Shown: piece after piece, positions 1 through 64,000 of the stretch
How positions within the stretch are numbered: the first letter of the stretch is position 1
Layout of the letters: every line of letters begins with the position of its first letter
Origin: Escherichia coli
GTDB taxonomy: Bacteria > Pseudomonadota > Gammaproteobacteria > Enterobacterales > Enterobacteriaceae
DNA: 64,000 nt
Assembly (NCBI RefSeq): GCF_003790525.1
Contig: NZ_CP033635.1
Reading direction: 5' to 3' (one strand)
Made by a program: the position numbers and the translations under genes
Notes under the pieces: generated by a model
Seen by the model: only the letters and a program-made list of their open reading frames with translations
Database searches by the model: none
Told to the model about the DNA's origin: nothing

Positions 1-420
1 TTTGGCGATCCAGAAACCCAACCGATTATGCTGCGCATGAAGTCCGATCTGGTTGAACTCTGCCTGGCAGCCTGTGAAGGCAAGCTGGACGAGAAAACGT
101 CCGAGTGGGATGAACGCGCTTCTCTCGGCGTGGTGATGGCTGCGGGTGGATATCCGGGCGATTACCGCACCGGCGATGTGATCCACGGCCTGCCGCTGGA
201 AGAAGTGTCTGACGGCAAAGTGTTCCACGCGGGCACGAAACTGGCGGATGACGAGCAGGTAGTGACCAGCGGCGGGCGCGTACTGTGCGTCACCGCGCTG
301 GGTCATACCGTGGCAGAAGCGCAGAAACGCGCTTATGCCTTAATGACCGATATCCATTGGGACGACTGCTTCTGCCGGAAAGATATCGGCTGGCGCGCTA
401 TCGAACGCGAGCAGAACTAA
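1..420 (+). CDS. purD: Phosphoribosylamine-glycine ligase (GAR synthetase), C-terminal part; 5' end lies outside the window
   Basis: Frame-1 ORF ending at 420; translation ends ...[13 protein letters not shown], matching the PurD C-terminus as I recall it; position next to zraR fits K-12 order. Confidence 0.85.
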   Translation, partial: FGDPETQPIMLRMKSDLVELCLAACEGKLDEKTSEWDERASLGVVMAAGGYPGDYRTGDVIHGLPLEEVSDGKVFHAGTKLADDEQVVTSGGRVLCVTALGHTVAEAQKRAYALMTDIHWDDCFCRKDIGWRAIEREQN

Positions 421-1742
421 CGCGACAGTTTTGCCAAGAGCGTTTTGCGCGTGATCCCTAACTGACGGGCGGCTTCGGTTTTGTTGCCGCCCGTTTTCTC
501 CAGTGCCGCAAGAATCACCTCTTTTTCGACTTCCACCAGCGGCTGAATATCCTGACTTTGTACCAGCGGGATCGGCGTACTCGCAATCGCCAGCGGCAGC
601 TCGCGTTCGGAAATATATTCCCCGGTCAGCAGCACCACCGCCCGTTCCACCGCGTTTTCCAGTTCACGAATATTTCCCGGCCAGTCGTAGTGAATCAGCA
701 GATCCATCGCCTGGGGCGTAAAACCTTTTACCGCCTTGCGATTACGCTCGGCAAAGCGCTGAAGAAAATGGTTTGTCAGCAGAGGAATATCTTCCCGCCG
801 CTGACGCAGCGACGGAACTTCAATCGCCACCACGTTCAGGCGATAGTAGAGATCCTGGCGAAAACGCCCGGCATTCACCTCTGCGGCAAGATCGCGATGA
901 GTCGCCGCAATCAGCCGGACATCAACCGAGATGGTCTGGTTGCTGCCGACACGCTGAACTTCGCGCTCCTGAATCGCACGTAGCAGACGCACCTGCATCA
1001 TCGGCGAGATATCGCCAATTTCATCGAGAAACAACGTGCCGCCGTCCGCCTCAACAAAGCGCCCCTCCCGCCGTTTGTCGGCCCCGGTAAACGCCCCTTT
1101 TTCGTGACCGAACAATTCAGATTCCAGCAAGGATTCGTTGAGTGCCGCACAGTTGAGCGTTACCAGTGGTTTTTCACTCCGTGCGCTACTGGCGTGAATC
1201 GCCCTGGCGACCAGCTCTTTACCGGTGCCGGAATCGCCATGGATCAGCACCGTGGCTTCCGATGGCGCGACGAGGGCGATTTCACTGAGCAGGTGTTGCA
1301 TCGCCGGGCTTTTACCGACCATACCGAACTGGCTGGCAGACACCGCAGGCGTTTCAGCGTCAATACTGTGCGTATGCGCGAGGGCCTTTTCCAGCGTCGC
1401 CTGCAGGTTATCGAAATCCAGCGGCTTGATGAGATAATCCAGCGCCCCGGTTTTCAACGCCTCTACCGCCGTCTCGACGCTGGAGTACGCGGTCATAATC
1501 AGTACCGGAATTGCCGGATTTAACGCTTTGATCTCTTTGAGCGTGGCGATGCCGTCCATCTCTGCCATTCGCACATCGCAAAGCACAAGATCAAAAACCT
1601 GTTCCCGCACCTGCTCCAGCGCCTGTCGCCCGCTGTTCGCCAGCGCGACGTTATAGCCCCAGCCGCGCAGTAAAGCCTGCAAAATAGTGCAGTGGCTAAT
1701 GTCATCATCCACCACCAGAATATCGATATTATCGTGCGTCAT
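417..1742 (-). CDS. zraR: Sigma54-dependent two-component response regulator ZraR (HydG)
   Basis: 441 aa ORF with receiver domain, AAA+ sigma54-activator motifs ([14 protein letters not shown]) and C-terminal HTH; overlaps zraS stop by 4 nt. Confidence 0.93.
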
Positions 1743-3115
1743 CCTTGTGGGTCCTTACGCGTAATATTGACCGGAAGCCAGAGGGTGAACGTTGCGCCTT
1801 TTCCCTCCTGGCTTGCGACCTGAATTGTACCACCGTGTTGTTCAACAATATTATGCACGACCGCCAGCCCCAGTCCGGTGCCTTCGGCTTTGGTGGTGAA
1901 GTACGGGGTGAAGATGGCTTCAAGCTGATCTGCCGCAATTCCCTTACCGCTGTCGGTAACGCTGATTTTCACACCCGTGCCGCTTTCGCTGGCCGTCACG
2001 CTAATCACGCCATGCTGACCAATCGCCTGAATAGCATTGAGATAGAGATTCAACAGGACCTGAGTCAGCCTGTCCGGATCGGCCTGAATTTCCGGTAATG
2101 TGTCGTTGGCGGTAAAGCGTAACTGGATCTCCCGGCTGTTTGCATCCTGGCTTACCAGCTGTAATGAGTGGTTAATCAGCGTGTTGAGATCCACCGCCTG
2201 CAAAGCCAGATGCGTTGGCTTAACCAGTTCCAGCAACTCGCTTACCACGCGGTTTAAACGGTCGGCTTCTTTCGCCATCACCTGCGCCAGTTGATGCGCT
2301 TCTCCCCCTGCTGGCGCGCGTTCGGCAAAGTATTTCGCCAGCCCTTTAATCGAGGAAAGTGGGTTACGGATTTCGTGGGCAACACCTGCCGCAAGGTGCC
2401 CCAGCGCCACCAGCTTCTCTTTGCGCTTCATTTCATCCTGCAACAACTGGCGCGAGCGCAGATAGCGACGATACCAGAAGAATGACAACACGCTTGCCAG
2501 CAAGACCGTCGCCAGGGCGAAGAGGATAATCAGGGTGTTTCTCTGCTCACGATCTTCGGCACTCACAATGTTACTGGCGTCGAAAGCAATGAAAATTGCT
2601 TGTGGTGTCGCGGCATATTGCTGCATATGGCGCATCCGGTGCATTCCAGCAGCAAACATCGGTTGAAACTGGCGATAAATTTCCAGAACAGGCTCGCCGT
2701 CTGCGCTATCGATCCGCCGCCACGCTTCTTCATCTCCCGGATGTAACTGCTGCATTTCCTGCGGGGAATAAAGCTGTTTTCCCACCATGCCGGAGTTGCT
2801 ATGCATCACGATTGTTCCTTGTTCATCCGTGACCGCAAACCAACGTACACCAGGCTGCCCGGCCATTTCTTCCAGTAATGCCTGCTGCTGCGCATGATGC
2901 ATGCGCATCCCCATGCCGACGCGCGAGCCGGATTCGAGAGCACGGATAAGTACACTGCCTTTTTCCAGCAGCGTTTGTCTGGCGGCGGCAGTCTCGCGCC
3001 CATAATCGCGAATCACTGTCACCGCAAACAGCCCCACCAGCCCAACAATGACCACGGGGAGGATCGCGCTTAACCATTTAGCTAAGGAGTCTTTAGAACG
3101 TTGCATAAAACGCAT
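1739..3115 (-). CDS. zraS: Sensor histidine kinase ZraS (HydH)
   Basis: 458 aa ORF with transmembrane N-terminus and HisKA/HATPase motifs (HEIRNPL...); immediately upstream of zraR. Confidence 0.9.
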   Translation of the reverse strand: MRFMQRSKDSLAKWLSAILPVVIVGLVGLFAVTVIRDYGRETAAARQTLLEKGSVLIRALESGSRVGMGMRMHHAQQQALLEEMAGQPGVRWFAVTDEQGTIVMHSNSGMVGKQLYSPQEMQQLHPGDEEAWRRIDSADGEPVLEIYRQFQPMFAAGMHRMRHMQQYAATPQAIFIAFDASNIVSAEDREQRNTLIILFALATVLLASVLSFFWYRRYLRSRQLLQDEMKRKEKLVALGHLAAGVAHEIRNPLSSIKGLAKYFAERAPAGGEAHQLAQVMAKEADRLNRVVSELLELVKPTHLALQAVDLNTLINHSLQLVSQDANSREIQLRFTANDTLPEIQADPDRLTQVLLNLYLNAIQAIGQHGVISVTASESGTGVKISVTDSGKGIAADQLEAIFTPYFTTKAEGTGLGLAVVHNIVEQHGGTIQVASQEGKGATFTLWLPVNITRKDPQG

Positions 3116-3127
3116 CTTCTTCTTTGC

Positions 3128-3142
3128 CTGCTCATCCCTTTC
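3128..3142 (-). promoter_or_regulatory. Sigma54 (-24/-12) promoter for zraSR
   Basis: Reverse complement reads TGGCATGATTTCTGC, i.e. GG-N10-GC spacing of an RpoN promoter, upstream of zraS. Confidence 0.6.
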
Positions 3143-3213
3143 TGACAGCAGAAATCATGCCATCTTTTATCAGCGCTTACCCTGCGCTGTAACACAAAGG
3201 CTTAAGTTTCAAT

Positions 3214-3260
3214 GAGTAAAAATGACTCGCTACCCGCAGCAGGCGAGTCATTTTTACTCG
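3214..3260. promoter_or_regulatory. ZraR-binding inverted repeat (enhancer) between divergent zraP and zraSR
   Basis: Perfect 17-nt inverted repeat GAGTAAAAATGACTCGC ... GCGAGTCATTTTTACTC seen directly in the sequence. Confidence 0.7.
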
Positions 3261-3301
3261 TTTATCATGCCAGATTACCCGTCATATCAGCGTTTCGCCG
3301 T

Positions 3302-3317
3302 TGGCACGGAAGATGCA
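3302..3317 (+). promoter_or_regulatory. Sigma54 (-24/-12) promoter for zraP
   Basis: TGGCACGGAAGATGCA with GG-N10-GC spacing about 35 nt upstream of the zraP start. Confidence 0.65.
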
Positions 3318-3352
3318 ATACCCGAAGTAAGACAACCACTGGAGGATTAACC

Positions 3353-3772
3353 ATGAAACGGAACACGAAAATTGCCCTGGTAATGATGGCGCTTTCAGCA
3401 ATGGCGATGGGATCGACATCGGCATTTGCTCACGGCGGACATGGTATGTGGCAGCAAAATGCCGCGCCTTTGACCAGCGAACAACAGACAGTCTGGCAAA
3501 AAATTCATAATGACTTTTACGCCCAAAGCAGCGTGCTGCAACAAAAACTGGTGACGAAGCGTTATGAATACAACGCGTTGTTAGCCGCGAACCCACCGGA
3601 TAGCAGCAAAATCAATGCCGTTGCTAAAGAGATGGAAACGCTGCGTCAATCATTAGACGAGTTACGGGTTAAACGCGATATTGCGATGGCTGAAGCGGGT
3701 ATCCCGCGCGGTTGCGGTATGGGTTACGGTGGTTGCGATGGTGGCGGTCATATGGGTATGGGCCACTGGTAA
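3353..3772 (+). CDS. zraP: Zinc-resistance-associated periplasmic protein ZraP
   Basis: ATG at 3353 preceded by GGAGG; signal peptide MKRNTKIALVMMALSAMAMG and His/Gly-rich C-terminus; the longer ORF from 3212 is probably an upstream in-frame extension. Confidence 0.88.
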   Translation: MKRNTKIALVMMALSAMAMGSTSAFAHGGHGMWQQNAAPLTSEQQTVWQKIHNDFYAQSSVLQQKLVTKRYEYNALLAANPPDSSKINAVAKEMETLRQSLDELRVKRDIAMAEAGIPRGCGMGYGGCDGGGHMGMGHW

Positions 3773-3773
3773 A

Positions 3774-4475
3774 TCAGAACGTTTTCTCGTTGGGTTGCCA
3801 GCGACAGAAATCAGAGTTTGCCACCAACAGTAATTGCGAACCTTCGGGCGCTTCCAGCCATGCCACGCTGACATCAACAGAAGAGCGGCTCTGGCGGCGC
3901 TCGATATGCGCTATCGCCTGCGAATCTAAATCAGGTTTAATGGTTTGCCCTTCGCAGGTGGTCACAGTCTGCTCCATCGCATGCCAGCGCCCCTGGCGCA
4001 GCACGACTCTCCCCTGACGTAAGGCATCGCTAATCTGGCGGATCTGATCAGCACGATAACGGTATAAATCGATTTGGTCGTTAGAAAGCTGCTGCTTTTC
4101 CCCATCGGATTCACGTTGCATAAAGCTCAGATCGCCGCGATCGTCAAAACGCGCGCGAATGTTCACCGGCGGTTTGCTGTAAACATTGATATTGATGAGC
4201 GTGAGGTTATCGCCCTGCCAGCGATACTCTCGCGTTGTGGTATCGCCACTGCGCCACGGGCTAAACACGGCAAGCAGATGCACATTATCGCCGCTGTCTT
4301 TTCGCCAGATGCGTACCGCGCCCTGGTCTTCAGCAAATCCACTGGCGGTAAAGGGAGGAAGTGAAGAGTTGTGACTACAGGCAGTGAGAAACAGAGCGCC
4401 AGCCAGCATCAATGATCGACGCCAGAAAGACAAAAGGGGTGAAACCACCCCTTCGTTAAAACTGTTCACTGCCAC
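3774..4475 (-). CDS. yjaH: Conserved protein of unknown function YjaH (DUF1481 family), probable lipoprotein
   Basis: 233 aa ORF with N-terminal signal/lipobox-like sequence (LFLTAC); K-12 gene order. Confidence 0.8.
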   Translation of the reverse strand: MAVNSFNEGVVSPLLSFWRRSLMLAGALFLTACSHNSSLPPFTASGFAEDQGAVRIWRKDSGDNVHLLAVFSPWRSGDTTTREYRWQGDNLTLININVYSKPPVNIRARFDDRGDLSFMQRESDGEKQQLSNDQIDLYRYRADQIRQISDALRQGRVVLRQGRWHAMEQTVTTCEGQTIKPDLDSQAIAHIERRQSRSSVDVSVAWLEAPEGSQLLLVANSDFCRWQPNEKTF

Positions 4476-4481
4476 GCAATC

Positions 4482-4754
4482 TTACTTAACTGCGTCTTTC
4501 AGTGCCTTGCCAGAAACAAATGCCGGTACGTTAGCTGCGGCAATTTTGATTTCTTTACCGGTCTGCGGGTTGCGGCCAGTACGCTCAGCGCGGTGGTTCA
4601 CTTTGAAGGTACCGAAACCAACCAGTTGTACAGCATCGCCTTCTTTCAGAGACTCAGTAATTGCAGCCAGAGTGGACTCCAGAGCAGCTTTAGCCTGGGT
4701 TTTGGACAGTTCTGCTTTCTCTGCAATTACATCAATCAGTTGAGTCTTGTTCAT
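4482..4754 (-). CDS. hupA: DNA-binding protein HU-alpha
   Basis: 90 aa [93 protein letters not shown]. Confidence 0.97.
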
Positions 4755-4940
4755 AAGTTATCCTTACAATGTGTTTATCGCTTGCTAAGCATCGAGTGCG
4801 ACGGAAATGCCAGAATAGCACTCTCCTGCATACACGCACCGATAGCCACTTTTTTTCGCCCCCCAAATGTAGACCAGACGGGGGGCGAAAGGGAAGACTC
4901 CAGGTACGACAAATCAGGCGTTAAATCACGTTTTCTGGTC

Positions 4941-5531
4941 TTATTGCTGAAAAATTATACCAATATTGCTCTCACCCGCCTCACGCAGGTCTGCCCTAAG
5001 GCCTTTTATCAGCTCGATATCGCGTTCTTCGCACTCAGCTAAAAGTCGGAATATTTCCCACTGAATGTCCCATTCTTGCTCTACAGCTGGGTTTTCTTTG
5101 AGCTCTTCATCGCTCATTTCGCGACCAGCCTGAGTCATTTCCAGCATCGCAACGGTCGTGATGGAGGTCTTACTCACTTCCACCGCGTGTTCGAGCGTTT
5201 CGCCACTTAAACGCGAATGGACCAGTTCACTTAACGCCACGCATGCATCGATTGCCGGATAAACGCCGTACAGATCGAAATCGTCGGCTGAAGGAATCGC
5301 TTCTTCAAATTTCTCCAGTTGGCTGTCGAAATTTACTTTTGCGTCTTTGACGGTCAGCGTTTCCCAGATGAGATCGAGAATGCGGCGGTAAATTTGCCCA
5401 TCACCAAAACCGGTTTGCTGGCAGAACATGGCGTAATTGGGGTACATGCGTTCGCATAAGCAAGCCATGAAAGTGACGTGCTGCCAGCTTTCCAGGCGCT
5501 CCAGACGCAGATGAATTGGGTTTTGTAACAT
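4941..5531 (-). CDS. yjaG: Conserved protein of unknown function YjaG (DUF416)
   Basis: 196 aa ORF; position between hupA and nfi as in K-12. Confidence 0.85.
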   Translation of the reverse strand: MLQNPIHLRLERLESWQHVTFMACLCERMYPNYAMFCQQTGFGDGQIYRRILDLIWETLTVKDAKVNFDSQLEKFEEAIPSADDFDLYGVYPAIDACVALSELVHSRLSGETLEHAVEVSKTSITTVAMLEMTQAGREMSDEELKENPAVEQEWDIQWEIFRLLAECEERDIELIKGLRADLREAGESNIGIIFQQ

Positions 5532-5573
5532 GTTGAGTTCTCAAATACGGAAATTATCCGCAGTTTACCTGAA

Positions 5574-6245
5574 TTAGGGCTGATTTGCTGTATAGCGCAC
5601 GAACGCCGGACGTTCCGAGGCCACCGCGTCCGCCCAGCGCGTTGGCTCCGGCAGACGATAGCCTTTCATGCAGCGTTGTACCCACGCCAGCGCGCTGTCC
5701 ACGCTGACCCGATGACCGGTAGCGATAAACAACGGGTTACAGCGCGCTTTGCTGCGCCAGACCCAGGCCAGCTGCTCGCCTTTATCCATCAGTGGGGCCA
5801 GCGCGCCCGGTTCGCTGGAGAGCGGTTCGAATTTACCGCAGAGCCGTTTTTTCGCCACGCCAATGGTCGGCACATCCACCAGCAAACCAAAGTGGCTGGC
5901 AACGCCAAGACGGCGAGGATGCGAGATCCCGTGACCATCGACAAACACTAAATCCGGCTTTTGTGACAGCATCTCCCACGCTGCCAGCAGCGCAGGATAT
6001 TCGCGGAAGGAGAGAAAACCTGGAATGTAAGGCATGGTGGTGGCGATGCGGGCCACTTTATACTCCACCAGCTCAAGCGAGGGGTATTTCAGCAGCACCA
6101 TCGCCGCTCGCGTCACTTCTCCGCCCTGCTCAAATCCGACATCGGCTCCGGCGATCAGATCCGGCGGATCTTTATCGAGTCGATCCTCGCGGATCACAGA
6201 AGAAGCCAGTTCAATTTGTTGAGCGCGTAATGACGCGAGATCCAT
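5574..6245 (-). CDS. nfi: Endonuclease V (deoxyinosine 3' endonuclease)
   Basis: 223 aa ORF; downstream of hemE and nudC as in K-12. Confidence 0.9.
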
Positions 6246-6254
6246 AATCGCTCC

Positions 6255-7319
6255 TTAGCGGTGATACTGTTCAGACAAGCGATGCACTGCCTCCACAAAC
6301 ACGCCAGCATGTTCTGGCGGCACATCCTGATGAATGCCGTGACCAAGGTTAAAGACATGACCTTCGCCGTGACCGAAACCGGCAAGTATAGTCGCAACTT
6401 CTTCTTCAATGCGGGCAGGTGGCGCGTACAGCATCGACGGATCCATATTACCCTGCAGCGCGACTTTATTGCCCACGCGACGGCGCGCATCGGCGATGTC
6501 CGTTGTCCAGTCGAGGCCCAGCGCATCGCAACCGGTTTCTGCCATCGCTTCCAGCCACTGTCCGCCACCTTTGGTAAACAGCGTGACCGGTACGCGGCGA
6601 CCGTCGTTTTCACGCAGTAAACCATCAACAATTTTATGCATGTAATAGAGCGAGAACTGTTGATAATCGCGCCCGGTAAGCACGCCGCCCCAGGTGTCGA
6701 AAATCATCACTGCCTGAGCACCGGCTTTAATCTGCGCATTCAGATACAAAGTGACGCTTTTCGCCAGTTTATCGAGTAGCGCGTGCAGCGCCTGCGGATC
6801 GGCATACATCATTTTTTTGATCACGGTGAAGGCTTTGCTGCTGCCGCCTTCCACCATGTAGGTCGCCAGCGTCCACGGGCTGCCAGAAAAACCAATCAGC
6901 GGCACTTCGCCTTTCAGTTCGCGACGAATGGTACGCACCGCGTTCATCACGTAACCCAGCTCATCTTCCGGGTCCGGAATTGGCAGTTTATCGACGTCGG
7001 CTTTGCAGGTGACTGGCGAGGTAAAACGCGGACCTTCTCCGGCTTCAAAATAGAGCCCTAACCCCATCGCGTCCGGCACGGTGAGGATATCGGAAAAGAG
7101 GATCGCCGCATCCAGCGGGTAGCGACGCAGCGGTTGCAAAGTCACTTCGCACGCCAGCTCGGCGTTTTTGCACAGCGACATAAAATCGCCCGCCTGGGCG
7201 CGCGTGGCTTTATATTCCGGTAGATAGCGACCCGCCTGGCGCATCATCCATACTGGAGTGACATCAACGGGCTGGCGCAGCAGCGCCCGCAGATAACGAT
7301 CGTTTTTAAGTTCGGTCAT
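6255..7319 (-). CDS. hemE: Uroporphyrinogen decarboxylase
   Basis: 354 aa [39 protein letters not shown]... matching the URO-D signature. Confidence 0.95.
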
Positions 7320-7358
7320 TTTGGCTGTTCCTTAGTGCGTCAGGCGGTCAGTGTATCA

Positions 7359-8132
7359 TCACTCATACTCTGCCCGACACATCGCCACTGTATCTTCTAT
7401 CAGACGGCGCGCTACGGTGCCGGGCGGCGGGAGTAACGGCAAATCGTCATAGCGATACCAGTTCGCCTCAAGCAATTCTTTCGGGTCGATCACGATCTCG
7501 CCGCTGTCATATTCCGCCATAAACGCGGTCATTAAAGACTGAGGAAACGGCCACGGCTGGGAAGTCACGTAACGCAAGTTTTTAACTTTAATTCCGCTCT
7601 CTTCCATCACTTCCCGCGCGACAGCCTGCTCGAGGGTTTCGCCCACTTCGACGAATCCGGCAAGTACCGTATGGACACCGTTACGATGGCGGGTATGCTG
7701 GGCGAGGAGGATCGAATCATCGCGACGGATGGCAACAATAATGCAGGGGGCGATTTGCGGGTAGTAACGCTCACGGCAATGGCTGCACAGCATCGCCCAT
7801 TCGGTTTTGCTTGGATACATTTCATGCCCGCAGTAACCACAGTATTTATGCGATCGGTAAAACTCCGCCAGTTGCACGCCACGTCCGGCCAGTTGAAACA
7901 GCCCAACATCGAGATCAATGACCTGACGTACCGACCCCATATCGTGACGCCGCTGCTGTTGTACTAACCAAACAGGTTCCCCCTGCCATTCGCCGATTTG
8001 TAGTGCGCGCTGACCCACAAGATCGAAATTTGCCGCTTCGCCATATGGCAATTCTCCCTTCGGCAACCATAATTTTTGTTCATGGCTGACGACCCACCAG
8101 CCGTGATCTAATTTTTCAATTATACGATCCAT
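7359..8132 (-). CDS. nudC: NADH pyrophosphatase (Nudix hydrolase)
   Basis: 257 aa ORF with zinc-binding Cys cluster (CGYCGH...CSHC) and Nudix box (...[11 protein letters not shown]...). Confidence 0.93.
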
Positions 8133-8226
8133 AGCTCTTGCACTACCTTTGCATCACTGGCATGTTTAACATGGTTTTTACATTTCTCACTGAGCAGTTT
8201 TTGAATACAAACTTGCGGAGTCAATC

Positions 8227-8703
8227 ATGCTTAACCAGCTCGATAACCTGACGGAGCGCGTCAGAGGAAGTAACAAACTGGTTGATCGCTGGCTACATGT
8301 ACGTAAGCATCTGCTCGTGGCTTACTACAATCTGGTTGGCATTAAGCCTGGCAAAGAATCGTACATGAGGCTAAACGAAAAAGCCCTTGATGATTTTTGT
8401 CAGAGCCTGGTCGATTACTTGTCTGCCGGACATTTCAGTATTTATGAGCGCATTCTTCATAAGCTGGAAGGCAACGGGCAACTCGCGCGCGCCGCGAAGA
8501 TTTGGCCGCAACTCGAAGCCAATACCCAACAGATCATGGATTACTACGATTCCAGCCTGGAAACCGCCATCGATCATGATAATTACCTTGAGTTTCAACA
8601 GGTTTTATCTGACATCGGCGAGGCGCTGGAAGCGCGCTTTGTGCTGGAAGATAAGCTGATTCTGCTGGTGCTTGACGCCGCCCGCGTCAAACATCCTGCT
8701 TGA
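8227..8703 (+). CDS. rsd: Regulator of sigma D (anti-sigma70 factor Rsd)
   Basis: 158 aa ORF; divergent from nudC and upstream of thiC as in K-12. Confidence 0.92.
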   Translation: MLNQLDNLTERVRGSNKLVDRWLHVRKHLLVAYYNLVGIKPGKESYMRLNEKALDDFCQSLVDYLSAGHFSIYERILHKLEGNGQLARAAKIWPQLEANTQQIMDYYDSSLETAIDHDNYLEFQQVLSDIGEALEARFVLEDKLILLVLDAARVKHPA

Positions 8704-8763
8704 GTTCTGCGCTGTTAACGCGTAATTTACATTCAACGCCCCGTTTGTGGGGCTAATTTCTTG

Positions 8764-11458
<2,695 letters not shown>

Positions 11459-11466
<8 letters not shown>

Positions 11467-12214
11467 CCGTGACTTTATGCGTTATAGCCGCCAAATCCTG
11501 CTCGACGATATCGCTCTGGACGGGCAGCAAAAACTGCTCGACAGCCAGGTGCTGATTATTGGTCTTGGCGGGCTGGGTACACCTGTTGCGCTATACCTGG
11601 CGGGGGCTGGCGTCGGGACGCTGGTACTGGCAGATGACGACGATGTGCATTTAAGCAATCTGCAACGACAAATCCTCTTTACCACTGAAGATATCGATCT
11701 CCCGAAATCACAGGTCAGCCAACAGCGACTGACACAGTTGAATCCCGACATTCAACTGATGGCATTACAACAACGATTAACGGGTGAGACGTTAAAAGAT
11801 GCGGTTGCACAAGCCGATGTGGTGCTCGACTGTACTGACAATATGGCGACTCGCCAGGAGATTAATGCCACCTGCGTGGCACTCAACACGCCGCTTATCA
11901 CCGCCAGCGCGGTCGGATTTGGCGGTCAGTTGATGGTACTGACGCCGCCCTGGGAGCAGGGGTGTTACCGCTGCCTGTGGCCAGATAACCAGGAGCCAGA
12001 ACGCAACTGCCGCACGGCGGGCGTGGTTGGCCCGGTGGTCGGGGTTATGGGCACTTTACAGGCACTGGAAGCCATTAAGTTATTAAGCGGTATAGAGACG
12101 CCTGCGGGAGAACTCCGACTGTTCGACGGTAAATCGAGCCAGTGGCGCAGTCTGACGTTGCGCCGCGCCAGCGGTTGCCCGGTATGTGGAGGATGCAATG
12201 CAGATCCTGTTTAA
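11459..12214 (+). CDS. thiF: ThiS adenylyltransferase ThiF
   Basis: Start placed at [12 protein letters not shown] (251 aa) by homology to the MoeB/ThiF N-terminus; GLGGLG nucleotide-binding motif; CxxC pairs; overlaps thiE by 8 nt. Confidence 0.9.
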
Positions 12215-12398
12215 CGATCAACCGATGCAGTGTGTCGCCGGACTAACTGTTCACGAACTGCTGGAGCAACTCGATCAACAACAAGCAGGTGCGGCACTGG
12301 CGATTAATCAGCAAATCGTCCCGCGGGAACAATGGGCGCAACATATCGTGCAGGATGGCGACCAGATCCTGCTTTTTCAAGTTATTGCAGGGGGTTGA
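12198..12398 (+). CDS. thiS: Sulfur-carrier protein ThiS
   Basis: 66 aa MQILFNDQ...VIAGG ending in the Gly-Gly C-terminus; overlaps the thiF 3' end. Confidence 0.92.
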
Positions 12399-12399
12399 G

Positions 12400-13170
12400 A
12401 TGTTACATATTGCGAACAAAACGTTTGATTCACATCTGTTTACTGGCACCGGAAAATTCGCCTCTTCACAACTGATGGTGGAGTCTATTCGCGCTTCCGG
12501 CAGCCAACTGGTGACGCTGGCGATGAAACGCGTCAACTTGCGCCAGCACAACGACGCTATCCTCGAACCGCTTATCGCGGCGGGTGTGACCCTGCTGCCA
12601 AATACATCCGGGGCGAAAACAGCGGAAGAAGCCATTTTCGCCGCCCATCTGGCTCGTGAAGCGTTAGGCACAAACTGGTTAAAATTAGAGATTCACCCTG
12701 ACGCCCGCTGGCTGTTGCCCGATCCCATCGAAACCCTGAAAGCCGCCGAAACGCTGGTACAACAGGGATTTGTCGTGCTGCCTTACTGCGGGGCCGATCC
12801 GGTATTGTGTAAACGTCTGGAAGAAGTCGGCTGTGCAGCGGTGATGCCGCTCGGCGCGCCGATTGGCTCGAATCAGGGACTGGAAACCCGTGCCATGCTG
12901 GAGATTATTATCCAGCAAGCCACGGTTCCGGTGGTTGTCGATGCTGGCATCGGCGTTCCCAGCCATGCCGCGCAGGCGCTGGAAATGGGGGCCGACGCGG
13001 TGTTAGTGAATACGGCGATTGCCGTCGCGGACGATCCCGTCAACATGGCGAAGGCATTTCGTCTGGCAGTAGAAGCAGGCCTGCTGGCACGTCAGTCCGG
13101 ACCGGGCAGCCGCAGTCATTTTGCTCATGCCACCAGCCCGCTGACCGGATTTCTGGAGGCATCGGCATGA
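12400..13170 (+). CDS. thiG: Thiazole synthase ThiG
   Basis: 256 aa from [20 protein letters not shown]...; ATG 1 nt after the thiS stop. Confidence 0.93.
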
Positions 13171-14300
13171 AAAACTTCAGCGATCGCTGGCGACAACTGG
13201 ACTGGGACGACATCCGCCTGCGTATCAACGGCAAAACGGCTGCTGACGTAGAGCGGGCGCTAAATGCCTCGCAACTCACCCGCGACGATATGATGGCGCT
13301 GTTATCGCCAGCCGCCATTGGCTATCTGGAACCACTGGCCCAACGGGCGCAGCGTCTGACCCGTCAACGATTTGGCAACACTGTTAGCTTCTACGTCCCG
13401 CTTTATCTTTCCAATCTTTGCGCTAACGACTGCACGTACTGCGGATTCTCTATGAGCAACCGCATCAAGCGCAAAACGCTGGATGAAGCGGATATTGCCA
13501 GGGAAAGCGCCGCTATACGGGAGATGGGCTTTGAACATCTGCTTTTAGTCACTGGTGAACATCAGGCGAAAGTGGGGATGGATTACTTTCGTCGTCATCT
13601 CCCTGCCCTGCGTGAACAGTTCTCTTCACTACAGATGGAAGTGCAACCGCTGGCGGAGACGGAATACGCCGAGTTAAAGCAACTAGGTCTGGATGGCGTG
13701 ATGGTTTATCAGGAGACATATCACGAGGCGACTTATGCCCGCCATCATCTGAAAGGTAAAAAACAGGACTTCTTCTGGCGGCTGGAAACGCCGGATCGGC
13801 TAGGGCATGCGGGGATTGATAAGATAGGCCTCGGCGCGCTAATCGGCCTTTCCGACAACTGGCGAGTTGACTGCTATATGGTTGCCGAACATTTGCTATG
13901 GCTGCAACAACATTACTGGCAAAGCCGCTACTCTGTCTCCTTCCCACGCCTGCGTCCATGTACTGGCGGCATTGAGCCTGCGTCGATTATGGATGAACGC
14001 CAGTTAGTGCAAACCATCTGCGCCTTCCGGCTGCTTGCACCGGAGATTGAACTGTCACTCTCCACGCGGGAATCACCGTGGTTTCGCGATCGCGTTATTC
14101 CGCTGGCAATTAATAACGTCAGCGCTTTTTCGAAAACGCAGCCAGGTGGCTATGCCGACAATCACCCCGAGCTGGAACAGTTCTCACCACACGACGATCG
14201 CAGGCCGGAAGCGGTTGCTGCCGCGTTAACCGCTCAGGGTTTGCAGCCGGTATGGAAAGACTGGGACAGCTATCTGGGACGCGCCTCGCAAAGGCCATGA
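13167..14300 (+). CDS. thiH: 2-iminoacetate synthase ThiH (radical SAM tyrosine lyase)
   Basis: 377 aa ORF with radical-SAM CxxxCxxC motif ([10 protein letters not shown]); overlaps thiG stop. Confidence 0.94.
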
Positions 14301-14412
14301 GACAGAATGTAAGAACGTAAATTTATTCCGAGCCGCTACGGAAGATGAAAAACGCAAGGTTGTTGAAAGCGTTGTGTTTTTTTATGGTAGTGCCGTCAGC
14401 AGGAATGTTGTC

Positions 14413-14460
14413 CAGGGCGAAAAGCTTCTTCCTCGTTTCGCCCTGCCTTTCTTAATATTT
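14413..14460 (+). terminator. Putative rho-independent terminator downstream of thiH
   Basis: Stem CAGGGCGAAA / TTTCGCCCTG followed by a T-rich tract CCTTTCTTAATATTT. Confidence 0.45.
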
Positions 14461-14493
14461 CCCATGAAGAATTTGCCCTCTGAATAACACCCA

Positions 14494-14522
14494 TAAAAAA
14501 ACCCGCCGAAGCGGGTTTTTAC
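14494..14522 (-). terminator. rpoC (rplKAJL-rpoBC) rho-independent terminator
   Basis: On the minus strand AAACCCGCTTCGGCGGGTTTTTTTAT, a GC stem with U-run, about 20 nt after the rpoC stop. Confidence 0.85.
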
Positions 14523-14541
14523 GTTATTTGCGGATTAACGA

Positions 14542-17500
14542 TTACTCGTTATCAGAACCGCCCAGACCTGCGTTCAGCAGTTCTGCCAGGCTGGCAGATG
14601 CGTCTTCTGCAGTCACCTGCGGTGCAGCCGGAGCTTCACCCGCAGCACGGCGACGCATACGATCCTGGTGGTACGCGTAACCGGTACCTGCCGGGATCAG
14701 ACGACCCACGATAACGTTCTCTTTCAGGCCGCGCAATTCGTCGCGTTTGCCCGCAACGGCTGCTTCGGTCAGCACGCGAGTGGTCTCCTGGAACGATGCC
14801 GCGGAGATGAAGGACTCGGTTGCCAGAGACGCTTTGGTGATACCCAGCAGATCGCGGGAGTAAGTTGCCCCCACTTTGCCGTTCGCTTCCAGTTCGCGGT
14901 TTGCGATCTTGACGCGAGAGTATTCAACCTGTTCACCTTCCAGGAAGTCGGAGCTGCCCGCGTTAACGATGGTAGCTTTACGCAGCATCTGACGAACGAT
15001 AACTTCGATGTGTTTATCGTTAATCTTAACGCCCTGCAGACGGTATACGTCCTGTACTTCGTTAACGATGTAACGAGTAACAGCATGAACACCACGCAGA
15101 CGCAGAATGTCGTGCGGCGCTTCCGGACCGTCGGAAATTACGTCACCACGTTCTACACGTTCACCTTCGAACACGTTGAGCTGACGCCATTTCGGAATCA
15201 TCTCTTCGTACGGATCGCTACCGTCTACCGGGGTGATAACCAGACGACGTTTACCTTTGGTTTCTTTACCGAAGGAAACGATACCGCTGATTTCAGCCAG
15301 GATTGCCGGCTCTTTCGGACGACGTGCTTCGAACAGGTCCGCAACGCGCGGCAGACCACCGGTGATGTCCTTGGTACCGCCGGATTCCTGCGGAATACGC
15401 GCCAGGGTGTCACCAGAGCTGATCTGTACGCCATCTTCCAGCTGAACAATCGCTTTACCCGGCAGGAAGTACTGCGCAGGCATATCGGTACCCGGGATCA
15501 GAACGTCGTTACCCTGAGCATCAACGATTTTCAGTGCCGGACGCAGATCTTTACCACCTGCGGTACGTTCTGCGGAATCCAGAACCACCAGCGAAGACAG
15601 ACCGGTCAATTCGTCGGTCTGACGAGTAATGGTCTGGCCGTCGATCATGTCAGTAAAGCGTACAAAACCGCTTACTTCGGTGATAACCGGCATGGTGTGC
15701 GGGTCCCAGTTTGCAACGGTTTCGCCGCCAGCAACCTGTTCGCCATCGCCTTTCGCCAGTACCGCACCGTAAGGTACTTTGTAGCTTTCTTTGGTACGAC
15801 CGAATTCGTCGATCAGTTTCAGTTCGGTGTTACGGGAAGTGATAACCAGTTTACCGCTGGAGTTCACAACCGACTTCACGTTGCTGAGCTTGATGCTACC
15901 TTTGTTTTTCACCTGGATGCTGGATTCAGCAGCCGCACGAGATGCCGCACCACCGATGTGGAACGTACGCATGGTCAGCTGTGTACCCGGTTCACCGATG
16001 GACTGTGCCGCGATTACACCGATTGCTTCACCTTTGTTGATGAGGTGGCCACGCGCCAGGTCACGACCGTAGCAGTGCGCACATACACCAAAGTCGGTGT
16101 CACAAGATACAACAGAACGTACTTTAACCGCGTCGACAGAGTTCTCTTCCAGCAGGTCACACCACTGTTCGTGCAGCAGCGTGTTGCGCGGAACGAGGAT
16201 ATCAGCAGTACCCGGCTTCAGAACGTCTTCAGCAGTTACACGACCCAATACGCGATCGCGCAGCGGCTCTTTAACGTCACCACCCTCGATAACCGGAGTC
16301 ATCATGATACCTTCATGGGTACCACAATCGTCTTCGGTAACCACCAGGTCCTGCGCCACGTCAACCAGACGACGAGTCAGGTAACCGGAGTTCGCCGTTT
16401 TCAGTGCGGTATCCGCCAGACCTTTACGAGCACCGTGGGTGGAGATGAAGTACTGGAGTACGTTCAGACCTTCACGGAAGTTCGCGGTGATTGGCGTTTC
16501 GATGATGGAGCCATCCGGCTTCGCCATCAGACCACGCATACCCGCCAGCTGACGAATCTGTGCCGCAGAACCACGCGCACCGGAGTCGGCCATCATGTAG
16601 ATGCTGTTGAAGGAAACCTGCTTCTCTTCCTGACCGTCACGGTTAATAACGGTTTCAGTTTGCAGGTTATCCATCATCGCTTTGGATACACGATCGTTCG
16701 CCGCAGCCCAGATATCGATAACTTTGTTGTAGCGTTCGCCCGCAGTTACCAGACCAGACTGGAACTGCTCCTGAATTTCAGCAACTTCTGCTTCTGCCTC
16801 GGAGATGATTTCGTGTTTCTTCTCCGGGATGACCATGTCATCGATACCAACAGATGCACCAGAACGCGCTGCATAGGCAAAGCCGGTATACATGATCTGG
16901 TCCGCAAAAATAACGGTCGGTTTCAGACCGAGAATGCGGTAGCAGGTGTTCAGCATTTTGGAGATTGCTTTTTTACCCAGCGCCTGGTTGACGATGGTGT
17001 AAGGCAGACCTTTCGGTACAATCATCCACAGAATGGCACGGCCAACAGTCGTGTCTTTCAGGCTGGTTTTCGCCACTAATTCACCGTTAGCATCTTTTTC
17101 ATACTCGGTGATACGCACTTTAACGCGCGCATGCAGAGAAGCCAGACCAGAGCGATACAGACGTTCTGCTTCTTTCGGGCCAGTCAGCACCATGCCTTCG
17201 CCTTTGGCGTTAACACAGTCGCGGGTCATGTAGTACAGACCCAGTACAACGTCCTGAGACGGAACGATGATTGGTTCGCCGTTTGCCGGGGACAGGATGT
17301 TGTTGGTAGACATCATCAGCGCACGCGCTTCCAGCTGGGCTTCCAGCGTCAGCGGTACGTGAACAGCCATCTGGTCACCATCGAAGTCGGCGTTATATGC
17401 CGCACAAACCAGCGGGTGCAGCTGGATAGCTTTACCTTCGATCAGTACCGGTTCAAATGCCTGGATACCCAGACGGTGCAGAGTCGGTGCACGGTTCAGC

Positions 17501-18765
17501 AGTACCGGGTGTTCGCGGATAACTTCGTCCAGGATATCCCAAACGACAGCTTCTTCGCGCTCAACCATTTTCTTCGCAGCTTTAATGGTGGTAGCAAGAC
17601 CACGCAGTTCCAGCTTGCCGTAGATGAACGGTTTGAACAGCTCCAGTGCCATTTTCTTCGGCAGACCGCACTGATGCAGACGCAGGTATGGACCTACGGT
17701 GATTACAGAACGACCGGAGTAGTCAACACGCTTACCGAGCAGGTTCTGACGGAAACGACCCTGTTTACCTTTGATCATGTCGGCCAAAGATTTCAGAGGA
17801 CGCTTGTTAGAACCGGTGATTGCACGACCGCGACGACCGTTATCCAGCAGGGCGTCTACCGCTTCCTGCAGCATACGTTTTTCGTTACGTACGATGATGT
17901 CCGGCGCAGCCAGATCCAGCAGACGTTTCAGACGGTTGTTACGGTTAATGACGCGACGATACAGATCGTTCAGGTCAGAAGTCGCGAAACGACCACCATC
18001 CAGCGGAACCAGCGGACGCAGATCTGGCGGCAGTACCGGCAGAACGGTCAGGATCATCCACTCTGGTTTGTTACCAGACTGAACGAACGCTTCCAGCAGT
18101 TTGATACGCTTGGTCAGCTTTTTACGCTTGGTTTCGGAGTTGGTTTCGTTCAGCTCTTCACGCAGCTGTTCGCACTCTTGCTCCAGATCCATGCTCTTCA
18201 GCAGGGCCTGGATTGCTTCCGCACCCATCTTCGCGTCGAATTCGTCACCGAACTCTTCCAGCGCGTCCAGATACTGCTCTTCAGTCAGGATCTGCTGACG
18301 CTCCAGGTTGGTCATACCGCCTTCGATAACCACATAGGATTCGAAGTACAGTACGCGTTCGATATCGCGCAGCGGCATATCGAGCAGCAGGCCGATACGG
18401 GACGGCAGCGATTTCAGGAACCAGATGTGCGCAGTCGGGGAAGCCAGTTCGATGTGGCCCATACGCTCACGGCGTACTTTAGTCTGGGTCACTTCAACAC
18501 CGCACTTCTCACAGATGACGCCACGGTGTTTCAGGCGCTTGTACTTACCGCACAGGCACTCGTAATCTTTTACCGGCCCAAAGATACGGGCGCAGAAAAG
18601 GCCGTCACGTTCTGGTTTGAACGTACGGTAGTTGATGGTTTCCGGCTTTTTAACTTCACCGAAAGACCATGAACGGATCATGTCTGGCGAAGCCAGAGCA
18701 ATTTTGATCGCATCAAACTCTTCGGTTTTAGTCTGCGCTTTCAGAAACTTTAATAAATCTTTCAC
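14542..18765 (-). CDS. rpoC: DNA-directed RNA polymerase subunit beta'
   Basis: 1407 aa ORF; [33 protein letters not shown]..., zinc-binding Cys motifs and NADFDGD catalytic motif. Confidence 0.99.
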
Positions 18766-18841
18766 GGATTTGCTCCCGTCGGAGTTAGCACAATCCGCTG
18801 CCGGGTTTTACCCCGACAGCAGTGACCTGTTTGAGCGAGAA

Positions 18842-21800
18842 TTACTCGTCTTCCAGTTCGATGTTGATACCCAGCGAACGAATCTCTTTCAACAATACGT
18901 TGAAGGATTCTGGCATGCCCGGCTCCATCTGATGGTTGCCGTCCACGATGTTTTTATACATCTTAGTACGACCGTTCACGTCATCAGACTTAACGGTGAG
19001 CATTTCCTGCAGGGTGTATGCTGCGCCGTATGCTTCCAGCGCCCACACTTCCATCTCCCCGAAACGCTGACCACCGAACTGTGCCTTACCACCCAGCGGC
19101 TGCTGAGTAACCAGGCTGTAAGAACCGGTGGAACGCGCGTGCATCTTGTCGTCGACCAGGTGGTTCAGTTTCAGCATGTACATGTAACCAACGGTTACCG
19201 GACGCTCGAACTGTTCACCAGTGCGGCCGTCGTACAGGCGGATCTGACCAGAAGTCGGCAGGTCGCCAAGTTTCAGCAGCTCTTTAATTTCTGCTTCTTT
19301 CGCACCGTCGAAGACCGGCGTTGCGATTGGCATACCTTTGCGCAGGTTTTCAGCCAGACGCATAACTTCTTCATCGCTGAAGGTACTCAGGTCAACTTTC
19401 TGACGAACGTCAGCGCCCAGATCGTACGCACGCTGGATGAATTCGCGCAGTTTCGCGACTTCTTGCTGCTGTTTCAGCATGGCGTTGATCTTGTCGCCGA
19501 TACCTTTCGCAGCCATACCCAGGTGGGTTTCGAGGATCTGACCGATGTTCATACGAGACGGTACGCCCAGCGGGTTCAGTACGATGTCTACCGGCGTACC
19601 GTTTTCATCGTAAGGCATATCTTCGATCGGGTTGATCTTAGAAATTACACCCTTGTTACCGTGACGACCTGCCATCTTGTCACCAGGCTGGATACGGCGT
19701 TTAACCGCCAGATATACTTTAACAATCTTCAGCACGCCCGGTGCCAGATCGTCGCCCTGGGTGATTTTGCGGCGTTTCGCTTCGAGTTTCTTCTCGAACT
19801 CGTGTTTCAGTTCGTCATACTGCTCAGCCAGCTGTTCCAGCTGATTTTGTTTCTCTTCGTCGGTCAGGCCCAGCTCCAGCCAGCGATCGCGCGGCAGTTT
19901 GTCGAGCTTCTCAGCTTCAACGCCACCGGCTACCAGCACAGCACGGATACGGCTGAACAGACCCGCTTCGAGGATCTGCAGTTCTTCAGACAGGTCTTTC
20001 TTCGCCTGTTTGAGCTGCATTTCTTCGATTTCCAGCGCACGTTTGTCTTTTTCTACGCCATCGCGAGTAAAGACCTGAACGTCGATAACCGTACCGGATA
20101 CACCGTTTGGTACGCGCAGAGAAGAGTCTTTAACGTCAGACGCTTTCTCACCGAAGATCGCACGCAGCAGTTTTTCTTCTGGGGTCAGCTGAGTTTCGCC
20201 TTTCGGCGTAACCTTACCAACCAGAATGTCGCCACCGGTCACTTCCGCACCAATGTAAACGATACCGGATTCATCCAGTTTGGAGAGCGCAGCTTCACCC
20301 ACGTTCGGGATGTCAGCGGTGATCTCTTCCGGCCCCAGCTTGGTGTCACGGGACACACACGCCAGTTCCTGAATGTGGATGGTGGTGAAACGGTCTTCCT
20401 GAACAACACGCTCGGATACGAGGATGGAGTCTTCGAAGTTGTAACCATTCCACGGCATGAACGCTACGCGCATGTTCTGACCAAGCGCCAGTTCACCGAG
20501 GTCGGTGGACGGACCATCTGCCAGCACGTCGCCACGCTCTACCGGTTCCCCCAGAGACACACACGGCATCTGGTTGATACAAGTGTTCTGGTTAGAACGG
20601 GTGTATTTGGTCAGGTTGTAGATGTCGATACCTGCTTCACCCGGATACATCTCGTCTTCGTTAACTTTGATAACGATACGGGAAGCATCCACGTACTGAA
20701 CGACACCACCACGTTTAGCAACCGCAGTTACACCGGAGTCAACGGCAACAGCACGTTCCATACCCGTACCAACCAGCGGCTTATCAGCGCGCAGAGTCGG
20801 AACGGCCTGACGTTGCATGTTCGCACCCATCAATGCACGGTTGGCGTCATCGTGTTCCAGGAACGGGATCAGGGACGCACCGACGGATACCACCTGCTGG
20901 GTGGATACGTCCATGTAGTCAACCTGGTCACGGCTGAACAAGCTGGATTCGCCTTTGCTACGGCAAGTTACCAGGTCTTCTACGAAGTGGCCTTCTTCAT
21001 CCAGGTTGGAGTTCGCCTGGGCGATAACGTAGTTGCCTTCTTCGATAGCAGACAGGTAGTGAATTTCGTCAGTTACAACACCGTCGGTCACTTTACGATA
21101 CGGAGTCTCAAGGAAGCCGTATTCGTTAGTCTGTGCGTACACGGACAGAGAGTTGATCAGACCGATGTTCGGACCTTCAGGGGTTTCGATTGGACATACG
21201 CGACCGTAGTGAGTCGGGTGTACGTCTCGAACTTCGAAGCCTGCACGTTCACGGGTCAGACCACCCGGGCCGAGTGCGGAGATACGACGTTTGTGCGTAA
21301 TCTCAGACAGCGGGTTGTTCTGGTCCATAAACTGAGACAGCTGGCTGGAACCGAAGAACTCTTTCACTGCTGCAGAAATCGGCTTGGCGTTGATCATATC
21401 CTGAGGCATCAGGGTATCCAGATCGCCCAGAGACAGACGCTCTTTCACCGCACGCTCTACACGCACCAGGCCAACGCGGAACTGGTTTTCCGCCATTTCG
21501 CCAACAGAACGGATACGACGGTTGCCGAGGTGGTCGATATCATCGACTTCGCCTTTACCGTTACGGATATCGATGAGCTTTTTCATAACATCAATGATGT
21601 CGTCTTTGCTCAGGATACCGGAACCTTCGATTTCTTCGCGCAGCAGAGAACGGTTGAACTTCATACGACCAACCGCAGACAAGTCATAGCGGTCTTCGGA
21701 GAAGAACAGGTTCTCGAACAGGCTTTCAGCAGCTTCACGAGTCGGCGGCTCGCCAGGGCGCATCATACGGTAGATTTCTACCAGTGCGCTCAGACGGTCG

Positions 21801-22870
21801 TTAGTTGGGTCGACACGTAAGGTTTCAGAGATATATGGGCCGTGATCCAGGTCGTTGGTGAACAGCGTTTCGATACGCTTGTGACCAGACTGGCTCAGCT
21901 TAGCCAGCAGATCCAGGCTCAGCTCCATGTTCGCTGCGCAGATCAGCTCGCCGGTAGACTCATCAATATAGTCTTTAGCAACCACTTTACCTGCGATGTA
22001 CTCAACCGGGACTTCGATCAGTTTGACGTCGTCTTTTTCCAGCTGGCGAATATGGCGCGCAGTAATACGGCGGCCTTTTTCTACGTACACTTTACCGTTA
22101 GCTTCGATGTCAAAAGATGCGGTTTCACCACGCAGGCGTTCCGGCACCAGTTCCATCTGCAGCTTGTTATCACGGATTTCAAAGATAACTTTTTCAAAGA
22201 ACAGGTCGAGGATCTGCTCTGTGGTATAGTTCAGGGCGCGCAGAATGATGGTCGCAGGCAGTTTACGGCGACGGTCGATACGTACGAACAGGTTGTCCTT
22301 CGGATCGAATTCGAAGTCCAGCCAGGAACCACGGTAAGGGATGATGCGCGCGTTATACAGCACTTTACCCGAAGAGTGGGTTTTACCTTTGTCGGAGTCA
22401 AAGAAGACGCCCGGACTACGGTGCAGCTGGGAAACGATAACACGCTCAGTACCGTTGATAACAAAGGTACCGTTGTCTGTCATGAGCGGAATTTCGCCCA
22501 TGTAGACTTCTTGTTCTTTAATGTCTTTTACGGTGCCTTCCGGCGCTTCGCGCTCATAGATCACCAGACGCAGTTTAACGCGCAGCGGTGCGGAATAGGT
22601 CACGCCACGGATTTGACATTCCTGGACGTCAAACACCGGTTCGCCAAGGCGGTAGCTGACGTATTGCAGCTCGGAATTACCGCTGTAGCTCTGAATCGGG
22701 AATACGGAACGGAAAGCAGCTTCCAGACCATACTGCCCTTCAGGATCTTGCTCGATAAATTTCTGAAACGAGTCAAGCTGGATAGAAAGGAGATAAGGTA
22801 CATCCAGAACTTGTGGACGTTTACCAAAATCCTTACGAATACGTTTTTTCTCGGTATAGGAGTAAACCAT
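18842..22870 (-). CDS. rpoB: DNA-directed RNA polymerase subunit beta
   Basis: Start placed at [35 protein letters not shown] (1342 aa); the ORF track extends 11 codons further upstream. Confidence 0.98.
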
Positions 22871-23115
22871 AGGGTTCCTCAGCTCGCTGACAAGTCGACC
22901 CATCTGTCCATTGAGCGGACAGTTTGTGCAACACTATTTTGTTGACCGGAAAATGGAACACTTTCCGCAATGCCTGTTGCTATCACGCTTAAACCATTTC
23001 ATTGCGATTTACACAGAACGGACGTCCTGTCGCAGTATATTAAGTCGTCGATAGAAACAAGCATTGAAAGGCACAGCAGTAGTCAAACAGTGTGAAACGC
23101 TACTGGCGCCTTACA

Positions 23116-23150
23116 GCGCAAAAAGGCTGGTGACTAAAAAGTCACCAGCC
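23116..23150 (-). terminator. rplL-rpoB intercistronic attenuator (partial terminator)
   Basis: Minus-strand hairpin GGCTGGTGAC-TTTTTA-GTCACCAGCC followed by TTTTTG, 40-75 nt downstream of rplL. Confidence 0.8.
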
Positions 23151-23189
23151 ATCAGCCTGATTTCTCAGGCTGCAACCGGAAGGGTTGGC

Positions 23190-23555
<366 letters not shown>

Positions 23556-23621
23556 TTAAATTGTTCCTGAATATCAGAATAAGTTTATACGTAAGCGGAT
23601 GCGTTAAAAAGATAACTGCGA

Positions 23622-24119
23622 TTAAGCAGCTTCTTTCGCATCGCGTACAGCAGCCAGAGTACGAACCAGTTTGCCAGCCGAAGCTTCTTTCATGGTTGCC
23701 ATCAGGCGTGCAATTGCTTCTTCGTAGGTCGGCAGAGTTGCCAGGCGGTCGATCTGAGACGCCGGGATCAGCTCACCTTCAAAGGCAGCGGCTTTGACCT
23801 CAAATTTTGCATTCGCTTTCGCGAACTCTTTGAACAGACGAGCAGCAGCGCCCGGGTGTTCCATAGAGTATGCAATCAGGGTCGGACCAACAAACGCGTC
23901 TTTCAGGCACTCGAACGGAGTACCTTCAACAGCACGGCGCAGCAGGGTGTTACGAACAACACGCATGTATACGCCAGCTTCGCGACCTGCTTTACGCAGT
24001 TCAGTCATTTTATCTACAGTTACGCCACGGGAATCCGCAACTACTGCAGACAGCGCGCCTTTGGCTACTTCGCTGACTTCAGCAACAATCGCTTGTTTGT
24101 CTTGAAGATTTAAAGCCAT
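23622..24119 (-). CDS. rplJ: 50S ribosomal protein L10
   Basis: 165 aa [60 protein letters not shown]... Confidence 0.99.
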
Positions 24120-24377
24120 TAGCTTTGCTCCTGGATGTTTGCCAGAGAAAATCTCTGGAACTCACTTCACTCCTCCAAACGGAGAGAGCGTCTTAATTAC
24201 GGTGAGCAGAAACAAGCCAGAATATAAAAGAATAATCTTAGCGTTCTGTCACCGTCTACGCAGGGGATTAAGTTTCTTGCGAAACTCCTGCGGTCTTCGA
24301 CGGAGGCCTGGATAGGCCAGGCTCCAACGAACAAATCTTTTTAGCTGCTAACTTTCGTTAGCATACGTGGGGGTAAG
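24120..24377 (-). promoter_or_regulatory. rplJ (L10) mRNA leader, site of L10-(L12)4 autogenous translational control
   Basis: Untranslated region between the candidate PL10 promoter and the rplJ ATG; contains GC-rich hairpins such as GGCCTATCCAGGCC. Confidence 0.7.
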
Positions 24378-24406
24378 ATTGTAGACAAAATCACCGCCCA
24401 CGTAAA
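24378..24406 (-). promoter_or_regulatory. Candidate PL10 promoter
   Basis: Minus-strand TTTACG-17 nt-TACAAT immediately downstream of the rplA stop; the overlapping TTGTCT-17-TATGCT is an alternative. Confidence 0.5.
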
Positions 24407-24410
24407 GGCA

Positions 24411-25674
<1,264 letters not shown>

Positions 25675-25705
25675 CGATTAAATCGCCGCTTTTTTGATCG
25701 CTGGG

Positions 25706-26251
25706 TTAGGCTTTTTCAACCTGGCTGAAGTCCAGCTCTACCGGGGTCGCACGACCGAAGATAGAAACAGACACTTTCAGACGAGATTTCTCGTAATCCA
25801 CTTCTTCAACAACACCGTTGAAGTCAGCGAACGGACCATCATTAACACGGACCATTTCACCCGGTTCAAACAGCGTTTTCGGACGCGGCTTATCACCAAC
25901 CTGCTGCAGGCGGTTCATAATCGCATCGACTTCTTTATCGCTGATTGGTGCAGGACGATCGGAAGTACCGCCGATGAAGCCCATCACACGCGGTACGCTG
26001 CGCACCAGGTGCCAGCTCGCGTCGTTCATCACCATCTGAACGAGGACGTAGCCAGGGAAGAATTTACGTTCGCTTTTGCGACGCTGACCGCCACGGATTT
26101 CAACCACTTCTTCGGTTGGTACCATGACTTCACCAAACAAATCTTCCATGTTGTGTAATTTGATATGCTCACGCAGCGACGTTGCTACGCGGCCTTCAAA
26201 ACCGGAAAACGCCTGAACGACGTACCAGCGCTTTTTAGGAGCTTCAGACAT
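25706..26251 (-). CDS. nusG: Transcription termination/antitermination factor NusG
   Basis: 181 aa [71 protein letters not shown]... Confidence 0.98.
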
Positions 26252-26252
26252 C

Positions 26253-26636
26253 TCAGAACCTCAGGCCAGTGATAAAGGATACCAGGCGAACCAGAATACC
26301 ATCCAGTCCCCACAGGATCAGTGACATTACTGCGGTAACCGCAGCCACAATCAGCGTGGTGTGCAATGTTTCCTGGCGAGTCGGCCAAATGACCTTACGG
26401 ACTTCGGTACGCGCTTCACGGGCAAAAGCAACGGTAGCTTTACCTTTTGTCGTTAACAGCGCGACACCACCCGCTGCAGCAATCAGAATTACTACGGCCA
26501 GCGCACGCAGCGGCAGCATAATGTCGCGATAAAGATAGTTGCCGACAATCGCCACCAGGAGCAATGCCACCACAACGACCCACTTCATCGCTTCCAGGCC
26601 GCGCCCGCTTCCTTGAGCTTCGGTATTCGCACTCAT
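26253..26636 (-). CDS. secE: Preprotein translocase subunit SecE
   Basis: 127 aa membrane protein; stop 1 nt before the nusG start. Confidence 0.97.
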
Positions 26637-26804
26637 AAACCAACCTGTCAGAAGTTTTCTACAAACATTTTCACCCCGCGATCGCGAGGCAAACCAAATC
26701 GAAACGCGTATTAGCTTTTCGGATTATACGCCCTCAACAGAGCCTGTCTCAGCAATGATTATGACAAAGAAAATCACTGATGAGCCAGGTTCTGGTACGA
26801 AAGC

Positions 26805-26836
26805 GTGCAAAAAGGGCATCAAATGATGCCCTTTTA
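26805..26836 (-). terminator. tufB rho-independent terminator
   Basis: Minus-strand AAAAGGGCATCATTTGATGCCCTTTTTGCA hairpin with U-run, 30-60 nt after the tufB stop. Confidence 0.75.
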
Positions 26837-26865
26837 GTGCGCATTGCGTCAAATGTTATCGGCAA

Positions 26866-28086
<1,221 letters not shown>

Positions 28087-28164
28087 TCACCACATCAACC
28101 AGGCAACATGCCCGACTTGTTGAATGCAATAAACAGAAGGAAAAAACAGGGAGGAGAAAAGAAG

Positions 28165-28240
28165 TGGTGCTGATAGGCAGATTCGAACTGCCGACCTCAC
28201 CCTTACCAAGGGTGCGCTCTACCAACTGAGCTATATCAGC
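28165..28240 (-). tRNA. thrT: tRNA-Thr
   Basis: Reverse complement GCTGATATAGCTCAGTTGGTAGAGCGCACCCTTGGTAAGGGTGAGGTCGGCAGTTCGAATCTGCCTATCAGCACCA; cloverleaf with encoded CCA. Confidence 0.95.
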
Positions 28241-28246
28241 ACATCT

Positions 28247-28321
<75 letters not shown>

Positions 28322-28437
28322 ATCCTGGAACTCGGCTACCTGATTTTCATTCTGCACTGAATATCGAGAGAAGCTCTCTTTATTCGAGCCGGTAAGCGAA
28401 CTTATCGTCTCGGGCTACGCCATCGCGTGGCCGAAAT

Positions 28438-28522
<85 letters not shown>

Positions 28523-28530
28523 GGACTTGA

Positions 28531-28606
<76 letters not shown>

Positions 28607-28967
28607 ATCAAGTAGCGCGCATTCTATGGAGACATGCGAGTTCATGCAACTAAAAAATTGCATAATTTGTTTTATTGGTCACATTTTATGCGACACGATG
28701 AAGAAACAGCCGAACGGAGGGCAGATTAGCACACTTTTTCAACATCATTGTGCTCAACAATGCGCTCCTGCTAAACCATAATTCTTTTTATCAGATGGAA
28801 TATCTGTCACATTGCTTTTCAACGATAGCTTCCTGGGAGAGATTTTTTCTTATTATTCCTCCCCATCTGGTGTTACCCTCCTGCCCATTAACCCATTCAA
28901 CAGAACTGTGACGCGCCATGGCAAATATCGCTTTGCCGATAGAGCTATGACCGCCAGAAACATGCTT

Positions 28968-29918
28968 ATGAGTATAAAAGAGCAAACGTTAATGACGCCT
29001 TACCTACAGTTTGACCGCAACCAGTGGGCAGCTCTGCGTGATTCCGTACCTATGACGTTATCGGAAGATGAGATCGCCCGTCTCAAAGGTATTAATGAAG
29101 ATCTCTCGTTAGAAGAAGTTGCCGAGATCTATTTACCTCTGTCACGTTTGCTGAACTTCTATATAAGCTCGAATCTGCGCCGTCAGGCAGTTCTGGAACA
29201 GTTTCTTGGTACCAACGGGCAACGCATTCCTTACATTATCAGTATTGCTGGTAGTGTCGCGGTGGGGAAAAGTACAACCGCCCGTGTATTGCAGGCGCTA
29301 TTAAGCCGTTGGCCGGAACATCGTCGTGTTGAACTGATCACGACTGATGGCTTCCTTCACCCTAATCAGGTACTGAAAGAACGTGGTCTGATGAAGAAGA
29401 AAGGCTTCCCGGAATCGTATGATATGCATCGCCTGGTGAAGTTTGTTTCCGATCTCAAATCCGGCGTGCCAAACGTTACAGCACCTGTTTACTCGCATCT
29501 TATTTATGATGTGATCCCGGATGGAGATAAAACGGTTGTTCAGCCTGATATTTTAATTCTTGAAGGGTTAAATGTCTTACAGAGCGGAATGGATTATCCA
29601 CACGATCCACATCATGTATTTGTTTCTGATTTTGTCGATTTTTCGATATATGTTGATGCACCGGAAGACTTACTTCAGACGTGGTATATCAACCGTTTTC
29701 TGAAATTCCGGGAAGGGGCTTTTACAGACCCGGATTCCTATTTTCATAACTACGCGAAATTAACTAAAGAAGAAGCGATTAATACTGCCATGACGTTGTG
29801 GAAAGAGATCAACTGGCTGAACTTAAAGCAAAATATTCTACCTACTCGCGAGCGCGCCAGTTTAATCCTGACGAAAAGTGCTAATCATGCGGTAGAAGAG
29901 GTCAGACTACGCAAATAA
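28968..29918 (+). CDS. coaA: Pantothenate kinase (type I)
   Basis: Start placed at [20 protein letters not shown] (316 aa); Walker A motif GSVAVGKST; the ORF track extends upstream to 28812. Confidence 0.95.
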
Positions 29919-29946
29919 TTTTCAGGGGAGCTAATGCTCCCCTATC
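29919..29946. terminator. Probable bidirectional terminator between convergent coaA and birA
   Basis: Palindrome GGGGAGC-TAAT-GCTCCCC flanked by T-rich sequence on both strands. Confidence 0.6.
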
Positions 29947-30912
29947 TTATTTTTCCGCACTACGCAGGGATATTTCACCGCCCATCCAGGGTTTTATTAT
30001 TCCATCCTGCTCAAGCAATAAAGCGCCCTGTTTGTCTATTCCACGTGAAATGCCAAATATTTCTTTATCACCAATGATAAGTTTCACTGGGCGATTAATA
30101 AAATTATCCAGCTTTTCCCAGCGCGAAAGATAAGGTGCCAATCCTTCTTGCTCGAAGAGTTCCAGCGCCGCGCGTAATTCACGTATGAGCATGGCCGCCA
30201 ACGTATTACGATCGAGATTGATTCCCGCTTCCTGCAGCGTGATCCACCCTTGATTAACGACACTCTCTTCAACACGACGCATTGCCATGTTGATCCCGGC
30301 TCCAATGACTATTTGCGCCGCATCGCCGGTTTTGCCAGTTAGCTCCACAAGAATGCCTGCCAGCTTGCGATCCTGCAAATAGAGGTCATTAGGCCATTTA
30401 ACACGAACTTTATCTGCACCCAGCTTGCGTAATACTTCCGCCATCACGATACCGATAACCAGACTTAAACCAATCGCCGCCGCCGGGCCTTGTTCCAGAC
30501 GCCAGAACATCGACAAATATAAGTTTGCGCCAAAAGGCGAAAACCATTTCCGACCCCGGCGACCACGGCCAGCCTGCTGGTATTCTGCAACACAGGCATC
30601 GCCCGATTTAAGCTCTCCGATACGATCAAGAAGGTACTGATTCGTGGAGTCAATAACGGGCAGCACAGTTACACTACCGCCATCCAGCTGACCCAATATC
30701 TGTTCAGCATTAAGTAACTGGATAGGCTCAGGCAGGCTGTATCCTTTACCCGGAACGGTAAAGACATCAACGCCCCAGTCACGCAGTGTCTGAATGTGTT
30801 TATTAATAGCCGCCCGGCTCATTCCTAACGTTTCACCCAACTGCTCACCAGAGTGAAATTCGCCATTCGCTAACAGCGCGATTAATTTCAGCGGAACGGT
30901 ATTATCCTTCAT
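29947..30912 (-). CDS. birA: Bifunctional biotin-[acetyl-CoA-carboxylase] ligase / bio operon repressor BirA
   Basis: 321 aa ORF with N-terminal HTH and biotin-ligase GRGRRGR motif. Confidence 0.96.
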
Positions 30913-31937
30913 GAAATCGTCTCCACTGCGCTAACTTCACCTGATGCACCAATAAAGCGAACTTCAGGCTCAAGCCAGACATTAAATTTTTCACCCACTT
31001 TTTGTCTTACATGATGTGCCAGTTGCACCACATCTTCGCTTTTTGCATTGTCTTCATTAATGAGGACTAACGCCTGTTGACGGTGCACCGCAGCCCCACC
31101 CATTTGCATCCCTTTTAGCTGGCACTGATCGATAAGCCAACCTGCTGCCAGTTTTACTGAACCATCCGCCTGGGGATAATTTGGTGCTGTTGGAAATTGT
31201 GCCAGTAATGCTTTAGCCGTTTCGGCAGATACAACAGGGTTTTTGAAGAAACTACCGGCATTGCCATTCACTTTTGGATCAGGGAGTTTGGTGGTGCGCA
31301 TATGACATACCGCATTAAATACTTGCTGTGGCGTTACGGTTGTAGGATCCAGACGAGTTAAGTCACCATACGTTAGTACAGGTTGCCACTCTTTTGGCAG
31401 ACGCAGACCTACGGCTACAATGGCGAAGCGGTCCTGGTATTCATGTTTAAAAATACTGTCGCGATAGCCAAAACGGCACTCTTTGGCAGTTAAGCGCACT
31501 TGCTTGCCTGTCGCCAGTTCAACACAGTCAACATAAGCGCAAACTCGCTGTAATTCTACGCCATAAGCACCAATATTCTGGATAGGTGATGAGCCGACAC
31601 AACCAGGAATTAATGCCAGATTTTCCAGACCAGGCATACCTTCCTGCAAAGTGTATTTTACCAGGCGATGCCAGTTTTCTCCGGCTCCTACATGTAAATA
31701 CCACGCATCAGGTTCATCATGAATTTCGATACCTTTGATCCGGTTGATGATCACCGTACCGCGATAGTCTTCCAGAAAAAGTACATTACTTCCTTCACCC
31801 AGAATAAGAACGGATTGTCCTTTTGCGGTTGCATGCTGCCAGGCATTGAGTAGTTGTTGTTCGTCTTCGGCACATACAATGTGCTGAGCATTATGATCAA
31901 TGCCAAATGTGTTCCAGGGTTTTAAGGAGTGGTTCAT
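30909..31937 (-). CDS. murB: UDP-N-acetylenolpyruvoylglucosamine reductase MurB
   Basis: 342 aa ORF; overlaps birA by 4 nt as in K-12. Confidence 0.96.
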
Positions 31938-32028
31938 AGCTGCTTTCCTGATGCAAAAACGAGGCTAGTTTACCGTATCTGTGGGGGGATGGCTTGTAGT
32001 TATGACGACAGGGAGTGTTTGTAGAAAC

Positions 32029-32057
32029 GCAAAAAGGCCCAGTCTTCCGACTGGGCC
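32029..32057 (-). terminator. rrnB operon terminator (single hairpin; T2-like flanks with T1-like stem)
   Basis: Minus-strand AGAAGGCCCAGTCGGAAGACTGGGCCTTTTTGCGTTT immediately 3' of 5S rRNA. Confidence 0.8.
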
Positions 32058-32071
32058 TTCTGCTTAATTTG

Positions 32072-32191
32072 ATGCCTGGCAGTTCCCTACTCTCGCATGG
32101 GGAGACCCCACACTACCATCGGCGCTACGGCGTTTCACTTCTGAGTTCGGCATGGGGTCAGGTGGGACCACCGCGCTAAGGCCGCCAGGCA
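32072..32191 (-). rRNA. rrfB: 5S ribosomal RNA
   Basis: 120-nt reverse complement of TGCCTGGCGGCC...GGGAACTGCCAGGCAT, matching E. coli 5S as I recall it. Confidence 0.97.
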
Positions 32192-32283
32192 AATTCTGTT
32201 TCATCAGACCGCTTCTGCGTTCTGATTTAATCTGTATCAGGCTGAAAATCTTCTCTCTTCCGCCAAAACATCTTCGGCGTTGT

Positions 32284-35187
<2,904 letters not shown>

Positions 35188-35380
35188 TCACAACCCGAAG
35201 ATGTTTCTTTCGATTCGTCATCGTGTTGCGAAAATTTGAGAGACTCACGAACAACTTTCGTTGTTCAGTGTTTCAATTTTCAGCTTGATCCAGATTTTTA
35301 AAGAGCAAATATCTCAAACGTCACCCGAAGATGAGTTTTGAGATATTAAGGCAGGTGACTTTCACTCACAAACCAGCAAG

Positions 35381-35456
35381 TGGCGTCCCCTAGGGGATTC
35401 GAACCCCTGTTACCGCCGTGAAAGGGCGGTGTCCTGGGCCTCTAGACGAAGGGGAC
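35381..35456 (-). tRNA. gltT: tRNA-Glu (spacer tRNA of rrnB)
   Basis: Reverse complement GTCCCCTTCGTCTAGAGGCCCAGGACACCGCCCTTTCACGGCGGTAACAGGGGTTCGAATCCCCTAGGGGACGCCA. Confidence 0.96.
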
Positions 35457-35541
35457 GTATCAGTCTGCTTCGCAAGACGCCTTGCTTTTCACTTTCTATC
35501 AGACAATCTGTGTGAGCACTTCAAAGAACGCTTCTTTAAGG

Positions 35542-37083
<1,542 letters not shown>

Positions 37084-37258
37084 AAAAGTTTGATGCTCAA
37101 AGAATTAAACTTCGTAATGAATTACGTGTTCACTCTTGAGACTTGGTATTCATTTTTCGTCTTGCGACGTTAAGAATCCGTATCTTCGAGTGCCCACACA
37201 GATTGTCTGATAAATTGTTAAAGAGCAGTGCCGCTTCGCTTTTTCTCAGCGGCGCGGG

Positions 37259-37292
37259 GTGTGCATAATACGCTTTCCCGCTACAGAGTCAA
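37259..37292 (-). promoter_or_regulatory. rrnB P2 promoter
   Basis: Reverse complement TTGACTCTGTAGCGGGAAGGCGTATTATGCACAC. Confidence 0.85.
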
Positions 37293-37378
37293 GCATTTTT
37301 TTGCTTTTCTCTGTTGAGATTCTCAGGAGAACCCCGCTGACCCGGCGGCGTGTTTGCCGTTGTTCCGTGTCAGTGGTG

Positions 37379-37440
37379 GCGCATTATAGGGAGTTATTCC
37401 GGCCTGACAAGAGGAAATTTAAAATAATTTTCTGACCGCG
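37379..37440 (-). promoter_or_regulatory. rrnB P1 promoter with A/T-rich UP element
   Basis: Reverse complement AGAAAATTATTTTAAATTTCCTCTTGTCAGGCCGGAATAACTCCCTATAATGCGCC (-35 TTGTCA, -10 TATAAT, upstream A/T tract); Fis sites expected further upstream, overlapping the murI 3' end. Confidence 0.9.
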
Positions 37441-37455
37441 CAACATTCAACCAAA

Positions 37456-38313
37456 TCAGCCTAAAACTGCCAGTTTTTCGAGCGTTTCGAAGCCGTAACG
37501 CTGTAAAACGGGCAATAATTGTTCAGCTTCTGGCGTCATTGCCATACAAAAGGCAATATTCGCATCGGCAGATTTTGCATCCGGGGCTTCATGTTCTAAC
37601 AGCCAGGCCGTTCGGCGAGCAATCGCTGCGCCAGAATCCACCAGCCGGGTTCCCTCTGGCAGCACCTGTAACAGTTCTTCTTGTAGTAGAGGGAAATGGG
37701 TACACCCCAGTACAACGGTATCTGGCGGCTCTTTCATTCTTAACCACGGACGCAAGATACGTTTTAGCGCATCCAGAGAAACATCTTCGCCATGCAGCTT
37801 CGCTTCAGCCAACTCAACCATCTCTGCCGAACCCAGCATTTCTATCTGGCATTCATTAGCGAAACGCGCGATCAGCTCATGAGTATAAGAACGTTTAACT
37901 GTTCCGCGGGTTGCCAGTAATCCGACAATGCCATTTGCCGTCAGACGTGCAGCAGGTTTAATCGCCGGCACGACACCAACAACCGGGAAGTCGAACTTTT
38001 CGCGTAATGCAGGAAGTGAAACGGTACTGGCAGTGTTGCAAGCGACCACAGCCAGCGCAAGGGGATAACGTTTTTGCACTGCGGTGACAATTGCCACCAC
38101 TCGCTCAACAATAAACGCTTCGCTTTTTTCGCCATACGGGAAAGCGACGTTATCGAAAGCATAAATGTAATGGAGATCCGGTAAGAGATGCCGGATCTCG
38201 TCATAGACCGACAACCCACCGACGCCGGAGTCAAACACCAGCACGGTGGGACGTGGTTCAGAAGGTGTAGCTGCCAGACAAGGTGTATTCCCGTCCTGCA
38301 GTTTGGTAGCCAT
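37456..38313 (-). CDS. murI: Glutamate racemase MurI
   Basis: Start placed at [33 protein letters not shown] (285 aa); the ORF track starts 4 codons upstream; overlaps btuB 3' end by 56 nt. Confidence 0.93.
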
Positions 38314-40102
38314 AGACTGTCTCATAATCTTTGTCGAACAGGTTGGCTATTTTACCACGAACTGTCAGATGAGAGGTGACCGGATACGCAACCGCAAGAT
38401 CCCACAAGCTCACACCGCCCATTTTAACGGTTTGATAAGGATAAGATGAGTAATCCTTATCATAGCGAGTGCCTAAATACTGATAAGTAATACCCCAGTC
38501 GAAGTCATACAATTGCCAGTCGAGCTGGTATTTCACCTGCTGTTTAGCACGGCGTAACAACGGCACGTCGGTAATCGCATTACGCGCATCGACATAATCA
38601 TAACTCACAGTATGCGTCAGTGGTCCGGTATCAAAATTGGCGGTCGCCTCGACCCCCTTAATCCGCGCTTTCCCTTCGTTGTAATATTTCAGGGTGTGAT
38701 CATCATAATCGATCAAATCACTGACATCGTTACGATATCCGGAAATACGCCAGTTCACCCCAGCGGTTAAGCCTTCAAACGCGCCTTCCCACTGTTTGCT
38801 TTTCTCAGGATTCAGATTCGGATTTCCGTAGAAACCATACAGTTGCCCAAGATTAGGTGCCTTGTACGACGTGCCATAAGAAGCGATAAAACGATAGCCT
38901 TCGATGAATTCCCAACCGGCACTCGTTTGCCAGGTTCCATGACGACCAAACTGTGAGTTATCGTCGCTGCGGGCTGCGCCTTCAAATGTAAAATCGCCGA
39001 CTTGTTGCAATCCGGTCAGATAGATACCAGTGTTACGTTGATCATACCCATCCTCAACATAACCAGTACCCGGCGTCGTAGTCTGTTTCTGCCAGTCAAC
39101 GCCCGCACCAATATTACCGTGGCCAACGGTAACGTTATTTGCCCACTGGACGGTGTACTGCTTCATCTCATCCAGCGTCGCGGACGAATCATAACGACCA
39201 TAATGGGGATCGTAGTTGTAATCTTTGCTATGGCTATAGCTGGTAATGAGTTGTGATTTAATCAGTTCACCGTTATAGCGCAGCCCGGCGTCCCAACTTT
39301 GGCTATAGAGTTTACGGGTATCGAGCAACGGTGAGCCGGGAGAATAATACGCGTCATAATTGGTACGGTTATCATAGCCATAGCCGCGCACAAAGCCGCT
39401 CCAGGCATCAGTAAAGTTATGCTCCAGCGCGCCATAAAGCGTTTTACTTAAAAAACCATCGTTATCTGTCTGCGCTTGCGTTCCGGTATTACCATAGGCA
39501 ACAACATCATAACCATGAGTATGGGCATAATCGCCCAACAGCGTTACCCGTGTCTTATCCCCCAGTTGTTGCTGCGTGGAGACATCATAGTTCTGATAAC
39601 TATTGCTTCCCCACCCTGCTGAAATTTCCGTTCCGGGTTCATCGCGCGTCGTGATGATATTCACCACCCCGCCTATTGCATCGGAACCATAAACAGCGGA
39701 GCGCGGTCCACGGATATATTCAATACGCTGGACAAGCGCAATAGGGAACTGGCTAAGGTCGGCAGAACCACTCACTCCCGCCAGATTCAGGCGGACGCCA
39801 TCAATTAACACCAGCACATGACTGGCATTTGTACCGCGAATAAAAATAGATGAGAGCTGACCTGAACCGCCGTTTTGGGTGATATCGACGCCCGGAAGAC
39901 GGCGCAGCACATCATTGACCGAGGTCGACTGCCAGCGGTCGATATCCTGACGGGTCACAACGGTGGTTGGTGCAAGCACAGTGCTGCGCGGCTGTTCAAA
40001 ACGGTTAGCAGTAACGACGAGAGTATCCGGGCTGGTATCCTGTGCCCAAGCAGAAAAGGCTGTGACAGAACACGCCGTCAGCAGCGAAGCTTTTTTAATC
40101 AT
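38258..40102 (-). CDS. btuB: TonB-dependent vitamin B12 outer-membrane transporter BtuB
   Basis: Start placed at [20 protein letters not shown] signal peptide (614 aa); TonB box DTLVVTA; C-terminal aromatic residue. Confidence 0.96.
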
Positions 40103-40345
40103 TGTAAAGCATCCACAATAGAAGAAGGATGCCGCAGGTTTCATCAATATTACGCGATGATGAGAACCAGATGCGACGTTAGCCGGCAGGTCTTCGGGCT
40201 TGGAGGGGTATCTAAGATACTAAGAGATGATGACTTCCCACCGGATGGCAGTGTCCGCATAACGCAATCATCGCACCTTTCCTTACCGCTGCGCGTCAGC
40301 TCCAGATTCGCACTGGATTCCCTATTAACTCACAGGACCGGCAAG
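40103..40345 (-). promoter_or_regulatory. Cobalamin (B12) riboswitch / btuB leader
   Basis: Reverse complement contains GCCGGTCCTGTGAGTTAATAGGGAATCCAGTGCGAATCTGGAGCTGACGCGCAGCGGTAAGGAAAGGTGCGATGATTGCGTTATGCGGACACTGCCATCCGGTGGGAAGTCATCATCTCTTAGTATCTTAGATACCCCTCCAAGCCCGAAGACCTGCCGGC with the B12-box. Confidence 0.88.
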
Positions 40346-40470
40346 TGGATGCTACAGGTTGTAACAAGTTACTGTCCAGACGTAGCTCACAAATAGGAAT
40401 TCATCAAGATCTGGACATCTGATGAGCAATCCCTACAATCGCCGCGTACTTTAATTTTTCAGGATACATC

Positions 40471-41571
40471 ATGACCCCCGAACACCTTCCAACAGAACAG
40501 TATGAAGCGCAGTTAGCCGAAAAAGTGGTACGTTTGCAAAGTATGATGGCACCGTTTTCTGACCTGGTTCCGGAAGTGTTTCGCTCGCCGGTCAGTCATT
40601 ACCGGATGCGTGCGGAGTTCCGCATCTGGCACGATGGCGATGACCTGTATCACATCATTTTCGATCAACAAACCAAAAGCCGCATCCGCGTGGATAGCTT
40701 CCCCGCCGCCAGTGAACTTATCAACCAGTTGATGACGGCGATGATTGCGGGTGTGCGTAATAATCCCGTTCTGCGCCACAAGTTGTTCCAGATTGATTAC
40801 CTCACCACGCTGAGTAATCAGGCGGTGGTTTCCCTGCTGTACCATAAGAAGCTGGATGATGAGTGGCGTCAGGAAGCGGAAGCCCTGCGCGACGCACTGC
40901 GAGCGCAGAATCTGAATGTGCATCTGATTGGTCGGGCAACGAAAACCAAAATCGAGCTGGATCAAGATTACATCGATGAACGTCTGCCGGTCGCAGGGAA
41001 AGAGATGATCTACCGTCAGGTAGAAAACAGCTTTACCCAGCCGAACGCGGCGATGAATATTCAGATGCTGGAATGGGCGCTGGACGTAACCAAAGGCTCA
41101 AAAGGCGATTTACTGGAGCTGTACTGCGGCAACGGTAACTTTTCATTAGCACTGGCGCGCAATTTTGATCGGGTATTAGCCACCGAAATCGCTAAGCCGT
41201 CGGTCGCTGCCGCGCAATACAACATTGCCGCTAACCATATTGATAACGTACAAATTATTCGTATGGCGGCAGAAGAATTTACTCAGGCGATGAATGGCGT
41301 ACGCGAGTTTAACCGCCTGCAAGGGATCGATTTAAAGAGTTATCAGTGCGAAACCATTTTTGTCGACCCACCACGCAGCGGTCTGGACGGTGAAACCGAG
41401 AAAATGGTGCAGGCGTATCCACGTATTCTGTATATCTCCTGCAATCCGGAAACGTTATGCAAGAATCTGGAAACATTAAGTCAGACGCACAAGGTCGAAC
41501 GTCTGGCTCTGTTTGATCAGTTCCCCTACACGCACCATATGGAGTGCGGCGTATTACTGACCGCGAAGTAA
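40471..41571 (+). CDS. trmA: tRNA (uracil54-C5)-methyltransferase TrmA
   Basis: 366 aa ORF with SAM-MTase motifs; divergent from btuB as in K-12. Confidence 0.95.
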
Positions 41572-41610
41572 AACCCATGCCGGATGCATCAGCATCCGGC
41601 ATGATACCGA

Positions 41611-41970
41611 TTACTCAGCAACTTCCTGCTTACGGTTACGCATCTTCGCGCCAATCCAGAACACCATAATGACGGACAGTACTGCCGGGAAGAAGTTAGA
41701 GCCGATATCCGGATACTCCGCACGAACTACCGTGCTGTACAGCAGTACGCCGAGAATAAAACAGGCAGCTGCCAGACCCGGCAAGCCTACCGGCATAGTG
41801 CGATTAAGATAACGTTGATGCAGGCAGTAAACCGTCAGCACCAGGGAAATAATCGGGAATACAGAAAATGGCACAATGGAGCTAAACAGCGCTGCGAAAG
41901 TACCATTAATCGATAAGCCAGCAACTAACGCCAGCAGCAGCGTACCTCTATCTTGATTTGCTTGTTTCAT
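41611..41970 (-). CDS. yijD: Conserved inner-membrane protein YijD (DUF1422)
   Basis: 119 aa hydrophobic ORF directly downstream of fabR. Confidence 0.85.
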
Positions 41971-42674
41971 TACTCGTCCTTCACATTTCCCGGAATAATT
42001 GCGGTTTTCTCTTGTTCACGGCGATACCAGTAATAAGCCCCTTTCGAAATCATTCGCAGTTGCAGTACCAGTCGCTCTTCTAATTGCCGACGTTGTTCAA
42101 CGCCGACGTCCAACGCCTCGGCACCCGCACTGAAGACAATCGTCACCATGGCTTCGGCTTGCGCTTCAGTAAACGCACGCGGCATATGGTTTTCGAGTTC
42201 CAGATAGTCCGCAAGTTCCGCAATGAAGTGCTGAATTTCACGCGCAACGGCGGCACGAAACGCAGCGGAGGTACCGGAGCGTTCCCGCAATAATAACCGG
42301 AAGGCGTTAGGATTATTACCGATGAACTCCATAAATGTGGAGACCGAGGTGCGGATCACACTCCCGCCTTTGGCGATACGCTGACGCGCCTGGCGCATGA
42401 GTTGGCGTAGCATTAAACCGCTCTCATCAACCATGGTCAGACCCAGTTCGTCTACGTCGCGGAAATGCCGATAAAAAGAGGTGGGAGCAATGCCCGCTTC
42501 ACGCGCCACTTCACGCAAACTCAGGCTGGCGAAGCTGCGTTCAGCACTTAATTGGCTAAATGCGGCTTCCACCAGCGAACGGCGGGTTTTTTCTTTTTGT
42601 TGCGCTCTTACGCCCATCACGATGTCTGAATCCTTGCCAAAAGTACTGCTGGCACTATACCAGAGAATGAACAT
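41970..42674 (-). CDS. fabR: TetR-family repressor of unsaturated fatty-acid synthesis FabR
   Basis: TetR HTH ([19 protein letters not shown]); start ambiguous: ATG options at 42713, 42674 or 42617 (MGVRAQQ...). Confidence 0.85.
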
Positions 42675-42951
42675 ACTGGATTGCTCCAGTGTTGTGAATG
42701 AACGGTAACGCAATAAAACATATTTACTGCAATTCTTTGGCCGGTTCTTTTACGTACAACGGAAACCTGCCGCTTAAACGGAGAGTATCGTCGATAAAAA
42801 TCCAATAAAACGTTCAGGTCAAAAGTAAGAAACAGACAAAGCAAAGGCCGCTCACGATATAGCCAGATAAATGACGGGGATCAATTGGCTTACCCGCGAT
42901 AAAATGTTACCATTCTGTTGCTTTTATGTATAAGAACAGGTAAGCCCTACC

Positions 42952-44352
42952 ATGCCACATTCCTACGATTACGATGCCATAGTAATAGGTTCCGGCCCCG
43001 GCGGCGAAGGCGCTGCAATGGGCCTGGTTAAGCAAGGTGCGCGCGTCGCAGTTATCGAGCGTTATCAAAATGTTGGCGGCGGTTGCACCCACTGGGGCAC
43101 CATCCCGTCGAAAGCTCTCCGTCACGCCGTCAGCCGCATTATAGAATTTAATCAAAACCCACTTTACAGCGACCATTCGCGACTGCTCCGCTCTTCTTTT
43201 GCCGATATCCTTAACCATGCCGATAACGTGATTAATCAACAAACGCGCATGCGTCAGGGATTTTACGAACGTAATCACTGTGAAATATTGCAGGGAAACG
43301 CTCGCTTTGTTGACGAGCACACGCTGGCGCTGGATTGCCCGGACGGCAGCGTTGAAACACTAACCGCTGAAAAATTTGTTATTGCCTGCGGCTCTCGTCC
43401 ATATCATCCAACAGATGTTGATTTCACCCATCCACGCATTTACGACAGCGACTCAATTCTTAGCATGCACCACGAACCGCGCCATGTACTTATCTATGGT
43501 GCTGGAGTGATCGGCTGTGAATATGCGTCGATCTTCCGCGGTATGGATGTAAAAGTGGATCTGATCAACACCCGCGATCGGCTGTTGGCGTTTCTCGATC
43601 AAGAGATGTCAGATTCTCTCTCCTATCACTTCTGGAACAGTGGCGTAGTGATTCGTCACAACGAAGAGTACGAGAAGATCGAAGGCTGTGACGACGGTGT
43701 GATCATGCATCTGAAGTCGGGTAAAAAACTGAAAGCTGACTGCCTGCTCTATGCCAACGGTCGCACCGGTAATACTGATTCGCTGGCGTTACAGAACATT
43801 GGGCTGGAAACTGACAGTCGCGGACAGCTGAAGGTCAACAGCATGTATCAGACCGCACAGCCGCACGTTTACGCGGTGGGCGACGTGATTGGTTATCCGA
43901 GCCTGGCGTCGGCAGCCTATGACCAGGGGCGCATTGCCGCGCAGGCGCTGGTGAAAGGTGAAGCCAACGCACATCTGATTGAAGATATCCCTACCGGCAT
44001 TTACACCATCCCGGAAATCAGCTCTGTGGGCAAAACCGAACAGCAGCTAACCGCGATGAAAGTGCCATATGAAGTGGGCCGCGCCCAGTTTAAACATCTG
44101 GCACGTGCACAAATCGTCGGCATGAACGTGGGCACGCTGAAAATTTTGTTCCATCGGGAAACAAAAGAGATTCTGGGTATTCACTGCTTTGGCGAGCGCG
44201 CTGCCGAAATTATTCATATCGGTCAGGCGATTATGGAACAGAAAGGTGGCGGCAACACTATTGAGTACTTCGTCAACACCACCTTTAACTACCCGACGAT
44301 GGCGGAAGCCTATCGGGTAGCTGCGCTAAATGGCTTAAACCGCCTGTTTTAA
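42952..44352 (+). CDS. sthA: Soluble pyridine nucleotide transhydrogenase
   Basis: 466 aa [25 protein letters not shown]... flavoprotein disulfide-reductase fold; 3' end overlaps convergent oxyR. Confidence 0.96.
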
Positions 44353-45252
44353 CACTTTATCGAAATGGCCATCCATTCTTGCGCGGATGGCCTCTGCCAG
44401 CTGCTCATAGCGGCTGCGCAGTGGTGAGCCAGGACGATAAACCAGGCCAATAGTGCGGCGTGGTTCCGGCTTAATGCACGGCAGATAAACAACCCCATCG
44501 CGTTTGCGTTCCGGCGGCACAGCCAGCGCAGGCAGTAAAGTGATTCCGCTACCTGCCGCCACCATGTTGCGCAGCGTCTCCAGGCTGGTCGCGCGGAAGT
44601 GTGTATCTTCATCCGCCCCGGCTTCAAAACAGAACCCCATTGCCTGATCGCGCAAACAGTGACCATCTTCCAGCATCAGCAGTTTTTCTCCTGCCAGATC
44701 GGCCATCGGTACGCATTCGCGGTTCGCCCACGGGTGATCTTCATAGATAGCCAGCAACATTGGCTCATCAAACAACGGCACTTCAATGAATGCTTCGCTC
44801 TCTTTCACCAGCGCGAGGATCACGCAATCGAGCTTGCCGCTGTCCAGTTGCGCCAGTAACTGGTGGGTCTGTGCTTCATGCAGATACATTTCCAGCTTTG
44901 GAAAGGTCTGGTGCAGCATCGGGATAATATGCGGTAGCAGATACGGTCCAACCGTGGGAATCAAACCAATATGCAGCGGCCCGGACATCGTCTCGCCCTG
45001 CTGGCTTGCCATCTCTTTAAGGACTTTCACCTCACGCAGCACGGTACGCGCCTGATCCACCAGCAGCATTCCCGCCTGGGTGAACAATACTTTACGGCTG
45101 GTCCGCTCCAGCAACATCACGCCCAGCTCATCTTCCAGCTTACGAATTTGCCCGCTAAGCGTCGGCTGGCTAACGTGGCAGGAATCTGCCGCACGCCGAA
45201 AATGGCGGTGTTCAGCCAATGCCACCAGGTACTCAAGATCACGAATATTCAT
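44335..45252 (-). CDS. oxyR: LysR-family hydrogen-peroxide-sensing regulator OxyR
   Basis: Start placed at [45 protein letters not shown] (305 aa); the ORF track extends 15 codons upstream. Confidence 0.96.
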
Positions 45253-45346
45253 TATCCATCCTCCATTGCCACGATAGTTCGCGGCGATAGGTAGCATAGC
45301 AACGAACGATTATCCCTATCAAGCATTCTGACTGATAATTGCTCAC

Positions 45347-45455
45347 AGAAACGGAGCGGCACCTCTTTTAACCCTTGAAGTCACTGCCCGTTTCGAGAGT
45401 TTCTCAACTCGAATAACTAAAGCCAACGTGAACTTTTGCGGATCTCCAGGATCCG
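45347..45455 (+). ncRNA. oxyS: OxyS small regulatory RNA
   Basis: 109-nt GAAACGGAGCGGCACCTCTTTTAACCCTTGAAGTCACTGCCCGTTTCGAGAGTTTCTCAACTCGAATAACTAAAGCCAACGTGAACTTTTGCGGATCTCCAGGATCCGC followed by a T-run; divergent from oxyR. Confidence 0.93.
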
Positions 45456-45518
45456 CTTTTTTTTTGCCATAAAAAGCCCAGCGATAAGCCAGGCTCAAAT
45501 TAATACATATAAATGTTC

Positions 45519-46892
45519 TTACCCCAACCGAGCCTGCGCAAAAGCAATCGCCTGCGCCACCTGCTGCGGTGAGACGCCGCCTTTTGCCGCACGCTTGTCG
45601 AGGCACGATTGTAGCGACAGAATCGGATAGACATCTTCGCCAATCACCTGACTGAATTTCTGCAACTCACTGAGCGGTAGTTCTTCCAGCGGTTTGCCCT
45701 GACGAATGGCTTCCACCACCGCTTCACCCACAATATGATGCGCCTCGCGGAACGGTACGCCTTTCGCCACCAGGTAATCCGCCAGTTCAGTGGCGTTCGC
45801 ATACCCCTGCTGCGCCGCTTCCTGGCAACGCGGACGTTTCACCTGAATGCCGTCCAGCACCAGCGCCGCCATATGCAGGCAGTCCAGCCAGGTATCGAGC
45901 GCGTCGAACAGACCTTCTTTGTCTTCCTGCATATCTTTGTTGTAAGCCAGCGGCAAACCTTTCAGCGTCATCATCATGCCGGTTAACGCACCCTGCACCC
46001 GGCCGCATTTACCGCGAATCAGCTCCAGCGCATCCGGGTTTTTCTTCTGCGGCATTAATGATGAACCGGAAGTCACGCGGTCCGAAAGCTCGACAAACCC
46101 CGCTTCGCCGGTGTTAAAGAAAATCAGATCTTCAGCAAAACGCGACAGATGCACCATGCCGATAGCGGCAGCAGAAAGCAGTTCCAACACATGGTCACGG
46201 TCAGAAACGCTGTCGAGACTGTTACGGGTCGCCGAAGCAAAGCCCAGCCAGCCTGCTAACTGTTCTCGGTCGATTTCATAGGCCGTTCCTGCCAGTGCGC
46301 CACAGCCTAGCGGGCTGACATCCAGACGCTTAAGCGCGTCCTGCAAACGGCTTTCATCACGCGCCAGCATCTCAACGTAGGCCAGGCACCAGTGCGCGAA
46401 CGTCACCGGTTGAGCACGTTGCAGGTGAGTGTAACCCGGCATCACCGCGTCCTGATTGTTCTGCGCGGTCTCGACCAGAGCGGATTGTAACTGCCGGTTA
46501 GCCGTCAGCAACTCGCTAACGGTATCTTTGCACCACAGTTTCAGGTCAGTTGCTACCTGATCATTACGGCTACGCCCGGTATGCAGTTTTTTGCCTAACT
46601 GACCCACTTTGTCGATCAGTTTACCTTCCACCCAGCTATGGATATCTTCGGCGTCGCTTTCAAGGATTTGTTGTGGCCTGGCGCGAACATCTTCCAGCAG
46701 CACGTTCAGCGCCTCTTCCAGTTGCGCCTGCTCTTCTGCGGTTAACACGCCGACCGTTACCAGGGCTTTGGACCAGGCCACAGAGCCAACAATATCCTGC
46801 TCCGCCAGACGGTAATCAAAGCGCAGTGAGTCGTTGAATTGTTTGAACCGTTGATCTGCTGCCTGGGTAAAACGCCCGCCCCAAAGTGCCAT
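45519..46892 (-). CDS. argH: Argininosuccinate lyase
   Basis: 457 aa [37 protein letters not shown]...; fumarate-lyase signature [12 protein letters not shown]. Confidence 0.97.
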
Positions 46893-46952
46893 AACTCTGT
46901 TTCCTTATTTTGAAATTCAATGCCGGAAAGCTGCGCCTCCGGCCAACAAAAC

Positions 46953-47729
46953 TTAAGCTAAAATCCGCGTACCCATCGGCATACCGTTAAACAGTGCCGG
47001 AAGCTGTTCCGCATGACGCCAGGAGGCGATATCCACCGGGCGGCCCAGCGTGCGCGCAGCATCCAGCGCCGCGTTCACTTTCACTATCATGCCGTCAGTA
47101 ATAATGCCCTGCTCAATCAGTTGTTCTGCTTTCGCGGCGGTCATTTCGGCAATACGTTGCCCTTTGCCGTCGAGAATGCCGCTGACGTCGGAGAGCAAAA
47201 TCAGATCCGCGCCCAGCGTTGCCGCCAGCGCCGTTGCCGCCTGATCGGCATTGACGTTCATCAGTTGCCCTTCGTCTGTTACGCCAATGGAGCTGACCAC
47301 CGGCAGATAACCGTTCTCCAGCAAGGAGTTGATAAGCTTAGGCGAACCTGGCTGCGCCAGTCCAACATGGCCTAACTCTTCATCAAGCTGGGTCACTTTG
47401 ACGCTGTCGCCGTCACCGAGAAACAAACCTACGGCCGCAATCTGATGTTTCTTCGCCCATGCCAGCAGGGTTTTATTTGCCGTTCCCGCCAGTGCTCCGG
47501 TGATAATGTCAATCTGATCAGCAGGCGTCACCCGCAGGCCGTTTTTCTTTTTCACCGGCAGATTCAGCCCTTTCATCAGCTCATCCACCACGCAACCGCC
47601 GCCGTGCACAATCACCAGCGGACGCTGATGTGACACACGATAATTCACCAGTGCACTAAACAGACGTTCCAGCGCCTCTTCACTATCCAGCAGTACGCCG
47701 CCCAGTTTGATAATTAATGGATTCATCAT
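46953..47729 (-). CDS. argB: Acetylglutamate kinase
   Basis: Start placed at [24 protein letters not shown] (258 aa); the ORF track starts 11 codons upstream. Confidence 0.94.
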
Positions 47730-47736
47730 TGCACCC

Positions 47737-48741
47737 TTAAATAAGAGACTGCGTTTCCGCATAGCCGAAACGAATATTGGCGCACTGTACCGCTTGTGCC
47801 GCCGCGCCTTTCAGTAAGTTGTCTTCGGTCGTCACAATAATCAGATGCTCGCCCTGAACGGCAAACCCGATATCGCAAAATGGCAGCCCAACGACATTTT
47901 TCAGCGCCGGAACGCCTTTGTCATACAGCCGCACCAGCGGTTTATGGGCATACGCCTGCTGTAACACTTGCGCGACTTGCGCCTGGGTCACACCCGATTT
48001 CAGGCGGCAGGTAATGGTTTCGAGAATGCCGCGCGGGAAATTGCCCAGATGCGGGGTGAAGATAACGTCAGCACCGAGATGTGTGGCGATCTCTGGTTGA
48101 TGGCGATGGGTAAAGACGCCATACGGTTGCAGGCTAACTTCACAAAAACTATTTGAAATCGCTGCCTTACGTCCTGCACCGCTCACGCCGCTGGTAGCGT
48201 TGATCACCGGCCACTGAATGAGGTCAAGAAGATCGGCATCAATCAACGGTTTCAGCGCCAGCTGTGCTGCCGTCGGATAACAGCCTGGCACCGCAATCAA
48301 GTTTGCTTCTTTTAATTTATTACCGCACCACTCCGCCAGACCGTAGGCTGCCTGTTCCAGCAGTTCCGGGTATTGATGGGTAAAGCCGTAATATTTTTCA
48401 TAGAAGGCGGCGTCGTTAACACGAAACGCGCCGGAAAGGTCGAACACCACGCAGCCGGCTTCAAGAAATTGCGGCGCTAAATCGTGGCTAACTTCATGGG
48501 CGGTGGCGAGAAACACCACGTCCACCCCTGGGCTAAACTCGCTGATATCCGACATCGGCTGCAACGGCAGATCAACGATGCCTTTTAGCTGCGGATGCAA
48601 ATCGGAGATTAACTTTCCCGCATCATTGCTTTGCGCTGAAACAGTCAAAGCGGTTATGTTCATATGCGGATGGCGATTTACATAGGTCACTAGCTCTGCG
48701 CCAGCGTAGCCGCTGGCACCCACAATCAGCGTATTCAACAT
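47737..48741 (-). CDS. argC: N-acetyl-gamma-glutamyl-phosphate reductase
   Basis: 334 aa [43 protein letters not shown]... Confidence 0.96.
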
Positions 48742-48839
48742 CGGGGCTATTCACCTTCTTATGTCTGGTTGCCAGGTTAAACGTAAAACATTCACCTTAC
48801 GGCTGGTGGGTTTTATTACGCTCAACGTTAGTGTATTTT

Positions 48840-48880
48840 TATTCATAAATACTGCATGAATATTGATACTATCATGACCA
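48840..48880. promoter_or_regulatory. ARG boxes (ArgR operators) in the divergent argE / argCBH control region
   Basis: TATTCATAAATACTGCATGAATATTGATA, tandem 18-bp ARG-box-like palindromes overlapping the divergent promoters. Confidence 0.7.
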
Positions 48881-48894
48881 GAGGTGTGTCAACA

Positions 48895-50046
48895 ATGAAA
48901 AACAAATTACCGCCATTTATCGAGATTTACCGTGCTCTGATTGCCACACCTTCAATAAGCGCCACGGAAGAGGCACTCGATCAAAGCAATGCAGATTTAA
49001 TCACTCTGCTGGCGGACTGGTTTAAAGATTTAGGCTTCAATGTGGAAGTGCAGCCTGTGCCAGGAACTCGCAACAAATTTAATATGCTGGCAAGTACCGG
49101 ACAGGGGGCTGGCGGTTTGTTGCTGGCGGGGCATACCGATACGGTGCCATTTGATGACGGACGCTGGACGCGCGATCCGTTTACACTGACGGAGCATGAC
49201 GGCAAGCTTTACGGCTTAGGCACCGCCGACATGAAAGGCTTTTTTGCGTTTATCCTTGATGCGCTACGCGATGTCGACGTCACGAAGCTTGCAAAACCGC
49301 TCTACATTCTGGCGACTGCCGATGAAGAAACCAGTATGGCCGGAGCGCGTTATTTTGCCGAAACTACCGCCCTGCGCCCGGATTGCGCCATCATTGGCGA
49401 GCCAACGTCGCTGCAACCGGTACGCGCCCATAAAGGTCATATCTCTAACGCCATCCGTATTCAGGGCCAGTCGGGCCACTCCAGCGATCCAGCACGCGGA
49501 GTTAACGCTATCGAACTGATGCACGACGCCATCGGGCATATTTTGCAATTGCGCGATAAGCTGAAAGAACGTTATCACTATGAAGCGTTTACCGTGCCAT
49601 ACCCCACGCTCAACCTCGGGCATATTCACGGTGGCGACGCTTCTAACCGTATTTGTGCTTGCTGTGAGTTGCATATGGATATTCGTCCGCTGCCGGGCAT
49701 GACACTCAATGAACTTAATGGCCTACTCAACGATGCGCTGGCTCCGGTGAGCGAACGCTGGCCGGGTCGTCTGACGGTCGACGAGCTGCATCCGCCGATC
49801 CCTGGCTATGAATGCCCGCCAAATCATCAACTGGTTGAAGTAGTTGAGAAATTGCTCGGAGCAAAGACCGAAGTGGTGAATTACTGTACCGAAGCGCCGT
49901 TTATTCAAACGTTATGCCCGACGCTGGTTCTGGGTCCTGGCTCAATTAATCAGGCTCATCAACCTGATGAATATCTGGAAACACGGTTTATCAAGCCCAC
50001 CCGCGAACTGATCACCCAGGTGATTCACCATTTTTGCTGGCATTAA
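48895..50046 (+). CDS. argE: Acetylornithine deacetylase
   Basis: Start placed at [26 protein letters not shown] (383 aa); M20 peptidase motifs; the ORF track begins 13 codons upstream. Confidence 0.95.
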
Positions 50047-50051
50047 AACGT

Positions 50052-50102
50052 AGGCCAAACAATGTCGGATGCGATGCTTGCGCATCTTATCCGACCTACA
50101 CC
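50052..50102. repeat. REP (repetitive extragenic palindromic) element
   Basis: GTAGGCCAAACAATGTCGGATGCGATGCTTGCGCATCTTATCCGACCTACA, an imperfect palindrome of the GCCGGATGCG/REP family, just 3' of argE. Confidence 0.7.
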
Positions 50103-50347
50103 TTTGGTGTTACTCGAGGCGATTTTTTAACATTCCCATAAGTTACGCTTATTTAAAGCGTCGTGAATTTAATGGCGTAAATTCCTGCTATTTATTCGTT
50201 TGCTGAAGCGATTTCGCAGCATTTGACGTCACCGCTTTTACGTGGCTTTATAAAAGACGACGAAAAGCAAAGCCCGAGCATATTCGCGCCAATGCGACGT
50301 GAAGGATACAGGGCTATCAAACGATAAGATGGGGTGTCTGGGGTAAT

Positions 50348-52999
50348 ATGAACGAACAATATTCCGCATTGCGTAGTAATGTCAGTATGCTCGGCAAAGT
50401 GCTGGGAGAAACCATCAAGGATGCGTTAGGAGAACACATTCTTGAACGCGTAGAAACTATCCGTAAGTTGTCCAAATCTTCACGCGCTGGCAATGATGCT
50501 AACCGCCAGGAGTTGCTCACCACCTTACAAAATTTGTCGAACGACGAGCTGCTGCCCGTTGCGCGTGCGTTTAGTCAGTTTCTGAACCTGGCCAACACCG
50601 CCGAGCAATACCACAGCATTTCGCCGAAAGGCGAAGCTGCCAGCAACCCGGAAGTGATCGCCCGCACCCTGCGCAAACTGAAAAACCAGCCGGAACTGAG
50701 CGAAGACACCATAAAAAAAGCAGTGGAATCGCTGTCGCTGGAACTGGTCCTCACGGCTCACCCAACCGAAATTACCCGTCGTACACTGATCCACAAAATG
50801 GTGGAAGTGAACGCCTGCTTAAAACAGCTCGATAACAAAGATATCGCTGACTACGAACACAACCAGCTGATGCGCCGCCTGCGCCAGTTGATCGCCCAGT
50901 CATGGCATACCGATGAAATCCGTAAGCTGCGTCCAAGCCCGGTAGATGAAGCCAAATGGGGCTTTGCCGTAGTAGAAAACAGCCTGTGGCAAGGCGTACC
51001 GAATTACCTGCGCGAACTGAACGAACAACTGGAAGAGAATCTCGGCTACAAACTGCCCGTCGAATTTGTTCCGGTCCGTTTTACCTCGTGGATGGGCGGT
51101 GACCGCGACGGCAACCCGAACGTCACTGCCGATATCACCCGCCACGTCCTGCTGCTCAGTCGCTGGAAAGCCACCGATCTGTTCCTGAAAGATATTCAGG
51201 TGCTGGTTTCTGAACTGTCGATGGTTGAAGCGACCCCTGAACTGCTGGCGCTGGTTGGCGAAGAAGGTGCCGCAGAACCGTATCGCTATCTGATGAAAAA
51301 CCTGCGTTCTCGCCTGATGGCGACACAGGCATGGCTGGAAGCGCGCCTGAAAGGCGAAGAACTGCCAAAACCAGAAGGCCTGCTGACACAAAACGAAGAA
51401 CTGTGGGAACCGCTCTACGCTTGCTACCAGTCACTTCAGGCGTGTGGCATGGGTATTATCGCCAACGGCGATCTGCTCGACACCCTGCGCCGCGTGAAAT
51501 GTTTCGGCGTACCGCTGGTCCGTATTGATATCCGTCAGGAGAGCACCCGCCATACCGAAGCGCTGGGCGAGCTGACCCGCTACCTCGGTATCGGCGACTA
51601 CGAAAGCTGGTCAGAGGCCGACAAACAGGCGTTCCTGATCCGCGAACTGAACTCCAAACGTCCGCTTCTGCCGCGCAACTGGCAACCAAGCGCCGAAACG
51701 CGCGAAGTGCTCGATACCTGCCAGGTGATTGCCGAAGCACCGCAAGGTTCCATTGCCGCCTACGTGATCTCGATGGCAAAAACGCCGTCCGACGTACTGG
51801 CTGTCCACCTGCTGCTGAAAGAAGCGGGTATCGGGTTTGCAATGCCGGTTGCTCCGCTGTTTGAAACCCTCGATGACCTGAACAACGCCAACGATGTCAT
51901 GACCCAGCTGCTCAATATCGACTGGTATCGCGGCCTGATTCAGGGCAAACAGATGGTGATGATTGGCTATTCCGACTCAGCAAAAGATGCGGGCGTGATG
52001 GCAGCTTCCTGGGCGCAATATCAGGCACAGGATGCATTAATCAAAACCTGCGAAAAAGCGGGTATTGAGCTGACGTTGTTCCACGGTCGCGGCGGTTCCA
52101 TTGGTCGTGGCGGCGCACCTGCTCATGCGGCGCTGCTGTCACAACCGCCAGGTAGCCTGAAAGGTGGCCTGCGCGTGACTGAACAGGGCGAGATGATCCG
52201 CTTTAAATATGGTCTGCCAGAAATCACCGTCAGCAGCCTGTCGCTGTACACCGGGGCGATTCTGGAAGCCAACCTGCTGCCACCGCCTGAGCCGAAAGAG
52301 AGCTGGCGTCGCATTATGGATGAACTGTCAGTCATCTCCTGCGATCTCTACCGTGGCTACGTACGTGAAAACAAAGATTTTGTGCCTTACTTCCGCTCCG
52401 CTACGCCGGAACAAGAATTGGGCAAACTGCCGTTGGGTTCACGTCCGGCGAAACGTCGCCCAACCGGCGGCGTCGAGTCGCTGCGCGCCATTCCGTGGAT
52501 TTTTGCCTGGACGCAAAACCGCCTGATGCTCCCCGCCTGGCTGGGTGCAGGTACGGCGCTGCAAAAAGTGGTCGAAGATGGCAAGCAGAGCGAACTGGAA
52601 GCCATGTGCCGCGATTGGCCATTCTTCTCGACGCGTCTCGGCATGCTGGAGATGGTCTTCGCCAAAGCAGACCTGTGGCTGGCGGAATACTATGATCAAC
52701 GTCTGGTAGACAAAGCACTGTGGCCGTTAGGTAAAGAGTTACGCAATCTGCAAGAAGAAGACATCAAAGTGGTGCTGGCGATTGCCAACGATTCCCATCT
52801 GATGGCCGATCTGCCGTGGATTGCAGAGTCTATTCAGCTACGGAATATTTACACCGACCCGCTGAACGTATTGCAGGCCGAGTTGCTGCACCGCTCCCGC
52901 CAGGCAGAAAAAGAAGGCCATGAGCCGGATCCTCGCGTCGAGCAGGCGTTAATGGTCACTATTGCCGGGATTGCGGCAGGTATGCGTAATACCGGCTAA
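50348..52999 (+). CDS. ppc: Phosphoenolpyruvate carboxylase
   Basis: 883 aa [57 protein letters not shown]... ending ...GMRNTG. Confidence 0.98.
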
Positions 53000-53014
53000 T
53001 CTTCCTCTCCTGCA

Positions 53015-53046
53015 AACCCTCGTGCTTTTGCGCGAGGGTTTTCTGA
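53015..53046 (+). terminator. ppc rho-independent terminator
   Basis: AACCCTCGTGCTTTTGCGCGAGGGTTTTCTG, a GC stem with T-run 15 nt after the ppc stop. Confidence 0.8.
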
Positions 53047-53181
53047 AATACTTCTGTTCTAACACCTTCGTTTTCAATATATTTCTGTCTGCATTTTATT
53101 CAAATTCTGAATACACCTTCAGATATCCTTAAGGAATTGTCGTTACATTCGGCGATATTTTTTTCAAGACAGGTTCTTACT

Positions 53182-54915
53182 ATGCATTCCACAGAAGTCC
53201 AGGCTAAACCCCTTTTTAGCTGGAAAGCCCTGGGTTGGGCACTGCTCTACTTTTGGTTTTTCTCTACTCTGCTACAGGCCATTATTTACATCAGTGGTTA
53301 TAGTGGCACTAACGGCATTCGCGACTCGCTGTTATTCAGTTCGCTGTGGTTGATCCCGGTATTCCTCTTTCCGAAGCGGATCAAAATTATTGCCGCAGTG
53401 ATCGGCGTGGTGCTATGGGCGGCCTCTCTGGCGGCGCTGTGCTACTACGTCATCTACGGTCAGGAGTTCTCGCAGAGCGTTCTGTTTGTGATGTTCGAAA
53501 CCAACACCAACGAAGCTAGCGAGTATTTAAGCCAGTATTTCAGCCTGAAAATTGTGCTTATCGCGCTGGCCTATACGGCGGTGGCAGTTCTGCTGTGGAC
53601 ACGCCTGCGCCCGGTCTATATTCCAAAGCCGTGGCGTTATGTTGTCTCTTTTGCCCTGCTTTATGGCTTGATTCTGCATCCGATCGCCATGAACACCATC
53701 ATCAAAGGCAAACCGATTGAAAAAACGCTGGATAGTCTGGCATCGCGAATGGAACCCGCAGCACCATGGCAATTTATTTCCGGCTACTACCAGTACCGCC
53801 AGCAACTTAACTCGCTGACCAAATTACTCAACGAAAACAATGCGCTGCCGCCGCTGGCTAATTTCAAAGATGAATCGGGTAACGAACCGCGCACCTTAGT
53901 GCTGGTGATTGGCGAGTCGACCCAGCGTGGACGCATGAGTCTGTACGGTTATCCGCGTGAAACCACGCCGGAGCTGGATGCGCTGCATAAAACCGATCCG
54001 AATCTGACCGTGTTTAATAACGTGGTGACGTCTCGTCCGTACACCATTGAAATCCTGCAACAGGCGCTGACCTTTGCCAATGAAAAGAACCCGGATCTGT
54101 ATCTGACGCAGCCGTCGCTGATGAACATGATGAAACAGGCGGGTTATAAAACCTTCTGGATCACCAACCAGCAGACGATGACCGCCCGCAATACCATGCT
54201 GACGGTATTTTCGCGCCAGACCGACAAGCAGTACTACATGAACCAGCAACGTACACAGAGTGCGCGTGAATACGACACTAACGTGCTGAAGCCGTTCCAG
54301 GAAGTGCTGAAGGACCCTGCGCCGAAGAAACTGATCATCGTTCATCTGCTGGGTACGCATATCAAATACAAATACCGCTACCCGGAAAATCAGGGCAAGT
54401 TTGATGGCAATACCGATCATGTCCCGCCGGGGTTAAACGCGGAAGAGCTGGAGTCATATAACGATTATGACAACGCTAACCTGTATAACGATCATGTGGT
54501 TGCCAGCCTGATTAAAGACTTTAAAGCGGCAGACCCGAACGGATTCCTGGTTTACTTCTCTGACCACGGTGAAGAGGTTTACGACACGCCGCCGCATAAA
54601 ACCCAGGGGCGTAATGAGGACAACCCGACGCGCCACATGTACACCATTCCGTTCCTGCTGTGGACGTCGGAAAAATGGCAAGCGACTCATCCGCGTGATT
54701 TCTCACAGGATGTTGATCGTAAATACAGCCTGGCGGAATTGATCCACACCTGGTCAGATTTAGCGGGCTTATCTTACGACGGTTACGACCCAACCCGTTC
54801 AGTGGTGAATCCGCAGTTCAAAGAAACTACCCGCTGGATTGGTAACCCGTACAAGAAAAACGCGCTGATCGATTACGACACGCTGCCGTATGGCGACCAG
54901 GTAGGTAATCAGTAA
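53182..54915 (+). CDS. eptC: Phosphoethanolamine transferase EptC (YijP)
   Basis: Start placed at MHSTEVQAKPLFSWKALGWALLYFWFF (577 aa); N-terminal TM helices plus sulfatase-like periplasmic domain. Confidence 0.93.
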   Translation: MHSTEVQAKPLFSWKALGWALLYFWFFSTLLQAIIYISGYSGTNGIRDSLLFSSLWLIPVFLFPKRIKIIAAVIGVVLWAASLAALCYYVIYGQEFSQSVLFVMFETNTNEASEYLSQYFSLKIVLIALAYTAVAVLLWTRLRPVYIPKPWRYVVSFALLYGLILHPIAMNTIIKGKPIEKTLDSLASRMEPAAPWQFISGYYQYRQQLNSLTKLLNENNALPPLANFKDESGNEPRTLVLVIGESTQRGRMSLYGYPRETTPELDALHKTDPNLTVFNNVVTSRPYTIEILQQALTFANEKNPDLYLTQPSLMNMMKQAGYKTFWITNQQTMTARNTMLTVFSRQTDKQYYMNQQRTQSAREYDTNVLKPFQEVLKDPAPKKLIIVHLLGTHIKYKYRYPENQGKFDGNTDHVPPGLNAEELESYNDYDNANLYNDHVVASLIKDFKAADPNGFLVYFSDHGEEVYDTPPHKTQGRNEDNPTRHMYTIPFLLWTSEKWQATHPRDFSQDVDRKYSLAELIHTWSDLAGLSYDGYDPTRSVVNPQFKETTRWIGNPYKKNALIDYDTLPYGDQVGNQ

Positions 54916-54989
54916 ATGACCTTTGTATCGCGTCTGGCGCTATTTGCCGGATGCGATACTGTCGCAATGTTTACATCGAACTCCCCTCA

Positions 54990-55017
54990 GGCCACACTTT
55001 TCAGGTGGCCTTTTTTC
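54990..55017 (+). terminator. eptC rho-independent terminator
   Basis: GGCCACACTTTTCAGGTGGCCTTTTTTC. Confidence 0.8.
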
Positions 55018-55063
55018 ATAATGCCAGTTACTGTTTTCCCGTCTACATACCTAAGGGAATAAC

Positions 55064-55915
55064 ATGTATCACGACGTCAGCTATCTGCTCTCCCGCCTGA
55101 TCAACGGCCCGCTGTCCCTGCGCCAGATTTACTTTGCCAGCAGTAACGGCCCGGTGCCCGATCTTGCGTATCAGGTCGATTTTCCACGACTGGAAATTGT
55201 GCTGGAAGGTGAGTTTGTTGATACCGGCGCTGGAGCAACGTTAGTTCCCGGCGATGTGCTGTACGTTCCCGCTGGTGGCTGGAATTTTCCACAATGGCAA
55301 GCCCCCGCCACTACCTTTAGCGTGCTGTTTGGCAAACAGCAACTCGGCTTCAGCGTCGTGCAATGGGATGGCAAACAATATCAAAATCTGGCGAAGCAAC
55401 ACGTCGCCCGACGCGGCCCGCGCATTGGTTCTTTTCTGCTACAAACGCTCAATGAAATGCAAATGCAGCCGCAGGAGCAGCAAACGGCAAGGCTTATCGT
55501 CGCCAGCCTGCTTAGCCACTGCCGCGATTTGCTCGGCAGCCAAATCCAGACCGCCTCACGTAGCCAGGCTCTATTCGAAGCTATTCGCGATTATATCGAC
55601 GAACGCTATGCCTCCGCGCTTACCCGCGAATCTGTCGCACAGGCATTCTATATTTCGCCAAATTACCTCTCGCACCTGTTTCAAAAAACGGGGGCCATTG
55701 GTTTTAACGAATACCTGAATCACACGCGACTGGAGCACGCTAAGACGTTATTGAAAGGCTATGACCTGAAGGTAAAAGAAGTGGCGCACGCCTGCGGCTT
55801 TGTCGACAGCAACTACTTCTGCCGTCTGTTTCGTAAAAATACCGAACGCTCACCGTCGGAATATCGTCGGCAGTACCACAGCCAACTGACAGAAAAACCG
55901 ACTACTCCAGAATAA
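55064..55915 (+). CDS. yijO: AraC/XylS-family transcriptional regulator YijO (function not established)
   Basis: 283 aa ORF with C-terminal AraC-type HTH (...NYFCRLFRKNTERSPSEYRR). Confidence 0.88.
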   Translation: MYHDVSYLLSRLINGPLSLRQIYFASSNGPVPDLAYQVDFPRLEIVLEGEFVDTGAGATLVPGDVLYVPAGGWNFPQWQAPATTFSVLFGKQQLGFSVVQWDGKQYQNLAKQHVARRGPRIGSFLLQTLNEMQMQPQEQQTARLIVASLLSHCRDLLGSQIQTASRSQALFEAIRDYIDERYASALTRESVAQAFYISPNYLSHLFQKTGAIGFNEYLNHTRLEHAKTLLKGYDLKVKEVAHACGFVDSNYFCRLFRKNTERSPSEYRRQYHSQLTEKPTTPE

Positions 55916-56243
55916 GATGGGTTTGCTGCGGCGCAGAAAGCACTTTGCGTACTGCGCTCATCACCCGCTGCGGCTCACGCAGGAAAGCGTAGATGCTGCA
56001 TTGCACGTAGCGGCAATGTTCAAATCGCTCGGCACCGGCAAGCTCGATATCCGTAATCAACAGAGCAACATCCGCCCGACGGATATCCTCGTCCGCTAAA
56101 CGATTCTCCGTTCCCAGCGCGCCCTGAGTTTCAATGCTGACGCCCCACTTCTCTAACAGGCACAACTTTTCCAGCCGTTCCGCCGCCATATAAGTATGCG
56201 CCACGCCGCTGACGCAGGCGGTTACTGCCACCAGGTATGCCAT
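55902..56243 (-). CDS. frwD: PTS fructose-like EIIB component FrwD
   Basis: Start placed at MAYLVAVTACVSGVAHTYMAAERLEK (113 aa); phosphorylatable Cys motif of EIIB(Fru) family; paralog of FrwB. Confidence 0.9.
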   Translation of the reverse strand: MAYLVAVTACVSGVAHTYMAAERLEKLCLLEKWGVSIETQGALGTENRLADEDIRRADVALLITDIELAGAERFEHCRYVQCSIYAFLREPQRVMSAVRKVLSAPQQTHLILE

Positions 56244-56244
56244 T

Positions 56245-57123
56245 TTAACCTCCCACGGTAACCTGAAATCCGGCCCGCTCTGCCATTTCACGCATCGTTG
56301 CCACATCGGCTGACGACGGCGCAGACACCTCTTTCATCGACCATGTTTTCCCCAGCAGGCGGTATTTCGGTTCGCCGTACTGATGAAACGGTAACAGATG
56401 GATCTGCCTGATATTCAGCGGGATCAGCACGTCCAGCGCCTGCTGCATATTCTCCCGGCTGAGCGTGAAACCAGGGATCAGCGGTAAACGCGGGATCACG
56501 TTGACGCCCTCACTCACCAGCAAACGCAGATTCTCCAGCACGCGTGGCAGGTTCATCTTCACCACATCCCGCGCCTGAGTCGCGTCCATAATTTTTAAAT
56601 CGAACAACACTTCATCGCACAATTTCGCCAGCGGTAACAGCTTGCTGGCTGGCGCGTCTCCGGCAGTTTCGATGGCGCATGACACACCCCACAACCGCAG
56701 CCGCTGTAAAAAAAGAGTAGCAAACTCCGCCTGCATTAACACTTCGCCGCCAGAAAGCGTGACGCCGCCGCCGGACGTGCGAAAGAAAATGTCATCTTTC
56801 ATCACTTCCCGTTCCAGAGCGTCAAGGCTGATATCGCGACCAATCCGTTCAAACGCACCGGAGGGGCATTCATCCGCATCACGCAAACATTTCGCACAGT
56901 GCAGACATTTCGCCTCTCTGCGTACAGTCTGGATTTTGCCGGAGATCGACTCCGGATTAGCACACCACGGGCAAAGATGTGGACAGCCTTTAAAAAAGAC
57001 CACCGTACGAATGCCCTCGCCGTCATTCAGTGAATAACGCTGAATGTTGAAAATGCGCGCCACATCATTGCGGCGCGTTTCCACAACGTTACAGCTGATG
57101 CGCTGTCCGGCGGATGATGTCAT
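56245..57123 (-). CDS. pflC: Glycyl-radical-enzyme activating enzyme (radical SAM) PflC
   Basis: Start placed at MTSSAGQRISCNVVETRRNDVARIFNIQRYSLNDGEGIRTVVFFKGCPHLCPWCANPE (292 aa); CxxxCxxC cluster. Confidence 0.93.
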   Translation of the reverse strand: MTSSAGQRISCNVVETRRNDVARIFNIQRYSLNDGEGIRTVVFFKGCPHLCPWCANPESISGKIQTVRREAKCLHCAKCLRDADECPSGAFERIGRDISLDALEREVMKDDIFFRTSGGGVTLSGGEVLMQAEFATLFLQRLRLWGVSCAIETAGDAPASKLLPLAKLCDEVLFDLKIMDATQARDVVKMNLPRVLENLRLLVSEGVNVIPRLPLIPGFTLSRENMQQALDVLIPLNIRQIHLLPFHQYGEPKYRLLGKTWSMKEVSAPSSADVATMREMAERAGFQVTVGG

Positions 57124-59386
57124 CCTGGATCTCCTTCGACAATTCGACAAAGAAGGCGCTGTATCCGGCAACGCGCACCACCAGCCCGGCATAATCTTGT
57201 GGGCGCTGTTGCGCTTCCCGCAACGTGTCGGCGTTCACCACGTTAAACTGAATATGCTGCAACTTAAGCTGGGTAAACGCCCGTAAGAAGTCGGCCAGTT
57301 TGCGTAATCCCGCTTCACCTTCCAGGGTCGCCGGAGTGAATTTCACGTTCAGCAACGTACCGTTAGACAGCAGCGTATTATCGAGCTTACTGACTGACTT
57401 CAGTACCGCCGTTGGCCCTTGTGCGTCCTGGCCCAGCATGGGTGACAAGCCGCCGTCTGCCAGCTGTTCTCCGGCAAAACGACCGTCTGGCGTCGCGCCA
57501 ACCACCGATCCCAACGGGACGTGAGCAGAAACGGTATACGATCCCGGCGTGAAGTAGCCGCCGCGCGGGTTCTGGTATTTTTCCACTTCTTTGCAGTAGT
57601 GGCGTAACAGTTCGGCGCTGATGTTATCCACCTCGTCGATATCGTTACCGTATTTCTCGAAGCGGTTAATTAAGCGAGCACGGACTTTTTCGCCTTCTGG
57701 CGTTGCGAAGTTGGCTTTTAATACCGACAGCAATTCGTCAAAACTTAAACGCTGTTGCTCAAAAACCATACCTTTCAACGCATGGAGAGAATCGCTCAGG
57801 TTGGCGATACCGATCCCCTGTACGCCGGAGAAGTTATAACGCGCACCGCCATCGGTAATATCGCGGCCTTTTTCCAGACAATCGCTGATAAACGATGAGA
57901 GCAGCGGTACAGGTGCCCAGTCACGGTGACCGATATCGCAAATATTGCTGCCCTCAACCATCAGGGTGATGTAGTGGCTGATCTTGGCGCGGATCTGCTC
58001 CAGTAAACCTTCATAAGTCAGCGCAGCATTGCCTTCATTTTCATGCAGGCAGATTTCCATCACTTTCAGCAGATTAAACATCGCGATGTCATGCAAGCCG
58101 TAGGTTCTGCCGGGAATAGATAATTCCACACAGCCCACTACGGAATAGTCGCGTGCATCTTCCAGCGAAACGCCACGGTTGAGGAACGCTGGCACCACTA
58201 CTTCATCGTTAAAGATTTGCGGAATACCGGTGCCGAGGCGAATGGTTTCGGCGGTTTTCATCAGGAACGGCGTGTCGATCAAGGCGTTAGTGCGCACCCC
58301 CAGGTTCGGTTGCGGTAATTGCACGCTTTGATAGGCGTCAAGGCAAAGGAACGAAAGCACGTTCACCGCGCTACGTCCGTTCTCGGTTAACCCGCCGAGC
58401 AGTGCGGTATAGCCGGTCGGGAAACCGGCGAAATAACGCGCGCTACTGGTGGAGCGCAACAGCACGATGTCGTTGCATTTCACCCATAAAGATTCGAGCA
58501 GTTCTTTCAGGAACGCCGGATCTTCGCCCTGGGTTAATGATGCCTGATAGAACGGCAACATATACTGGTCGAAGCGCCCTAAAGACAGCGAACTGGCGTT
58601 GGATTCGTATTGCAGAATGATGTTCATGTACCAGAATAACTGGCACGCCTGCCAGAACGTCTGCGGCTTATGTTCGGCGTTATGGCGGGAGATCTCCGCA
58701 ATAGTCAGCAGTTCTTCGCGACGCTGGCCATCAGTGCAGCTTGCCGCCATCGTTTCCGCCAGTTCGGCGTAACGCAAAATATGTTTCTGCGAGGCTTCCA
58801 GCAGTAACAGCGCTGCCTGATAAAAGTGATTCTCCGGCTGTTGCTGACAATGTTGCTGCATCTGTGCCACCAGCTCCCCCAGCCCGTGATTCAGCAGGCG
58901 CGGGTAATCAATAATAATGTGCCCCTGGCCTTTATCCGTCTGGTTGATGCTGAAAATCTGCGTGCTGGTCGCGGCTTTTACTTCATCCGTCATCTGCCCG
59001 TTAATGAAATCTTTCATCGAACGTTTTTCCCAGTACGGGAACAACTCTTCGCGGTAGATACGTTTATCTTCTTCGCTGATAGCAAAGCGGTCCTGCGGAC
59101 GCGTCGGGAATTGATCCAGCTCTTTCAGCAGCCAGTAAGGGTCCATTTCCGGCGACATAATCCCGGCGCGTGGTTTTACGGTGCGGTTACCGGCAATCAG
59201 TTCTTCATCACGAATCGAAATTTCAACGTGTTCAAGGATATACGCTGTTGCTTTCGCCCGGCGCAATATCACCGGTTCGCCTTCGGTTTGCCGATGGCTG
59301 GCGGTATAAAGCAGCGCCCGCTCCAGCGAGATTTCACGGGTATTGGCAAACAGTGCAGTTTTGAGGCGAGAGATACGATTCGTCAT
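57089..59386 (-). CDS. pflD: Glycyl radical enzyme PflD (pyruvate formate-lyase homolog; substrate unknown)
   Basis: 765 aa ORF; C-terminal glycyl-radical motif region (...RVAGYSAFFVEL...); 35-nt overlap with pflC. Confidence 0.93.
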   Translation of the reverse strand: MTNRISRLKTALFANTREISLERALLYTASHRQTEGEPVILRRAKATAYILEHVEISIRDEELIAGNRTVKPRAGIMSPEMDPYWLLKELDQFPTRPQDRFAISEEDKRIYREELFPYWEKRSMKDFINGQMTDEVKAATSTQIFSINQTDKGQGHIIIDYPRLLNHGLGELVAQMQQHCQQQPENHFYQAALLLLEASQKHILRYAELAETMAASCTDGQRREELLTIAEISRHNAEHKPQTFWQACQLFWYMNIILQYESNASSLSLGRFDQYMLPFYQASLTQGEDPAFLKELLESLWVKCNDIVLLRSTSSARYFAGFPTGYTALLGGLTENGRSAVNVLSFLCLDAYQSVQLPQPNLGVRTNALIDTPFLMKTAETIRLGTGIPQIFNDEVVVPAFLNRGVSLEDARDYSVVGCVELSIPGRTYGLHDIAMFNLLKVMEICLHENEGNAALTYEGLLEQIRAKISHYITLMVEGSNICDIGHRDWAPVPLLSSFISDCLEKGRDITDGGARYNFSGVQGIGIANLSDSLHALKGMVFEQQRLSFDELLSVLKANFATPEGEKVRARLINRFEKYGNDIDEVDNISAELLRHYCKEVEKYQNPRGGYFTPGSYTVSAHVPLGSVVGATPDGRFAGEQLADGGLSPMLGQDAQGPTAVLKSVSKLDNTLLSNGTLLNVKFTPATLEGEAGLRKLADFLRAFTQLKLQHIQFNVVNADTLREAQQRPQDYAGLVVRVAGYSAFFVELSKEIQDDIIRRTAHQL

Positions 59387-59436
59387 GAGGAACTCCTGTG
59401 GGAAAGCGAACCCGCCCTTACGGGCGGGATAAGAAC

Positions 59437-59757
59437 TTAAGCGGTTTGTGCCAGGTGAGCTTCAATTTTGCTCATAATGGCATCAGCGCGTTTTACCGCG
59501 TCGCTGATGTTGACGCGCACGATGGTCTTGCCAGCAAAACGCTCTTCAAACTTGATGCCGATATCTTTGGTCAGAATCACCATATCGGCGCTCGCCACGT
59601 CTTCCGCAGTCAGTTCATTTTCCAGACCAATCGAGCCCTGGGTTTCTACTTTCACTTCCCAGCCTTTCGCTTTCGCGGCACTTTCCAGCGCCTCTGCCGC
59701 CATATAGGTATGGGCAACACCAGATGGACACGCGGTTACTGCAATAATTTTCGTCAT
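59437..59757 (-). CDS. frwB: PTS fructose-like EIIB component FrwB
   Basis: 106 aa MTKIIAVTACPSGVAHTYMAAEALE... Confidence 0.92.
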   Translation of the reverse strand: MTKIIAVTACPSGVAHTYMAAEALESAAKAKGWEVKVETQGSIGLENELTAEDVASADMVILTKDIGIKFEERFAGKTIVRVNISDAVKRADAIMSKIEAHLAQTA

Positions 59758-59771
59758 GGCTCGTTCCTCAA

Positions 59772-60851
59772 TTAATTAATTTCAAAATCCAAATCCAGGT
59801 CGTCTTCTTTTTCATCAGTCGAAGACCCATTTTTACGCGCCAGACTTTTCAGCACGTTCACACAAACAGCCGTCACCACTGCTCCGACAGCCACTGCTGC
59901 GATATAACCCAGCTTGCCTTCAACCACCGGCAGCACAATCAGACCACCCCAGCCTGCATAGCACTGCGCACCGACCAGCGCCGCAGTTACTGCACCACAA
60001 ACTGAACCGATCATGATGGAAGGAATAACACGCAGCGGATCGGCAGCGGCGAAAGGAATCGCCCCTTCAGTAACCCCAACACAGCCCATCACCAGTGCCG
60101 CCTTGCCGGTTTCGCGCTCTTCTGCGGAGAAATTTTTACGACCAATCAGCGTCGCCAGCCCCATCCCCAGCGGTGGAACACAAATCCCAACAGCGGCAAT
60201 AGCCACCACGGTATAAACACCCTGAGCAACGCAAATCAGCATGAAGGCATAGGCCACTTTGTTAACCGGGCCGCCCATATCGAACGCCAGCATCAGACCC
60301 ATGATCACCGCCAGCATAACAATGCTGCCCTGCTGCATCCCCTGAAGCCACTGAGTCAGGCTGTTGGTCAACGCCCCTACAGGCTCGCCCAGCCCCCACA
60401 TCATGACGCCAGCGGTAATCAGTGTGCCGACGATAGGAATGATGAAGATTGGCATCACCGAGCGCAGAACTTTATGCACCGGAATTTTCTTCAGGTAATG
60501 CACCACGATGCCGCCGATAATCCCGGCGATCAGTGCACCAAAGAAGCCCGCACCAAAGCTGTTACCAACCCAGGCACCGATAGCGCACGGAGCCAGCGCA
60601 GAGCGTTCTGCAATGGAATAACCGATGTAAGCGGCGAGGAAAGGCACCATCAGCGTCAAACCTGCAACGCCGATATCAAACAGTTTTTTCAGATTCGGAT
60701 CGGCGACGGCATCCGGCACTGCGCCTTTGCCATACAACATGACGGAAACCGCCAGCAAAATACCGCCCGATACCACGAAGGGAATCATGTGTGAAACGCC
60801 CGTCATTAAATGCTGACGAGTATTTTTCAGGATCTGCACCAACTCATTCAT
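59772..60851 (-). CDS. frwC: PTS fructose-like EIIC permease FrwC
   Basis: 359 aa polytopic membrane ORF of the EIIC(Fru) family. Confidence 0.92.
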   Translation of the reverse strand: MNELVQILKNTRQHLMTGVSHMIPFVVSGGILLAVSVMLYGKGAVPDAVADPNLKKLFDIGVAGLTLMVPFLAAYIGYSIAERSALAPCAIGAWVGNSFGAGFFGALIAGIIGGIVVHYLKKIPVHKVLRSVMPIFIIPIVGTLITAGVMMWGLGEPVGALTNSLTQWLQGMQQGSIVMLAVIMGLMLAFDMGGPVNKVAYAFMLICVAQGVYTVVAIAAVGICVPPLGMGLATLIGRKNFSAEERETGKAALVMGCVGVTEGAIPFAAADPLRVIPSIMIGSVCGAVTAALVGAQCYAGWGGLIVLPVVEGKLGYIAAVAVGAVVTAVCVNVLKSLARKNGSSTDEKEDDLDLDFEIN

Positions 60852-61159
60852 AAGCTGCTCCCGGGCTTGCGAAAGCCCATGTCCATATTTTTGATGGAAG
60901 AAACAATAGGCAATCGCAGGCGGAGCAAACAGTGGATAAAAAGGCCATTTACTGGACTTTTGTAATATCAGTACAAAAATGCGATCCGCCTCATAACTTG
61001 CGATAACCCGGAAGCATGCCGCAAAACGGCGTCTTGTGAGACGCGTCGCAAATTGGCGGTTACATTACATTTGTCCAGCTTTTGGCAGATTTGTCACATG
61101 GCAGGCCGTTGCCGTGCGCTCTTATCCTGTAAACAGAAAACCGTACCGGGAGAGAGGCA

Positions 61160-63661
61160 ATGGCCCTGATTGTGGAATTTATTTGTGAGCTACCTAACGG
61201 CGTACATGCGCGTCCGGCAAGCCACGTTGAAACGCTGTGTAATACTTTTTCATCACAAATTGAGTGGCATAACCTGCGCACTGACCGCAAGGGCAACGCC
61301 AAAAGCGCCCTTGCGCTGATTGGCACCGATACGCTGGTGGGCGATAACTGCCAGTTACTGATTTCCGGGGCCGACGAACAGGAAGCGCACCAGCGTTTAA
61401 GCCAATGGCTGCGCGATGAATTCCCCCACTGCGACGCACCGCTGGCGGAAGTAAAATCTGACGAACTGGAACCACTGCCGGTTTCACTGACCAATCTGAA
61501 TCCGCAAATTATCCGTGCCCGCACCGTGTGCAGCGGTAGCGCAGGCGGCATTCTGACGCCGATCTCTTCTTTAGATCTCAATGCGCTGGGTAATCTTCCC
61601 GCAGCCAAAGGCGTTGACGCCGAACAATCCGCACTGGAAAACGGTCTGACGCTGGTACTGAAAAACATAGAGTTTCGTCTGCTGGATAGCGACGGTGCTA
61701 CCAGCGCGATTCTGGAAGCGCACCGATCCCTGGCTGGCGATACTTCCCTGCGCGAACATTTACTGGCAGGTGTCAGCGCCGGATTAAGCTGCGCCGAAGC
61801 GATTGTTGCCAGTGCGAATCACTTTTGCGAAGAGTTCGCCCGTTCCAGCAGCAGCTACCTGCAAGAACGTGCCCTGGACGTACGCGACGTCTGCTTCCAG
61901 TTACTCCAGCAAATCTACGGTGAGCAACGCTTCCCGGCACCGGGCAAACTGACGCAGCCCGCCATTTGTATGGCTGATGAACTGACCCCCAGCCAGTTCC
62001 TCGAACTGGATAAAAATCACCTCAAAGGATTGTTGCTCAAAAGCGGCGGCACCACCTCACATACGGTGATCCTTGCCCGTTCGTTCAACATTCCGACGCT
62101 GGTTGGTGTGGATATTGATGCCCTCACTCCGTGGCAGCATCAAACGATTTATATCGACGGCAACGCTGGGGCGATTGTGGTTGAGCCAGGGGAATCCGTG
62201 GCCCGTTATTATCAGCAAGAAGCCCGCGTACAGGACGCTCTGCGTGAGCAACAGCGTGTCTGGCTGACCCAACAAGCCCGTACCGCTGACGGTATCCGCA
62301 TTGAAATTGCTGCTAACATCGCTCACTCCGTGGAAGCGCAGGCCGCATTCGGCAATGGTGCGGAAGGCGTTGGTTTATTCCGCACTGAAATGCTCTATAT
62401 GGATCGCACCAGCGCACCGGGCGAAAGCGAGCTGTACAACATTTTTTGTCAGGCGCTGGAGTCCGCCAACGGACGCAGCATTATTGTGCGCACTATGGAT
62501 ATTGGCGGTGACAAACCCGTTGATTATCTGAACATTCCCGCAGAGGCAAACCCGTTCCTCGGTTATCGCGCCGTGCGTATTTATGAAGAGTACGCGTCGT
62601 TATTTACCACACAACTACGGTCGATTCTCCGTGCCTCCGCTCACGGCAGCCTGAAAATCATGATCCCGATGATCTCCTCAATGGAAGAGATCTTATGGGT
62701 AAAAGAAAAACTGGCAGAAGCCAAACAGCAACTACGTAACGAACACATTCCGTTTGATGAGAAGATCCAGCTCGGCATTATGCTGGAAGTGCCGTCGGTG
62801 ATGTTCATCATCGATCAATGCTGCGAAGAGATTGATTTCTTTAGTATCGGTAGTAATGACCTGACGCAATATCTGCTGGCAGTGGATCGCGATAACGCTA
62901 AGGTTACTCGTCACTATAACAGCCTGAATCCGGCCTTCTTGCGGGCGCTCGATTACGCCGTGCAGGCGGTGCATCGCCAGGGCAAATGGATTGGTCTGTG
63001 CGGTGAACTGGGAGCGAAAGGTTCCGTGCTGCCTTTGCTGGTCGGTTTAGGGCTGGATGAACTCAGCATGAGCGCACCATCAATTCCGGCGGCGAAAGCG
63101 CGGATGGCGCAACTTGATAGCCGTGAGTGCCGCCAGTTGCTCAACCAGGCAATGGCCTGCCGTACGTCGCTGGAAGTGGAACACCTGCTGGCGCAATTCC
63201 GCATGACCCAACAAGACGCACCGCTGGTCACCGCCGAGTGCATCACACTGGAAAGCGACTGGCGCAGCAAAGAAGAAGTGCTCAAAGGCATGACCGATAA
63301 CCTGCTGCTGGCGGGCCGCTGCCGCTATCCGCGTAAACTGGAAGCCGACTTGTGGGCGCGCGAGGCCGTTTTCTCTACCGGTCTGGGCTTTAGTTTCGCC
63401 ATTCCCCACAGCAAATCAGAACACATTGAGCAATCCACCATCAGCGTGGCGCGTCTGGCAGCGCCGGTGCGCTGGGGCGATGATGAAGCGCAATTCATCA
63501 TTATGTTAACCCTGAACAAACATGCTGCGGGCGATCAGCACATGCGCATTTTCTCGCGCCTCGCTCGTCGCATCATGCACGAAGAATTCCGTAACGCGCT
63601 GGTTAACGCCGCCTCTGCCGACGCTATCGCCAGCCTGCTGCAACATGAACTGGAACTGTAA
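61160..63661 (+). CDS. ptsA: Multiphosphoryl transfer protein PtsA/FryA (HPr-like, Enzyme I-like and EIIA(Fru)-like domains)
   Basis: 833 aa ORF: N-terminal HPr-like His (GVHARPAS), central PEP-utilising Enzyme I domain, C-terminal EIIA-like domain. Confidence 0.92.
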
Positions 63662-63672
63662 AAGGAAACATC

Positions 63673-64000
63673 ATGGAACTGTATCTGGACACCGCTAACG
63701 TCGCAGAAGTCGAACGTCTGGCACGCATATTCCCGATTGCCGGGGTGACAACTAACCCGAGCATTATCGCTGCCAGCAAGGAGTCCATCTGGGAAGTGCT
63801 GCCGCGTCTGCAAAAAGCGATTGGTGATGAGGGTATTTTGTTTGCTCAGACCATGAGTCGTGACGCGCAGGGTATGGTGGAAGAAGCGAAGCGCCTGCGC
63901 GACGCCATTCCGGGCATTGTGGTGAAAATCCCGGTAACTTCCGAAGGTCTTGCCGCCATAAAAATGCTGAAAAAAGAGGGTATTACTACACTTGGCACCG
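63673..64000 (+). CDS. fsaB: Fructose-6-phosphate aldolase 2 (TalC), 5' part; 3' end lies outside the window
   Basis: [109 protein letters not shown], transaldolase-like fold. Confidence 0.93.

What the first reader, a model, noticed from the sequence alone, without database searches (positions are those of the whole stretch)
3128..3317. zraP/zraSR divergent control region with a perfect 17-nt inverted repeat between two sigma54 promoters
Two back-to-back GG-N10-GC elements (TGGCATGATTTCTGC on the minus strand, TGGCACGGAAGATGCA on the plus strand) flank the perfect inverted repeat GAGTAAAAATGACTCGC ... GCGAGTCATTTTTACTC. This is the expected ZraR enhancer architecture; it is known biology but is unusually clean in the raw sequence.
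Basis: partly seen in the sequence, partly recalled or inferred. Interest (0 to 1): 0.15.

Follow-up and report, generated by a model that had tools for sequence, protein, structure and literature searches.

The report
Known zraP/zraSR zinc-response control region
This is the well-studied E. coli switch between the zraP and zraSR genes: two back-to-back sigma-54 promoters sharing one binding platform for the activator ZraR. It is real and cleanly readable, but it is ordinary, already-known biology.

Summary
The window is E. coli (100% identical to strain SMS-3-5 here). The 237-bp spacer (3116-3352) lies between zraS (minus strand) and zraP (plus strand).

It holds TGGCATGATTTCTGC (3162 to 3148, minus), TGGCACGGAAGATGCA (3302-3317, plus) and a perfect 17-nt inverted repeat (3214-3230 / 3243-3259).

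- **Promoters.** With a sigma-54 matrix built from 40 other ChIP-seq sites, the two promoters rank first and second of about 128,000 positions in the window. Their 17-mers are identical to published sigma-54 ChIP-seq sites OS38 and OS39.
- **Activator site.** The main published ZraR ChIP-exo peak maps to window ~3223-3255, centred on the repeat.
- **Conservation.** Across 17 loci from five genera only four blocks are conserved: both promoters and both repeat arms.

One refinement: each arm is itself a 15-bp dyad (GRGT-N7-ACYC). The enhancer is therefore best read as two ZraR dimer sites exactly 31 bp apart, as for NtrC.

Novelty: already known.

Side observations: a one-helical-turn (11 bp) indel on the zraP side in Escherichia; a sharp two-allele dimorphism of the ZraS periplasmic sensor domain in E. 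coli (4183 versus 1236 genomes).

The parts
417..1742 (-). zraR: sigma-54-dependent response regulator (bacterial enhancer-binding protein, bEBP) with receiver, AAA+ sigma-54-interaction (GAFTGA loop) and HTH_8 DNA-binding domains
   Evidence: ORF; NCBIfam ZraR equivalog 995 bits vs cutoff 760; Pfam Response_reg, Sigma54_activat, AAA_lid_14, HTH_8; 99% identical to the K-12-type ZraR; PDB 1OJL is ZraR
1739..3115 (-). zraS: sensor histidine kinase, first gene of the zraSR operon
   Evidence: ORF; NCBIfam ZraS equivalog 889 bits vs cutoff 479; HisKA and HATPase_c domains; PGAP annotation of the identical record
3147..3163 (-). PzraSR sigma-54 promoter, 17-mer ATGGCATGATTTCTGCT (GG 3161-3160, GC 3149-3148). 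Inferred transcription start ~3136, giving a 21-nt leader
   Evidence: matrix rank 1 of the window, 17.9 bits; identical to ChIP-seq site OS39; start rule is motif centre + 19; 14 of 16 positions invariant across 12 sequences from 5 genera
3214..3228 (.). ZraR site 1: 15-bp dyad GAGTAAAAATGACTC, centre 3221 (-85 from the inferred zraS start, -107 from the zraP start)
   Evidence: 12 of 15 positions invariant; present in all 17 loci as GRGTAAAAA(T/C)GACYC; partly under ChIP-exo peak_9
3229..3244 (.). 16-bp spacer between the two dyad cores: variable in sequence, fixed in length
   Evidence: 2 of 16 positions invariant; site centres 31 bp apart in all 17 loci
3245..3259 (.). ZraR site 2: 15-bp dyad GAGTCATTTTTACTC, the reverse complement of site 1, centre 3252 (-76 from the inferred zraP start, -116 from the zraS start)
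   Evidence: 14 of 15 positions invariant; present in all 17 loci; partly under ChIP-exo peak_9
3211..3262 (.). Together this is the ZraR enhancer (upstream activating sequence)
   Evidence: ZraR ChIP-exo peak_9 maps to ~3223-3255
3301..3317 (+). PzraP sigma-54 promoter, 17-mer TTGGCACGGAAGATGCA (GG 3303-3304, GC 3315-3316). Inferred transcription start ~3328, giving a 25-nt leader
   Evidence: matrix rank 2, 15.6 bits; identical to ChIP-seq site OS38 and to the Salmonella site; 13 of 16 positions invariant
3353..3772 (+). zraP: periplasmic zinc-binding chaperone and feedback modulator (ribosome-binding site GGAGGA at 3341-3346)
   Evidence: NCBIfam ZraP equivalog 277 bits vs cutoff 200; Pfam Metal_resist; PGAP annotation

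Best explanation
This is the divergent control region of the E. coli ZraPSR envelope-stress / zinc-response system.

- Two sigma-54 promoters face outward: PzraSR on the minus strand and PzraP on the plus strand.
- Sigma-54 holoenzyme occupies both.
- ZraR occupies the DNA between them, and zraP and zraS transcription in zinc depends on zraR.

**Inferred from anatomy and from established knowledge of NtrC-family activators**
- The enhancer consists of two 15-bp dyad sites (GRGT-N7-ACYC), each bound by one dimer of ZraR's C-terminal Fis-type helix-turn-helix domains.
- The sites are 31 bp apart, about three helical turns, so they lie on the same DNA face and in mirror orientation.
- On phosphorylation by ZraS (in response to periplasmic Zn2+/Pb2+ or envelope stress), ZraR dimers on the two sites nucleate an AAA+ hexamer.
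- A short DNA loop brings the hexamer to the closed complexes about 50-60 bp away. I found no IHF consensus that might assist the bend.
- ATP hydrolysis, acting through the GAFTGA loop, then opens the promoters at about 3328 (zraP) and 3136 (zraS).
- The outcome is strong induction of zraP, positive autoregulation of zraSR, and negative feedback through periplasmic ZraP.
For: **Sequence.** Both -24/-12 elements and the repeat are at the stated coordinates.

**Promoter strength.** An independent matrix ranks the two promoters first and second in the window.

**Sigma-54 binding.**
- The identical 17-mers are sigma-54 ChIP-seq sites OS38 and OS39 in MG1655, with predicted starts 25 and 21 nt upstream of zraP and zraS.
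- The Salmonella homologues are sigma-54-bound and induced 16-fold (zraP) and 3.7-fold (hydHG) by a constitutive bEBP.
- RpoN holoenzyme SELEX also hits this spacer.

**ZraR binding.**
- ChIP-exo peak_9 (signal-to-noise 73) at MG1655 4201786-4201818 maps to window ~3223-3255. The repeat's centre is 3236.5.
- In genomic SELEX cloning, 81 of 86 ZraR clones came from this spacer.

**Function.** A zraR knockout in ZnCl2 lowers zraP by 12.7 log2 units and zraS by 3.2.

**Proteins.** ZraR has receiver, Sigma54_activat, lid and HTH_8 domains and the GAFTGA motif.

**Phylogenetic footprint.**
- In 12 sequences from Escherichia, Salmonella, Citrobacter, Kosakonia and [Enterobacter] lignolyticus, 53 of 62 positions in the four elements are invariant. 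The figures elsewhere are 2 of 16 in the spacer and 6 of 93 in the two inter-element stretches.
- Site-to-site spacing is 31 bp in all 17 loci. The distance from the PzraS GG to site 1 is 59.5-60.5 bp in all of them.
- The only substitutions at the outer four positions of the dyad cores are at the symmetric positions 2 and 14 (A/G and T/C). This fits recognition of dyad half-sites.
Against: - Transcription starts are inferred from motif geometry, not mapped here. EcoCyc listed both promoters only as 'predicted' in 2015.
- The original footprinting paper (Leonhartsberger et al. 2001, J Mol Biol 307:93) is not in the held library. Nucleotide-level protection therefore rests on the 33-bp ChIP-exo peak and on conservation.
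- ChIP-exo peak_9 covers the inner parts of both sites plus the spacer rather than two separate footprints. It cannot on its own separate 'two dimer sites' from 'one long operator'.
- The central heptamer AAAAATG is as conserved as the half-sites. Simple half-site recognition does not explain that; DNA shape or bending may matter.
- A second ChIP-exo peak over the zraP start codon (window 3343-3368) is unexplained.
- Unstimulated zraS expression does not depend on ZraR (log2 fold change -0.02). A basal promoter must therefore exist, but the sigma-70 scan of 3000-3500 found none.
Confidence: 0.95

Rival explanations
1. The repeat is one long operator. Each 17-nt arm is a half-site for a single ZraR dimer or tetramer, which is the reading implied by 'a perfect 17-nt inverted repeat'. 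On this view there are not two independent dyad sites.
For: - Overall two-fold symmetry, including the asymmetric AAAAATG/CATTTTT cores, is conserved in all 17 loci.
- A single 33-bp ChIP-exo peak spans the middle of the repeat.
Against: - Each arm contains its own dyad, GAGT-N7-ACTC.
- Its half-sites are 11 bp apart centre to centre. From my knowledge of NtrC's TGCACC-N5-GGTGCA, that is the geometry of NtrC-family sites.
- Arm centres are 31 bp apart, too far for one helix-turn-helix dimer.
- The symmetric positions 2 and 14 within an arm are the ones that vary.
- The bases that extend the arms from 15 to 17 nt are not conserved.
- From memory, the 2001 footprinting paper describes 'two inverted repeats' separated by a spacer. 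I could not check this.
Confidence: 0.07
2. The repeat acts as a nucleic-acid hairpin: a bidirectional transcription terminator, an RNA element, or a supercoil-driven cruciform. On this view it is not a protein-binding site.
For: - As single-stranded DNA it folds at -18.8 kcal/mol, z-score -9.1 against shuffles.
- There is a sub-threshold hairpin-type Rfam hit (plant miRNA family, 21.8 bits against a gathering score of 44, E = 0.24).
Against: - It lies upstream of both inferred transcription starts, so neither known promoter transcribes it.
- The scan found no terminator-like site, and the T-run lies inside the stem rather than after it.
- Conservation follows the protein-site pattern. Cores are invariant while the stem-extending bases and the loop vary, and no compensatory pairing changes between the arms are needed.
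- ZraR occupies it in vivo.
- The Rfam hit is far below threshold and biologically irrelevant.
Confidence: 0.02
3. The region encodes a small protein. Candidates are the 42-codon ORF at 3222-3350, which PGAP annotates as a hypothetical protein in SMS-3-5, and the 186-codon N-terminally extended ZraP ORF from 3212.
For: - PGAP calls WP_001298656.1 at this position in SMS-3-5, and some other genomes also list a 'hypothetical protein' under the match.
- Some database entries use a 183-186 aa ZraP.
Against: - The ORF has no family hit in NCBIfam or Pfam.
- Its ATG is simply part of the conserved ZraR site (AAAAATGAC).
- It starts upstream of the PzraP transcription start.
- The 11-bp indel in other genera shifts its frame.
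- The true ZraP start at 3353 has a GGAGGA ribosome-binding site and a signal-peptide-like N-terminus, and it matches the NCBIfam model from profile position 1.
Confidence: 0.01

Closest known systems
E. coli K-12 zraP-zraSR (formerly hydHG) intergenic control region (Leonhartsberger et al. 2001; sigma-54 ChIP-seq sites OS38/OS39; ZraR ChIP-exo)
   Same: It is the same locus. The spacer has the same 237-bp length. Both 17-mer promoter motifs, both ZraR sites and the spacer between them are identical. Over 3100-3360 a K-12-serotype genome is 99.2% identical.
   Different: There are only two substitutions, at window 3296-3297 just upstream of the PzraP -24 element (GC here, AT in the K-12-like strain). 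The flanking coding sequence differs much more: the ZraS periplasmic domain and the 3' half of zraP.
Salmonella / Citrobacter / Kosakonia / [Enterobacter] lignolyticus zraP-zraSR control regions
   Same: They have the same four elements in the same order and orientation. Site-to-site spacing is 31 bp and PzraS-to-site-1 spacing is ~60 bp. Sigma-54 binding is shown in Salmonella.
   Different: Site 2 lies 62.5 bp from the PzraP GG, against 51.5 bp in Escherichia (50.5 bp in E. albertii). That is one helical turn further. Half-site position 2 is often G (GGGT/ACCC).
NtrC enhancer at glnAp2
   Same: In both, an NtrC-family response regulator binds two dyad sites about three helical turns apart upstream of a sigma-54 promoter and oligomerises on them. 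The glnAp2 site positions (-140/-108, 32 bp apart) are from my own knowledge.
   Different: - The recognition sequence differs: GRGT-N7-ACYC here, TGCACC-N5-GGTGCA for NtrC.
- The zra enhancer sits closer to its promoters (-76/-107 and -85/-116).
- It serves two divergent promoters.
FhlA-dependent divergent hycA / hypA sigma-54 promoters
   Same: Both have two outward-facing sigma-54 promoters in one spacer that depend on the same activator. Sites OS27 and OS28 have motif centres 128 bp apart, against 154 bp here.
   Different: The activator family branch differs (FhlA is not a response regulator) and so does the site (CATTTCGTACGAAATG).

Membership tests
Sigma-54 (RpoN)-dependent promoter | GG and GC doublets exactly 10 nt apart within TGGCAC-N5-TTGCW | tested here: met
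   Both sites match. A matrix from 40 independent ChIP-seq sites scores them 17.9 and 15.6 bits, ranks 1 and 2 in the window and within the training range of 9.3-21.8.
Sigma-54 (RpoN)-dependent promoter | Occupied by sigma-54 holoenzyme | tested here: met
   This was not an experiment of mine. The window's 17-mers are identical to MG1655 ChIP-seq sites OS38 (fold above threshold, FAT, 39) and OS39 (FAT 9). RpoN SELEX also hits this spacer, and there is Salmonella ChIP-chip evidence.
Sigma-54 (RpoN)-dependent promoter | Oriented towards, and close upstream of, a gene | tested here: met
   Inferred starts at 3328 and 3136 give leaders of 25 nt (zraP) and 21 nt (zraS).
Sigma-54 (RpoN)-dependent promoter | Transcription start mapped 12 nt downstream of the GC and lost in an rpoN mutant | not testable with these tools
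   Starts are inferred from geometry. EcoCyc status in 2015 was 'predicted'. The primary 2001 paper is not held.
bEBP enhancer (NtrC-type upstream activating sequence) | A cognate activator with an AAA+ sigma-54-interaction domain (GAFTGA) and a DNA-binding domain is encoded nearby | tested here: met
   ZraR at 417-1742 has Sigma54_activat (7.9e-74) and HTH_8 (5.6e-15). GAFTGA is visible in the translation. It meets the ZraR equivalog model.
bEBP enhancer (NtrC-type upstream activating sequence) | Dyad-symmetric sites of ~15-17 bp, two or more, in helical phase, about 70-150 bp upstream of the start | tested here: met
   There are two GAGT-N7-ACTC dyads with centres 31 bp apart in all 17 loci. 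They lie at -76/-107 (zraP) and -85/-116 (zraS) relative to the inferred starts.
bEBP enhancer (NtrC-type upstream activating sequence) | Bound by the activator | tested here: met
   Evidence is from the literature, mapped here. ZraR ChIP-exo peak_9 corresponds to window ~3223-3255. Genomic SELEX found this spacer as the single high-affinity target. A nucleotide-resolution footprint was not available.
bEBP enhancer (NtrC-type upstream activating sequence) | Evolutionary conservation of the sites but not of the surrounding spacer | tested here: met
   26 of 30 site positions are invariant, against 2 of 16 in the spacer and 6 of 93 in the flanking inter-element DNA.
ZraPSR locus (orthology) | The three genes meet curated equivalog cutoffs and show the zraR-zraS / zraP divergent arrangement and synteny | tested here: met
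   NCBIfam NF007689, NF007688 and NF008584 are all above cutoff. The order purD-zraR-zraS | zraP-yjaH-hupA matches annotated genomes. The same neighbours occur in five genera.
Intrinsic terminator (considered and rejected) | G+C-rich stem with a short loop, followed by a T-run | tested here: not met
   The scan of 3000-3500 found none. The stem is A+T-rich, the loop is 10-12 nt, and there is no trailing T-run.
IHF-assisted sigma-54 promoter (considered) | An IHF consensus WATCAANNNNTTR between enhancer and promoter | tested here: not met
   No match with one mismatch or fewer on either strand of 3116-3352. Consensus absence does not exclude weak IHF binding.

The most novel reading that the evidence does not exclude
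The enhancer may be a rigid, two-fold-symmetric module in which a single ZraR oligomer, assembled on two mirror-image sites, serves both promoters through short loops that need no IHF and depend on helical phase.

- **Spacing.** Site-to-site spacing is 31 bp and the distance to the PzraS -24 GG (measured from site 1) is ~60 bp in five genera. The only length change seen in these loci is an 11-bp deletion (12 bp in E. albertii), about one helical turn, on the zraP side in Escherichia.
- **Flanks.** The control region stays essentially unchanged while the periplasm-facing coding segments on both sides (the ZraS sensor domain and the ZraP C-terminal half) have been replaced by highly divergent alleles.
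- **Implication.** Zinc-sensing properties measured in K-12 may not hold for the 77% of E. coli genomes that carry the other sensor allele.
Probability: 0.3. Interest if true: 0.3.

Novelty: already known. Interest (0 to 1): 0.1.

Why it matters
For the finding itself there is little at stake. It re-identifies a textbook-type sigma-54 / enhancer-binding-protein control region that has been characterised since 2001 and re-confirmed by ChIP-seq, ChIP-exo and SELEX. It already serves as the PzraP zinc biosensor promoter.

Its value is as a positive control. A reader working from raw sequence alone recovered promoter, enhancer and gene identities correctly.

The comparative details add modest mechanistic constraints: a dyad-within-arm structure, fixed 31-bp and ~60-bp spacings, and a one-turn indel. 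Biosensor designers could use these.

The side observation matters more. The ZraS sensor domain exists as two alleles about 60% identical at protein level, and K-12 carries the minority one. This could matter to anyone extrapolating K-12 zinc or envelope-stress sensing to other E. coli.

Tried and rejected
**Literature**
- The original footprinting paper (PubMed 11243806) is not held. My recollection that it describes 'two inverted repeats separated by a spacer' is therefore marked as memory only.
- Full-text searches for the site sequence and its sub-strings returned nothing or only unrelated primers.
- Searches combining Leonhartsberger, zraP and 'inverted repeats' found nothing. The one paper holding ZraR, zraP and 'inverted repeat' was irrelevant.
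- A badly specified search on zraS alleles returned only irrelevant papers. A narrower one found no report of sensor-domain dimorphism.

**Fetching relatives**
- The genome-contig scan with ZraP returned only Escherichia and Citrobacter.
- I reached Salmonella, C. rodentium, C. freundii, Kosakonia and [E.] lignolyticus through protein hits and contig look-ups instead.

**Scans of the region**
- Sigma-70 promoter and terminator scan of 3000-3500: none found.
- IHF consensus scan: none found.
- Rfam at a permissive threshold: one meaningless sub-threshold miRNA-hairpin hit.

**A misleading count**
- A 58-bp blastn of the repeat gave a median of 2 places per genome. I think this is the palindrome matching itself on the other strand, because the 261-bp megablast gave a median of 1. 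I did not check it record by record.

**Elements considered and rejected**
- The 42-codon PGAP ORF and the extended 186-codon ZraP ORF are not real genes (see rival explanations).
- A second TGGCATGAT on the minus strand (3272-3264) is not a promoter. It has no GC at -12 and is not conserved outside E. coli-like sequences.

**A side hypothesis tested and rejected**
- I asked whether divergence in the zraP 3' half co-segregates with the ZraS sensor allele. It does not: the split is 24 versus 5396 genomes, not 4183 versus 1236.

Full report
**Where the window comes from**

The stretch 3100-3360 is 100% identical to Escherichia coli SMS-3-5 (NC_010498.1). It is present once in 5419 of 5426 complete E. 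coli genomes, at 99% identity or more in 3216 of them. PGAP annotates the surroundings as purD, zraR, zraS | zraP, yjaH, hupA, yjaG, nfi, hemE.

The ORF list gives zraR at 417-1742 (minus), zraS at 1739-3115 (minus) and zraP at 3353-3772 (plus). All three exceed the curated NCBIfam equivalog cutoffs (ZraR 995/760, ZraS 889/479, ZraP 277/200 bits). ZraR has receiver, Sigma54_activat, AAA-lid and HTH_8 domains, and the GAFTGA motif is visible in the translation. The finding therefore sits in the 237-bp zraS-zraP spacer, 3116-3352.

**The observation**

- TGGCATGATTTCTGC lies on the minus strand at 3162 to 3148.
- TGGCACGGAAGATGCA lies on the plus strand at 3302-3317.
- The perfect 17-nt inverted repeat is at 3214-3230 / 3243-3259, with a 12-nt gap. 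It can be extended to 20-nt arms at 95%.

The repeat is the longest inverted repeat in the window. It never arose in 100 Markov simulations.

The loose -24/-12 pattern is not enriched by itself: 3 matches against 1.9 expected. I scored both strands of the window with it. The zraS-side and zraP-side sites rank first and second of about 128,000 positions (17.9 and 15.6 bits).

One hit of that strength is expected about once per simulated window. The meaningful signal is two hits in one spacer, facing outward, 21 and 25 nt from start codons.

- *Sigma-54 binding.* The window's 17-mers are identical to MG1655 sigma-54 ChIP-seq sites OS38 (TTGGCACGGAAGATGCA, zraP) and OS39 (ATGGCATGATTTCTGCT, zraS). 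That paper's start rule (motif centre + 19) puts the starts at window 3328 and 3136.
- *Salmonella.* The equivalent sites bind sigma-54, and the genes are induced by a promiscuous activator (PMC3844500).
- *Holoenzyme SELEX.* RpoN holoenzyme SELEX also picks out this spacer (PMC8743547).
- *ZraR ChIP-exo.* The supplement of PMC7657598 lists peak_9 (signal-to-noise 73) at MG1655 4201786-4201818, which is 98 bp from zraP and 107 bp from zraS. The K-12 spacer has the same 237-bp length. I therefore map MG1655 coordinate = 4205041 minus window coordinate. This places the peak at about 3223-3255, centred within 3 bp of the repeat's centre (3236.5).
- *Knockout.* In the same data set a zraR knockout in zinc lowers zraP by 12.7 log2 units and zraS by 3.2.
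- *ZraR SELEX.* Genomic SELEX found this spacer to be ZraR's single high-affinity target (81 of 86 clones; PMC8249747).

**Comparative evidence gathered here**

I collected orthologous spacers from other Escherichia species and Citrobacter. Through ZraP homologues and contig look-ups I added Salmonella, C. rodentium, C. freundii, Kosakonia and [Enterobacter] lignolyticus.

The alignment is a clean phylogenetic footprint.

| Segment | Invariant positions |
|---|---|
| PzraS element | 14 of 16 |
| Site 1 | 12 of 15 |
| Site 2 | 14 of 15 |
| PzraP element | 13 of 16 |
| Spacer between the sites | 2 of 16 |
| Other inter-element DNA | 6 of 93 |

**Refinement of the repeat**

Each arm is itself a dyad, GAGT-N7-ACTC, and these are the only two matches to that pattern in 64 kb. 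Across 17 loci the cores read GRGTAAAAA(T/C)GACYC and GRGTCATTTTTACTC. Apart from one central T-to-C change in E. albertii, variation is confined to the symmetric positions 2 and 14. The two centres are always exactly 31 bp apart. The two bases that stretch the perfect arms from 15 to 17 nt are not conserved.

This is the geometry of NtrC-family enhancers: two dimer sites three helical turns apart. It is not the geometry of one long operator. The non-palindromic centre (AAAAATG versus CATTTTT) gives each site a polarity. The mirror arrangement, with A-tracts outward, is conserved everywhere, so the enhancer as a whole has a two-fold axis matching its two divergent promoters.

**Spacing to the promoters**

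From the PzraS GG to the centre of site 1 is 59.5-60.5 bp in every locus. From the centre of site 2 to the PzraP GG is 62.5 bp in Salmonella, Citrobacter, Kosakonia and [E.] lignolyticus. In Escherichia it is 51.5 bp, and 50.5 bp in E. albertii.

By parsimony, Escherichia lost about one helical turn (11 bp). This preserves the rotational phase between enhancer and promoter.

I found no IHF consensus, no sigma-70-like promoter and no terminator-like site in the region.

**Mechanism**

*Inferred from family knowledge:*
1. ZraS phosphorylates ZraR.
2. ZraR dimers on the two sites nucleate an AAA+ hexamer.
3. A short DNA loop brings the hexamer to the closed complexes.
4. ATP hydrolysis through the GAFTGA loop opens the promoters.
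5. ZraP is induced strongly, zraSR is positively autoregulated, and ZraP feeds back negatively.

**Rivals**
- *Hairpin, terminator or cruciform.* The strand would fold well (-18.8 kcal/mol, z-score -9.1). But it lies upstream of both starts, has no terminator features, shows a protein-site conservation pattern, and is bound by ZraR. The only Rfam hit is a chance sub-threshold miRNA hairpin.
- *Small protein.* The 42-codon PGAP 'hypothetical protein' (3222-3350) has no family hit. Its ATG is part of the ZraR site, and its frame is broken by the 11-bp indel in other genera.

**Verdict**

This is a known system seen in another E. coli strain. It differs from K-12 by two substitutions at 3296-3297 that lie outside every element. 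Novelty: already known. Interest is low.

**Seen in passing**
- *ZraS sensor domain.* Comparison with a K-12-type genome shows that the control region and most of zraR and zraS are 96-100% identical. The segment ~2550-3030, which encodes the ZraS periplasmic domain, falls to 38-78% nucleotide identity with sharp edges.
- *Two alleles in E. coli.* Reciprocal searches split E. coli cleanly. 4183 genomes carry the window-type allele and 1236 carry the K-12 type; of the latter, 967 are at 99% or more and 269 at 90-95%. There are no intermediates.
- *Allele relationships.* The K-12 type is shared with E. whittamii (93% amino-acid identity) and E. albertii (84%). The window type is shared with a cryptic-clade Escherichia (92%). 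The two types are only about 60% identical to each other, as far apart as either is from Salmonella. The cytoplasmic domain is 96-98% identical across the genus.
- *zraP 3' half.* The 3' half of zraP in this window is a rare allele: 99% or more in only 24 of 5420 genomes, and 80-90% in the rest.
- I found no report of the sensor-domain dimorphism in the held literature, but that search was shallow.

Noticed in passing
window ~2550-3030 (zraS codons ~30-190, periplasmic sensor domain): There is a sharp allelic dimorphism.
- This segment is only 38-78% identical in nucleotides to the K-12-type allele (~60% in amino acids, 7 residues shorter), while the flanks are 96-100% identical.
- Among complete E. 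coli genomes, 4183 carry the window type and 1236 the K-12 type, with no intermediates.
- The K-12 type is shared with E. whittamii and E. albertii. The window type is shared with a cryptic-clade Escherichia.
- This looks like a trans-specific polymorphism or cassette-like recombination of the sensor domain. K-12 carries the minority allele.
- The window-type domain has no relative among solved PDB structures by sequence search.
   Followed up: partly
window 3500-3772 (3' half of zraP): The allele in this window is rare. It is 99% or more identical in only 24 of 5420 E. coli genomes and 80-90% identical in 5396. The protein is nevertheless ~95-96% identical to common ZraP. The pattern suggests import from a diverged lineage. 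It does not co-segregate with the ZraS sensor allele.
   Followed up: partly
window 3260-3301, compared with L009-L018 at ~1396-1448: There is an 11-bp length difference (12 bp in E. albertii), about one helical turn, between ZraR site 2 and the PzraP -24 element. The distance is 51.5 bp in Escherichia and 62.5 bp in Salmonella, Citrobacter, Kosakonia and [E.] lignolyticus. All other inter-element spacings are fixed.
   Followed up: yes
window 3179-3199: A semi-conserved block, ACCCTG...ACACAAAG, lies between the PzraS -24 element and ZraR site 1. It has no mirror counterpart on the zraP side. It matches neither the IHF nor the sigma-70 consensus. It may be a site for another regulator, or part of the ZraR-independent basal zraSR promoter implied by the knockout data.
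   Followed up: partly
window 3343-3368 (zraP ribosome-binding site and start codon): A second ZraR ChIP-exo peak (peak_8, signal-to-noise 34, MG1655 4201673-4201698) maps here, about +16 to +41 from the inferred zraP start. There is no ZraR-like dyad in it. It may reflect indirect cross-linking through the looped promoter complex.
   Followed up: no
window 3222-3350 and 3212-3772: Two likely annotation artefacts.
- PGAP annotates a 42-aa hypothetical protein (WP_001298656.1) that starts inside ZraR site 1.
- Some database entries use a 183-186-aa N-terminally extended ZraP.
The 42-aa ORF has no family support. Both start upstream of the PzraP transcription start.
   Followed up: partly
window 3264-3272 (minus strand): A second copy of TGGCATGAT lies 110 bp from the real PzraS -24 element. 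It has no GC at the -12 position and is not conserved in E. albertii or other genera. It is probably a chance or decayed half-promoter.
   Followed up: partly
window 26751-26767 (-), 8137-8153 (+), 37618-37634 (-), 7729-7745 (+): These are the next-best sigma-54 matrix hits in the window (14.4, 14.0, 13.7 and 13.3 bits). All are below the level expected by chance for the best hit in a window of this size. An imperfect 22-nt inverted repeat lies at 26800-26845, near the first of them.
   Followed up: no
L003 (E. coli 2018-05-2CC, NZ_AP027877.1): In this strain zraS is annotated as a truncated pseudogene. The control region is the most divergent seen in E. coli (93.9% over 261 bp).
   Followed up: no
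H56, plasmid NC_011416.1 of E. coli SE11, 17888-18078: A plasmid-borne gene annotated as ZraP is ~70% identical in nucleotides to the chromosomal zraP 3' half.
   Followed up: no

Follow-up and report, generated by a model that had tools for sequence, protein, structure and literature searches.

Introduction

Among the nucleoid proteins of Escherichia coli, HU is the most abundant, and no endogenous protein dedicated to its regulation is known to us in this organism. Acidic proteins that imitate DNA and bind HU have been described, among them DMP12 (PMC3643605), DMP19 (PMC5722371) and the phage protein Gp46 (PMC8892312). DNA mimicry is also the mode of action of SsdAI, the immunity protein of SsdA, a single-stranded-DNA cytosine deaminase toxin of type VI secretion (PMC7901873; PMC12494967). 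SsdAI is described as an exclusively helical competitive inhibitor whose shape and charge imitate those of single-stranded DNA (PMC12494967; PMC7901873), and it inserts acidic and aromatic side chains in imitation of the DNA backbone and a base (PMC7901873; PMC12494967). E. coli cells expressing the SsdA toxin die unless SsdAI is supplied (from a plasmid in PMC7901873; PMC11789416).

We analysed a stretch of E. coli DNA of 64,000 nucleotides (the window) in which hupA, the gene of HU-alpha, is flanked by yjaG and yjaH. An initial annotation had described the two flanking genes as universally carried next to hupA and as lacking an established function. Here, we describe what the two proteins resemble, how firmly their genes are tied to hupA, and which functional readings the evidence favors.

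Results

Layout and conservation of the locus

RefSeq annotation and the open reading frames placed yjaH, hupA and yjaG where the initial annotation had put them, with 3774 and 5531 as the exact outer bounds of the three genes. The genes and the spacer element considered here are the following.

3353-3772, plus strand: zraP, convergent with yjaH (ORF list and RefSeq)
3774-4469, minus strand: yjaH, 231 aa as annotated, DUF1481, with the frame open to a GTG at 4475 (RefSeq CDS)
4482-4754, minus strand: hupA, nucleoid-associated HU-alpha, 90 aa (RefSeq and NCBIfam equivalog)
4858-4886, minus strand: GC-rich hairpin GCCCCCC...GGGGGGC in the 186-nt yjaG-hupA spacer (reading of the sequence)
4941-5531, minus strand: yjaG, 196 aa, DUF416, RefSeq "YjaG family protein", an acidic all-helical cytoplasmic protein
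5574-6245, minus strand: nfi (endonuclease V), the next gene upstream, 42 nt from yjaG (ORF list and RefSeq)
41611-41970, minus strand: yijD, 119 aa, YijD family membrane protein
55064-55915, plus strand: yijO, 283 aa, AraC-family regulator

The region from 3000 to 6500 was 100% identical to that of E. coli SMS-3-5 in genome comparison, and at least 80% of it is carried by 5,419 of the 5,426 complete E. coli genomes. The gene order nudC-hemE-nfi-yjaG-hupA-yjaH is essentially fixed in Enterobacterales. On the far side of yjaH, zraP is present in about one-third of the Enterobacteriaceae loci; elsewhere, purD is the convergent neighbor. Because only one base lies between the coding ends of zraP and yjaH, the 3′ ends necessarily overlap, and the pair is included in a list of convergent excludons (PMC12288877). 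As a separate observation, a microarray table shows yjaH decreasing together with zraP. The hairpin in the yjaG-hupA spacer has an A-run behind it where a T-run would be expected, and is thus no canonical terminator; it was absent from the output of the terminator scan and had no match in Rfam.

YjaG and YjaH in databases and the literature

The PF04222 (DUF416) profile aligned with YjaG from position 1 to 187 of 188, scoring 279 bits where the cutoff is 23.7 (E 2e-83), and the PF07356 (DUF1481) profile aligned with YjaH along all of its 186 positions, scoring 244 bits where the cutoff is 25 (E 9e-73). Both matches are full length and bear out the family names that the proteins had been given. 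Beyond the two DUFs, the searches of Pfam (with E as high as 10), PHROGs, PADLOC and Rfam turned up only a microRNA match that is due to chance. NCBIfam recognised only HU-alpha (equivalog NF008023, 201 bits against a cutoff of 162; the same protein matched Pfam Bac_DNA_binding at E 4e-34) and had no model for YjaG or YjaH. The two solved DUF416 structures, 2q9r and 3f7c, are structural-genomics deposits labelled "protein of unknown function".

A search across some 8 million full-text papers, in which few subscription journals were covered, with the DUF416 and DUF1481 names and Pfam identifiers retrieved only an omics/proteomics table and an unrelated nematode study. The gene names yjaG and yjaH were encountered in the searched literature only as a cloning marker and in omics tables, a mutation list, screens and a network prediction, none of which assigns a function. 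A selection marker was placed in yjaG as a neutral site (PMC7022156), and a transposon screen in Salmonella scored yjaG as a weak macrophage-fitness hit, possibly polar on hupA (PMC10272866). The mutation list includes yjaG. The sole functional hint for YjaH is a network prediction of 2009 (a functional atlas) that places it in core-LPS/KDO2-lipid A synthesis (PMC2672614). No link of YjaG or YjaH to HU was found in the searched literature. The initial annotation had called the two genes conserved annotation gaps that are not novel, and we agree: they are known genes to which the searched literature, the PDB labels, NCBIfam, PHROGs and PADLOC assign no function, and no published characterisation of their products was found in that literature. 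It had said the same of yijD and yijO, for which no functional study was found in the searched literature and whose NCBI names are family names only.

YjaG is a strongly acidic helical protein

E. coli YjaG has a pI of 4.45 and a net charge of −20 over its 196 residues. Acidity is a property of the family, since the pI lies between 4.2 and 4.7 in 11 of the 12 DUF416 sequence clusters described below and ranges from 4.7 to 8.5 in the Marinobacter cluster. YjaG is also a slowly evolving core gene product, 76-100% identical across Enterobacterales. The invariant residues of DUF416 are R28, W56, P80, Y88, V90, Y91, P92, A93, D95 and G191, with N32, Y33, S120, Q157, S188 and N189 nearly invariant; no His, Cys or Glu is found among the invariant positions. 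The analysis shows YjaG to be a soluble, strongly acidic, all-helical protein that has no conserved His/Cys/Glu cluster pointing to a metal site, a pattern that better suits a binding protein than an enzyme.

YjaG shares the fold of the solved DUF416 members 2q9r (Shewanella baltica) and 3f7c (Marinobacter). Its predicted fold also appears to resemble that of SsdAI (PDB 7jtu chain B). This apparent likeness is structural only: the two sequences are 13% identical, and DUF416 profiles built from 17 and 23 sequences and run against the PDB with E up to 10 retrieved 2q9r and 3f7c only, with 7jtu_B absent.

The DUF416-hupA adjacency recurs in several lineages

A scan of a genome collection with the DUF416 alignment yielded, as the best 80 loci, Enterobacteriaceae exclusively, and was unsuited to the study of distant synteny. 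Distant DUF416 loci were therefore sampled from metagenome contigs with a degenerate DNA pattern for the motif YGVYPAxD. The DUF416 sequences sampled fall into 12 clusters. In four of the 12, hupA lies immediately downstream of the DUF416 gene, each time with different genes upstream (nfi, recA, a TraF-like gene or unknown genes). Some diverged members of the Enterobacterales-type cluster have hupA one gene off, and in a fifth cluster hupA is located elsewhere on the contig.

The remaining neighborhoods are diverse. In Marinobacter, dcd and the DUF416 gene overlap by 4 nt and hupA does not adjoin; in a large marine Alteromonadales-like group, the gene of a MarC-family membrane protein (marC) precedes the DUF416 gene with a gap of 2-4 nt; and in a Shewanella-like group, a hybrid histidine kinase gene overlaps the DUF416 start, again with no adjoining hupA. 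Other upstream genes are recA, a hexapeptide transferase gene and an EF-P-like gene. The DUF416 gene neighbors a glutamine amidotransferase gene and hisF/hisA in Halomonas, and a 2-hydroxyacid dehydrogenase gene in Aeromonas, neither with an adjoining hupA. Copies of yjaG labelled as plasmid-borne were considered as evidence of mobility and set aside, as they are mislabelled chromosomes or chromosomal fragments that still carry yjaH beside yjaG.

hupA is the sole recurring theme among the DUF416 neighborhoods. The adjacency of yjaG and hupA belongs to Enterobacterales and a few other lineages, and the word "universal" is wrong for the DUF416 family. The initial claim that both genes are universally carried next to hupA, thus, holds for yjaH (112 of 114 loci) and for yjaG within Enterobacterales, but not for the DUF416 family, in which hupA adjoins in only 4 to 5 of 12 clusters.

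The hupA terminator lies within the annotated start of yjaH

The annotated yjaH start is 12 bases from the hupA stop codon, and the following elements fall within the first codons of yjaH.

4423-4454, minus strand: hupA intrinsic terminator, GAAGGGGTG-GTTT-CACCCCTT then TTGTCTTTCT, inside annotated yjaH codons 6-16 (terminator scan)
4431-4433, minus strand: alternative in-frame TTG at codon 13, which would yield a canonical 19-residue lipoprotein signal peptide, MSFWRRSLMLAGALFLTAC
4377-4469, minus strand: YjaH signal peptide and lipobox, MNSFNEGVVSPLLSFWRRSLMLAGALFLTA-C, with Cys31 as the TGT codon at 4379-4377 and Ser at +2

The terminator scan reported a hairpin at 4454-4433 of nine pairs, five of them G-C, followed by TGTCTTTCTG. 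All 77 distinct sequences that were extracted carry a hairpin with a T-run behind hupA, with variation in the inner stem pairs, and the folds of the individual sequences ranged from −15 to −36 kcal/mol. Formal covariation is weak, and the GGGG/CCCC core never varies. RNAalifold misaligned the register of this hairpin and returned little covariation, and we relied on the per-sequence folds instead.

In Enterobacteriaceae, the yjaH frame passes through the terminator hairpin, so the seemingly conserved N-terminal "G..PLL" of the protein is the terminator read as codons (GGG...CCC CTT TTG). The hairpin is intergenic in loci of the Erwinia/Pantoea type and in more distant ones. There, yjaH starts behind the hairpin, is preceded by a Shine-Dalgarno sequence of its own and encodes a textbook signal peptide; at some of these loci, no more than about 20 nt lie between the terminator T-run and the Shine-Dalgarno sequence and ATG. 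The candidate yjaH starts in E. coli are the GTG at 4475, the GTG at 4469 and the TTG at 4433, and the mature protein is identical from each. In loci of Citrobacter amalonaticus and Kluyvera, TCG stands in place of the TTG at codon 13, and this favors the upstream GTG as the start in these genomes.

Of 114 yjaH loci, 112 have hupA directly upstream in the same orientation; the remaining two end at a contig edge. Across these loci, identity falls to 27% for YjaH where YjaG retains 76-82% and HU 92-98%. Because the terminator is inside or just before the yjaH start, and several lineages have no room for a promoter, expression of yjaH by read-through is likely. We infer from the sequence that yjaH is most likely expressed only through read-through of the hupA terminator, a promoter inside hupA being the less probable source; the promoter scan was uninformative for yjaH. 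Read-through would keep yjaH at a low, fixed ratio to hupA, amounting to a small fraction of the HU-alpha level.

YjaH is a predicted lipoprotein whose model has no solved relative

DUF1481 is a small family: a set of 1.84 billion proteins contains 115 of its representatives at 50% identity. All of the named members belong to Enterobacterales, among them Pantoea, Morganella, Erwinia, Serratia and Proteus. YjaH had been called a putative lipoprotein, and the sequence supports this. The lipobox L-T-A-C, in the context ...WRRSLMLAGALFLTAC, fits [LVI][ASTVI][GAS]C after a positive n-region and a hydrophobic h-region. In an alignment of 32 diverse homologues, Cys31 is invariant, an Arg-Arg n-region precedes the hydrophobic stretch, and Asp never occupies the +2 position. 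YjaH is, therefore, predicted to be an outer-membrane lipoprotein that folds in the periplasm, with its sorting judged by the sequence rule. The same alignment showed Cys172 to be invariant and Cys222 to be conserved in at least 90% of the sequences, which suggests a disulfide.

AlphaFold2 gave a confident model of YjaH (pLDDT 93.2, pTM 0.83), consisting of an eight-strand antiparallel meander, a long packing helix of 23 residues, and a small strand-helix-strand unit tied by cysteines. Fold comparison, which had been put forward with the initial annotation as a way to approach these proteins, gave no relative of YjaH or DUF1481 among the solved structures, to which the comparison extended. A role like that of lysozyme inhibitors or of LolA/LptA was weighed for YjaH and dropped, there being no structural match above the generic beta-meander background.

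Discussion

The literature searched does not report the apparent resemblance of the DUF416 fold to SsdAI, the obligate coupling of hupA and yjaH with an embedded terminator, or the DUF1481 fold that has no solved relative. The functional readings of YjaG and YjaH that we attach to these findings are hypotheses. One possible hypothesis is that YjaG acts by protein binding and probably not by catalysis, and that it would occlude a nucleic-acid-binding surface as SsdAI does in mimicking DNA. The leading candidate partner, which we name with low confidence, would be HU, the product of the adjacent gene, as acidic HU-binding DNA mimics have precedents. YjaH, in turn, would probably serve in the cell envelope as a binding or scaffolding element. 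The combination of a protein-binding, DNA-mimic-like YjaG and an envelope lipoprotein YjaH produced by terminator read-through is our best joint explanation, which we put forward tentatively, as possible but somewhat doubtful. A more specific version seems improbable to us, namely that YjaG is a housekeeping DNA mimic related to the deaminase-toxin immunity proteins that tunes HU or another nucleic-acid enzyme, and that YjaH is a lipoprotein with a new fold that an attenuating terminator keeps at an abundance set by that of HU-alpha.

Alternatively, the neighborhood of hupA might be no more than inherited gene order, with YjaG binding some other conserved partner, or a ligand, that has nothing to do with nucleic acids, and with YjaH being an ordinary envelope lipoprotein whose gene is the last before a convergent one. 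We regard this as a serious contender, to which we would give a little less than an even chance. Hardly any two lineages share the upstream neighbor of the DUF416 gene (nfi, dcd, marC, a kinase gene, recA and others), the Enterobacterales block nudC-hemE-nfi-yjaG-hupA mixes unrelated functions, most of the DUF416 lineages sampled have no adjoining hupA, and the searched literature ties neither protein to HU. Inherited order, however, does not readily account for the retention of hupA-yjaH in 112 of 112 informative loci despite the divergence of YjaH to 27% identity, for a hupA-yjaH spacer that lacks promoter room in several lineages, or for the recurrence of the DUF416-hupA adjacency with differing flanking genes. 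The family-wide acidity and the apparently SsdAI-like fold also fit a protein-binding mimic. A role for YjaG as an accessory of two-component signalling is unlikely. An association of DUF416 with histidine kinases has reportedly been suggested in a Pfam/TOPSAN comment, and the DUF416 gene does overlap the end of a hybrid kinase gene (sCache, HisKA, HATPase, REC, Hpt) in one Shewanella-like locus, while the zraSR genes are about 1 kb away in some Enterobacteriaceae. Yet a kinase gene is the neighbor in only one of the 12 DUF416 clusters, zraPSR is missing from two-thirds of the Enterobacteriaceae loci that keep yjaG, and hupA and yjaH stand between zraPSR and yjaG.

In a further scenario, YjaG would serve as a chromosomal "orphan" or generalist in immunity and protect the cell against SsdA-type deaminase toxins injected by competitors. 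We consider this very improbable, given that no toxin gene lies beside any DUF416 gene examined, that YjaG is a core gene product 76-100% identical in Enterobacterales, unlike the products of fast-evolving immunity genes, and that E. coli, which has yjaG, is killed by SsdA unless SsdAI is present (PMC7901873; PMC11789416). Nor were there PADLOC or PHROG matches, and the supposed plasmid copies of yjaG proved to be mislabelled chromosomes or chromosomal fragments with yjaH beside yjaG. For YjaH, a part in the handling of lipids or LPS, as in lipoproteins of the LolA/LptA type, would be in line with the atlas of 2009 and its prediction of KDO2-lipid A synthesis; we think it unlikely. 

If YjaG is indeed an acidic mimic that binds HU or a DNA-repair enzyme, it would represent a new layer of nucleoid control, and a YjaG mimic would also hint at the origin of the deaminase-toxin immunity proteins. 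YjaH offers a clean case of a predicted periplasmic lipoprotein that is genetically tied to the gene of a nucleoid protein and whose modelled fold is absent among solved structures. If neither lead holds, yjaG and yjaH simply belong to the large set of conserved "y-genes" in E. coli and present an ordinary annotation gap.

Within their own families, neither protein stands out. YjaG is a typical DUF416 (PF04222) member that shows no difference from the others, and YjaH is a typical member of DUF1481 (PF07356), with the same lipobox Cys and two further Cys residues. With the Lol-sorted outer-membrane lipoproteins of E. coli, YjaH has in common the Arg-Arg, the hydrophobic core, the LTAC and the Ser after the Cys, and its lipidation and location are predicted. 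It differs from them in the annotated n-region, which at 18 residues is unusually long because the frame runs through the hupA terminator.

The comparison of YjaG with SsdAI is one of predicted fold, sequence similarity being undetectable (13% identity and negative profile searches). In addition, yjaG is a slowly evolving core gene with no neighboring toxin gene, and E. coli carrying yjaG remains sensitive to SsdA. DMP12 and DMP19 of Neisseria, HI1450 of Haemophilus and Gp46 of a phage have been proposed to cover the surface with which HU binds DNA; they are acidic proteins, and YjaG is equally acidic. These mimics are smaller than YjaG, and none of them is among the 60 PDB folds closest to the YjaG model. 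In several lineages YjaG is encoded beside the gene of HU, the very protein to which these mimics bind, and we conjecture that YjaG may bind it as well.

The N-terminus and the 3′ end of yjaH

The terminator hairpin of hupA codes for the N-terminus of YjaH as annotated, the two features coinciding on the minus strand:

4423-4475, minus: region of the annotated YjaH N-terminus and the hupA terminator hairpin

The "conserved" YjaH peptide G..PLL is, in other words, the terminator hairpin read as codons. Three in-frame start candidates are found for yjaH, namely GTG at 4475, GTG at 4469 and TTG at 4433, the last of which is absent from Citrobacter amalonaticus and Kluyvera. Shortened YjaH proteins of 185-216 aa, as compared with 231 aa, and with 88-93% identity occur in Shigella sonnei, S. 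flexneri and some E. coli (protein entries P0126, P0128, P0132, P0162 and P0216), which suggests in-frame deletions or gene decay.

At its other end, yjaH converges with zraP:

3772-3774, opposite strands: end of zraP (plus) and end of yjaH (minus), one base apart by their coordinates

Because the coding ends are separated by a single base, the transcripts must overlap at their 3′ ends, and the pair is among the listed convergent excludons (PMC12288877). A joint decrease of zraP and yjaH was reported with a microarray that was not strand-specific (PMC1852313); antisense signal may be a source of this joint fall.

The yjaG-hupA spacer and database matches

The spacer between yjaG and hupA carries a G/C hairpin with a perfect 7-bp stem:

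4858-4886, minus: GCCCCCC, 15 nt, GGGGGGC

Directly 3′ of the hairpin is A7 in place of a T-run, which rules it out as a canonical terminator, and the hairpin had no match in Rfam. Within nfi, Rfam gave a weak match to mir-584, an animal microRNA family (5783-5907, minus; E 0.12), which at 24 bits is below the gathering score of 80 and was rejected as a chance match. Several PLSDB records of 4-5 Mb, with almost no annotation, are evidently whole chromosomes under a plasmid label (NZ_OL790696.1, NZ_CP134663.1, NZ_CP141089.1, CP125156.1, NZ_AP026896.1 and others).

Gene neighbourhoods in other genomes

In groups other than Enterobacterales, a tight coupling joins the DUF416 gene to the gene upstream, the two either overlapping or lying 2-4 nt apart (loci L093/L094, 4438-5600; L163, 8172-9355; L127, 483-3882). 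The partner differs from group to group: Marinobacter has dcd, a marine group has a MarC-family gene, and a Shewanella-like group has the gene for a hybrid histidine kinase.

In loci lacking zraPSR (L087, L090, L092 and many more), purD-purH lies downstream of yjaH and is convergent with it. PMC7901873 names the transformylase domain of PurH, which adopts the deaminase fold, as the structure most closely related to SsdA. SsdA is the type VI secretion ssDNA cytosine deaminase toxin whose immunity protein, SsdAI, may share its fold with YjaG. The position of purD-purH beside yjaH is probably coincidental with respect to this structural kinship between PurH and SsdA.

What the first reader, a model, noticed from the sequence alone, without database searches (positions are those of the whole stretch)
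4857..4888. G/C homopolymer hairpin in the yjaG-hupA spacer
CGCCCCCC-(15 nt)-GGGGGGCG is preceded by T7 on the plus strand and followed by A-rich sequence. It is not a canonical terminator for either flanking minus-strand gene (on the minus-strand transcript the hairpin is followed by A7, not a U-run). It could be a structured element in the hupA upstream region or a small REP-like remnant.
Basis: seen in the sequence. Interest (0 to 1): 0.15.

Follow-up and report, generated by a model that had tools for sequence, protein, structure and literature searches.

The report
Inverted repeat inside hupA core promoter
The G/C "hairpin" between yjaG and hupA is real, but it is not an RNA element or a repeat remnant: it is an already described inverted repeat that straddles the start site and -10 box of the E. 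coli hupA promoter, and was proposed in 1994 to let the HU protein shut off its own gene.

Summary
A perfect inverted repeat lies at 4857-4864 / 4880-4887 and extends to 11 bp (4854-4864 / 4880-4890) around a 15-nt centre. It is far beyond chance and occurs once per E. coli genome.

The interpretation needs correcting. The mapped hupA start site, -105 from the ATG, falls at window 4859, inside the G-run arm. The 15-nt "loop" carries the -10 hexamer TACATT. The C-run arm lies in the -35/-10 spacer, and the G-run is the discriminator plus +1. The hairpin is therefore not contained in hupA mRNA. It is not a terminator: there is no U-tract, the loop is 15 nt, and Term-seq shows no 3' end there. 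It is not REP-like either.

A promoter-overlapping inverted repeat in hupA was described by Kohno et al. 1994 as a potential cruciform. In that model HU promotes the cruciform and so occludes its own promoter. I could not read the original paper.

My comparison of 45 distinct Enterobacterales promoters adds a caveat. The promoter and the whole 5' UTR are almost invariant, but the repeat is perfect only in Escherichia and a few relatives. It carries uncompensated mismatches elsewhere and shows no significant covariation.

Verdict: already known, low interest.

The parts
4880..4890 (-). Upstream arm of the inverted repeat (minus strand 5'-TTTCGCCCCCC-3'; 8-bp core at 4880-4887). It lies at -31..-21 relative to the hupA start site, within the -35/-10 spacer.
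   Evidence: Sequence; perfect 11-bp inverted repeat; position derived from the TSS at -105.
4865..4879 (-). 15-nt centre of the repeat (minus strand GTCTGGTCTACATTT), at -20..-6. It holds the -10 hexamer.
   Evidence: Sequence. TCTGGTCTACATTT is invariant across the seven genera aligned, and nearly so (G/T at one position) out to Xenorhabdus and P0177.
4866..4871 (-). -10 hexamer TACATT (-12..-7), a 4/6 match to TATAAT with A-11 and T-7 present.
   Evidence: Placed exactly 7 nt upstream of the mapped TSS. Nearly invariant in the alignments; only Xenorhabdus differs, with TAAATT.
4854..4864 (-). Downstream arm (minus strand GGGGGGCGAAA; 8-bp core at 4857-4864), at -5..+6. It comprises the G-rich discriminator, the start site and the first transcribed bases.
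   Evidence: Sequence; TSS.
4859..4859 (-). hupA transcription start site (hupAp, MG1655 4,200,176), the last G of the G6 run.
   Evidence: A table in PMC2760140 gives hupA p1 at -105 from both classical mapping (Kohno 1990, Claret 1996) and DMTSS. Coordinates were converted.
4890..4895 (-). Probable -35 hexamer TTCCCT (3/6 match, 18-bp spacer). The same position reads TTCACA (5/6) in Kluyvera, Dickeya, Serratia, Pantoea and others.
   Evidence: Inference from spacing. CTTC is invariant in alignment A3. The strict promoter scan did not call it.
4850..4856 (-). A7 tract at +4..+10 of hupA mRNA (T7 on the + strand). Its first three A's extend the repeat.
   Evidence: Sequence; conserved in the alignments.
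4922..4934 (-). Conserved upstream block AAAACGTGATTTA containing a CGTGA (CRP-like) half-site, centred near -63.
   Evidence: Conservation. The CRP assignment is inference from the TGTGA consensus and from cited CRP/Fis control of hupA (Claret 1996, named; Fis activation).
4755..4859 (-). hupA 5' UTR (105 nt). It contains only the 3' half of the repeat.
   Evidence: TSS; ATG at 4754; near-invariance across Enterobacterales.
4482..4754 (-). hupA coding sequence (HU-alpha, 90 aa).
4941..5531 (-). yjaG coding sequence (DUF416), the upstream gene on the same strand.

Best explanation
The repeat is part of the sigma-70 core promoter of hupA. Read in the hupA direction (window minus strand), the layout is: weak -35 TTCCCT; spacer carrying CGCCCCCC (-28..-21); -10 TACATT (-12..-7) in the 15-nt centre; G-rich discriminator TGGGGG; start at the last G (window 4859); then CGAAAAAAA. 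The two arms therefore bracket the part of the promoter that RNA polymerase must melt. Most likely this is the inverted repeat that Kohno et al. (1994) reported to overlap the hupA promoter. Their proposed mechanism is as follows. On negatively supercoiled DNA the repeat can extrude as a cruciform. HU constrains supercoils and binds four-way junctions about 100-fold better than duplex DNA, so it favours or stabilises the cruciform. The -10 box and start site then sit in hairpin loops and stems and are unavailable to RNA polymerase, so HU represses its own alpha-subunit gene. Shown here: the repeat, its uniqueness, and its register relative to the published start site and the -10 box. Taken from the literature: the start site, HU autoregulation and the cruciform proposal. 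Inferred: that extrusion happens in vivo. In addition to this role, or instead of it, the G-run and C-run probably matter as plain promoter sequence (a non-template G-rich discriminator contacting sigma region 1.2, and a GC-rich spacer). That would explain why both runs are conserved even where they no longer pair.
For: The repeat is verified and non-random. The hupA p1 start site is at -105 by classical mapping and by DMTSS, which corresponds to window 4859, inside the G-run arm; TACATT then falls at exactly -12..-7. It is the only inverted repeat of 7 nt or more (arms up to 40 nt apart) in the yjaG-hupA spacer. [quoted passage not shown] HU binds cruciform DNA with high affinity. hupA is reported as activated by DNA relaxation, unlike hupB, which is the direction the cruciform model predicts. 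The hupB upstream region lacks such a repeat. One lineage (Xenorhabdus and the P0177 locus) shows a compensatory C-G to T-A change that preserves a 6-bp repeat, GCCCTC/GAGGGC.
Against: The structure is not conserved as a structure. Among 45 distinct Enterobacterales promoters, the repeat is a perfect 11 bp only in Escherichia and a few others. Klebsiella, Raoultella, Kluyvera, Salmonella, Cronobacter and Erwinia carry uncompensated G-to-A changes at -3/-4, and the predicted DNA hairpin energy falls from -14 to about -2 kcal/mol. Pairing is 79.9% against 79.5% in shuffles (125/500 as high), and the covariation score is reached by 41/500 shuffles. At the one position with a compensatory change, 15 sequences are unpaired. 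A rough energy balance gives a net cost of about +29 kcal/mol in E. coli, before any junction penalty. That needs sigma of about -0.065, beyond the unconstrained superhelicity usually assumed in vivo. In Klebsiella and Salmonella the cost is +42 to +43 kcal/mol, and +48 in locus L036. The 15-nt centre is long for a cruciform. I could not read the original 1994 paper, so equating 'their' repeat with this one rests on it being the only candidate.
Confidence: 0.6

Rival explanations
1. The complementarity is incidental. The G-run is conserved as a discriminator and start region, where non-template G two bases after the -10 hexamer contacts sigma region 1.2 and a GC-rich discriminator sets open-complex lifetime and growth-rate or supercoiling sensitivity. 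The C-run is conserved as a GC-rich spacer. No hairpin or cruciform ever forms or matters.
For: Both runs persist in species where they no longer pair. There is no significant covariation. The surrounding promoter and 5' UTR are equally or more strongly conserved, so arm conservation needs no structural explanation. Extrusion is thermodynamically marginal. The role of discriminator sequence is established knowledge (Travers 1980; Haugen et al. 2006), recalled rather than tested here.
Against: Published experiments reportedly link the repeat to HU-dependent repression. A perfect 11-bp repeat made of two of the window's seven runs of six or more G or C is very improbable by chance. There is one compensatory change in the Xenorhabdus/P0177 lineage. 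Promoter spacers are not usually conserved at sequence level.
Confidence: 0.3
2. It is an RNA hairpin acting on read-through transcripts from hemE-nfi-yjaG. It could be a U-tract-less terminator or pause site, a 3'-end stabiliser for yjaG mRNA, or an insulator that protects the hupA promoter from upstream transcription.
For: yjaG lies 51 nt upstream of the repeat on the same strand. The RNA fold is very stable, -36.3 kcal/mol with z = -4.96. No other terminator-like site lies between yjaG and hupA.
Against: The hairpin is followed by A7 rather than a U-tract, and its 15-nt loop falls outside the scan's terminator rules. The Term-seq lists of Adams et al. 2021 contain no 3' end at MG1655 4,2000xx-4,2001xx in any condition, although they do detect the hupA terminator and 5'-UTR ends. 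Mismatches in other genera weaken the RNA stem without compensation.
Confidence: 0.06
3. It is a REP/BIME-like or other mobile-repeat remnant, or a structured 5'-UTR RNA element of hupA mRNA.
For: Only the superficial resemblance of a GC-rich palindrome lying between two genes.
Against: There is one place per genome in 5420 E. coli genomes. No Rfam family scores above noise; the best hit has E = 3.9 against a microRNA model. The start site lies inside the 3' arm, so hupA mRNA lacks the 5' arm.
Confidence: 0.02

Closest known systems
Inverted repeat overlapping the E. coli hupA promoter (Kohno et al. 1994, J Biochem 115:1113; HU autoregulation by cruciform-induced steric hindrance)
   Same: Same gene and same promoter. 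It is the only inverted repeat in the spacer and it overlaps the -10 box and start site as that model requires.
   Different: Probably nothing, since this is most likely the same element. The original paper could not be read, so the exact boundaries were not compared.
HU-binding site (hbs) of the gal operon repressosome
   Same: An inverted repeat near a promoter where supercoiling-dependent, structure-specific HU binding represses transcription.
   Different: At gal, HU acts together with GalR to close a DNA loop, and the site lies at the loop apex rather than over the -10 box and start site. Here no partner repressor is known, and the repeat itself carries the core promoter.
Intrinsic (Rho-independent) terminator
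   Same: A GC-rich stem in an intergenic region downstream of a gene.
   Different: There is no U-tract on either strand, the loop is 15 nt, and no 3' end is mapped there.
GC-rich discriminator promoters under stringent or supercoiling control (rrnB P1, tyrT, fis)
   Same: A G/C-only stretch between the -10 box and +1, in a growth-phase-regulated and Fis-influenced gene.
   Different: Here the non-template strand is G-rich (TGGGGG), not GCGC with C at the sigma-1.2 position. hupA is reported as relaxation-activated, the opposite of fis and rRNA promoters. ppGpp sensitivity was not tested.
REP/BIME extragenic palindromes
   Same: A GC-rich intergenic palindrome.
   Different: It is single-copy and unrelated in sequence to REP elements.

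Membership tests
Sigma-70 core promoter (hupAp) | An experimentally mapped transcription start site within the element | tested here: met
   A literature table gives -105 from the ATG by two methods. This corresponds to window 4859, inside the arm at 4857-4864.
Sigma-70 core promoter (hupAp) | A -10 hexamer with A-11 and T-7 at the correct distance from +1 | tested here: met
   TACATT at 4866-4871 corresponds to -12..-7. It is nearly invariant across Enterobacterales; only Xenorhabdus differs.
Sigma-70 core promoter (hupAp) | A recognisable -35 hexamer 16-18 bp upstream | tested here: inconclusive
   TTCCCT matches only 3/6 with an 18-bp spacer, and the consensus scan found no promoter. Orthologous positions read TTCACA (5/6) in many genera.
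Cruciform-forming promoter repeat mediating HU autoregulation (Kohno 1994) | A perfect or near-perfect inverted repeat overlapping the functional promoter domains | tested here: met
   11-bp perfect arms span -31..-21 and -5..+6.
Cruciform-forming promoter repeat mediating HU autoregulation (Kohno 1994) | Cruciform extrusion on supercoiled DNA, promoted by HU | not testable with these tools
   Known only through a secondary summary. A rough energy estimate puts the requirement at sigma of about -0.065, which is marginal.
Cruciform-forming promoter repeat mediating HU autoregulation (Kohno 1994) | Evolutionary maintenance of arm complementarity | tested here: not met
   Pairing is 79.9% against 79.5% in shuffles, and the covariation score is reached by 41/500 shuffles. 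There are many uncompensated mismatches. This weakens the generality of the mechanism, not the identity of the E. coli element.
Intrinsic terminator | A U-tract immediately 3' of the stem on the transcribed strand | tested here: not met
   The minus strand has A7 after the stem and the plus strand has AAAGGGAAG. The terminator scan did not call it.
Intrinsic terminator | A mapped RNA 3' end just downstream of the stem | tested here: not met
   The Term-seq tables of PMC7815308 held here contain no 3' end at 4,2000xx-4,2001xx.
REP/BIME | Many dispersed copies per genome | tested here: not met
   The median is 1 place per genome across 5420 genomes.
Structured RNA element of the hupA 5' UTR | Both arms present in the hupA transcript | tested here: not met
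   The start site at 4859 excludes the upstream arm and the loop. Rfam gives no meaningful hit.
Stringently controlled GC-discriminator promoter | A G+C-rich sequence between the -10 box and +1 | tested here: met
   TGGGGG occupies -6..-1.
Stringently controlled GC-discriminator promoter | Inhibition by ppGpp/DksA | not tested
   The relevant data set could not be retrieved under the id I tried, and papers containing hupA, ppGpp and discriminator gave no direct statement.

The most novel reading that the evidence does not exclude
The hairpin could act at the RNA level. In read-through transcripts from yjaG it would form directly over the hupA promoter region. HU is known to bind structured RNAs, so HU might bind it to couple upstream transcription or yjaG mRNA fate to HU levels. 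Alternatively, the Escherichia-specific perfection of the repeat could be a recently evolved supercoiling-sensing switch that is absent from Salmonella and Klebsiella.
Probability: 0.06. Interest if true: 0.4.

Novelty: already known. Interest (0 to 1): 0.1.

Why it matters
On its own it matters little. It re-identifies the hupA core promoter and a 30-year-old proposal for HU autoregulation through a promoter cruciform. The modest added value is comparative. The promoter and 5' UTR are among the most conserved non-coding stretches across Enterobacterales. The complementarity of the two arms, however, is perfect only in Escherichia and a few relatives, and it decays without compensation in Salmonella, Klebsiella and others. 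If the cruciform mechanism is real, it is either lineage-restricted or needs much less pairing than E. coli has. If it is not real, the G- and C-runs act as ordinary promoter sequence. That contrast is directly testable with swap mutants.

Tried and rejected
- **Rfam scan** of 4300-5300 at E up to 10: only noise.
- **Consensus promoter/terminator scan:** it found no promoter because the -35 match is too weak for its rule. The only terminator found is the hupA one at 4433-4454.
- **REP or repeat-family idea:** rejected on copy number.
- **Terminator idea:** rejected on anatomy and Term-seq data.
- **Original papers:** Kohno 1994 is not held. The ids I tried from memory for Thomason 2015 and Sanchez-Vazquez 2019 were also not held.
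- **Independent start-site check** in the Cappable-seq and Kim 2012 supplements: no entries in the held (truncated) text. The Conway 2014 supplements are not held.
- **Literature search for yjaG with hupA:** nothing.
- **ppGpp or discriminator evidence for hupA:** no direct statement found.
- **Within-species variation:** the most divergent E. coli hit differs by run lengths (C7/G7/A8) in an assembly that also has a frameshifted yjaG. I read this as assembly error, not phase variation.
- **hupB upstream region:** no analogous promoter repeat.

Full report
**What is in the sequence**

The window is E. coli. The region is 100% identical to many complete genomes. Window coordinate x corresponds to MG1655 4,205,035 - x. 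The minus strand carries hemE-nfi-yjaG-hupA-yjaH.

The reported motif is present:

| Feature | Window coordinates |
|---|---|
| T7 before the repeat | 4850-4856 |
| CGCCCCCC | 4857-4864 |
| 15-nt centre | 4865-4879 |
| GGGGGGCG | 4880-4887 |

The stated end, 4888, is one base past the 8-bp arm. The perfect complementarity is longer than reported: TTTCGCCCCCC / GGGGGGCGAAA, 11 bp, at 4854-4864 / 4880-4890.

It is not a chance feature:
- Folding z-scores are -4.96 (minus strand) and -4.20 (plus strand), with no shuffle as stable.
- C6-N(8-25)-G6 occurs once against 0.00 expected.
- Inverted repeats with 11-bp arms are expected 0.45 times per 64 kb in simulations.
- Only seven runs of six or more G or C exist in the 64 kb, and two of them form this repeat.

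**What it is**

The key datum is the hupA start site. A validation table in PMC2760140 lists hupA p1 at -105 from the start codon. The value comes both from classical mapping (Kohno 1990; Claret 1996) and from the authors' own directed 5'-end mapping.

With the ATG at 4754, this puts +1 at window 4859 (MG1655 4,200,176). That is the last G of the G6 run, inside the downstream arm. Read in the hupA direction, the element has this layout:

| Promoter element | Sequence | Position relative to +1 |
|---|---|---|
| Weak -35 | TTCCCT | -36..-31 |
| Spacer with upstream arm core | CGCCCCCC | -28..-21 |
| -10 hexamer, inside the "loop" | TACATT | -12..-7 |
| Discriminator | TGGGGG | -6..-1 |
| Start and first transcribed bases | G, then CGAAAAAAA | +1 onward |

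The -10 hexamer falls exactly 7 nt from the mapped start. This independently supports the mapping. The "hairpin" is therefore the hupA core promoter, and hupA mRNA contains only its 3' arm.

**What it is not**

- It is not an intrinsic terminator. The stem is followed by A7 on the minus strand and by AAAGGGAAG on the plus strand, and the loop is 15 nt. The terminator scan finds only the true hupA terminator at 4433-4454.
- The Term-seq tables of Adams et al. 2021 list 3' ends at 4,200,251/253, 4,200,389 and 4,200,605. They list none at 4,2000xx-4,2001xx in any condition.
- It is not REP-like. A 66-nt query finds one place per genome in 5420 genomes.
- No Rfam family matches above noise.

**Prior knowledge**

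PMC3969353 summarises Kohno et al. 1994 (J Biochem 115:1113). According to that summary, the hupA promoter overlaps an inverted repeat able to form a cruciform. HU facilitates the cruciform by raising local negative superhelicity, and the structure sterically blocks the promoter, giving autoregulation.

The repeat studied here is the only one of 7 nt or more, with arms up to 40 nt apart, in the yjaG-hupA spacer. It is therefore almost certainly that element, although the original paper is not held.

Three further points fit the model:
- HU binds cruciforms with high affinity.
- hupA is reported to be activated by DNA relaxation, whereas hupB responds to hypernegative supercoiling.
- The hupB upstream region has no comparable repeat.

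**Comparative test**

I collected 80 Enterobacteriaceae loci through YjaG. I added Dickeya, Erwinia, Pantoea, Cronobacter, Serratia, Plesiomonas, Xenorhabdus, Budvicia, a Vibrio and two further Enterobacterales.

Sequence conservation is very strong:
- The spacer length is almost fixed at 192 nt.
- The -10 region and the entire 105-nt 5' UTR are nearly invariant out to Serratia and Xenorhabdus.
- The C-run and G-run are also largely retained.

Complementarity of the arms is not retained:
- An 11-bp perfect repeat occurs only in Escherichia and a few others.
- Klebsiella, Raoultella, Kluyvera, Salmonella, Cronobacter and Erwinia carry G-to-A changes at -3 or -4 with no compensating change.
- Some Enterobacter-like genomes carry two such changes.
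- Predicted DNA hairpin energy ranges from -14 to -2 kcal/mol.

On the 45-sequence alignment, 79.9% of cells pair against 79.5% in column shuffles (125/500 as high). The covariation score is reached by 41/500 shuffles.

The one clear compensatory change is C-G to T-A, giving GCCCTC/GAGGGC. It occurs in Xenorhabdus and the P0177 locus. At that same position, 15 other sequences are unpaired.

A rough energy balance used hairpin energies, SantaLucia duplex energies and the standard superhelical free-energy expression:

| Sequence | Net extrusion cost (kcal/mol) | Sigma needed |
|---|---|---|
| E. coli | about +29, before any junction term | about -0.065 |
| Klebsiella, Salmonella, locus L036 | +42 to +48 | about -0.095 to -0.107 |

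**Conclusion on mechanism**

I commit to this reading: the element is the hupA core promoter, and its arms are the repeat of the published HU-autoregulation model. That identification is secure, at roughly 0.9.

Whether the cruciform is the operative mechanism is less secure. Published experiments and the supercoiling response favour it in E. coli. The comparative and energetic results are neutral to unfavourable. The main rival is that the two runs are conserved as plain promoter sequence (G-rich discriminator, GC-rich spacer) and that their complementarity is incidental or lineage-specific. An RNA-level role on yjaG read-through transcripts is not excluded, but no evidence supports it.

**Verdict**

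The feature is already known, and interest is low.

Noticed in passing
window 4755-4859 (minus strand), hupA 5' UTR: The 105-nt hupA leader is almost invariant from Escherichia to Serratia and Xenorhabdus, more conserved than the region upstream of the promoter. Term-seq reports 3' ends inside it at MG1655 4,200,251/253, which is window 4784/4782. The single-sequence fold is not unusually stable, z = -1.2. This suggests an uncharacterised leader function.
   Followed up: partly
L082 (Dickeya) about 1918-2040: Dickeya carries an insertion of about 120 nt in the middle of the otherwise conserved hupA leader.
   Followed up: no
window 4433-4454 (minus strand): The hupA intrinsic terminator lies inside the annotated 5' end of yjaH. 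Its Term-seq 3' end is at MG1655 4,200,605, which is window 4430. yjaH translation would therefore have to start upstream of a strong terminator.
   Followed up: no
window 3216-3257: A long perfect inverted repeat (arms of at least 15 nt, GTAAAAATGACTCGC...) lies in the zraS-zraP divergent region. It is probably a regulator binding site.
   Followed up: no
L093 (E. coli SCU-124) 61-123: This assembly shows C7/G7/A8 instead of C6/G6/A7, plus a frameshifted yjaG. This looks like homopolymer assembly error rather than genuine run-length variation.
   Followed up: partly
window 4922-4934 (minus strand): A conserved block AAAACGTGATTTA about 63 bp upstream of the hupA start contains a CRP-like CGTGA half-site. 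This is consistent with the cited CRP/Fis control of hupA.
   Followed up: no
window 23125-23150, 26810-26835, 32034-32059, 35308-35347, 41576-41603: These are other perfect inverted repeats with 11-bp arms in the window. Most have 4-6-nt loops and are probably terminators.
   Followed up: no

What the first reader, a model, noticed from the sequence alone, without database searches (positions are those of the whole stretch)
14301..14541. No yjaZ/htrC gene between rpoC and thiH
The convergent thiH and rpoC genes are separated by only 241 bp holding two terminator-like hairpins and no ORF longer than about 27 codons. In K-12 as I recall it, a roughly 180-codon gene (yjaZ/htrC, b3989) sits here, making the spacer about 830 bp. 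This locus therefore looks like a gene-absent allele, or a clean deletion, in an otherwise highly conserved neighbourhood. It marks the strain as non-MG1655 and may reveal the deletion breakpoints.
Basis: partly seen in the sequence, partly recalled or inferred. Interest (0 to 1): 0.4.

Follow-up and report, generated by a model that had tools for sequence, protein, structure and literature searches.

The report
Empty yjaZ–sroH site beside rpoC
This E. coli strain (SMS-3-5) carries the common "short" version of the gap between thiH and rpoC. It lacks a 945-bp cassette holding the gene yjaZ and the small RNA sroH, an ordinary and already published gene-content difference shared by about 30% of complete E. 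coli genomes.

Summary
thiH (13167-14300, +) and rpoC (14542-18765, -) converge on a 241-bp spacer that contains only hairpins.

The window is 100% identical to E. coli SMS-3-5. K-12 has a 1161-bp spacer here (not about 830 bp).

The difference is 24 bp in the window (14466-14489) against 945 bp in K-12, so it is not a clean deletion. The short allele occurs in 1629 of 5426 complete E. coli genomes and the cassette in 3741. All short alleles examined share one junction and come from several lineages, so this is an old polymorphism, not a strain-specific event.

No yjaZ or sroH was found in the window, elsewhere on the SMS-3-5 chromosome (DNA level), or on its four plasmids.

Absence of sroH from B2+D strains (SMS-3-5 was in that dataset) and ATCC 8739 was published in 2012 and read as secondary loss. 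A cryptic-clade Escherichia carries the cassette at flank-level divergence (93%), which favours loss, but direction is not settled.

A side observation: yjaZ–sroH is a mobile protein-plus-sRNA pair on plasmids, and YjaZ shows a weak RelE/ParE-like fold.

The finding itself is ordinary and already known.

The parts
13167..14300 (+). thiH (2-iminoacetate synthase), 377 codons, last gene of the thi operon on this side
   Evidence: ORF list. RefSeq annotation of the identical SMS-3-5 stretch.
14301..14465 (+). thiH-proximal part of the spacer, shared by short and long alleles (about 98-100% identical to K-12) and also present in E. whittamii as far as ...CTTTCTTAAAA
   Evidence: Side-by-side comparison with K-12. 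Alignment of six short alleles. E. whittamii sequence.
14347..14382 (+). A-tract / stem / U-tract hairpin (-14.1 kcal/mol), a candidate thiH terminator
   Evidence: RNA fold. Not flagged by the consensus terminator scan, so its terminator function is inferred.
14413..14445 (+). G+C-rich 10-bp stem with a 13-nt loop (-14.3 kcal/mol), followed by CCUUUCUU
   Evidence: RNA fold. Invariant in all six short alleles and in K-12 and O157.
14466..14489 (.). 24-bp allele-specific filler (GAAGAATTTGCCCTCTGAATAACA). It occupies the position where long-allele strains carry the 945-bp yjaZ-sroH cassette (L001 1166-2110).
   Evidence: Prefix/suffix comparison with K-12. Same filler with 1-2 SNPs in R6, MCJCHV-1, Ec-U9-2, ATCC 8739 and O103:H2. 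No significant match to the cassette.
14490..14541 (-). rpoC 3' untranslated region, 52 bp identical to K-12
   Evidence: Exact suffix match of 52 bases.
14497..14520 (-). rpoC intrinsic terminator. A symmetric A5-stem-U5 hairpin, so potentially bidirectional; conserved across Enterobacteriaceae.
   Evidence: Terminator scan. Fold. The same hairpin follows rpoC in most of the other species in which the rpoC 3' end was recovered.
14542..18765 (-). rpoC (RNA polymerase beta' subunit), 1407 codons
   Evidence: ORF list. RefSeq annotation.

Best explanation
The window comes from E. coli SMS-3-5. Its thiH-rpoC gap is the short allele of an old, species-wide presence/absence polymorphism. In the long allele (K-12, O157 and about 69% of complete genomes), 945 bp lie between the thiH-side hairpins and the rpoC terminator. 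That segment carries yjaZ (179 codons, same strand as rpoC) and the 161-nt sRNA gene sroH, which converges on yjaZ and ends 1 nt from its stop codon. In the short allele those 945 bp are replaced by 24 bp, leaving only the terminator hairpins of the two convergent genes. SMS-3-5 inherited this allele and did not make it: every short allele examined has the same junction. The allele also sits on K-12-like flanks in ATCC 8739, which fits a single origin spread by homologous recombination through the near-identical flanks (inferred). yjaZ and sroH are absent from this strain, not relocated. On direction, the cassette most likely predates the E. coli radiation and the short allele is most likely a secondary, imprecise loss (about 55-60% likely). 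An equally old never-occupied allele remains possible. The functional consequence is simply that the strain lacks a dispensable accessory protein and sRNA.
For: Identity of the strain: 100% match to NC_010498.1. K-12 arrangement and sroH: (RF00372, 201 bits against a gathering score of 80). Breakpoints, 24 bp against 945 bp. Frequencies: 1629/5426 genomes hold the 241-bp spacer in one piece and 3741/5426 hold the cassette. The two sets sum to 5370 of the 5420 genomes with the locus, so they barely overlap. Same junction in six short alleles from different backgrounds. ATCC 8739 has the K-12 ThiH protein and K-12-like left flank but the short junction. True absence: no YjaZ by tblastn in the 64-kb window; no sroH in the window; the SMS-3-5 chromosome gives a single place for a flank+yjaZ chimeric query in sensitive blastn; none of its four plasmids has a hit. 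Age and direction: a cryptic-clade Escherichia labelled E69 (thiH 93% identical to all E. coli tested) carries the whole long spacer at 93% identity to K-12, the same divergence as its flanks, always in rpoC-yjaZ-thiH context. An E. albertii YjaZ fragment at 90% identity appears in AFDB. Published parsimony places sroH loss on the B2+D branch and in ATCC 8739 (PMC3318445). Dispensability: the O157 allele is truncated by a 71-bp deletion and there are IS1/IS66-disrupted and frameshifted copies.
Against: The direction is not proven. The 24-bp filler cannot be derived from any long allele examined. Its similarity to the terminator-proximal end of the cassette is not significant for K-12 (p about 0.25) or TOE51 (p about 0.15) and only marginal for E69 (p about 0.018). 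The only candidate flanking direct repeat (AAATTCCGTAA / AAATTCCTTAA) is no better than five other chance repeats in the region, and recombination between its copies would not give the observed junction. The cassette is 38-44% G+C against 52-60% in its neighbours. Its protein family is common on plasmids. Neither the 77 non-Escherichia species sampled nor E. whittamii has yjaZ next to thiH. All of this fits an insertion. The published loss inference used a 2:1 gain/loss penalty and K-12 sRNAs only. E. albertii, E. fergusonii, E. marmotae and E. ruysiae chromosomes could not be inspected at this locus. The search of the SMS-3-5 chromosome was at DNA level only (about 65-70% identity or better), so a very distant paralogue is not excluded.
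Confidence: 0.85

Rival explanations
1. The site was never occupied. The short allele is the ancestral state of the thiH-rpoC gap. The long allele arose when a mobile yjaZ-sroH module, plus about 300 bp of other DNA, was inserted between the two terminators and replaced 24 bp. SMS-3-5 and other short-allele strains never had the cassette.
For: The cassette has low G+C. YjaZ homologues sit on 559 plasmid records including 2.46-kb ColE1 plasmids, and the yjaZ-sroH pair travels as a unit. No yjaZ lies beside thiH in the 77 non-Escherichia species sampled or in E. whittamii, and the gap there ranges from 341 bp to more than 3.5 kb, so this site accepts cargo. The first roughly 10 nt after the rpoC terminator in the short allele (ATGGGTGTTA) resemble the outgroup consensus (ATGNCTGNNA) slightly better than K-12's (ATGGGGGGAG). 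From my own knowledge, the lineages usually placed basal in E. coli (B2, F, D) are the main carriers of the short allele.
Against: A cryptic-clade Escherichia (E69 type) has the cassette at the same locus with the same 93% divergence as its flanking genes. Any insertion therefore predates the E. coli radiation, and the empty allele would have had to persist as a trans-species polymorphism or be re-imported. An E. albertii-labelled YjaZ fragment at 90% identity exists. Published parsimony favours loss.
Confidence: 0.38
2. A recent clean deletion occurred in the SMS-3-5 lineage and removed yjaZ from a K-12-like ancestor.
For: The flanks are 98-100% identical to K-12 right up to the junction.
Against: The identical junction and filler occur in 1629 genomes from unrelated backgrounds. 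24 bp of non-K-12 sequence sit at the junction. Absence in B2+D strains was already seen among 27 genomes in 2012.
Confidence: 0.02
3. yjaZ has moved elsewhere in the SMS-3-5 genome or onto one of its plasmids, so the strain still has the gene.
For: YjaZ homologues are frequent on small and large enterobacterial plasmids, and SMS-3-5 carries four plasmids.
Against: tblastn with four family members finds nothing on the four plasmids (best E = 0.06) or in the window. The chromosome shows only the flank match in sensitive blastn with a flank+yjaZ query.
Confidence: 0.02
4. The short spacer is an assembly or collapse artefact.
For: None.
Against: The same contiguous 241 bp appears in 1629 independently assembled complete genomes. 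There are no repeats at the junction that could cause a collapse.
Confidence: 0.01

Closest known systems
Variable phyletic distribution of sroH in E. coli/Shigella (Skippington & Ragan 2012, Genome Biol Evol, PMC3318445)
   Same: It is the same polymorphism. That paper lists sroH as absent from the B2+D branch (its dataset includes Ec_SMS_3), ATCC 8739, S. flexneri and S. sonnei 046, and classes this as secondary loss. My counts extend it to 5426 genomes.
   Different: The passages I searched by keyword did not mention yjaZ, the breakpoints, the 24-bp filler, or that yjaZ and sroH are gained and lost as one 945-bp unit; I did not read the whole paper. Its loss inference rests on a 2:1 gain/loss penalty.
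K-12 MG1655 rpoC-yjaZ(htrC, b3989)-sroH-thiH region
   Same: The flanking genes, the rpoC terminator and the 165-bp thiH-side spacer are 96-100% identical.
   Different: K-12 has 945 bp (yjaZ and sroH with their promoter regions) where the window has 24 bp. The K-12 spacer is 1161 bp against 241 bp.
Toxin-antitoxin modules with an RNA partner that share a bidirectional terminator (type I systems such as fst/RNAII or txpA/RatA), and RelE/ParE-fold toxins. This comparison concerns the missing cassette, not the window itself.
   Same: A protein gene and a convergent small RNA sit tail-to-tail around one palindromic terminator. The pair is carried on small plasmids, F-type plasmids and a phage-plasmid. 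The predicted fold of residues about 77-170 resembles RelE/ParE/HigB/YoeB toxins, with invariant His and Arg residues.

Membership tests
Short (cassette-less) thiH-rpoC allele of E. coli | thiH-side flank joined to the rpoC terminator through the 24-bp filler GAAGA(A/C)TTTGCCCTCTGAATAACA, giving a spacer of about 240 bp | tested here: met
   Window 14301-14541. Identical architecture in five other strains and in 1629/5426 genomes as one contiguous match.
YjaZ family (NCBIfam PRK09717 / Pfam PF27200) | A product in the window matching the family | tested here: not met
   K-12 YjaZ scores 430 bits on PRK09717. tblastn of four family members against the whole window gives nothing better than E = 0.047 over 34 residues.
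sroH sRNA (Rfam RF00372) | A match at or above the gathering score of 80 bits | tested here: not met
   No sroH among the window's 13 gathering-level Rfam hits and none in L003 at E <= 1. K-12, O157 and E69 score 195-201 bits.
Rho-independent (intrinsic) terminator | G+C-rich stem-loop directly followed by a U tract | tested here: met
   14497-14520 (10 pairs, 5 G-C, loop of 4). On the minus strand it is followed by UUUUUUUAUGG. For 14347-14382 and 14413-14445 only the hairpins are shown. Both fail the scan's criteria, so they are inconclusive as terminators.
RelE/ParE toxin superfamily (for the absent YjaZ protein) | Significant structural or sequence similarity to the RelE/ParE core fold | tested here: inconclusive
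   [not shown]
RelE/ParE toxin superfamily (for the absent YjaZ protein) | Growth inhibition on expression, neutralised by a cognate antitoxin | not testable with these tools
   No experimental data were found in the searched literature.
Type I toxin-antitoxin system (for the absent yjaZ-sroH pair) | A small (<60 aa) hydrophobic toxin peptide repressed by an antisense RNA that pairs with its mRNA | tested here: not met
   YjaZ is 179 aa with a mixed alpha/beta soluble fold. The antisense overlap is limited to the shared terminator. There is no pairing signal with the 5' region (z from -1.7 to +0.9).

The most novel reading that the evidence does not exclude
The cassette missing from this window may not be a housekeeping gene that was lost. 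It may be a selfish or defensive mobile module: a RelE/ParE-fold protein (YjaZ) paired with a convergent sRNA (SroH) that controls it. The module circulates on ColE1, IncF and phage-plasmids and has docked between the rpoC and thiH terminators, a spot that takes different cargo in different Enterobacteriaceae. On this reading, the short allele in SMS-3-5 is the vacant or cleared docking site, and the 30/70 split in E. coli reflects turnover of an addiction-like or defence-like element.
Probability: 0.15. Interest if true: 0.55.

Novelty: already known. Interest (0 to 1): 0.12.

Why it matters
The finding itself matters little. It identifies the strain background (SMS-3-5 and relatives) and documents a routine accessory-gene difference with no evident effect on the essential neighbours rpoC and thiH.

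Three things are useful to take from it. First, annotators should expect two alleles at this locus, and sroH and yjaZ go together. Second, K-12-based lists of "conserved" sRNAs include one that is missing from almost a third of E. coli. Third, the side observation that yjaZ and sroH form a plasmid-borne pair gives a testable lead for two long-uncharacterised K-12 genes.

Tried and rejected
1. Junction with short direct repeats. An 11-nt imperfect repeat flanks the K-12 cassette, but five equally good chance repeats lie in the same 1 kb, and recombination between its copies predicts a junction that is not observed. Rejected as evidence for a mechanism.

2. Homology between the 24-bp filler (plus neighbours) and the terminator-proximal end of the cassette. 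Global alignment against shuffles gave p about 0.25 (K-12), 0.15 (TOE51) and 0.018 (E69). Best local matches anywhere in the cassette gave p about 0.04. This is too weak to use.

3. A 72-bp junction probe to count short alleles found only 373 genomes, because megablast needs 28-nt words and SNPs interrupt them. It was replaced by the 241-bp probe.

4. Outgroup polarity. Follow-up of fragmentary YjaZ clusters led only to E. coli/Shigella copies disrupted by IS elements or frameshifts.

5. SroH pairing with the yjaZ 5' region gave no signal (an earlier attempt timed out).

6. Searches of phages, PADLOC, PHROGs, the local Pfam-A copy and PDB sequences with YjaZ found nothing.

7. The first literature search on 'sroH' was swamped by an unrelated acronym.

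Full report
**Observation**

The window is 100% identical over 13800-15000 to the chromosome of E. coli SMS-3-5 (NC_010498.1). thiH runs 13167-14300 on the plus strand and rpoC runs 14542-18765 on the minus strand. The convergent genes are therefore separated by exactly 241 bp, 14301-14541.

None resembles YjaZ.

Folding the plus-strand transcript gives three strong hairpins:
- 14347-14382, -14.1 kcal/mol, an A-tract/stem/U-tract
- 14413-14445, -14.3 kcal/mol
- 14497-14520, -13.1 kcal/mol

The last is the rpoC terminator. It is the only one that meets the consensus terminator scan, and it is conserved behind rpoC across Enterobacteriaceae.

**What K-12 has at this position**

In an MG1655 record the thiH-rpoC spacer is 1161 bp, not about 830 bp. 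It contains yjaZ (540 bp, 179 codons, same strand as rpoC).

The Rfam RF00372 match scores 201 bits against a gathering score of 80. sroH lies on the thiH strand and its 3' end is 1 nt from the yjaZ stop codon, so the two genes converge on one palindromic terminator.

Comparing the two spacers shows the following (with one search used to place SNPs):
- Homology on the thiH side runs through window 14465.
- Homology on the rpoC side starts at 14490 with 52 identical bases.
- Between these points the window has 24 bp (14466-14489), where K-12 has 945 bp (L001 1166-2110).

This is a replacement-type indel, not a clean deletion.

**How common it is**

The 241-bp spacer is found as one contiguous piece in 1629 of 5426 complete E. 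coli genomes. The K-12 cassette is found in 3741 of 5426.

The two counts sum to 5370 of the 5420 genomes that have the locus. The classes are therefore essentially exclusive, and the remainder are variants such as IS insertions (H41, H40).

Six short alleles align with the same junction and the same filler, differing by 1-3 SNPs. They come from SMS-3-5, R6, MCJCHV-1, Ec-U9-2, ATCC 8739 and an O103:H2 strain. Other carriers include LF82, an O127:H6 strain and Seattle 1946. By my own knowledge these strains span phylogroups F, B2, A and B1.

ATCC 8739 has the same ThiH protein as K-12 and a K-12-like left flank, but the short junction. Conversely, strains whose thiH is 98% identical to that of SMS-3-5 carry the long allele. 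Together these fit one origin of the dichotomy, with alleles exchanged by homologous recombination through the conserved flanks (inferred).

**Whether the gene is elsewhere**

- tblastn with K-12 YjaZ and three plasmid homologues finds nothing in the 64-kb window.
- Rfam finds no sroH in the window.
- I built a chimeric query from 1.2 kb of the SMS-3-5 flank plus K-12 yjaZ in inverted orientation and ran it in sensitive blastn. It puts the SMS-3-5 chromosome at the top with a single matching place, so there is no yjaZ-like DNA (about 65-70% identity or better) elsewhere on that chromosome.
- I fetched the four SMS-3-5 plasmids in full. They have no hit.

A protein-level search of the whole chromosome could not be run.

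**Already published**

Skippington and Ragan (2012, PMC3318445) scored 83 K-12 sRNAs in 27 E. coli/Shigella genomes, SMS-3-5 among them. They list sroH as lost on the B2+D branch and in ATCC 8739, S. flexneri and S. sonnei 046, and class it as paraphyletic, meaning secondary loss.

Their parsimony used a 2:1 gain/loss penalty and K-12 queries only, so the direction they report is an inference.

The heat-shock role originally claimed for htrC has been retracted, and the gene is listed as uncharacterised (PMC11551758).

**Direction of the event**

Evidence that favours an old cassette and later loss:
- A genome labelled E. coli E69 has thiH only 93% identical to all E. coli tested, about as distant as E. 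whittamii. It carries the complete long spacer at 93% identity to K-12, the same divergence as its flanks.
- Its YjaZ variant was seen on 24 contigs. Wherever flanking genes could be read, it lay beside rpoC and/or thiH.
- An E. albertii-labelled YjaZ fragment at 90% identity appears in AFDB.

Evidence that favours an insertion at some point:
- The cassette is 38-44% G+C against 52-60% for its neighbours.
- Neither the 77 non-Escherichia species sampled nor E. whittamii has yjaZ within 3.5 kb of thiH. The gap in those species ranges from 341 bp to more than 3.5 kb.
- E. whittamii keeps the thiH-side flank up to ...CTTTCTTAAAA and then carries unrelated ORFs of 211 and 802 residues.

The junction itself does not decide the matter:
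- The filler has no significant counterpart in the cassette.
- The only flanking direct repeat is at chance level.

I put loss at roughly 55-60% and a never-occupied ancestral allele at 35-40%.

**Side observation on the missing cassette**

YjaZ homologues (below 80% identity) occur on about 555 genuine plasmid records of the 559 matched, mostly Klebsiella. Four of the 559 are chromosome-sized E. coli records with 98-100% identity. I inspected four plasmid contexts:
- a 2.46-kb ColE1 plasmid on which the homologue is the main cargo (the only other annotated ORF is 27 codons)
- two IncF plasmids
- an E. fergusonii phage-plasmid, where it sits between tail genes

In all four, an sroH match above the gathering score (99-144 bits) lies tail-to-tail 1 nt after the stop codon. 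DNA homology to K-12 is confined to the yjaZ coding sequence plus sroH.

The family is small (208 representatives at 50% clustering) and is scattered across phyla.

There is no PADLOC, PHROG or phage-genome match, and I found no SroH pairing with the yjaZ 5' region.

A toxin-plus-RNA reading is therefore a lead, not a result.

**Verdict**

It is wrong or incomplete in detail:
- It is not a clean deletion.
- It is not strain-specific.
- sroH is missing as well.
- The K-12 spacer is 1161 bp.

This is a known, ordinary accessory-gene polymorphism, and interest is low.

Noticed in passing
L090 2501-3193; L091 1090-1789; L092 2492-3187; L093 2489-3206; L011 4882-5583: In every context examined, a yjaZ homologue is followed tail-to-tail by an Rfam sroH match above the gathering score, with a 1-nt gap after the stop codon. 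The contexts are a phage-plasmid, a 2.46-kb ColE1 plasmid, two IncF plasmids and a cryptic-clade chromosome. yjaZ-sroH therefore looks like a mobile protein-plus-sRNA pair.
   Followed up: partly
[not shown]
   Followed up: partly
L002 1428-1871 (O157-type strain F1 E4): The O157 lineage carries a 71-bp internal deletion in yjaZ. This gives a 147-residue 'protein HtrC' with a different C-terminus, while sroH stays intact.
   Followed up: partly
L108 3001-4317; L109-L112 3001-3198; L113 37-426; L114 3501-3842; hit H41: yjaZ is interrupted by IS1 or IS66, or is frameshifted, in several E. coli/Shigella genomes that keep the long allele. This points to decay of a dispensable gene.
   Followed up: partly
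L010 4635-8128 (E. whittamii): The thiH-side flank is conserved up to ...CTTTCTTAAAA. It is then followed by unrelated ORFs of 211 and 802 residues and no rpoC within 3.5 kb. This is a third occupant of the same site within Escherichia.
   Followed up: no
L013-L089 (other Enterobacteriaceae), downstream of the rpoC terminator: The thiH-rpoC distance ranges from 341 bp to more than 3.5 kb. Many genera have a conserved convergent gene ending right after the rpoC terminator (DNA motif ...CGATACAGCTCAATCATATCGCC...) that E. coli lacks.
   Followed up: no
window 14301-14465: The 165-bp thiH-proximal spacer with two strong hairpins is nearly invariant in all E. coli examined, whichever allele they carry, and is kept in E. 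whittamii. This is more conserved than expected for a plain spacer, so it may be a functional thiH 3' UTR.
   Followed up: no
window 8755-8855, 23124-23185, 28168-28606, 32074-37083, 40168-40357, 45348-45457: Other Rfam matches in the window are a TPP riboswitch, a 'P26' match, five tRNAs (four at 28168-28606, one in the rrn spacer at 35384-35456), a complete rrn operon (with a StyR-44 match), a cobalamin riboswitch and OxyS. All are ordinary for this chromosomal region.
   Followed up: no
tools:: The local Pfam-A scan found no family for YjaZ, yet the precomputed annotations list PF27200 (YjaZ). The two Pfam copies evidently differ in release.
   Followed up: no

Follow-up and report, generated by a model that had tools for sequence, protein, structure and literature searches.

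In Escherichia coli K-12, the rplJ leader is about 370 nt long, and repression of rplJL translation by L10(L12)4 is established. Autoregulation through this leader was reportedly described in Johnsen et al. 1982, Christensen et al. 1984, Climie and Friesen 1987 and 1988, and Iben and Draper 2008. Friesen and colleagues are said to have mapped feedback-defective mutations to a region 70-195 nt 5' of the rplJ start. The L10(L12)4 site has been described as a kink-turn together with a hairpin that carries two unpaired adenosines, situated far 5' of the ribosome-binding site (PMC3616713, PMC4538822, PMC10931766).

The second described system that bears on this locus is the ERIC/IRU family of miniature inverted-repeat elements. 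Wilson and Sharp reportedly found, in 2006, that ERIC loci are present or absent at fixed sites among E. coli strains, and we know of no transposase responsible for ERIC mobility. ERICs are about 127 bp long, have terminal inverted repeats and TA termini, occupy intergenic sites, and are co-transcribed, giving transcripts that form long stem-loops (PMC2229807, PMC3184786). In Yersinia, ERICs co-transcribed with genes were reported to alter mRNA stability through an RNase E site, the effect depending on their orientation (De Gregorio et al. 2005, as summarized in PMC2229807 and PMC3184786).

We compared these systems with the rplA-rplJ spacer in a 64-kb stretch of E. coli DNA, hereafter the window. 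The spacer very probably represents an ERIC-free allele of the rplJ leader, that is, one state of a presence/absence polymorphism in which a repeat in the 5' part of the leader varies while the regulatory core is unchanged. The length difference is thus an instance of a repeat-element polymorphism of a known kind. The features of the locus are listed in Table 1.

Table 1. Features of the rplA-rplJ spacer and flanking genes in the window.
Feature	Position	Strand	Basis or remark
rplJ	23622..24119	-	ORF listing
Spacer between rplA and rplJ, 291 nt	24120..24410	-	rplJ promoter and ERIC-free rplJ leader
Conserved leader core, 222 nt	24120..24341	-	100% identical to MG1655
rplJ Shine-Dalgarno, AGGAG	24128..24132	-	8 nt 5' of the ATG at 24119; invariant across genera
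Presumed L10(L12)4 hairpin	24246..24306	-	126-186 nt 5' of the AUG; identical to K-12
21-nt segment, GCTAACGAAAGTTAGCAGCTA	24342..24362	-	alignment with K-12; replaces 142 nt of K-12
Sigma-70-type promoter-like sequence, TTTACG-17-TACAAT	24378..24406	-	presumed rplJ (PL10) promoter
rplA	24411..25115	-	ORF listing

The rplA-rplJ spacer in the window and in MG1655

In the MG1655 record (NC_000913.3), rplA ends at 4179583 and rplJ starts at 4179996. The spacer of K-12 is thus 412 nt, and that of the window is 121 nt shorter (291 versus 412 nt). An earlier, sequence-only reading of this DNA had given the same two lengths, the K-12 value as an approximate one, and both agreed with the ORF listing and the MG1655 coordinates. 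The four neighboring spacings that we compared were equal in the window and MG1655, as that reading had also stated: 158 nt for nusG-rplK, 3 nt for rplK-rplA, 66 nt for rplJ-rplL, and 319 nt for rplL-rpoB. The pairwise alignment that it had proposed as a check showed the length difference to be real.

In the alignment, which also included an O145 strain, the spacers agree completely over 48 nt at the 5' end and 222 nt at the 3' end. The stretch between these flanks measures 21 nt in the window but 142 nt in K-12, and the difference is a replacement rather than a clean gap of 121 nt. The 142 nt of K-12 comprise a 19-nt hairpin segment, AATGCTTAATGCAGACGTA, an imperfect palindrome of approximately 123 nt (TATCCG...CGGATA), and one further base. 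The 21 nt of the window and the preceding T (24363) were predicted to form a hairpin, UGCUAAC-GAAA-GUUAGCA, with a 7-bp stem capped by a GAAA loop, and the empty ERIC site lies at the 3' edge of the segment, between 24342 and 24341. The alleles therefore differ not only in the ERIC but also in the hairpin segment of about 20 nt beside it, so one clean insertion or excision cannot explain everything. Overall, the leader differs from that of K-12 in that the first ~150 nt of the latter, a small hairpin and the ERIC, are represented by a single 18-nt hairpin, whereas the promoter-like site, the 222-nt core, the conserved hairpin, and the Shine-Dalgarno sequence are all 100% identical to MG1655.

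The sequence-only reading had noted a promoter-like element right after rplA. Indeed, TTTACG-17-TACAAT was located there, with one site found versus 0.2 expected in shuffled sequences. K-12 carries the identical sequence, and it is conserved in further genera as well. Based on this match and on the ~370-nt leader of K-12, we infer that transcription starts approximately 7 nt 3' of TACAAT, which would yield a leader of ~250 nt in this strain. The length difference lies 3' of the promoter-like site and would thus fall inside the transcribed leader. The -10 hexamer of the rplJ promoter lies between the arms of an inverted repeat, ACGTGGGCGGT...ACCCCCACGT (24365..24403 (-)), which was present in all of the Enterobacteriaceae leaders that were obtained. 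In transcripts reading through from the rplKA promoter, the repeat would fold into a hairpin directly after rplA.

The K-12 insert and the leader core

By its sequence features, the K-12 insert is a member of the ERIC/IRU repeat family, an assignment based in part on matches to the sites targeted by the ERIC-PCR primers, whose sequences were confirmed in the literature. The core of the insert contains GTGAGTCGCCAGGAGCATA, which matches the complement of primer ERIC1R at 16 of 19 positions, followed by AACTATGTGACTGGTGCGA, which matches primer ERIC2 at 15 of 19. These sites are adjacent, occur in the expected order, and are divergently oriented. Alignment of the ~123-nt element (MG1655 L001:1652-1774) with its own reverse complement showed it to be an imperfect palindrome, and its RNA was predicted to fold, alone, into one long hairpin (-58.4 kcal/mol, z = -5.8). 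The element starts with TA(TCCG), ends with (CGGA)TA, and is preceded by GTA; at the corresponding position, the empty allele reads CTA directly joined to AAAAG, with a differing flanking hairpin that obscures any target-site duplication. Diverged, weaker copies occur in other intergenic regions, with a median of 3 such places per genome and a maximum of 6 in a BLAST search at E <= 1e-5, a threshold that undercounts diverged ERIC copies. The copy between aspS and nudB is 78% identical to the K-12 element. The insert thus resembles the described ERIC/IRU elements in its size, its imperfect palindrome, its TA ends, its primer core, its intergenic and transcribed site, and its multiple diverged copies. 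Given these properties, the K-12 leader contains an ERIC that the leader of the window lacks.

In contrast to K-12, the site in the window is empty. The ERIC core had no match in the 64 kb with up to 3 mismatches, and a BLAST search of the window with the K-12 element returned nothing beyond a 16-nt chance match. A similarity at 15 of 16 positions between the K-12 ERIC core CCAGGAGCATAGCTAA (L001:1698-1713) and the ribosome-binding region of rplJ, CCAGGAGCAAAGCTAA (24119..24134 (-)), was likewise attributed to chance (E = 0.29). The spelling CCAGGAGCATAGCTAA recurs in the aspS-nudB copy of the ERIC. The MG1655 RefSeq record has no repeat annotated in the rplA-rplJ spacer, and a full-text literature search for rplJ together with ERIC returned no relevant match describing this spacer as an ERIC locus.

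The leader core forms a structured 5' UTR directly 5' of rplJ-rplL (fold z = -5.5). Its length was 219-220 nt in all seven Enterobacteriaceae genera compared, and the consensus fold for these genera contained 71 predicted pairs, 10 of which showed compensatory changes. Within the 222 nt that are identical to K-12, the motif GAAGACCGCAGG...CUUAAUCC...CCUGCGUAGACGG marks a hairpin that is presumably the L10(L12)4 recognition site. This candidate, composed of CCUCCGUCGAAGACCGCAGG-AGUUUCGCAAGAAAC-UUAAUCC-CCUGCGUAGACGGUGACAG, was predicted to fold as CCGUC-GAAGAC-CGCAGG-[AGUUUC GCAA GAAAC]-UUAAUCC-CCUGCG-UA-GACGG. The prediction includes an asymmetric internal loop, GAAGAC versus UA, and an unpaired CUUAAU that contains UAA. 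Among the genera, the outer stem and the unpaired UUAAU were invariant, the inner stem covaried, and the flanking motif was exact in all seven; the motif is also recognizable in the Actinobacillus Arrc08 model. The hairpin is assigned by position and conservation and is compatible with the published description of the site. The range of 70-195 nt that is reported for feedback-defective mutations lies inside the 222 nt shared by the window and K-12. When the core was compared by BLAST with the window's own 23S rRNA, no meaningful similarity emerged, and the reported mimicry was not confirmed at the sequence level.

In minimum-energy predictions, the short and long leaders folded identically 3' of the variable part, with the ERIC forming a separate hairpin. 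The folding check suggested in the sequence-only reading accordingly came out in favor of a retained site: the core folded alike with or without the ERIC, and the presumed L10(L12)4 hairpin was kept. That reading was right to place the missing sequence inside the leader, as it lies within the presumed transcribed region 3' of the promoter-like site, but the sequence does not correspond to the L10(L12)4 site, the candidate for which is in the unchanged core.

In K-12-type strains, the transcript would begin with a short hairpin followed by the ERIC hairpin, the ~123-nt element starting some 20-30 nt 3' of the presumed start of transcription. In the strain represented by the window, the ERIC site is empty, and the 5' end would carry a single hairpin with a longer stem and the GAAA loop. 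Here, L10(L12)4 would be expected to bind the conserved core and repress translation of rplJL as it does in K-12, as judged from the identity of the two cores. Because the presumed L10(L12)4 hairpin, the long-range structures, and the Shine-Dalgarno sequence are all unchanged, autoregulation is expected to operate as in K-12, and the predicted folds suggest that the polymorphism has no regulatory effect. The sole expected difference is a 5' UTR that is 121 nt shorter and lacks one self-contained stem-loop. By analogy to other ERICs, its absence could at most alter mRNA stability or processing.

Distribution and origin of the two alleles

Among 5426 complete E. coli genomes, 1778 had the short, ERIC-free allele, as shown by a full match to a 71-nt junction query. 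The long allele was present in 3637 of the same 5426, in which at least 80% of the 142-nt K-12 segment was matched. Together, the two alleles accounted for 5415 of the 5420 genomes that have the rplA-rplJ region. The short allele is found in O157:H7, UTI89, Seattle 1946, and ATCC 25922-type strains, among others, and the long one in, for example, K-12, O145, and O121:H19. The window is closest to SMS-3-5-like strains. The short form is therefore a major allele rather than an artefact or a private deletion. The sequence-only reading had proposed a natural deletion variant of the K-12 leader, a description that does not suit an allele found in one third of complete genomes.

Leaders from ten further taxa were obtained through a motif scan of one-genome-per-species contigs and through exact-protein look-ups. 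The scan for the conserved leader motif in these contigs returned 7 loci, none from Escherichia or Salmonella, and the look-ups using E. coli L10 and a variant, P0005, yielded nothing beyond sequences of E. coli level, with identities of at least 99%. We measured the state of each leader as the distance from the -10 hexamer to a conserved TTGGAGC. Leaders without an ERIC had distances of 46-55 nt: 50 in the window, 51 in Klebsiella, 49 in Enterobacter sp. EA-1, 55 in Raoultella, and 46 in Serratia sp. Leaders with a full ERIC had distances of 171-172 nt (K-12, Huaxiibacter, and Pluralibacter), and those with an ERIC whose center is deleted had distances of 106-113 nt (K. oxytoca, L004; Tenebrionibacter, L008; K. 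spallanzanii, L009). In the latter three, some 60 nt have been lost, leaving a shorter palindrome and an unchanged remainder of the leader. The site and orientation of the ERIC were the same in every taxon that has one. The segment of the window was identical to that of Klebsiella at 47 of 51 positions overall and at 19 of 21 within the 21-nt segment. A nearly identical hairpin occurs in the ERIC-free leaders of Klebsiella, Raoultella, and Enterobacter sp. EA-1, which indicates that the short allele is an ordinary ERIC-free form of the leader. To call it a deletion variant of the K-12 leader is thus a K-12-centered description. The deletion proposal had the polarity wrong or, at the least, the framing, since the additional sequence in K-12 is an ERIC repeat and the 21 nt of the window match the ERIC-free leader of Klebsiella.

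Two accounts would nonetheless make the short spacer secondary. One is that the long palindrome collapsed in the sequencing or assembly of a single genome. Long hairpin-forming repeats can indeed drop out in cloning or assembly, but the exact 71-nt junction recurs in the 1778 independent complete genomes as well as in draft assemblies of other origin, and orthologous ERIC-free leaders exist in other genera. The complete-genome counts refute this account, and we assign it a negligible probability. The other, which we consider unlikely, is that the short allele is a derived deletion in which a K-12-type ancestor lost the ERIC by excision or palindrome slippage. Several observations are in its favor. 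The ERIC occupies the same position and orientation in Huaxiibacter, whose segment is identical to that of K-12 at 150 of 171 positions, and in Pluralibacter; the K-12 ERIC is nearer to these than to the 78%-identical copy elsewhere in E. coli, so the insertion looks older than E. coli. Moreover, the palindrome does undergo deletion, as illustrated by the three center-deleted ERICs at the same site. Finally, in a comparison of rplA haplotypes (L002, L010-L019, and L026-L028 versus the window), the ERIC-containing O145 strain RM12275 (L002) had the same haplotype as ERIC-free strains, agreeing at all 19 variable positions with the window and with L015. ERIC status is thus uncoupled from the flanking rplA haplotype. 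Against a derived deletion, a K-12 leader stripped of its ERIC would read AATGCTTAATGCAGACGTA(G) rather than GCTAACGAAAGTTAGCAGCTA, and the similarity of the window's segment to those of Klebsiella, Raoultella, and Enterobacter sp. EA-1 argues that the ERIC-free hairpin state is itself old and shared. Even if a deletion had occurred, the lost sequence would be a repeat and not the regulatory core.

A further possibility, which we regard as improbable, is that the length difference changes L10 autoregulation or the expression of rplJL-rpoBC, with the ERIC hairpin acting as a stability or processing element. Provided that transcription initiates from the promoter at 24406..24378, the ERIC would be part of the leader transcript; co-transcribed ERICs in Yersinia reportedly altered mRNA stability, which provides an analogy, and both alleles are frequent in E. 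coli. However, the predicted structure of the core was the same in both alleles, with the ERIC folding separately. In addition, the leaders of MG1655 and O145 aligned with three differences, all within the ERIC, which suggests that the ERIC is less constrained than the core. An element that gathers substitutions while the core has none, and that tolerates large internal deletions in other genera, has a sequence pattern suggestive of a passenger.

A polymorphic, ERIC-free leader with an unchanged core remains the reading that we favor. It comprises two forms within identical, E. coli-specific flanks: (a) a short hairpin with an ERIC and (b) the extended GAAA hairpin without one. Both forms also occur in other genera, a distribution compatible with any of three scenarios: a polymorphism of long standing with recombination around it, the exchange of short patches between species, or recurrent events at a favored site. 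It is quite improbable, in our estimation, that ERICs have been gained and lost here repeatedly, which would make the site a hot spot and ERIC mobility real, or that a long-lived polymorphism has been maintained because the element tunes the expression of the rplJL-rpoBC operon. The polymorphism otherwise appears to have little biological significance. It does imply that the textbook K-12 leader of ~370 nt includes a dispensable repeat and that the conserved functional leader is ~250 nt, the length seen in Klebsiella and in one third of E. coli genomes, which calls for caution in annotations and in comparisons of leader length that are built on K-12. The two alleles also provide a natural control for studying ERIC hairpins in 5' UTRs and their relation to mRNA stability.

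Structured RNAs near the locus

The Rfam model L10_leader (RF00557) had no match at E <= 1 in 22500..26000. The alignment of this family includes a terminator (PMC3616713), which suggests that the model derives largely from leaders with a terminator; its power as a test for E. coli may thus be low. The model RF02858, Arrc08 ("Actinobacillus sRNA 08"), aligned with the rplA-rplJ spacer over its entire length (model positions 1-270; window 24119..24409 (-)). The two share the motifs AAGACCG.AGG and CGUAGA.GGUGA as well as the short, ERIC-free length. The score was 45 bits versus a gathering score of 219, and the leader is thus not a member by the Rfam criterion. The alignment nonetheless indicates that Arrc08 is probably the Pasteurellaceae counterpart of the rplJ leader rather than an independent sRNA. 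A match to an S15-leader family over the rplJ start was taken as chance (23.3 bits versus a gathering score of 39.5).

The rplL-rpoB spacer contains a strong match to Rfam P26 (RF00630) at 23124..23185 (-), with 74.5 bits versus a gathering score of 36. The segment comprises two hairpins, with U's after the second, and is presumably the known attenuator before rpoB, listed in Rfam under the name of a Pseudomonas sRNA. Four tRNA genes were found in front of tufB (28168..28606), and the window also includes a complete rRNA operon (16S, tRNA, 23S, and 5S) at 32074..37083 (-). A match to StyR-44 (RF01830) at 35195..35303 lies just 5' of the 23S gene.

Follow-up and report, generated by a model that had tools for sequence, protein, structure and literature searches.

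Introduction

In the rrnB operon of Escherichia coli K-12, the 5S rRNA gene is followed by two experimentally characterized terminators, T1 and T2 (PMC3643576, for rrnA, rrnB and rrnD). The T1–T2 interval of rrnB is the tRNA-linked repeat (TLR)/sRNA rrB, with counterparts rrA and rrF at rrnA and rrnD; according to Stenum et al. (2021), transcription of these repeats results from read-through of T1, and processing yields short-lived sRNAs, RrA/B/F, which bind Hfq and CsrA in vitro, and the paper that describes them stresses their conservation (PMC8144298). At K-12 rrnB, rrnA and rrnD the module after the 5S gene is built in the same order: T1, approximately 110 bp, an 18-bp copy of the 5S 3′ end, and T2. 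K-12 rrnG carries a single T2-type hairpin directly after its 5S gene, the hairpin at rrnE is of another kind, and rrnC and rrnH run on into tRNA genes. By these arrangements, T1 forms the 5′ end of an optional unit that is placed between the 5S gene and the terminator adjoining unique downstream DNA.

Here we analyze the rrnB 3′ end in a 64-kb stretch of E. coli DNA (the window). The original prediction for this locus was a single hybrid terminator, with a T1-like stem between T2-type flanks, apparently produced by recombination or gene conversion, either between the short repeats that flank T1 in K-12 or between rrn operons. We propose, with a probability of roughly 85%, that the window instead carries a native, ancient and common repeat-less form of the rrnB 3′ end, in which one strong intrinsic terminator stands before the DNA upstream of murB.

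Organization of the rrnB 3′ end

The window carries the rrnB operon on its minus strand, with the 23S rRNA gene from position 32284 upward (Rfam) and tRNA-Glu in the 16S–23S spacer at 35381–35456. Its last gene, rrfB, occupies 32072–32191 (−) as judged by alignment to MG1655 rrfB with the 120-nt K-12 boundaries, and the Rfam 5S rRNA model RF00001 matches at 32074–32189 (−) with 93.2 bits. The next gene, murB (UDP-N-acetylenolpyruvoylglucosamine reductase), is placed at 30909–31937 (−) by its open reading frame and translation and by the RefSeq annotation of an identical stretch, and is followed by birA at 29947–30912. From the 5S 3′ end to the murB ATG the window has exactly the 134 bp that had been predicted (31938–32071), and the corresponding spacer of MG1655, put beforehand at about 300 bp, is 300 bp long (rrfB end 4171756, murB start 4172057). 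Pairwise alignment of the two spacers with MAFFT contains a single gap of 166 bp, located in the window. This difference is rrB, which carries T1; T1 and the 166-bp unit are missing from the window, and the alignment to MG1655 agrees with the original prediction of a single putative terminator.

The absence of the repeat was also evaluated by direct searches. The T1–T2 spacer, which forms the repeat core, has no match anywhere in the 64-kb window, a second copy of AACTGCCAGGCATCAAAT was not found there, and a single 5S-end motif precedes murB. A TLR is recognized as a unit of ~150 bp downstream of the 5S gene that ends in an 18–19-bp copy of the 5S end, and the window contains no such unit. 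An assembly artefact can be dismissed for the short spacer, since at least 30 independent complete genomes carry the same 321-bp 5S-to-murB sequence at 100% identity.

In the direction of transcription the order is 5S-CAAATTAAGCAGAA-GGCCCAGTCGGAAGACTGGGCC-TTTTTGCGTTTCTACAAAC. The mature 5S 3′ end is separated by a 14-nt AU-rich linker, CAAAUUAAGCAGAA (32058–32071, −), from the terminator hairpin GGCCCAGUC-GGAA-GACUGGGCC (32036–32057, −), which was located by pattern matching and folding and lies on the same strand as the 5S gene, 98 nt before the murB ATG (32036 to 31937). A U-rich tract, UUUUUGCGUUUCU (32023–32035, −), follows directly 3′ of the stem. The unique murB upstream region at 31938–32022 (−) aligns to K-12 with three substitutions, and we take it as the leader of murB and possibly its promoter too. 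Within these 85 bp a block, CGGTAAACTA...TTTTGCATCAGGAAAGC, is kept across genera; in the window the block GATACGGTAAACTAG...TTTTTGCATCAGGAAAGC is found at 31945–31990 (−), ~10–55 nt upstream of the murB ATG. The murB-proximal block is kept from Escherichia to Citrobacter, Enterobacter and Kosakonia, the DNA between block and terminator is not, and the block may represent the −10 region of a murB promoter together with the leader. A consensus scan of positions 31500–32600 scored no sigma-70 promoter ahead of murB.

Structure of the hairpin and predicted termination

The stem of the window hairpin consists of nine Watson–Crick pairs, seven of them G–C, and carries a GGAA tetraloop. Its core folds with −18.8 kcal/mol, compared with −15.8 kcal/mol for K-12 T1 and −14.7 kcal/mol for K-12 T2. 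In context the hairpin reaches −26.8 kcal/mol (z = −6.7), and none of 200 shuffled sequences folds as well. In the MFE fold, the 3′ half of the linker (GCAGAA) pairs with the U-tract in an outer stem, GCAGAA/UUUUGC, closed by G–C pairs; extended outer stems have been reported for the terminators of rrnA, rrnB and rrnD (PMC3643576). The U-tract contains five consecutive U residues, after which it is interrupted, and nine U in 13 nt altogether. It is identical to the tail of K-12 rrnB T2, and its first 8 nt are kept together with the hairpin in Citrobacter and Kosakonia.

Among 13 aligned variants the stem is 100% paired in every one (13/13), with two compensatory positions that are connected via the wobble intermediates found in K-12 and O157: C–G, U·G and U–A at one position, and A–U, G·U and G–C at the other. 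The covariation is small (two compensatory cells, equalled by 44 of 500 shuffles) and backs the hairpin only modestly. A consensus terminator scan of 31500–32600 returned zero sites, which is likely a false negative: the hairpin is evident by folding, and the A/T extension of the outer stem probably uses up the T-run, leaving too few T residues for the scan. No second hairpin-plus-U candidate was found in the 134-bp spacer, and the only matches of an Rfam search over the spacer, at the gathering threshold and at E ≤ 1, were fortuitous similarities to terminator ends in models of unrelated sRNAs. The K-12 repeat has no Rfam model, and Rfam therefore cannot show that the repeat is absent.

The window contains the elements of an intrinsic terminator: (i) a GC-rich stem-loop, (ii) a U-rich tract directly 3′ of it and (iii) a position behind the last gene of the operon, in the orientation of transcription. 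From these we infer that the hairpin acts as a single efficient intrinsic terminator that ends the pre-rRNA. RNA polymerase that has passed the 5S gene would transcribe the hairpin and the U-tract, upon which the pre-rRNA would be released; release at the U-tract would set the 3′ end of the 9S precursor, with the hairpin as its 3′ hairpin, and the terminator would insulate murB–birA from rRNA transcription. The 9S RNA is processed by RNase E, and the AU-rich linker is like RNase E site b of this RNA. By analogy, RNase E may process the 3′ side of the 9S precursor within the linker.

Frequency of the alleles in E. coli

To count K-12-type junctions at murB we used a query composed of the repeat core, T2 and the unique DNA upstream of murB, with a threshold of at least 80% query coverage. 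By this measure fewer than half of the complete E. coli genomes (2520 of 5426; 46%) carry the repeat at murB. K-12, with which the original prediction compared the window, is one of two major rrnB 3′ states and not the reference state of the species. Allele lengths were taken from 59 genomes evenly spaced along the ranking for the 5S-to-murB stretch of the window. The short form, a single piece of 309–311 bp, was present in 32 of the 59 genomes and the long form in 27. The length fits the 22-nt hairpin in 25 of the 32 short-form genomes and the 20-nt T2 hairpin in the other 7, and the estimated shares at murB are ~42% for the window type and ~12% for 5S followed by T2 alone. A 76-mer from the window matches 2282 records at 90% identity or more, and T2-type copies match it at about 87%.

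Three arrangements were observed in the murB loci that we read individually: the repeat with T2 behind it in K-12 and strain 126; a T2 stem after 5S in BE2-5 and O157:H7 strain 4276; and a T1-like stem after 5S in the window, O157:H7 TX 376-2, BEN2908, M24, O169:H41 and O139:H1. Two window-like matches at unfamiliar coordinates, which we had suspected to be other operons, proved to lie at murB as well. Within O157:H7, TX 376-2 and strain 4276 differ not only in the stem (T1-like and T2-type, respectively) but also in the linkers, and they share one MurB protein accession and agree in their downstream substitutions. The differences in linker and stem suggest either that operons of this serotype have recently undergone conversion or that rrn copies were confused during assembly.

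The repeat core is present at 80% coverage or more in 3942 of the 5426 complete genomes, and in 1484 (~27%) no full-length copy was found. CFT073 has the core only as a 33-bp fragment. O157:H7 keeps the repeat at rrnD only, and a repeat-like match at ~0.5 Mb in O157:H7 is rrnD (rrfF to yhdZ), the record being numbered from another origin.

The other rrn operons

E. coli SMS-3-5 and about 14 other genomes match the 24 kb upstream of rrnB in the window at 100.0% identity, and only 25 records reach 99% over that distance. In SMS-3-5, the 5S gene is followed by one T2-type hairpin (GGCCATCC-NNNN-GGATGGCC) at rrnA, rrnD (distal 5S), rrnE and rrnG; at rrnC and rrnH the transcript continues into tRNA-Asp, with tRNA-Trp in addition at rrnC, and both operons have terminators of their own. 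Neither T1 nor the repeat is present in any of the seven rrn operons, and the CAGTC-GGAA-GACTG stem is found at rrnB alone; SMS-3-5 therefore contains no donor for it. Acquisition of the stem by gene conversion from another operon of the same genome, one of the two routes originally suggested, is rejected on this basis, since the six other rrn 3′ ends lack the stem as well as T1 and the repeat.

The flanks that had been read as T2-type (CAAATTAAGCAGAAGG and CCTTTTTGCGTTTCTACAAA) are both present in the window and identical to those of K-12 T2. On the left, CAAATTAAGCAGAAGG is the same at SMS-3-5 rrnG, and its first 12 bases are the same at rrnC and rrnH; the full linker, CAAAUUAAGCAGAA, follows the SMS-3-5 rrnG 5S gene and also precedes K-12 rrnB T2. 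Shared left linkers would be expected if conversion tracts starting from identical 5S genes stop at the first heterology. On the right, T2 is followed by GCATTGGCGCAG at rrnA and rrnG and by GCTTTTCGAAC at rrnD. Because T2 has other right flanks elsewhere, the apparent T2-type right flank GCGTTTCTACAAAC is not a hallmark of T2; it is unique murB-proximal DNA common to every allele at rrnB.

Further differences between these operons were observed. The window rrfB reads GGCCTTAGCG where K-12 rrfB has GGCAGTAGCG (window 32170–32180, 5S positions about 12–14); this CT variant is carried by six of the eight SMS-3-5 5S genes, while rrnG has CG and the distal 5S gene of rrnD has AG and two other changes. 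Downstream of SMS-3-5 rrnE, yjaA is missing and an IS3-family element interrupts a yjaB-like GNAT acetyltransferase gene, and the terminator of this operon is a T2-type hairpin with a REP-like sequence, unlike the K-12 rrnE hairpin. At the rrnA position of SMS-3-5, between hemG and mobB, the operon carries tRNA-Glu in its spacer. The K-12 rrnA spacer contains tRNA-Ile and tRNA-Ala, and the difference indicates switching of spacer type between operons.

The murB locus in other species

The DNA upstream of murB was collected from GTDB species representatives, a set in which many contigs break within the rRNA operon and which has E. fergusonii and Salmonella outside it. Of the murB loci that extend to a real 5S end, approximately 39 have a single terminator 120–260 bp before murB, mostly with a T2-type stem, and only about 4–5 have the repeat, including Citrobacter portucalensis and Kluyvera genomosp. 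3. One predicted terminator before murB is the norm across Enterobacteriaceae.

The 30-mer GGCCCAGTCGGAAGACTGGGCCTTTTTGCG, which comprises the window hairpin and TTTTTGCG, occurs without change in Citrobacter amalonaticus ku-bf3 and Kosakonia oryzendophytica. It is located directly after a real 5S gene in both species, 157 bp (C. amalonaticus) and 123 bp (K. oryzendophytica) before murB, and the unique DNA around it has diverged. In E. whittamii, GGCTCAGTCGAAAGACTGAGCC stands between 5S and murB with the same linker and tail, and U–A replaces a C–G pair of the window; in E. albertii, GGCCCGGTCGAAAGACCGGGCC adjoins murB, with G–C for an A–U pair of the window, on a contig that is cut in the linker, before 5S. 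The presence of an identical hairpin and U-tract at the same locus in C. amalonaticus and K. oryzendophytica, and of variants in E. whittamii and E. albertii, argues that the allele is old.

Two loci deserve separate mention. In Escherichia sp. MOD1-EC7003 a REP-like sequence and a fragment of ~200 bp that opens with ATGGACGAAAAACAATTACAGGC are located between a T2-type terminator and murB; the fragment looks like the start of a transposase-type open reading frame, and it takes the place of the usual proximal leader. Record CACSKA010000031.1, labelled Chryseobacterium sp. 18061, has an Enterobacteriaceae-type 5S–terminator–murB locus with a MurB 77% identical to that of E. coli, which points to a mislabelled or contaminated assembly.

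Origin of the single-terminator allele

The native layout that we propose consists of the 5S gene, a 14-nt AU-rich linker, a predicted intrinsic terminator and the unique murB upstream DNA. Its terminator combines a GC-rich stem of nine Watson–Crick pairs with a GGAA loop, a U5GCGU3CU tail and an optional outer A/U stem. In ~46% of E. coli, rrB (166 bp, including T1) would have been inserted between the 5S gene and this native terminator.

The alternative that survives best, although we regard it as rather unlikely, is an ancient partial deletion of the repeat in a distant ancestor with 5S, T1, rrB and T2. Its end points would lie 3′ of the T1 stem and 3′ of the T2 stem, so that the T1 stem was joined to the native right flank; as an added step, the left linker would later have drifted or been converted from other operons via the long 5S homology. 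The MAFFT gap falls exactly at this place, and C. amalonaticus carries a left linker, CAAATAAAGCGAAAGG, that is one base from the T1 type and stands on a T2-type tail. The repeat is also old, as it precedes murB in C. portucalensis and Kluyvera, and the left linkers form a mosaic series across alleles. However, most genera have a T2-type single terminator, so that the repeat-bearing state is not obviously ancestral, and the reverse is equally possible, in that an original T1-like terminator was later captured by the repeat.

The scenario closest to the original prediction is a recent recombination or gene conversion in a K-12-like ancestor with T1, rrB and T2, in which the T1 stem became fused to T2 flanks and 166 bp were deleted, and this we consider improbable. 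It would account for a stem that is 20/22 identical to K-12 T1 between flanks that equal those of K-12 T2; the 18-bp direct repeat and the GGCCTTT microhomology that it could use do exist in K-12, and rrn operons do exchange sequence, as illustrated by O157:H7 strains with different stems. The predicted products do not agree with the window. First, a single crossover at the 18-bp repeats, the proposed exchange between repeats flanking T1, would give 5S followed by the T2 stem; this product is observed in BE2-5 and O157 strain 4276, not in the window, and the crossover is rejected. Second, a recent deletion at the GGCCTTT microhomology, to which the MAFFT gap placement corresponds, predicts the T1 left flank AAAACGAAAGG, which the window does not have: its left linker differs from the T1 type at four positions. 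This deletion is rejected also by the fact that the allele is common to several genera. Third, the window places a T1 stem between the left and right flanks of T2. This order is not collinear with K-12, and to reach it a 14-bp patch would have to be converted with 6–7 bp of homology on each side. Finally, an identical hairpin and tail are found in other genera, with compensatory variants in other Escherichia, SMS-3-5 has no T1 donor, and the right flank is locus-specific DNA. The idea that recombination or conversion shaped this region thus holds in part: rrn 3′ ends are mosaic and exchange sequence, but a rearranged K-12-like T1–T2 region is not borne out.

Transcription complexes on rrn operons resist Rho, which counts against the consequence of a further proposal, that the hairpin is mainly a processing or stability element of the 5S precursor (a 3′ protective stem in an RNase E/RNase III context) with real termination elsewhere or Rho-dependent. 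We consider this reading very improbable, for although 14 nt of AU-rich linker separate the hairpin from the mature 5S end, and the stem is conserved more strictly than a generic terminator needs, a U-run follows the stem directly, the 134 bp hold no other hairpin-plus-U candidate, murB begins 85 bp further on and needs insulation, and the homologous T1 and T2 of K-12 are characterized terminators. The two roles are not mutually exclusive.

Implications

The native, repeat-less reading bears on how the region is described. The rrnB T1–T2 region of textbooks and vectors represents K-12 and ~46% of E. coli and not the species, and the short form should not be treated as a deletion mutant in annotation or comparative work. 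The lack of a full-length RrA/B/F copy in ~27% of genomes, and in every rrn operon of SMS-3-5, bears on how essential the proposed CsrA/Hfq role of these sRNAs can be. A more far-reaching reading, which we consider improbable, is that the two forms at rrnB differ in function: the repeat with two weaker hairpins and the single stronger hairpin would differ in how much growth-rate-coupled read-through reaches murB–birA from the rRNA promoters. On this reading window-like lineages would also be natural triple nulls for the RrA/B/F sRNAs, and roughly a quarter of E. coli would do without, or have replaced, any CsrA/Hfq titration by them. The feature itself is ordinary and of little consequence for biology at large.

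Comparison with known terminators

In its stem, the window hairpin is closest to K-12 rrnB T1. The core GGCCCAGTCGGAAGACTGGGCC agrees with the T1 core GGCTCAGTCGAAAGACTGGGCC in 20 of 22 nt; no other site in the 64 kb does so, and zero are expected by chance. The two mismatches are structure-neutral or improving, and the stem thus resembles T1 rather than T2, as noted originally. At stem position 4 the window has C–G where K-12 T1 has U·G, and the window hairpin is stronger by 3 kcal/mol. Its GGAA loop is identical to the T1 loops of rrnA and rrnD. Both hairpins are the first after 5S, and both can form an outer A/U stem closed by G–C pairs. The flanks, in contrast, differ: the window reads AAGCAGAAGG...CCTTTTTGCG where K-12 T1 has AAAACGAAAGG...CCTTTCGTTTTATC. 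K-12 T1 has a long perfect outer stem, AAAACGAAAGG...CCTTTCGTTTT, and precedes rrB, whereas the window has neither this stem nor rrB, and its hairpin is the sole putative terminator at the locus.

In its position, the window hairpin corresponds to K-12 rrnB T2. It is the last hairpin before the unique murB upstream DNA, with the tail TTTTTGCGTTTCTACAAAC, as in K-12 T2, and it shares with T2 the genomic position directly upstream of the unique murB leader as well as an identical left linker and right tail. The stems belong to different families, with nine pairs in the window (GGCCCAGTC/GACTGGGCC) and eight in K-12 T2 (GGCCATCC/GGATGGCC), and the T2 stem with a four-nucleotide loop has no match within three mismatches in the whole 64-kb window. 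Moreover, the window hairpin follows a real 5S gene, whereas K-12 rrnB T2 follows the 18-bp pseudo-5S end of the repeat.

K-12 rrnG and the rrnA, rrnD, rrnE and rrnG operons of SMS-3-5 have the same architecture as the window, that is 5S, a CAAATTA(A/T)GC(A/G)(G/A)AAGG linker, one hairpin and TTTTTGC; they differ from it in their T2-type stem and in their downstream DNA (REP elements, kgtP, mobB, yhdZ). The repeat rrB, with its sRNA RrB (PMC8144298), is missing from the window and accounts for the 166-bp difference in length from K-12.

What the first reader, a model, noticed from the sequence alone, without database searches (positions are those of the whole stretch)
35457..35541. Short 16S-tRNA-Glu spacer variant in rrnB
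The 16S to tRNA-Glu spacer is 85 nt (total 16S-23S spacer 354 nt). I recall the K-12 rrnB spacer carrying an extra insertion of roughly 86 nt (16S to gltT about 171 nt). The short form is typical of other Glu-type rrn operons, which points to inter-operon gene conversion and to a non-K-12 strain background.
Basis: partly seen in the sequence, partly recalled or inferred. Interest (0 to 1): 0.2.

Follow-up and report, generated by a model that had tools for sequence, protein, structure and literature searches.

The report
Ordinary short rrnB 16S–tRNA-Glu spacer
The 85-base gap between the 16S rRNA gene and the tRNA-Glu gene in this E. coli rrnB operon is real, but it is the common form of this spacer in the species; the laboratory strain K-12 is the one carrying a less common, long-described 106-base extra block.

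Summary
The window carries E. coli rrnB on the minus strand (btuB-murI-16S-tRNA-Glu-23S-5S-murB). The 16S-to-tRNA-Glu spacer is 35457-35541, 85 nt, and the whole 16S-23S spacer is 354 nt. The long form is not a plain insertion. A 106-nt block replaces the last 20 nt of the short spacer, which I take to be the 'spacer loop' (rsl) of Harvey et al. 1988.

In 5,426 complete E. coli genomes, the short junction occurs 17,572 times in 99% of genomes. The 106-nt block occurs 4,008 times in 51% of genomes. In evenly spaced samples of 60, murI-linked rrnB is short in 41, long in 11 and Ile/Ala-type in 7. clpB-linked rrnG is long in 29.

The closest genome, strain SBF22 (99.98% identical over 42 kb), has the short spacer at all four Glu-type operons. 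So the strain is not K-12, but nothing shows that this rrnB was converted from a long form. The spacer supplies the 3' strand of the 16S RNase III processing stem plus a short linker to the tRNA. This is ordinary and already known.

The parts
35542..37083 (-). 16S rRNA gene of rrnB (rrsB)
   Evidence: Rfam SSU_rRNA_bacteria, 1578 bits, full length. murI lies upstream in the SBF22 annotation.
35457..35541 (-). 16S-to-tRNA-Glu transcribed spacer, 85 nt, short form lacking the 106-nt block (the finding)
   Evidence: Boundaries. Same block structure as K-12 rrnC and rrnE. Identical to SBF22 rrnB and rrnE.
35464..35537 (-). Part of the spacer predicted to pair with the 16S leader (3' strand of the 16S RNase III processing stem). 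The near-continuous core is spacer nt 6-47, window 35495-35536.
   Evidence: RNAduplex gives 59 bp at -74.3 kcal/mol, against -34.5 +/- 4.3 for 200 shuffled spacers, the best of which reached -50.0. Leader position -115 pairs opposite spacer position +31, close to the RNase III sites I recall at -115 and +33.
37171..37250 (-). Leader segment upstream of 16S that pairs with the spacer (5' strand of the processing stem)
   Evidence: Same duplex prediction.
35457..35476 (-). 20-nt block CTTGCGAAGCAGACTGATAC directly 5' of the tRNA. This is the position where long-form operons carry the 106-nt block instead.
   Evidence: Alignments A1, A2 and A4.
35381..35456 (-). tRNA-Glu (anticodon UUC), gltT
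   Evidence: ARAGORN, Rfam tRNA. Identical in every operon aligned.
35188..35380 (-). tRNA-Glu-to-23S spacer, 193 nt, of the rrnC/rrnE type. It includes the Rfam StyR-44 match at 35195-35303.
32284..35187 (-). 23S rRNA gene (rrlB)
   Evidence: Rfam LSU_rRNA_bacteria, 2866 bits.
32074..32189 (-). 5S rRNA gene (rrfB)
   Evidence: Rfam 5S_rRNA.

Best explanation
This is the standard short form of the Glu-type 16S-23S spacer, lacking the 106-nt block, sitting at the rrnB locus of a non-K-12 E. coli. The spacer is transcribed as part of the rrnB precursor. About its first 60-70 nt pair with the leader upstream of 16S and form the long processing stem that RNase III cuts to release pre-16S. The last 20 nt are a short linker ending at the RNase P site at the tRNA-Glu 5' end. 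The 86-nt difference from K-12 MG1655 exists because K-12 carries, at rrnB and rrnG, a polymorphic 106-nt block in place of those 20 nt. That block occurs in only about half of E. coli genomes, mostly as a single copy at rrnG. It appears to move between Glu-type operons by short-patch homologous exchange, using the conserved stem sequence and the invariant tRNA gene as flanking homology. The lineage of this window has no copy at any Glu-type operon, so the short rrnB needs no special event to explain it. Shown here: the lengths, the block structure, the population frequencies and the state of the sister genome. Inferred: the processing roles (fold prediction plus textbook knowledge) and the exchange mechanism.
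For: MG1655 has 171/171/85/85 nt at rrnB/G/C/E. The 106-for-20 nt replacement, and a window spacer of the rrnC/E type along its whole length, are shown. The 106-nt block is in 2,791 of 5,426 genomes, 4,008 places, median 1 per genome. The short junction is at 17,572 places in 5,367 genomes, median 3. Evenly spaced samples of 60 give, at murI-linked rrnB, 41 short, 11 long and 7 Ile/Ala, and at clpB-linked rrnG, 29 long and 29 short. SBF22 has 85 nt at rrnB, rrnE, rrnC and rrnG. The window's spacer region is identical to SBF22 rrnB and rrnE. Natural isolate 2018-02-2CC has a short rrnB that keeps the K-12-rrnB-specific markers downstream of the tRNA, so the exchanged tract lies between the 16S end and the tRNA. 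The leader-spacer duplex is 59 bp at -74.3 kcal/mol, against -34.5 +/- 4.3 for shuffles. Experimental rates of rrn gene conversion in E. coli are reported in PMC8022953.
Against: The population fractions at rrnB and rrnG come from samples of 60, roughly +/-12 percentage points, not a full tabulation, and the collection is enriched for laboratory K-12 derivatives and clinical clones. I could not establish which state is ancestral. The outgroup scan used one exact 19-mer against one genome per species, and draft assemblies often lack rrn spacers. RNase III and RNase P cleavage were not tested; they rest on predicted pairing and on E. coli rRNA processing as I recall it (Young and Steitz 1978). 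The short spacer alone shows no unusual folding (z = +0.62), as expected for one strand of an intermolecular stem.
Confidence: 0.9

Rival explanations
1. One reading: rrnB originally carried the long spacer, as in K-12, and in this strain it was overwritten by a short spacer from rrnC or rrnE through inter-operon gene conversion. The title of Harvey et al. 1988 reports such a loss for a K-12 subline.
For: rrn operons do exchange spacer sequence. The window's spacer region is identical to SBF22 rrnE, and lineage-specific SNPs are shared among operons. [quoted passage not shown] The title of Harvey et al. 1988 (seen in a reference list) shows that the block can be lost from rrnB.
Against: No Glu-type operon in the closest genome carries the long block. 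About two thirds of sampled genomes are short at rrnB, and 49% of genomes lack the block entirely. The block's usual location is rrnG, not rrnB. Nothing in the sequence marks a recent tract boundary.
Confidence: 0.07
2. Assembly artefact: the seven near-identical rrn operons were collapsed or mis-phased, so a spacer from another operon was placed at rrnB.
For: rrn repeats of about 5 kb are a classic source of mis-assembly. One genome in the collection shows the 106-nt block at 7 places, which may be such an artefact.
Against: An independent complete genome (SBF22) has the same rrnB over 2,351 nt at 100% identity. 41 of 60 sampled complete genomes have the same short arrangement linked to murI. 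All four Glu-type operons of the sister genome are short, so mis-phasing would not change the result.
Confidence: 0.02

Closest known systems
E. coli K-12 MG1655 rrnC and rrnE 16S-gltU/gltV spacers (short Glu-type spacer)
   Same: Same length (85 nt; whole spacer 354 nt), same block order and the same 20-nt linker before the tRNA. Only 1-2 substitutions within the 85 nt (A1 columns 41 and 67).
   Different: They sit at different chromosomal loci. The window has a few lineage-specific SNPs (A2 columns 41, 328 and 431) that are shared with its sister genome's other operons.
E. coli K-12 MG1655 rrnB and rrnG long spacers carrying the 106-nt spacer-loop block (Harvey, Hill, Squires and Squires 1988, J Bacteriol 170:1235; title seen, content recalled from memory)
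   Same: Same locus in the case of rrnB. The first 65 nt are nearly the same (2 substitutions against K-12 rrnB, A1 columns 35 and 41), and so are the tRNA-Glu gene and most of the tRNA-23S spacer.
   Different: K-12 has 106 nt (two predicted hairpins, -31 kcal/mol, z = -2.8) where the window has 20 nt. K-12 rrnB also differs in a small block just 3' of the tRNA (GTCGCCGACC against GTCACCTGCC).
Exchange of spacer regions between rrn operons by gene conversion (Harvey and Hill 1990, Genetics 125:683; measured in PMC8022953)
   Same: The mosaic distribution of spacer blocks among operons and strains matches this process. Examples are the 106-nt block at rrnG or rrnB, the 9-nt-shorter tRNA-23S variant at K-12 rrnG but at SBF22 rrnC, and Ile/Ala spacers at rrnB in about 12% of genomes.
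   Different: No specific conversion event can be assigned to the window's rrnB.

Membership tests
rrnB operon of E. coli (locus identity) | rRNA operon flanked by btuB-murI upstream and murB-birA-coaA, thrU-tyrU-glyT-thrT and tufB downstream | tested here: met
   Cobalamin riboswitch at 40168-40357 (-). The Thr/Tyr/Gly/Thr tRNA cluster at 28165-28606 (-). The window is 99.979% identical to the annotated SBF22 region carrying these genes and is collinear with MG1655 rrnB.
Glu-type 16S-23S spacer, short form | A single tRNA-Glu(UUC) gene between 16S and 23S | tested here: met
Glu-type 16S-23S spacer, short form | 85-nt 16S-to-tRNA spacer with the 20-nt linker CTTGCGAAGCAGACTGATAC in place of the 106-nt block | tested here: met
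   Alignments A1 and A2. A 54-nt junction probe finds 17,572 places in 5,367 genomes.
Glu-type 16S-23S spacer, short form | The spacer's 5' part is complementary to the 16S leader (RNase III processing stem) | tested here: met
   59-bp duplex at -74.3 kcal/mol, against -34.5 +/- 4.3 for shuffles. This is predicted pairing only.
Glu-type 16S-23S spacer, short form | Cleavage by RNase III in the stem and by RNase P at the tRNA 5' end | not testable with these tools
   Needs RNA end-mapping. The claim rests on established E. coli rRNA processing as I recall it.
Long spacer carrying the 106-nt spacer-loop block (K-12 rrnB/rrnG type) | Presence of the 106-nt block TTACGCGTTGGGAGTGAGGCTGAAGAG...AATTTTCGT directly 5' of tRNA-Glu | tested here: not met
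   The block is absent from the window and from all four Glu-type operons of the sister genome.
Product of a recent inter-operon gene conversion at this locus | A tract in rrnB matching another operon of the same genome, bounded by locus-specific markers, with the alternative state in close relatives | tested here: inconclusive
   The rrnB spacer region equals rrnE in SBF22, and lineage SNPs are shared across operons, so homogenisation occurs. No relative with a long rrnB and no tract boundary was found for this lineage.

The most novel reading that the evidence does not exclude
The 106-nt block could be a recently acquired functional RNA module that spreads among Glu-type operons by conversion, for example one that changes 16S 3'-end or tRNA-Glu maturation, or yields a stable small RNA. 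It is nearly invariant, at 99% identity or more in 2,775 of 2,791 genomes, and folds better than shuffles. On that reading, its complete absence from this strain's lineage would mark a real physiological difference and not neutral length variation.
Probability: 0.04. Interest if true: 0.3.

Novelty: already known. Interest (0 to 1): 0.05.

Why it matters
It matters very little beyond bookkeeping. The result shows that K-12 is not a good reference for the normal rrnB spacer: the short form is the species-wide default. Spacer length at a given rrn locus is therefore a weak marker of strain background. It bears on spacer-length ribotyping and on annotating rrn operons, but it raises no new biological question.

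Tried and rejected
1. I tried to read Harvey et al. 1988 (PMC210897) and Harvey and Hill 1990 (PMC1204094). Neither is held. Only their titles are cited, and what I say of their content is from memory.

2. I scanned one genome per species (GTDB representatives) for the block's hairpin core GCTTTCTATTAATGAAAGC. There were 3 hits, all in unrelated organisms (Nitrospina, Metamycoplasmataceae, Paenibacillus), which I take as chance matches. None was in any Escherichia, Salmonella or other enterobacterial representative. This fits an origin within E. coli, but it is weak evidence: the match had to be exact, only one genome per species was searched, and draft assemblies often lack these spacers.

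3. I looked for a mobile-element origin of the block. There was no match in phages. The only 'plasmid' match is a 1.4-Mb E. coli record that is evidently chromosomal. The idea is rejected for lack of evidence.

4. Rfam has no family covering the block or the short spacer. Only tRNA and StyR-44 match, both downstream.

5. I tested whether a relA1 K-12 strain has lost the block from rrnB, as the 1988 title says. The MC4100 assembly still has 171 nt at rrnB, so these data could not reproduce the loss.

6. I considered that K-12 rrnB is a simple patch copied from its own rrnG. The block itself is identical in the two operons, but nearby markers (A1 columns 41, 65-66 and 75) are not rrnG-like. A single recent tract from the present rrnG does not fully explain K-12 rrnB.

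Full report
**What is in the window**

Rfam and ARAGORN find a complete rRNA operon on the minus strand:

| Feature | Coordinates |
|---|---|
| 16S | 35542-37083 |
| tRNA-Glu(UUC) | 35381-35456 |
| 23S | 32284-35187 |
| 5S | 32074-32189 |

The raw sequence confirms the boundaries. The 16S 3' end ...GGATCACCTCCTTA ends at 35542, and the tRNA starts GTCCCCTTCG at 35456. The 16S-to-tRNA spacer is therefore 35457-35541, 85 nt. The full 16S-23S spacer is 35188-35541, 354 nt.

The operon is rrnB:
- The btuB cobalamin riboswitch lies upstream.
- The thrU-tyrU-glyT-thrT cluster lies downstream.
- The window is 99.979% identical (9 mismatches in 42,351 nt) to an annotated stretch of E. coli strain SBF22. 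That stretch reads btuB-murI-16S-tRNA-Glu-23S-5S-murB-birA-coaA.
- Against MG1655 the same region is about 98% identical, so the strain is E. coli but not K-12.

**Comparison with K-12**

The RefSeq annotation of MG1655 gives these 16S-to-tRNA-Glu spacers:

| Operon | Spacer |
|---|---|
| rrnB | 171 nt |
| rrnG | 171 nt |
| rrnC | 85 nt |
| rrnE | 85 nt |

The alignment (A1) refines the picture. The long form is not a clean 86-nt insertion. A 106-nt block (L001:5267-5372) replaces the last 20 nt of the short spacer (CTTGCGAAGCAGACTGATAC, window 35457-35476). The first part of the block is a diverged counterpart of that 20-mer. The 106-for-20 figure matches my memory of the 'ribosomal spacer loop' (rsl) of Harvey, Hill, Squires and Squires 1988. 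I saw that paper's title in a reference list but could not read it.

Along its whole length the window's spacer is of the rrnC/rrnE type. This includes the small block just 3' of the tRNA (GTCACCTGCC, where K-12 rrnB and rrnG have GTCGCCGACC).

**How common each form is**

The collection holds 5,426 complete E. coli genomes.
- The 106-nt block is found in 2,791 genomes (51%), at 4,008 places, with a median of one per genome that has it. It is 99% identical or more in 2,775 of them.
- A 54-nt probe across the short junction finds 17,572 places in 5,367 genomes (99%), median three per genome.
- About 81% of all Glu-type spacers are therefore short.

To tie the state to a locus, I used queries running from a unique flank through 16S into the spacer, and read 60 records evenly spaced down the ranking:

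| Locus | Short Glu | Long | Ile/Ala-type | Truncated |
|---|---|---|---|---|
| murI-linked rrnB | 41 | 11 | 7 | 1 |
| clpB-linked rrnG | 29 | 29 | 1 | 1 |

By name, at least three of the 11 long records at rrnB are K-12 laboratory derivatives (MG1655, an O16:H48 strain, C600). The usual home of the block is therefore rrnG. The long rrnB of K-12 is the minority state, and the window's short rrnB is the majority state.

**The source lineage**

In SBF22 I located the other Glu-type operons by their flanks:
- rrnE next to purH and metA
- rrnC next to yieP and hdfR
- rrnG next to clpB and kgtP

All have an 85-nt spacer. The window's spacer region is identical to SBF22 rrnB and rrnE. It differs from SBF22 rrnG at 2 positions. 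It differs from SBF22 rrnC at a few positions plus a 9-nt-shorter block near 23S (A2).

Two substitutions that distinguish this lineage from K-12 are shared among several of its operons (A2 column 41 A and column 328 C). This is the signature of concerted evolution. So homogenisation between operons does occur here, as in all E. coli (measured rates in PMC8022953). But no long copy exists at any of the four Glu-type operons in this lineage, and nothing marks a conversion that created the short rrnB.

**Where the exchange happens**

The natural isolate 2018-02-2CC has a short rrnB that still carries the K-12-rrnB-specific markers downstream of the tRNA (A4). The segment that differs between short and long rrnB alleles is thus confined to the interval between the 16S end and the tRNA. 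It is flanked by conserved stem sequence on one side and the invariant tRNA gene on the other. That geometry is what short-patch homologous exchange would need.

K-12 rrnB is not a simple copy of its present rrnG, because nearby markers differ. I could not determine polarity rigorously. A scan of one genome per species for the block's 19-nt hairpin core found only three chance hits in unrelated bacteria. The block has no counterpart in phages or genuine plasmids. This is compatible with an origin inside E. coli, but it is weak evidence.

**What the spacer does**

Folding the 177-nt leader upstream of 16S against the spacer gives a 59-bp duplex of -74.3 kcal/mol. Shuffled spacers give -34.5 +/- 4.3 kcal/mol, with the best at -50.0. 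Spacer nt 6-47 form an almost continuous helix with leader positions -89 to -131. Leader -115 lies opposite spacer +31, close to the RNase III sites I recall at -115 and +33. This is the canonical 16S processing stem.

The variable block (spacer nt 66-85) lies beyond the continuous core of that stem, though the predicted outer pairs reach into it as far as spacer nt 77. It ends at the tRNA 5' end, where RNase P cuts. The pairing is a prediction, and the cleavages are inferred from established knowledge.

On its own the short spacer does not fold unusually well (z = +0.62). The 106-nt block folds into two hairpins with z = -2.8. Rfam has no family for either.

**Verdict**

The observation and the K-12 recollection are correct. 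The inference of a non-K-12 background is correct, but it follows far more strongly from the flanking sequence. The suggestion that the short form points to a conversion at this locus is not supported, because the short form is the species norm and the only form at the Glu-type operons of this lineage. The length polymorphism, its 106-nt block and spacer exchange between rrn operons have been described since the late 1980s. The finding is ordinary and already known.

**Seen in passing**

The 3' end of this rrnB also differs from K-12. The 168-nt stretch holding terminator T1 and the rrB small-RNA gene (PMC8144298) is absent, leaving a single terminator before murB (A3).

Noticed in passing
window 31937-32073 (minus strand), between 5S and murB: This rrnB has one terminator hairpin (GGCCCAGTCGGAAGACTGGGCC followed by a T run) between 5S and murB. 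K-12 MG1655 has 168 extra nt here (L001 about 8745-8912), carrying terminator T1 and the rrB small-RNA gene described in PMC8144298. This rrnB therefore lacks the dual terminator and rrB. The remaining hairpin resembles the K-12 T1 stem but sits in the T2 flanks (A3).
   Followed up: partly
L012:4864-5047 (SBF22 rrnC) compared with L004 (K-12 rrnG): The 9-nt-shorter variant of the tRNA-Glu-to-23S spacer (184 nt...CAACTC---TGAAGTG...) is at rrnG in K-12 but at rrnC in SBF22. This shows that spacer blocks are reassorted among operons between strains (A2).
   Followed up: no
murI-linked rrnB in other genomes (hits H83-H89): About 12% of sampled complete genomes (7 of 60, including an O25:H4 strain) carry an Ile/Ala-type spacer at rrnB instead of a Glu-type one. 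The whole spacer class has been swapped at this locus.
   Followed up: no
NZ_CP010132.1, strain C10 (hit H96): The 106-nt block is found at 7 places in this genome, as if all seven operons carried it. This may be an assembly artefact in which one rrn consensus was pasted into every copy, or it may be a real extreme of homogenisation.
   Followed up: no
window 35195-35303 (minus strand): Rfam StyR-44 (RF01830) matches at 119.9 bits inside the tRNA-Glu-to-23S spacer. The same match occurs in K-12 rrnB, so it is a generic feature of this spacer and not a separate gene.
   Followed up: partly
L017:20528-20698 (MC4100 rrnB): The relA1 K-12 derivative MC4100 (assembly NZ_CM168053.1) still has the 171-nt long spacer at rrnB. 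The title of Harvey et al. 1988 reports loss of the spacer loop from rrnB in the relA1 subline. The region may have been replaced during strain construction, or the loss may affect only part of that subline.
   Followed up: partly
window 40168-40357 (minus strand) and 28165-28606 (minus strand): The cobalamin riboswitch upstream of btuB and the thrU-tyrU-glyT-thrT tRNA cluster upstream of tufB are both at their usual positions.
   Followed up: no
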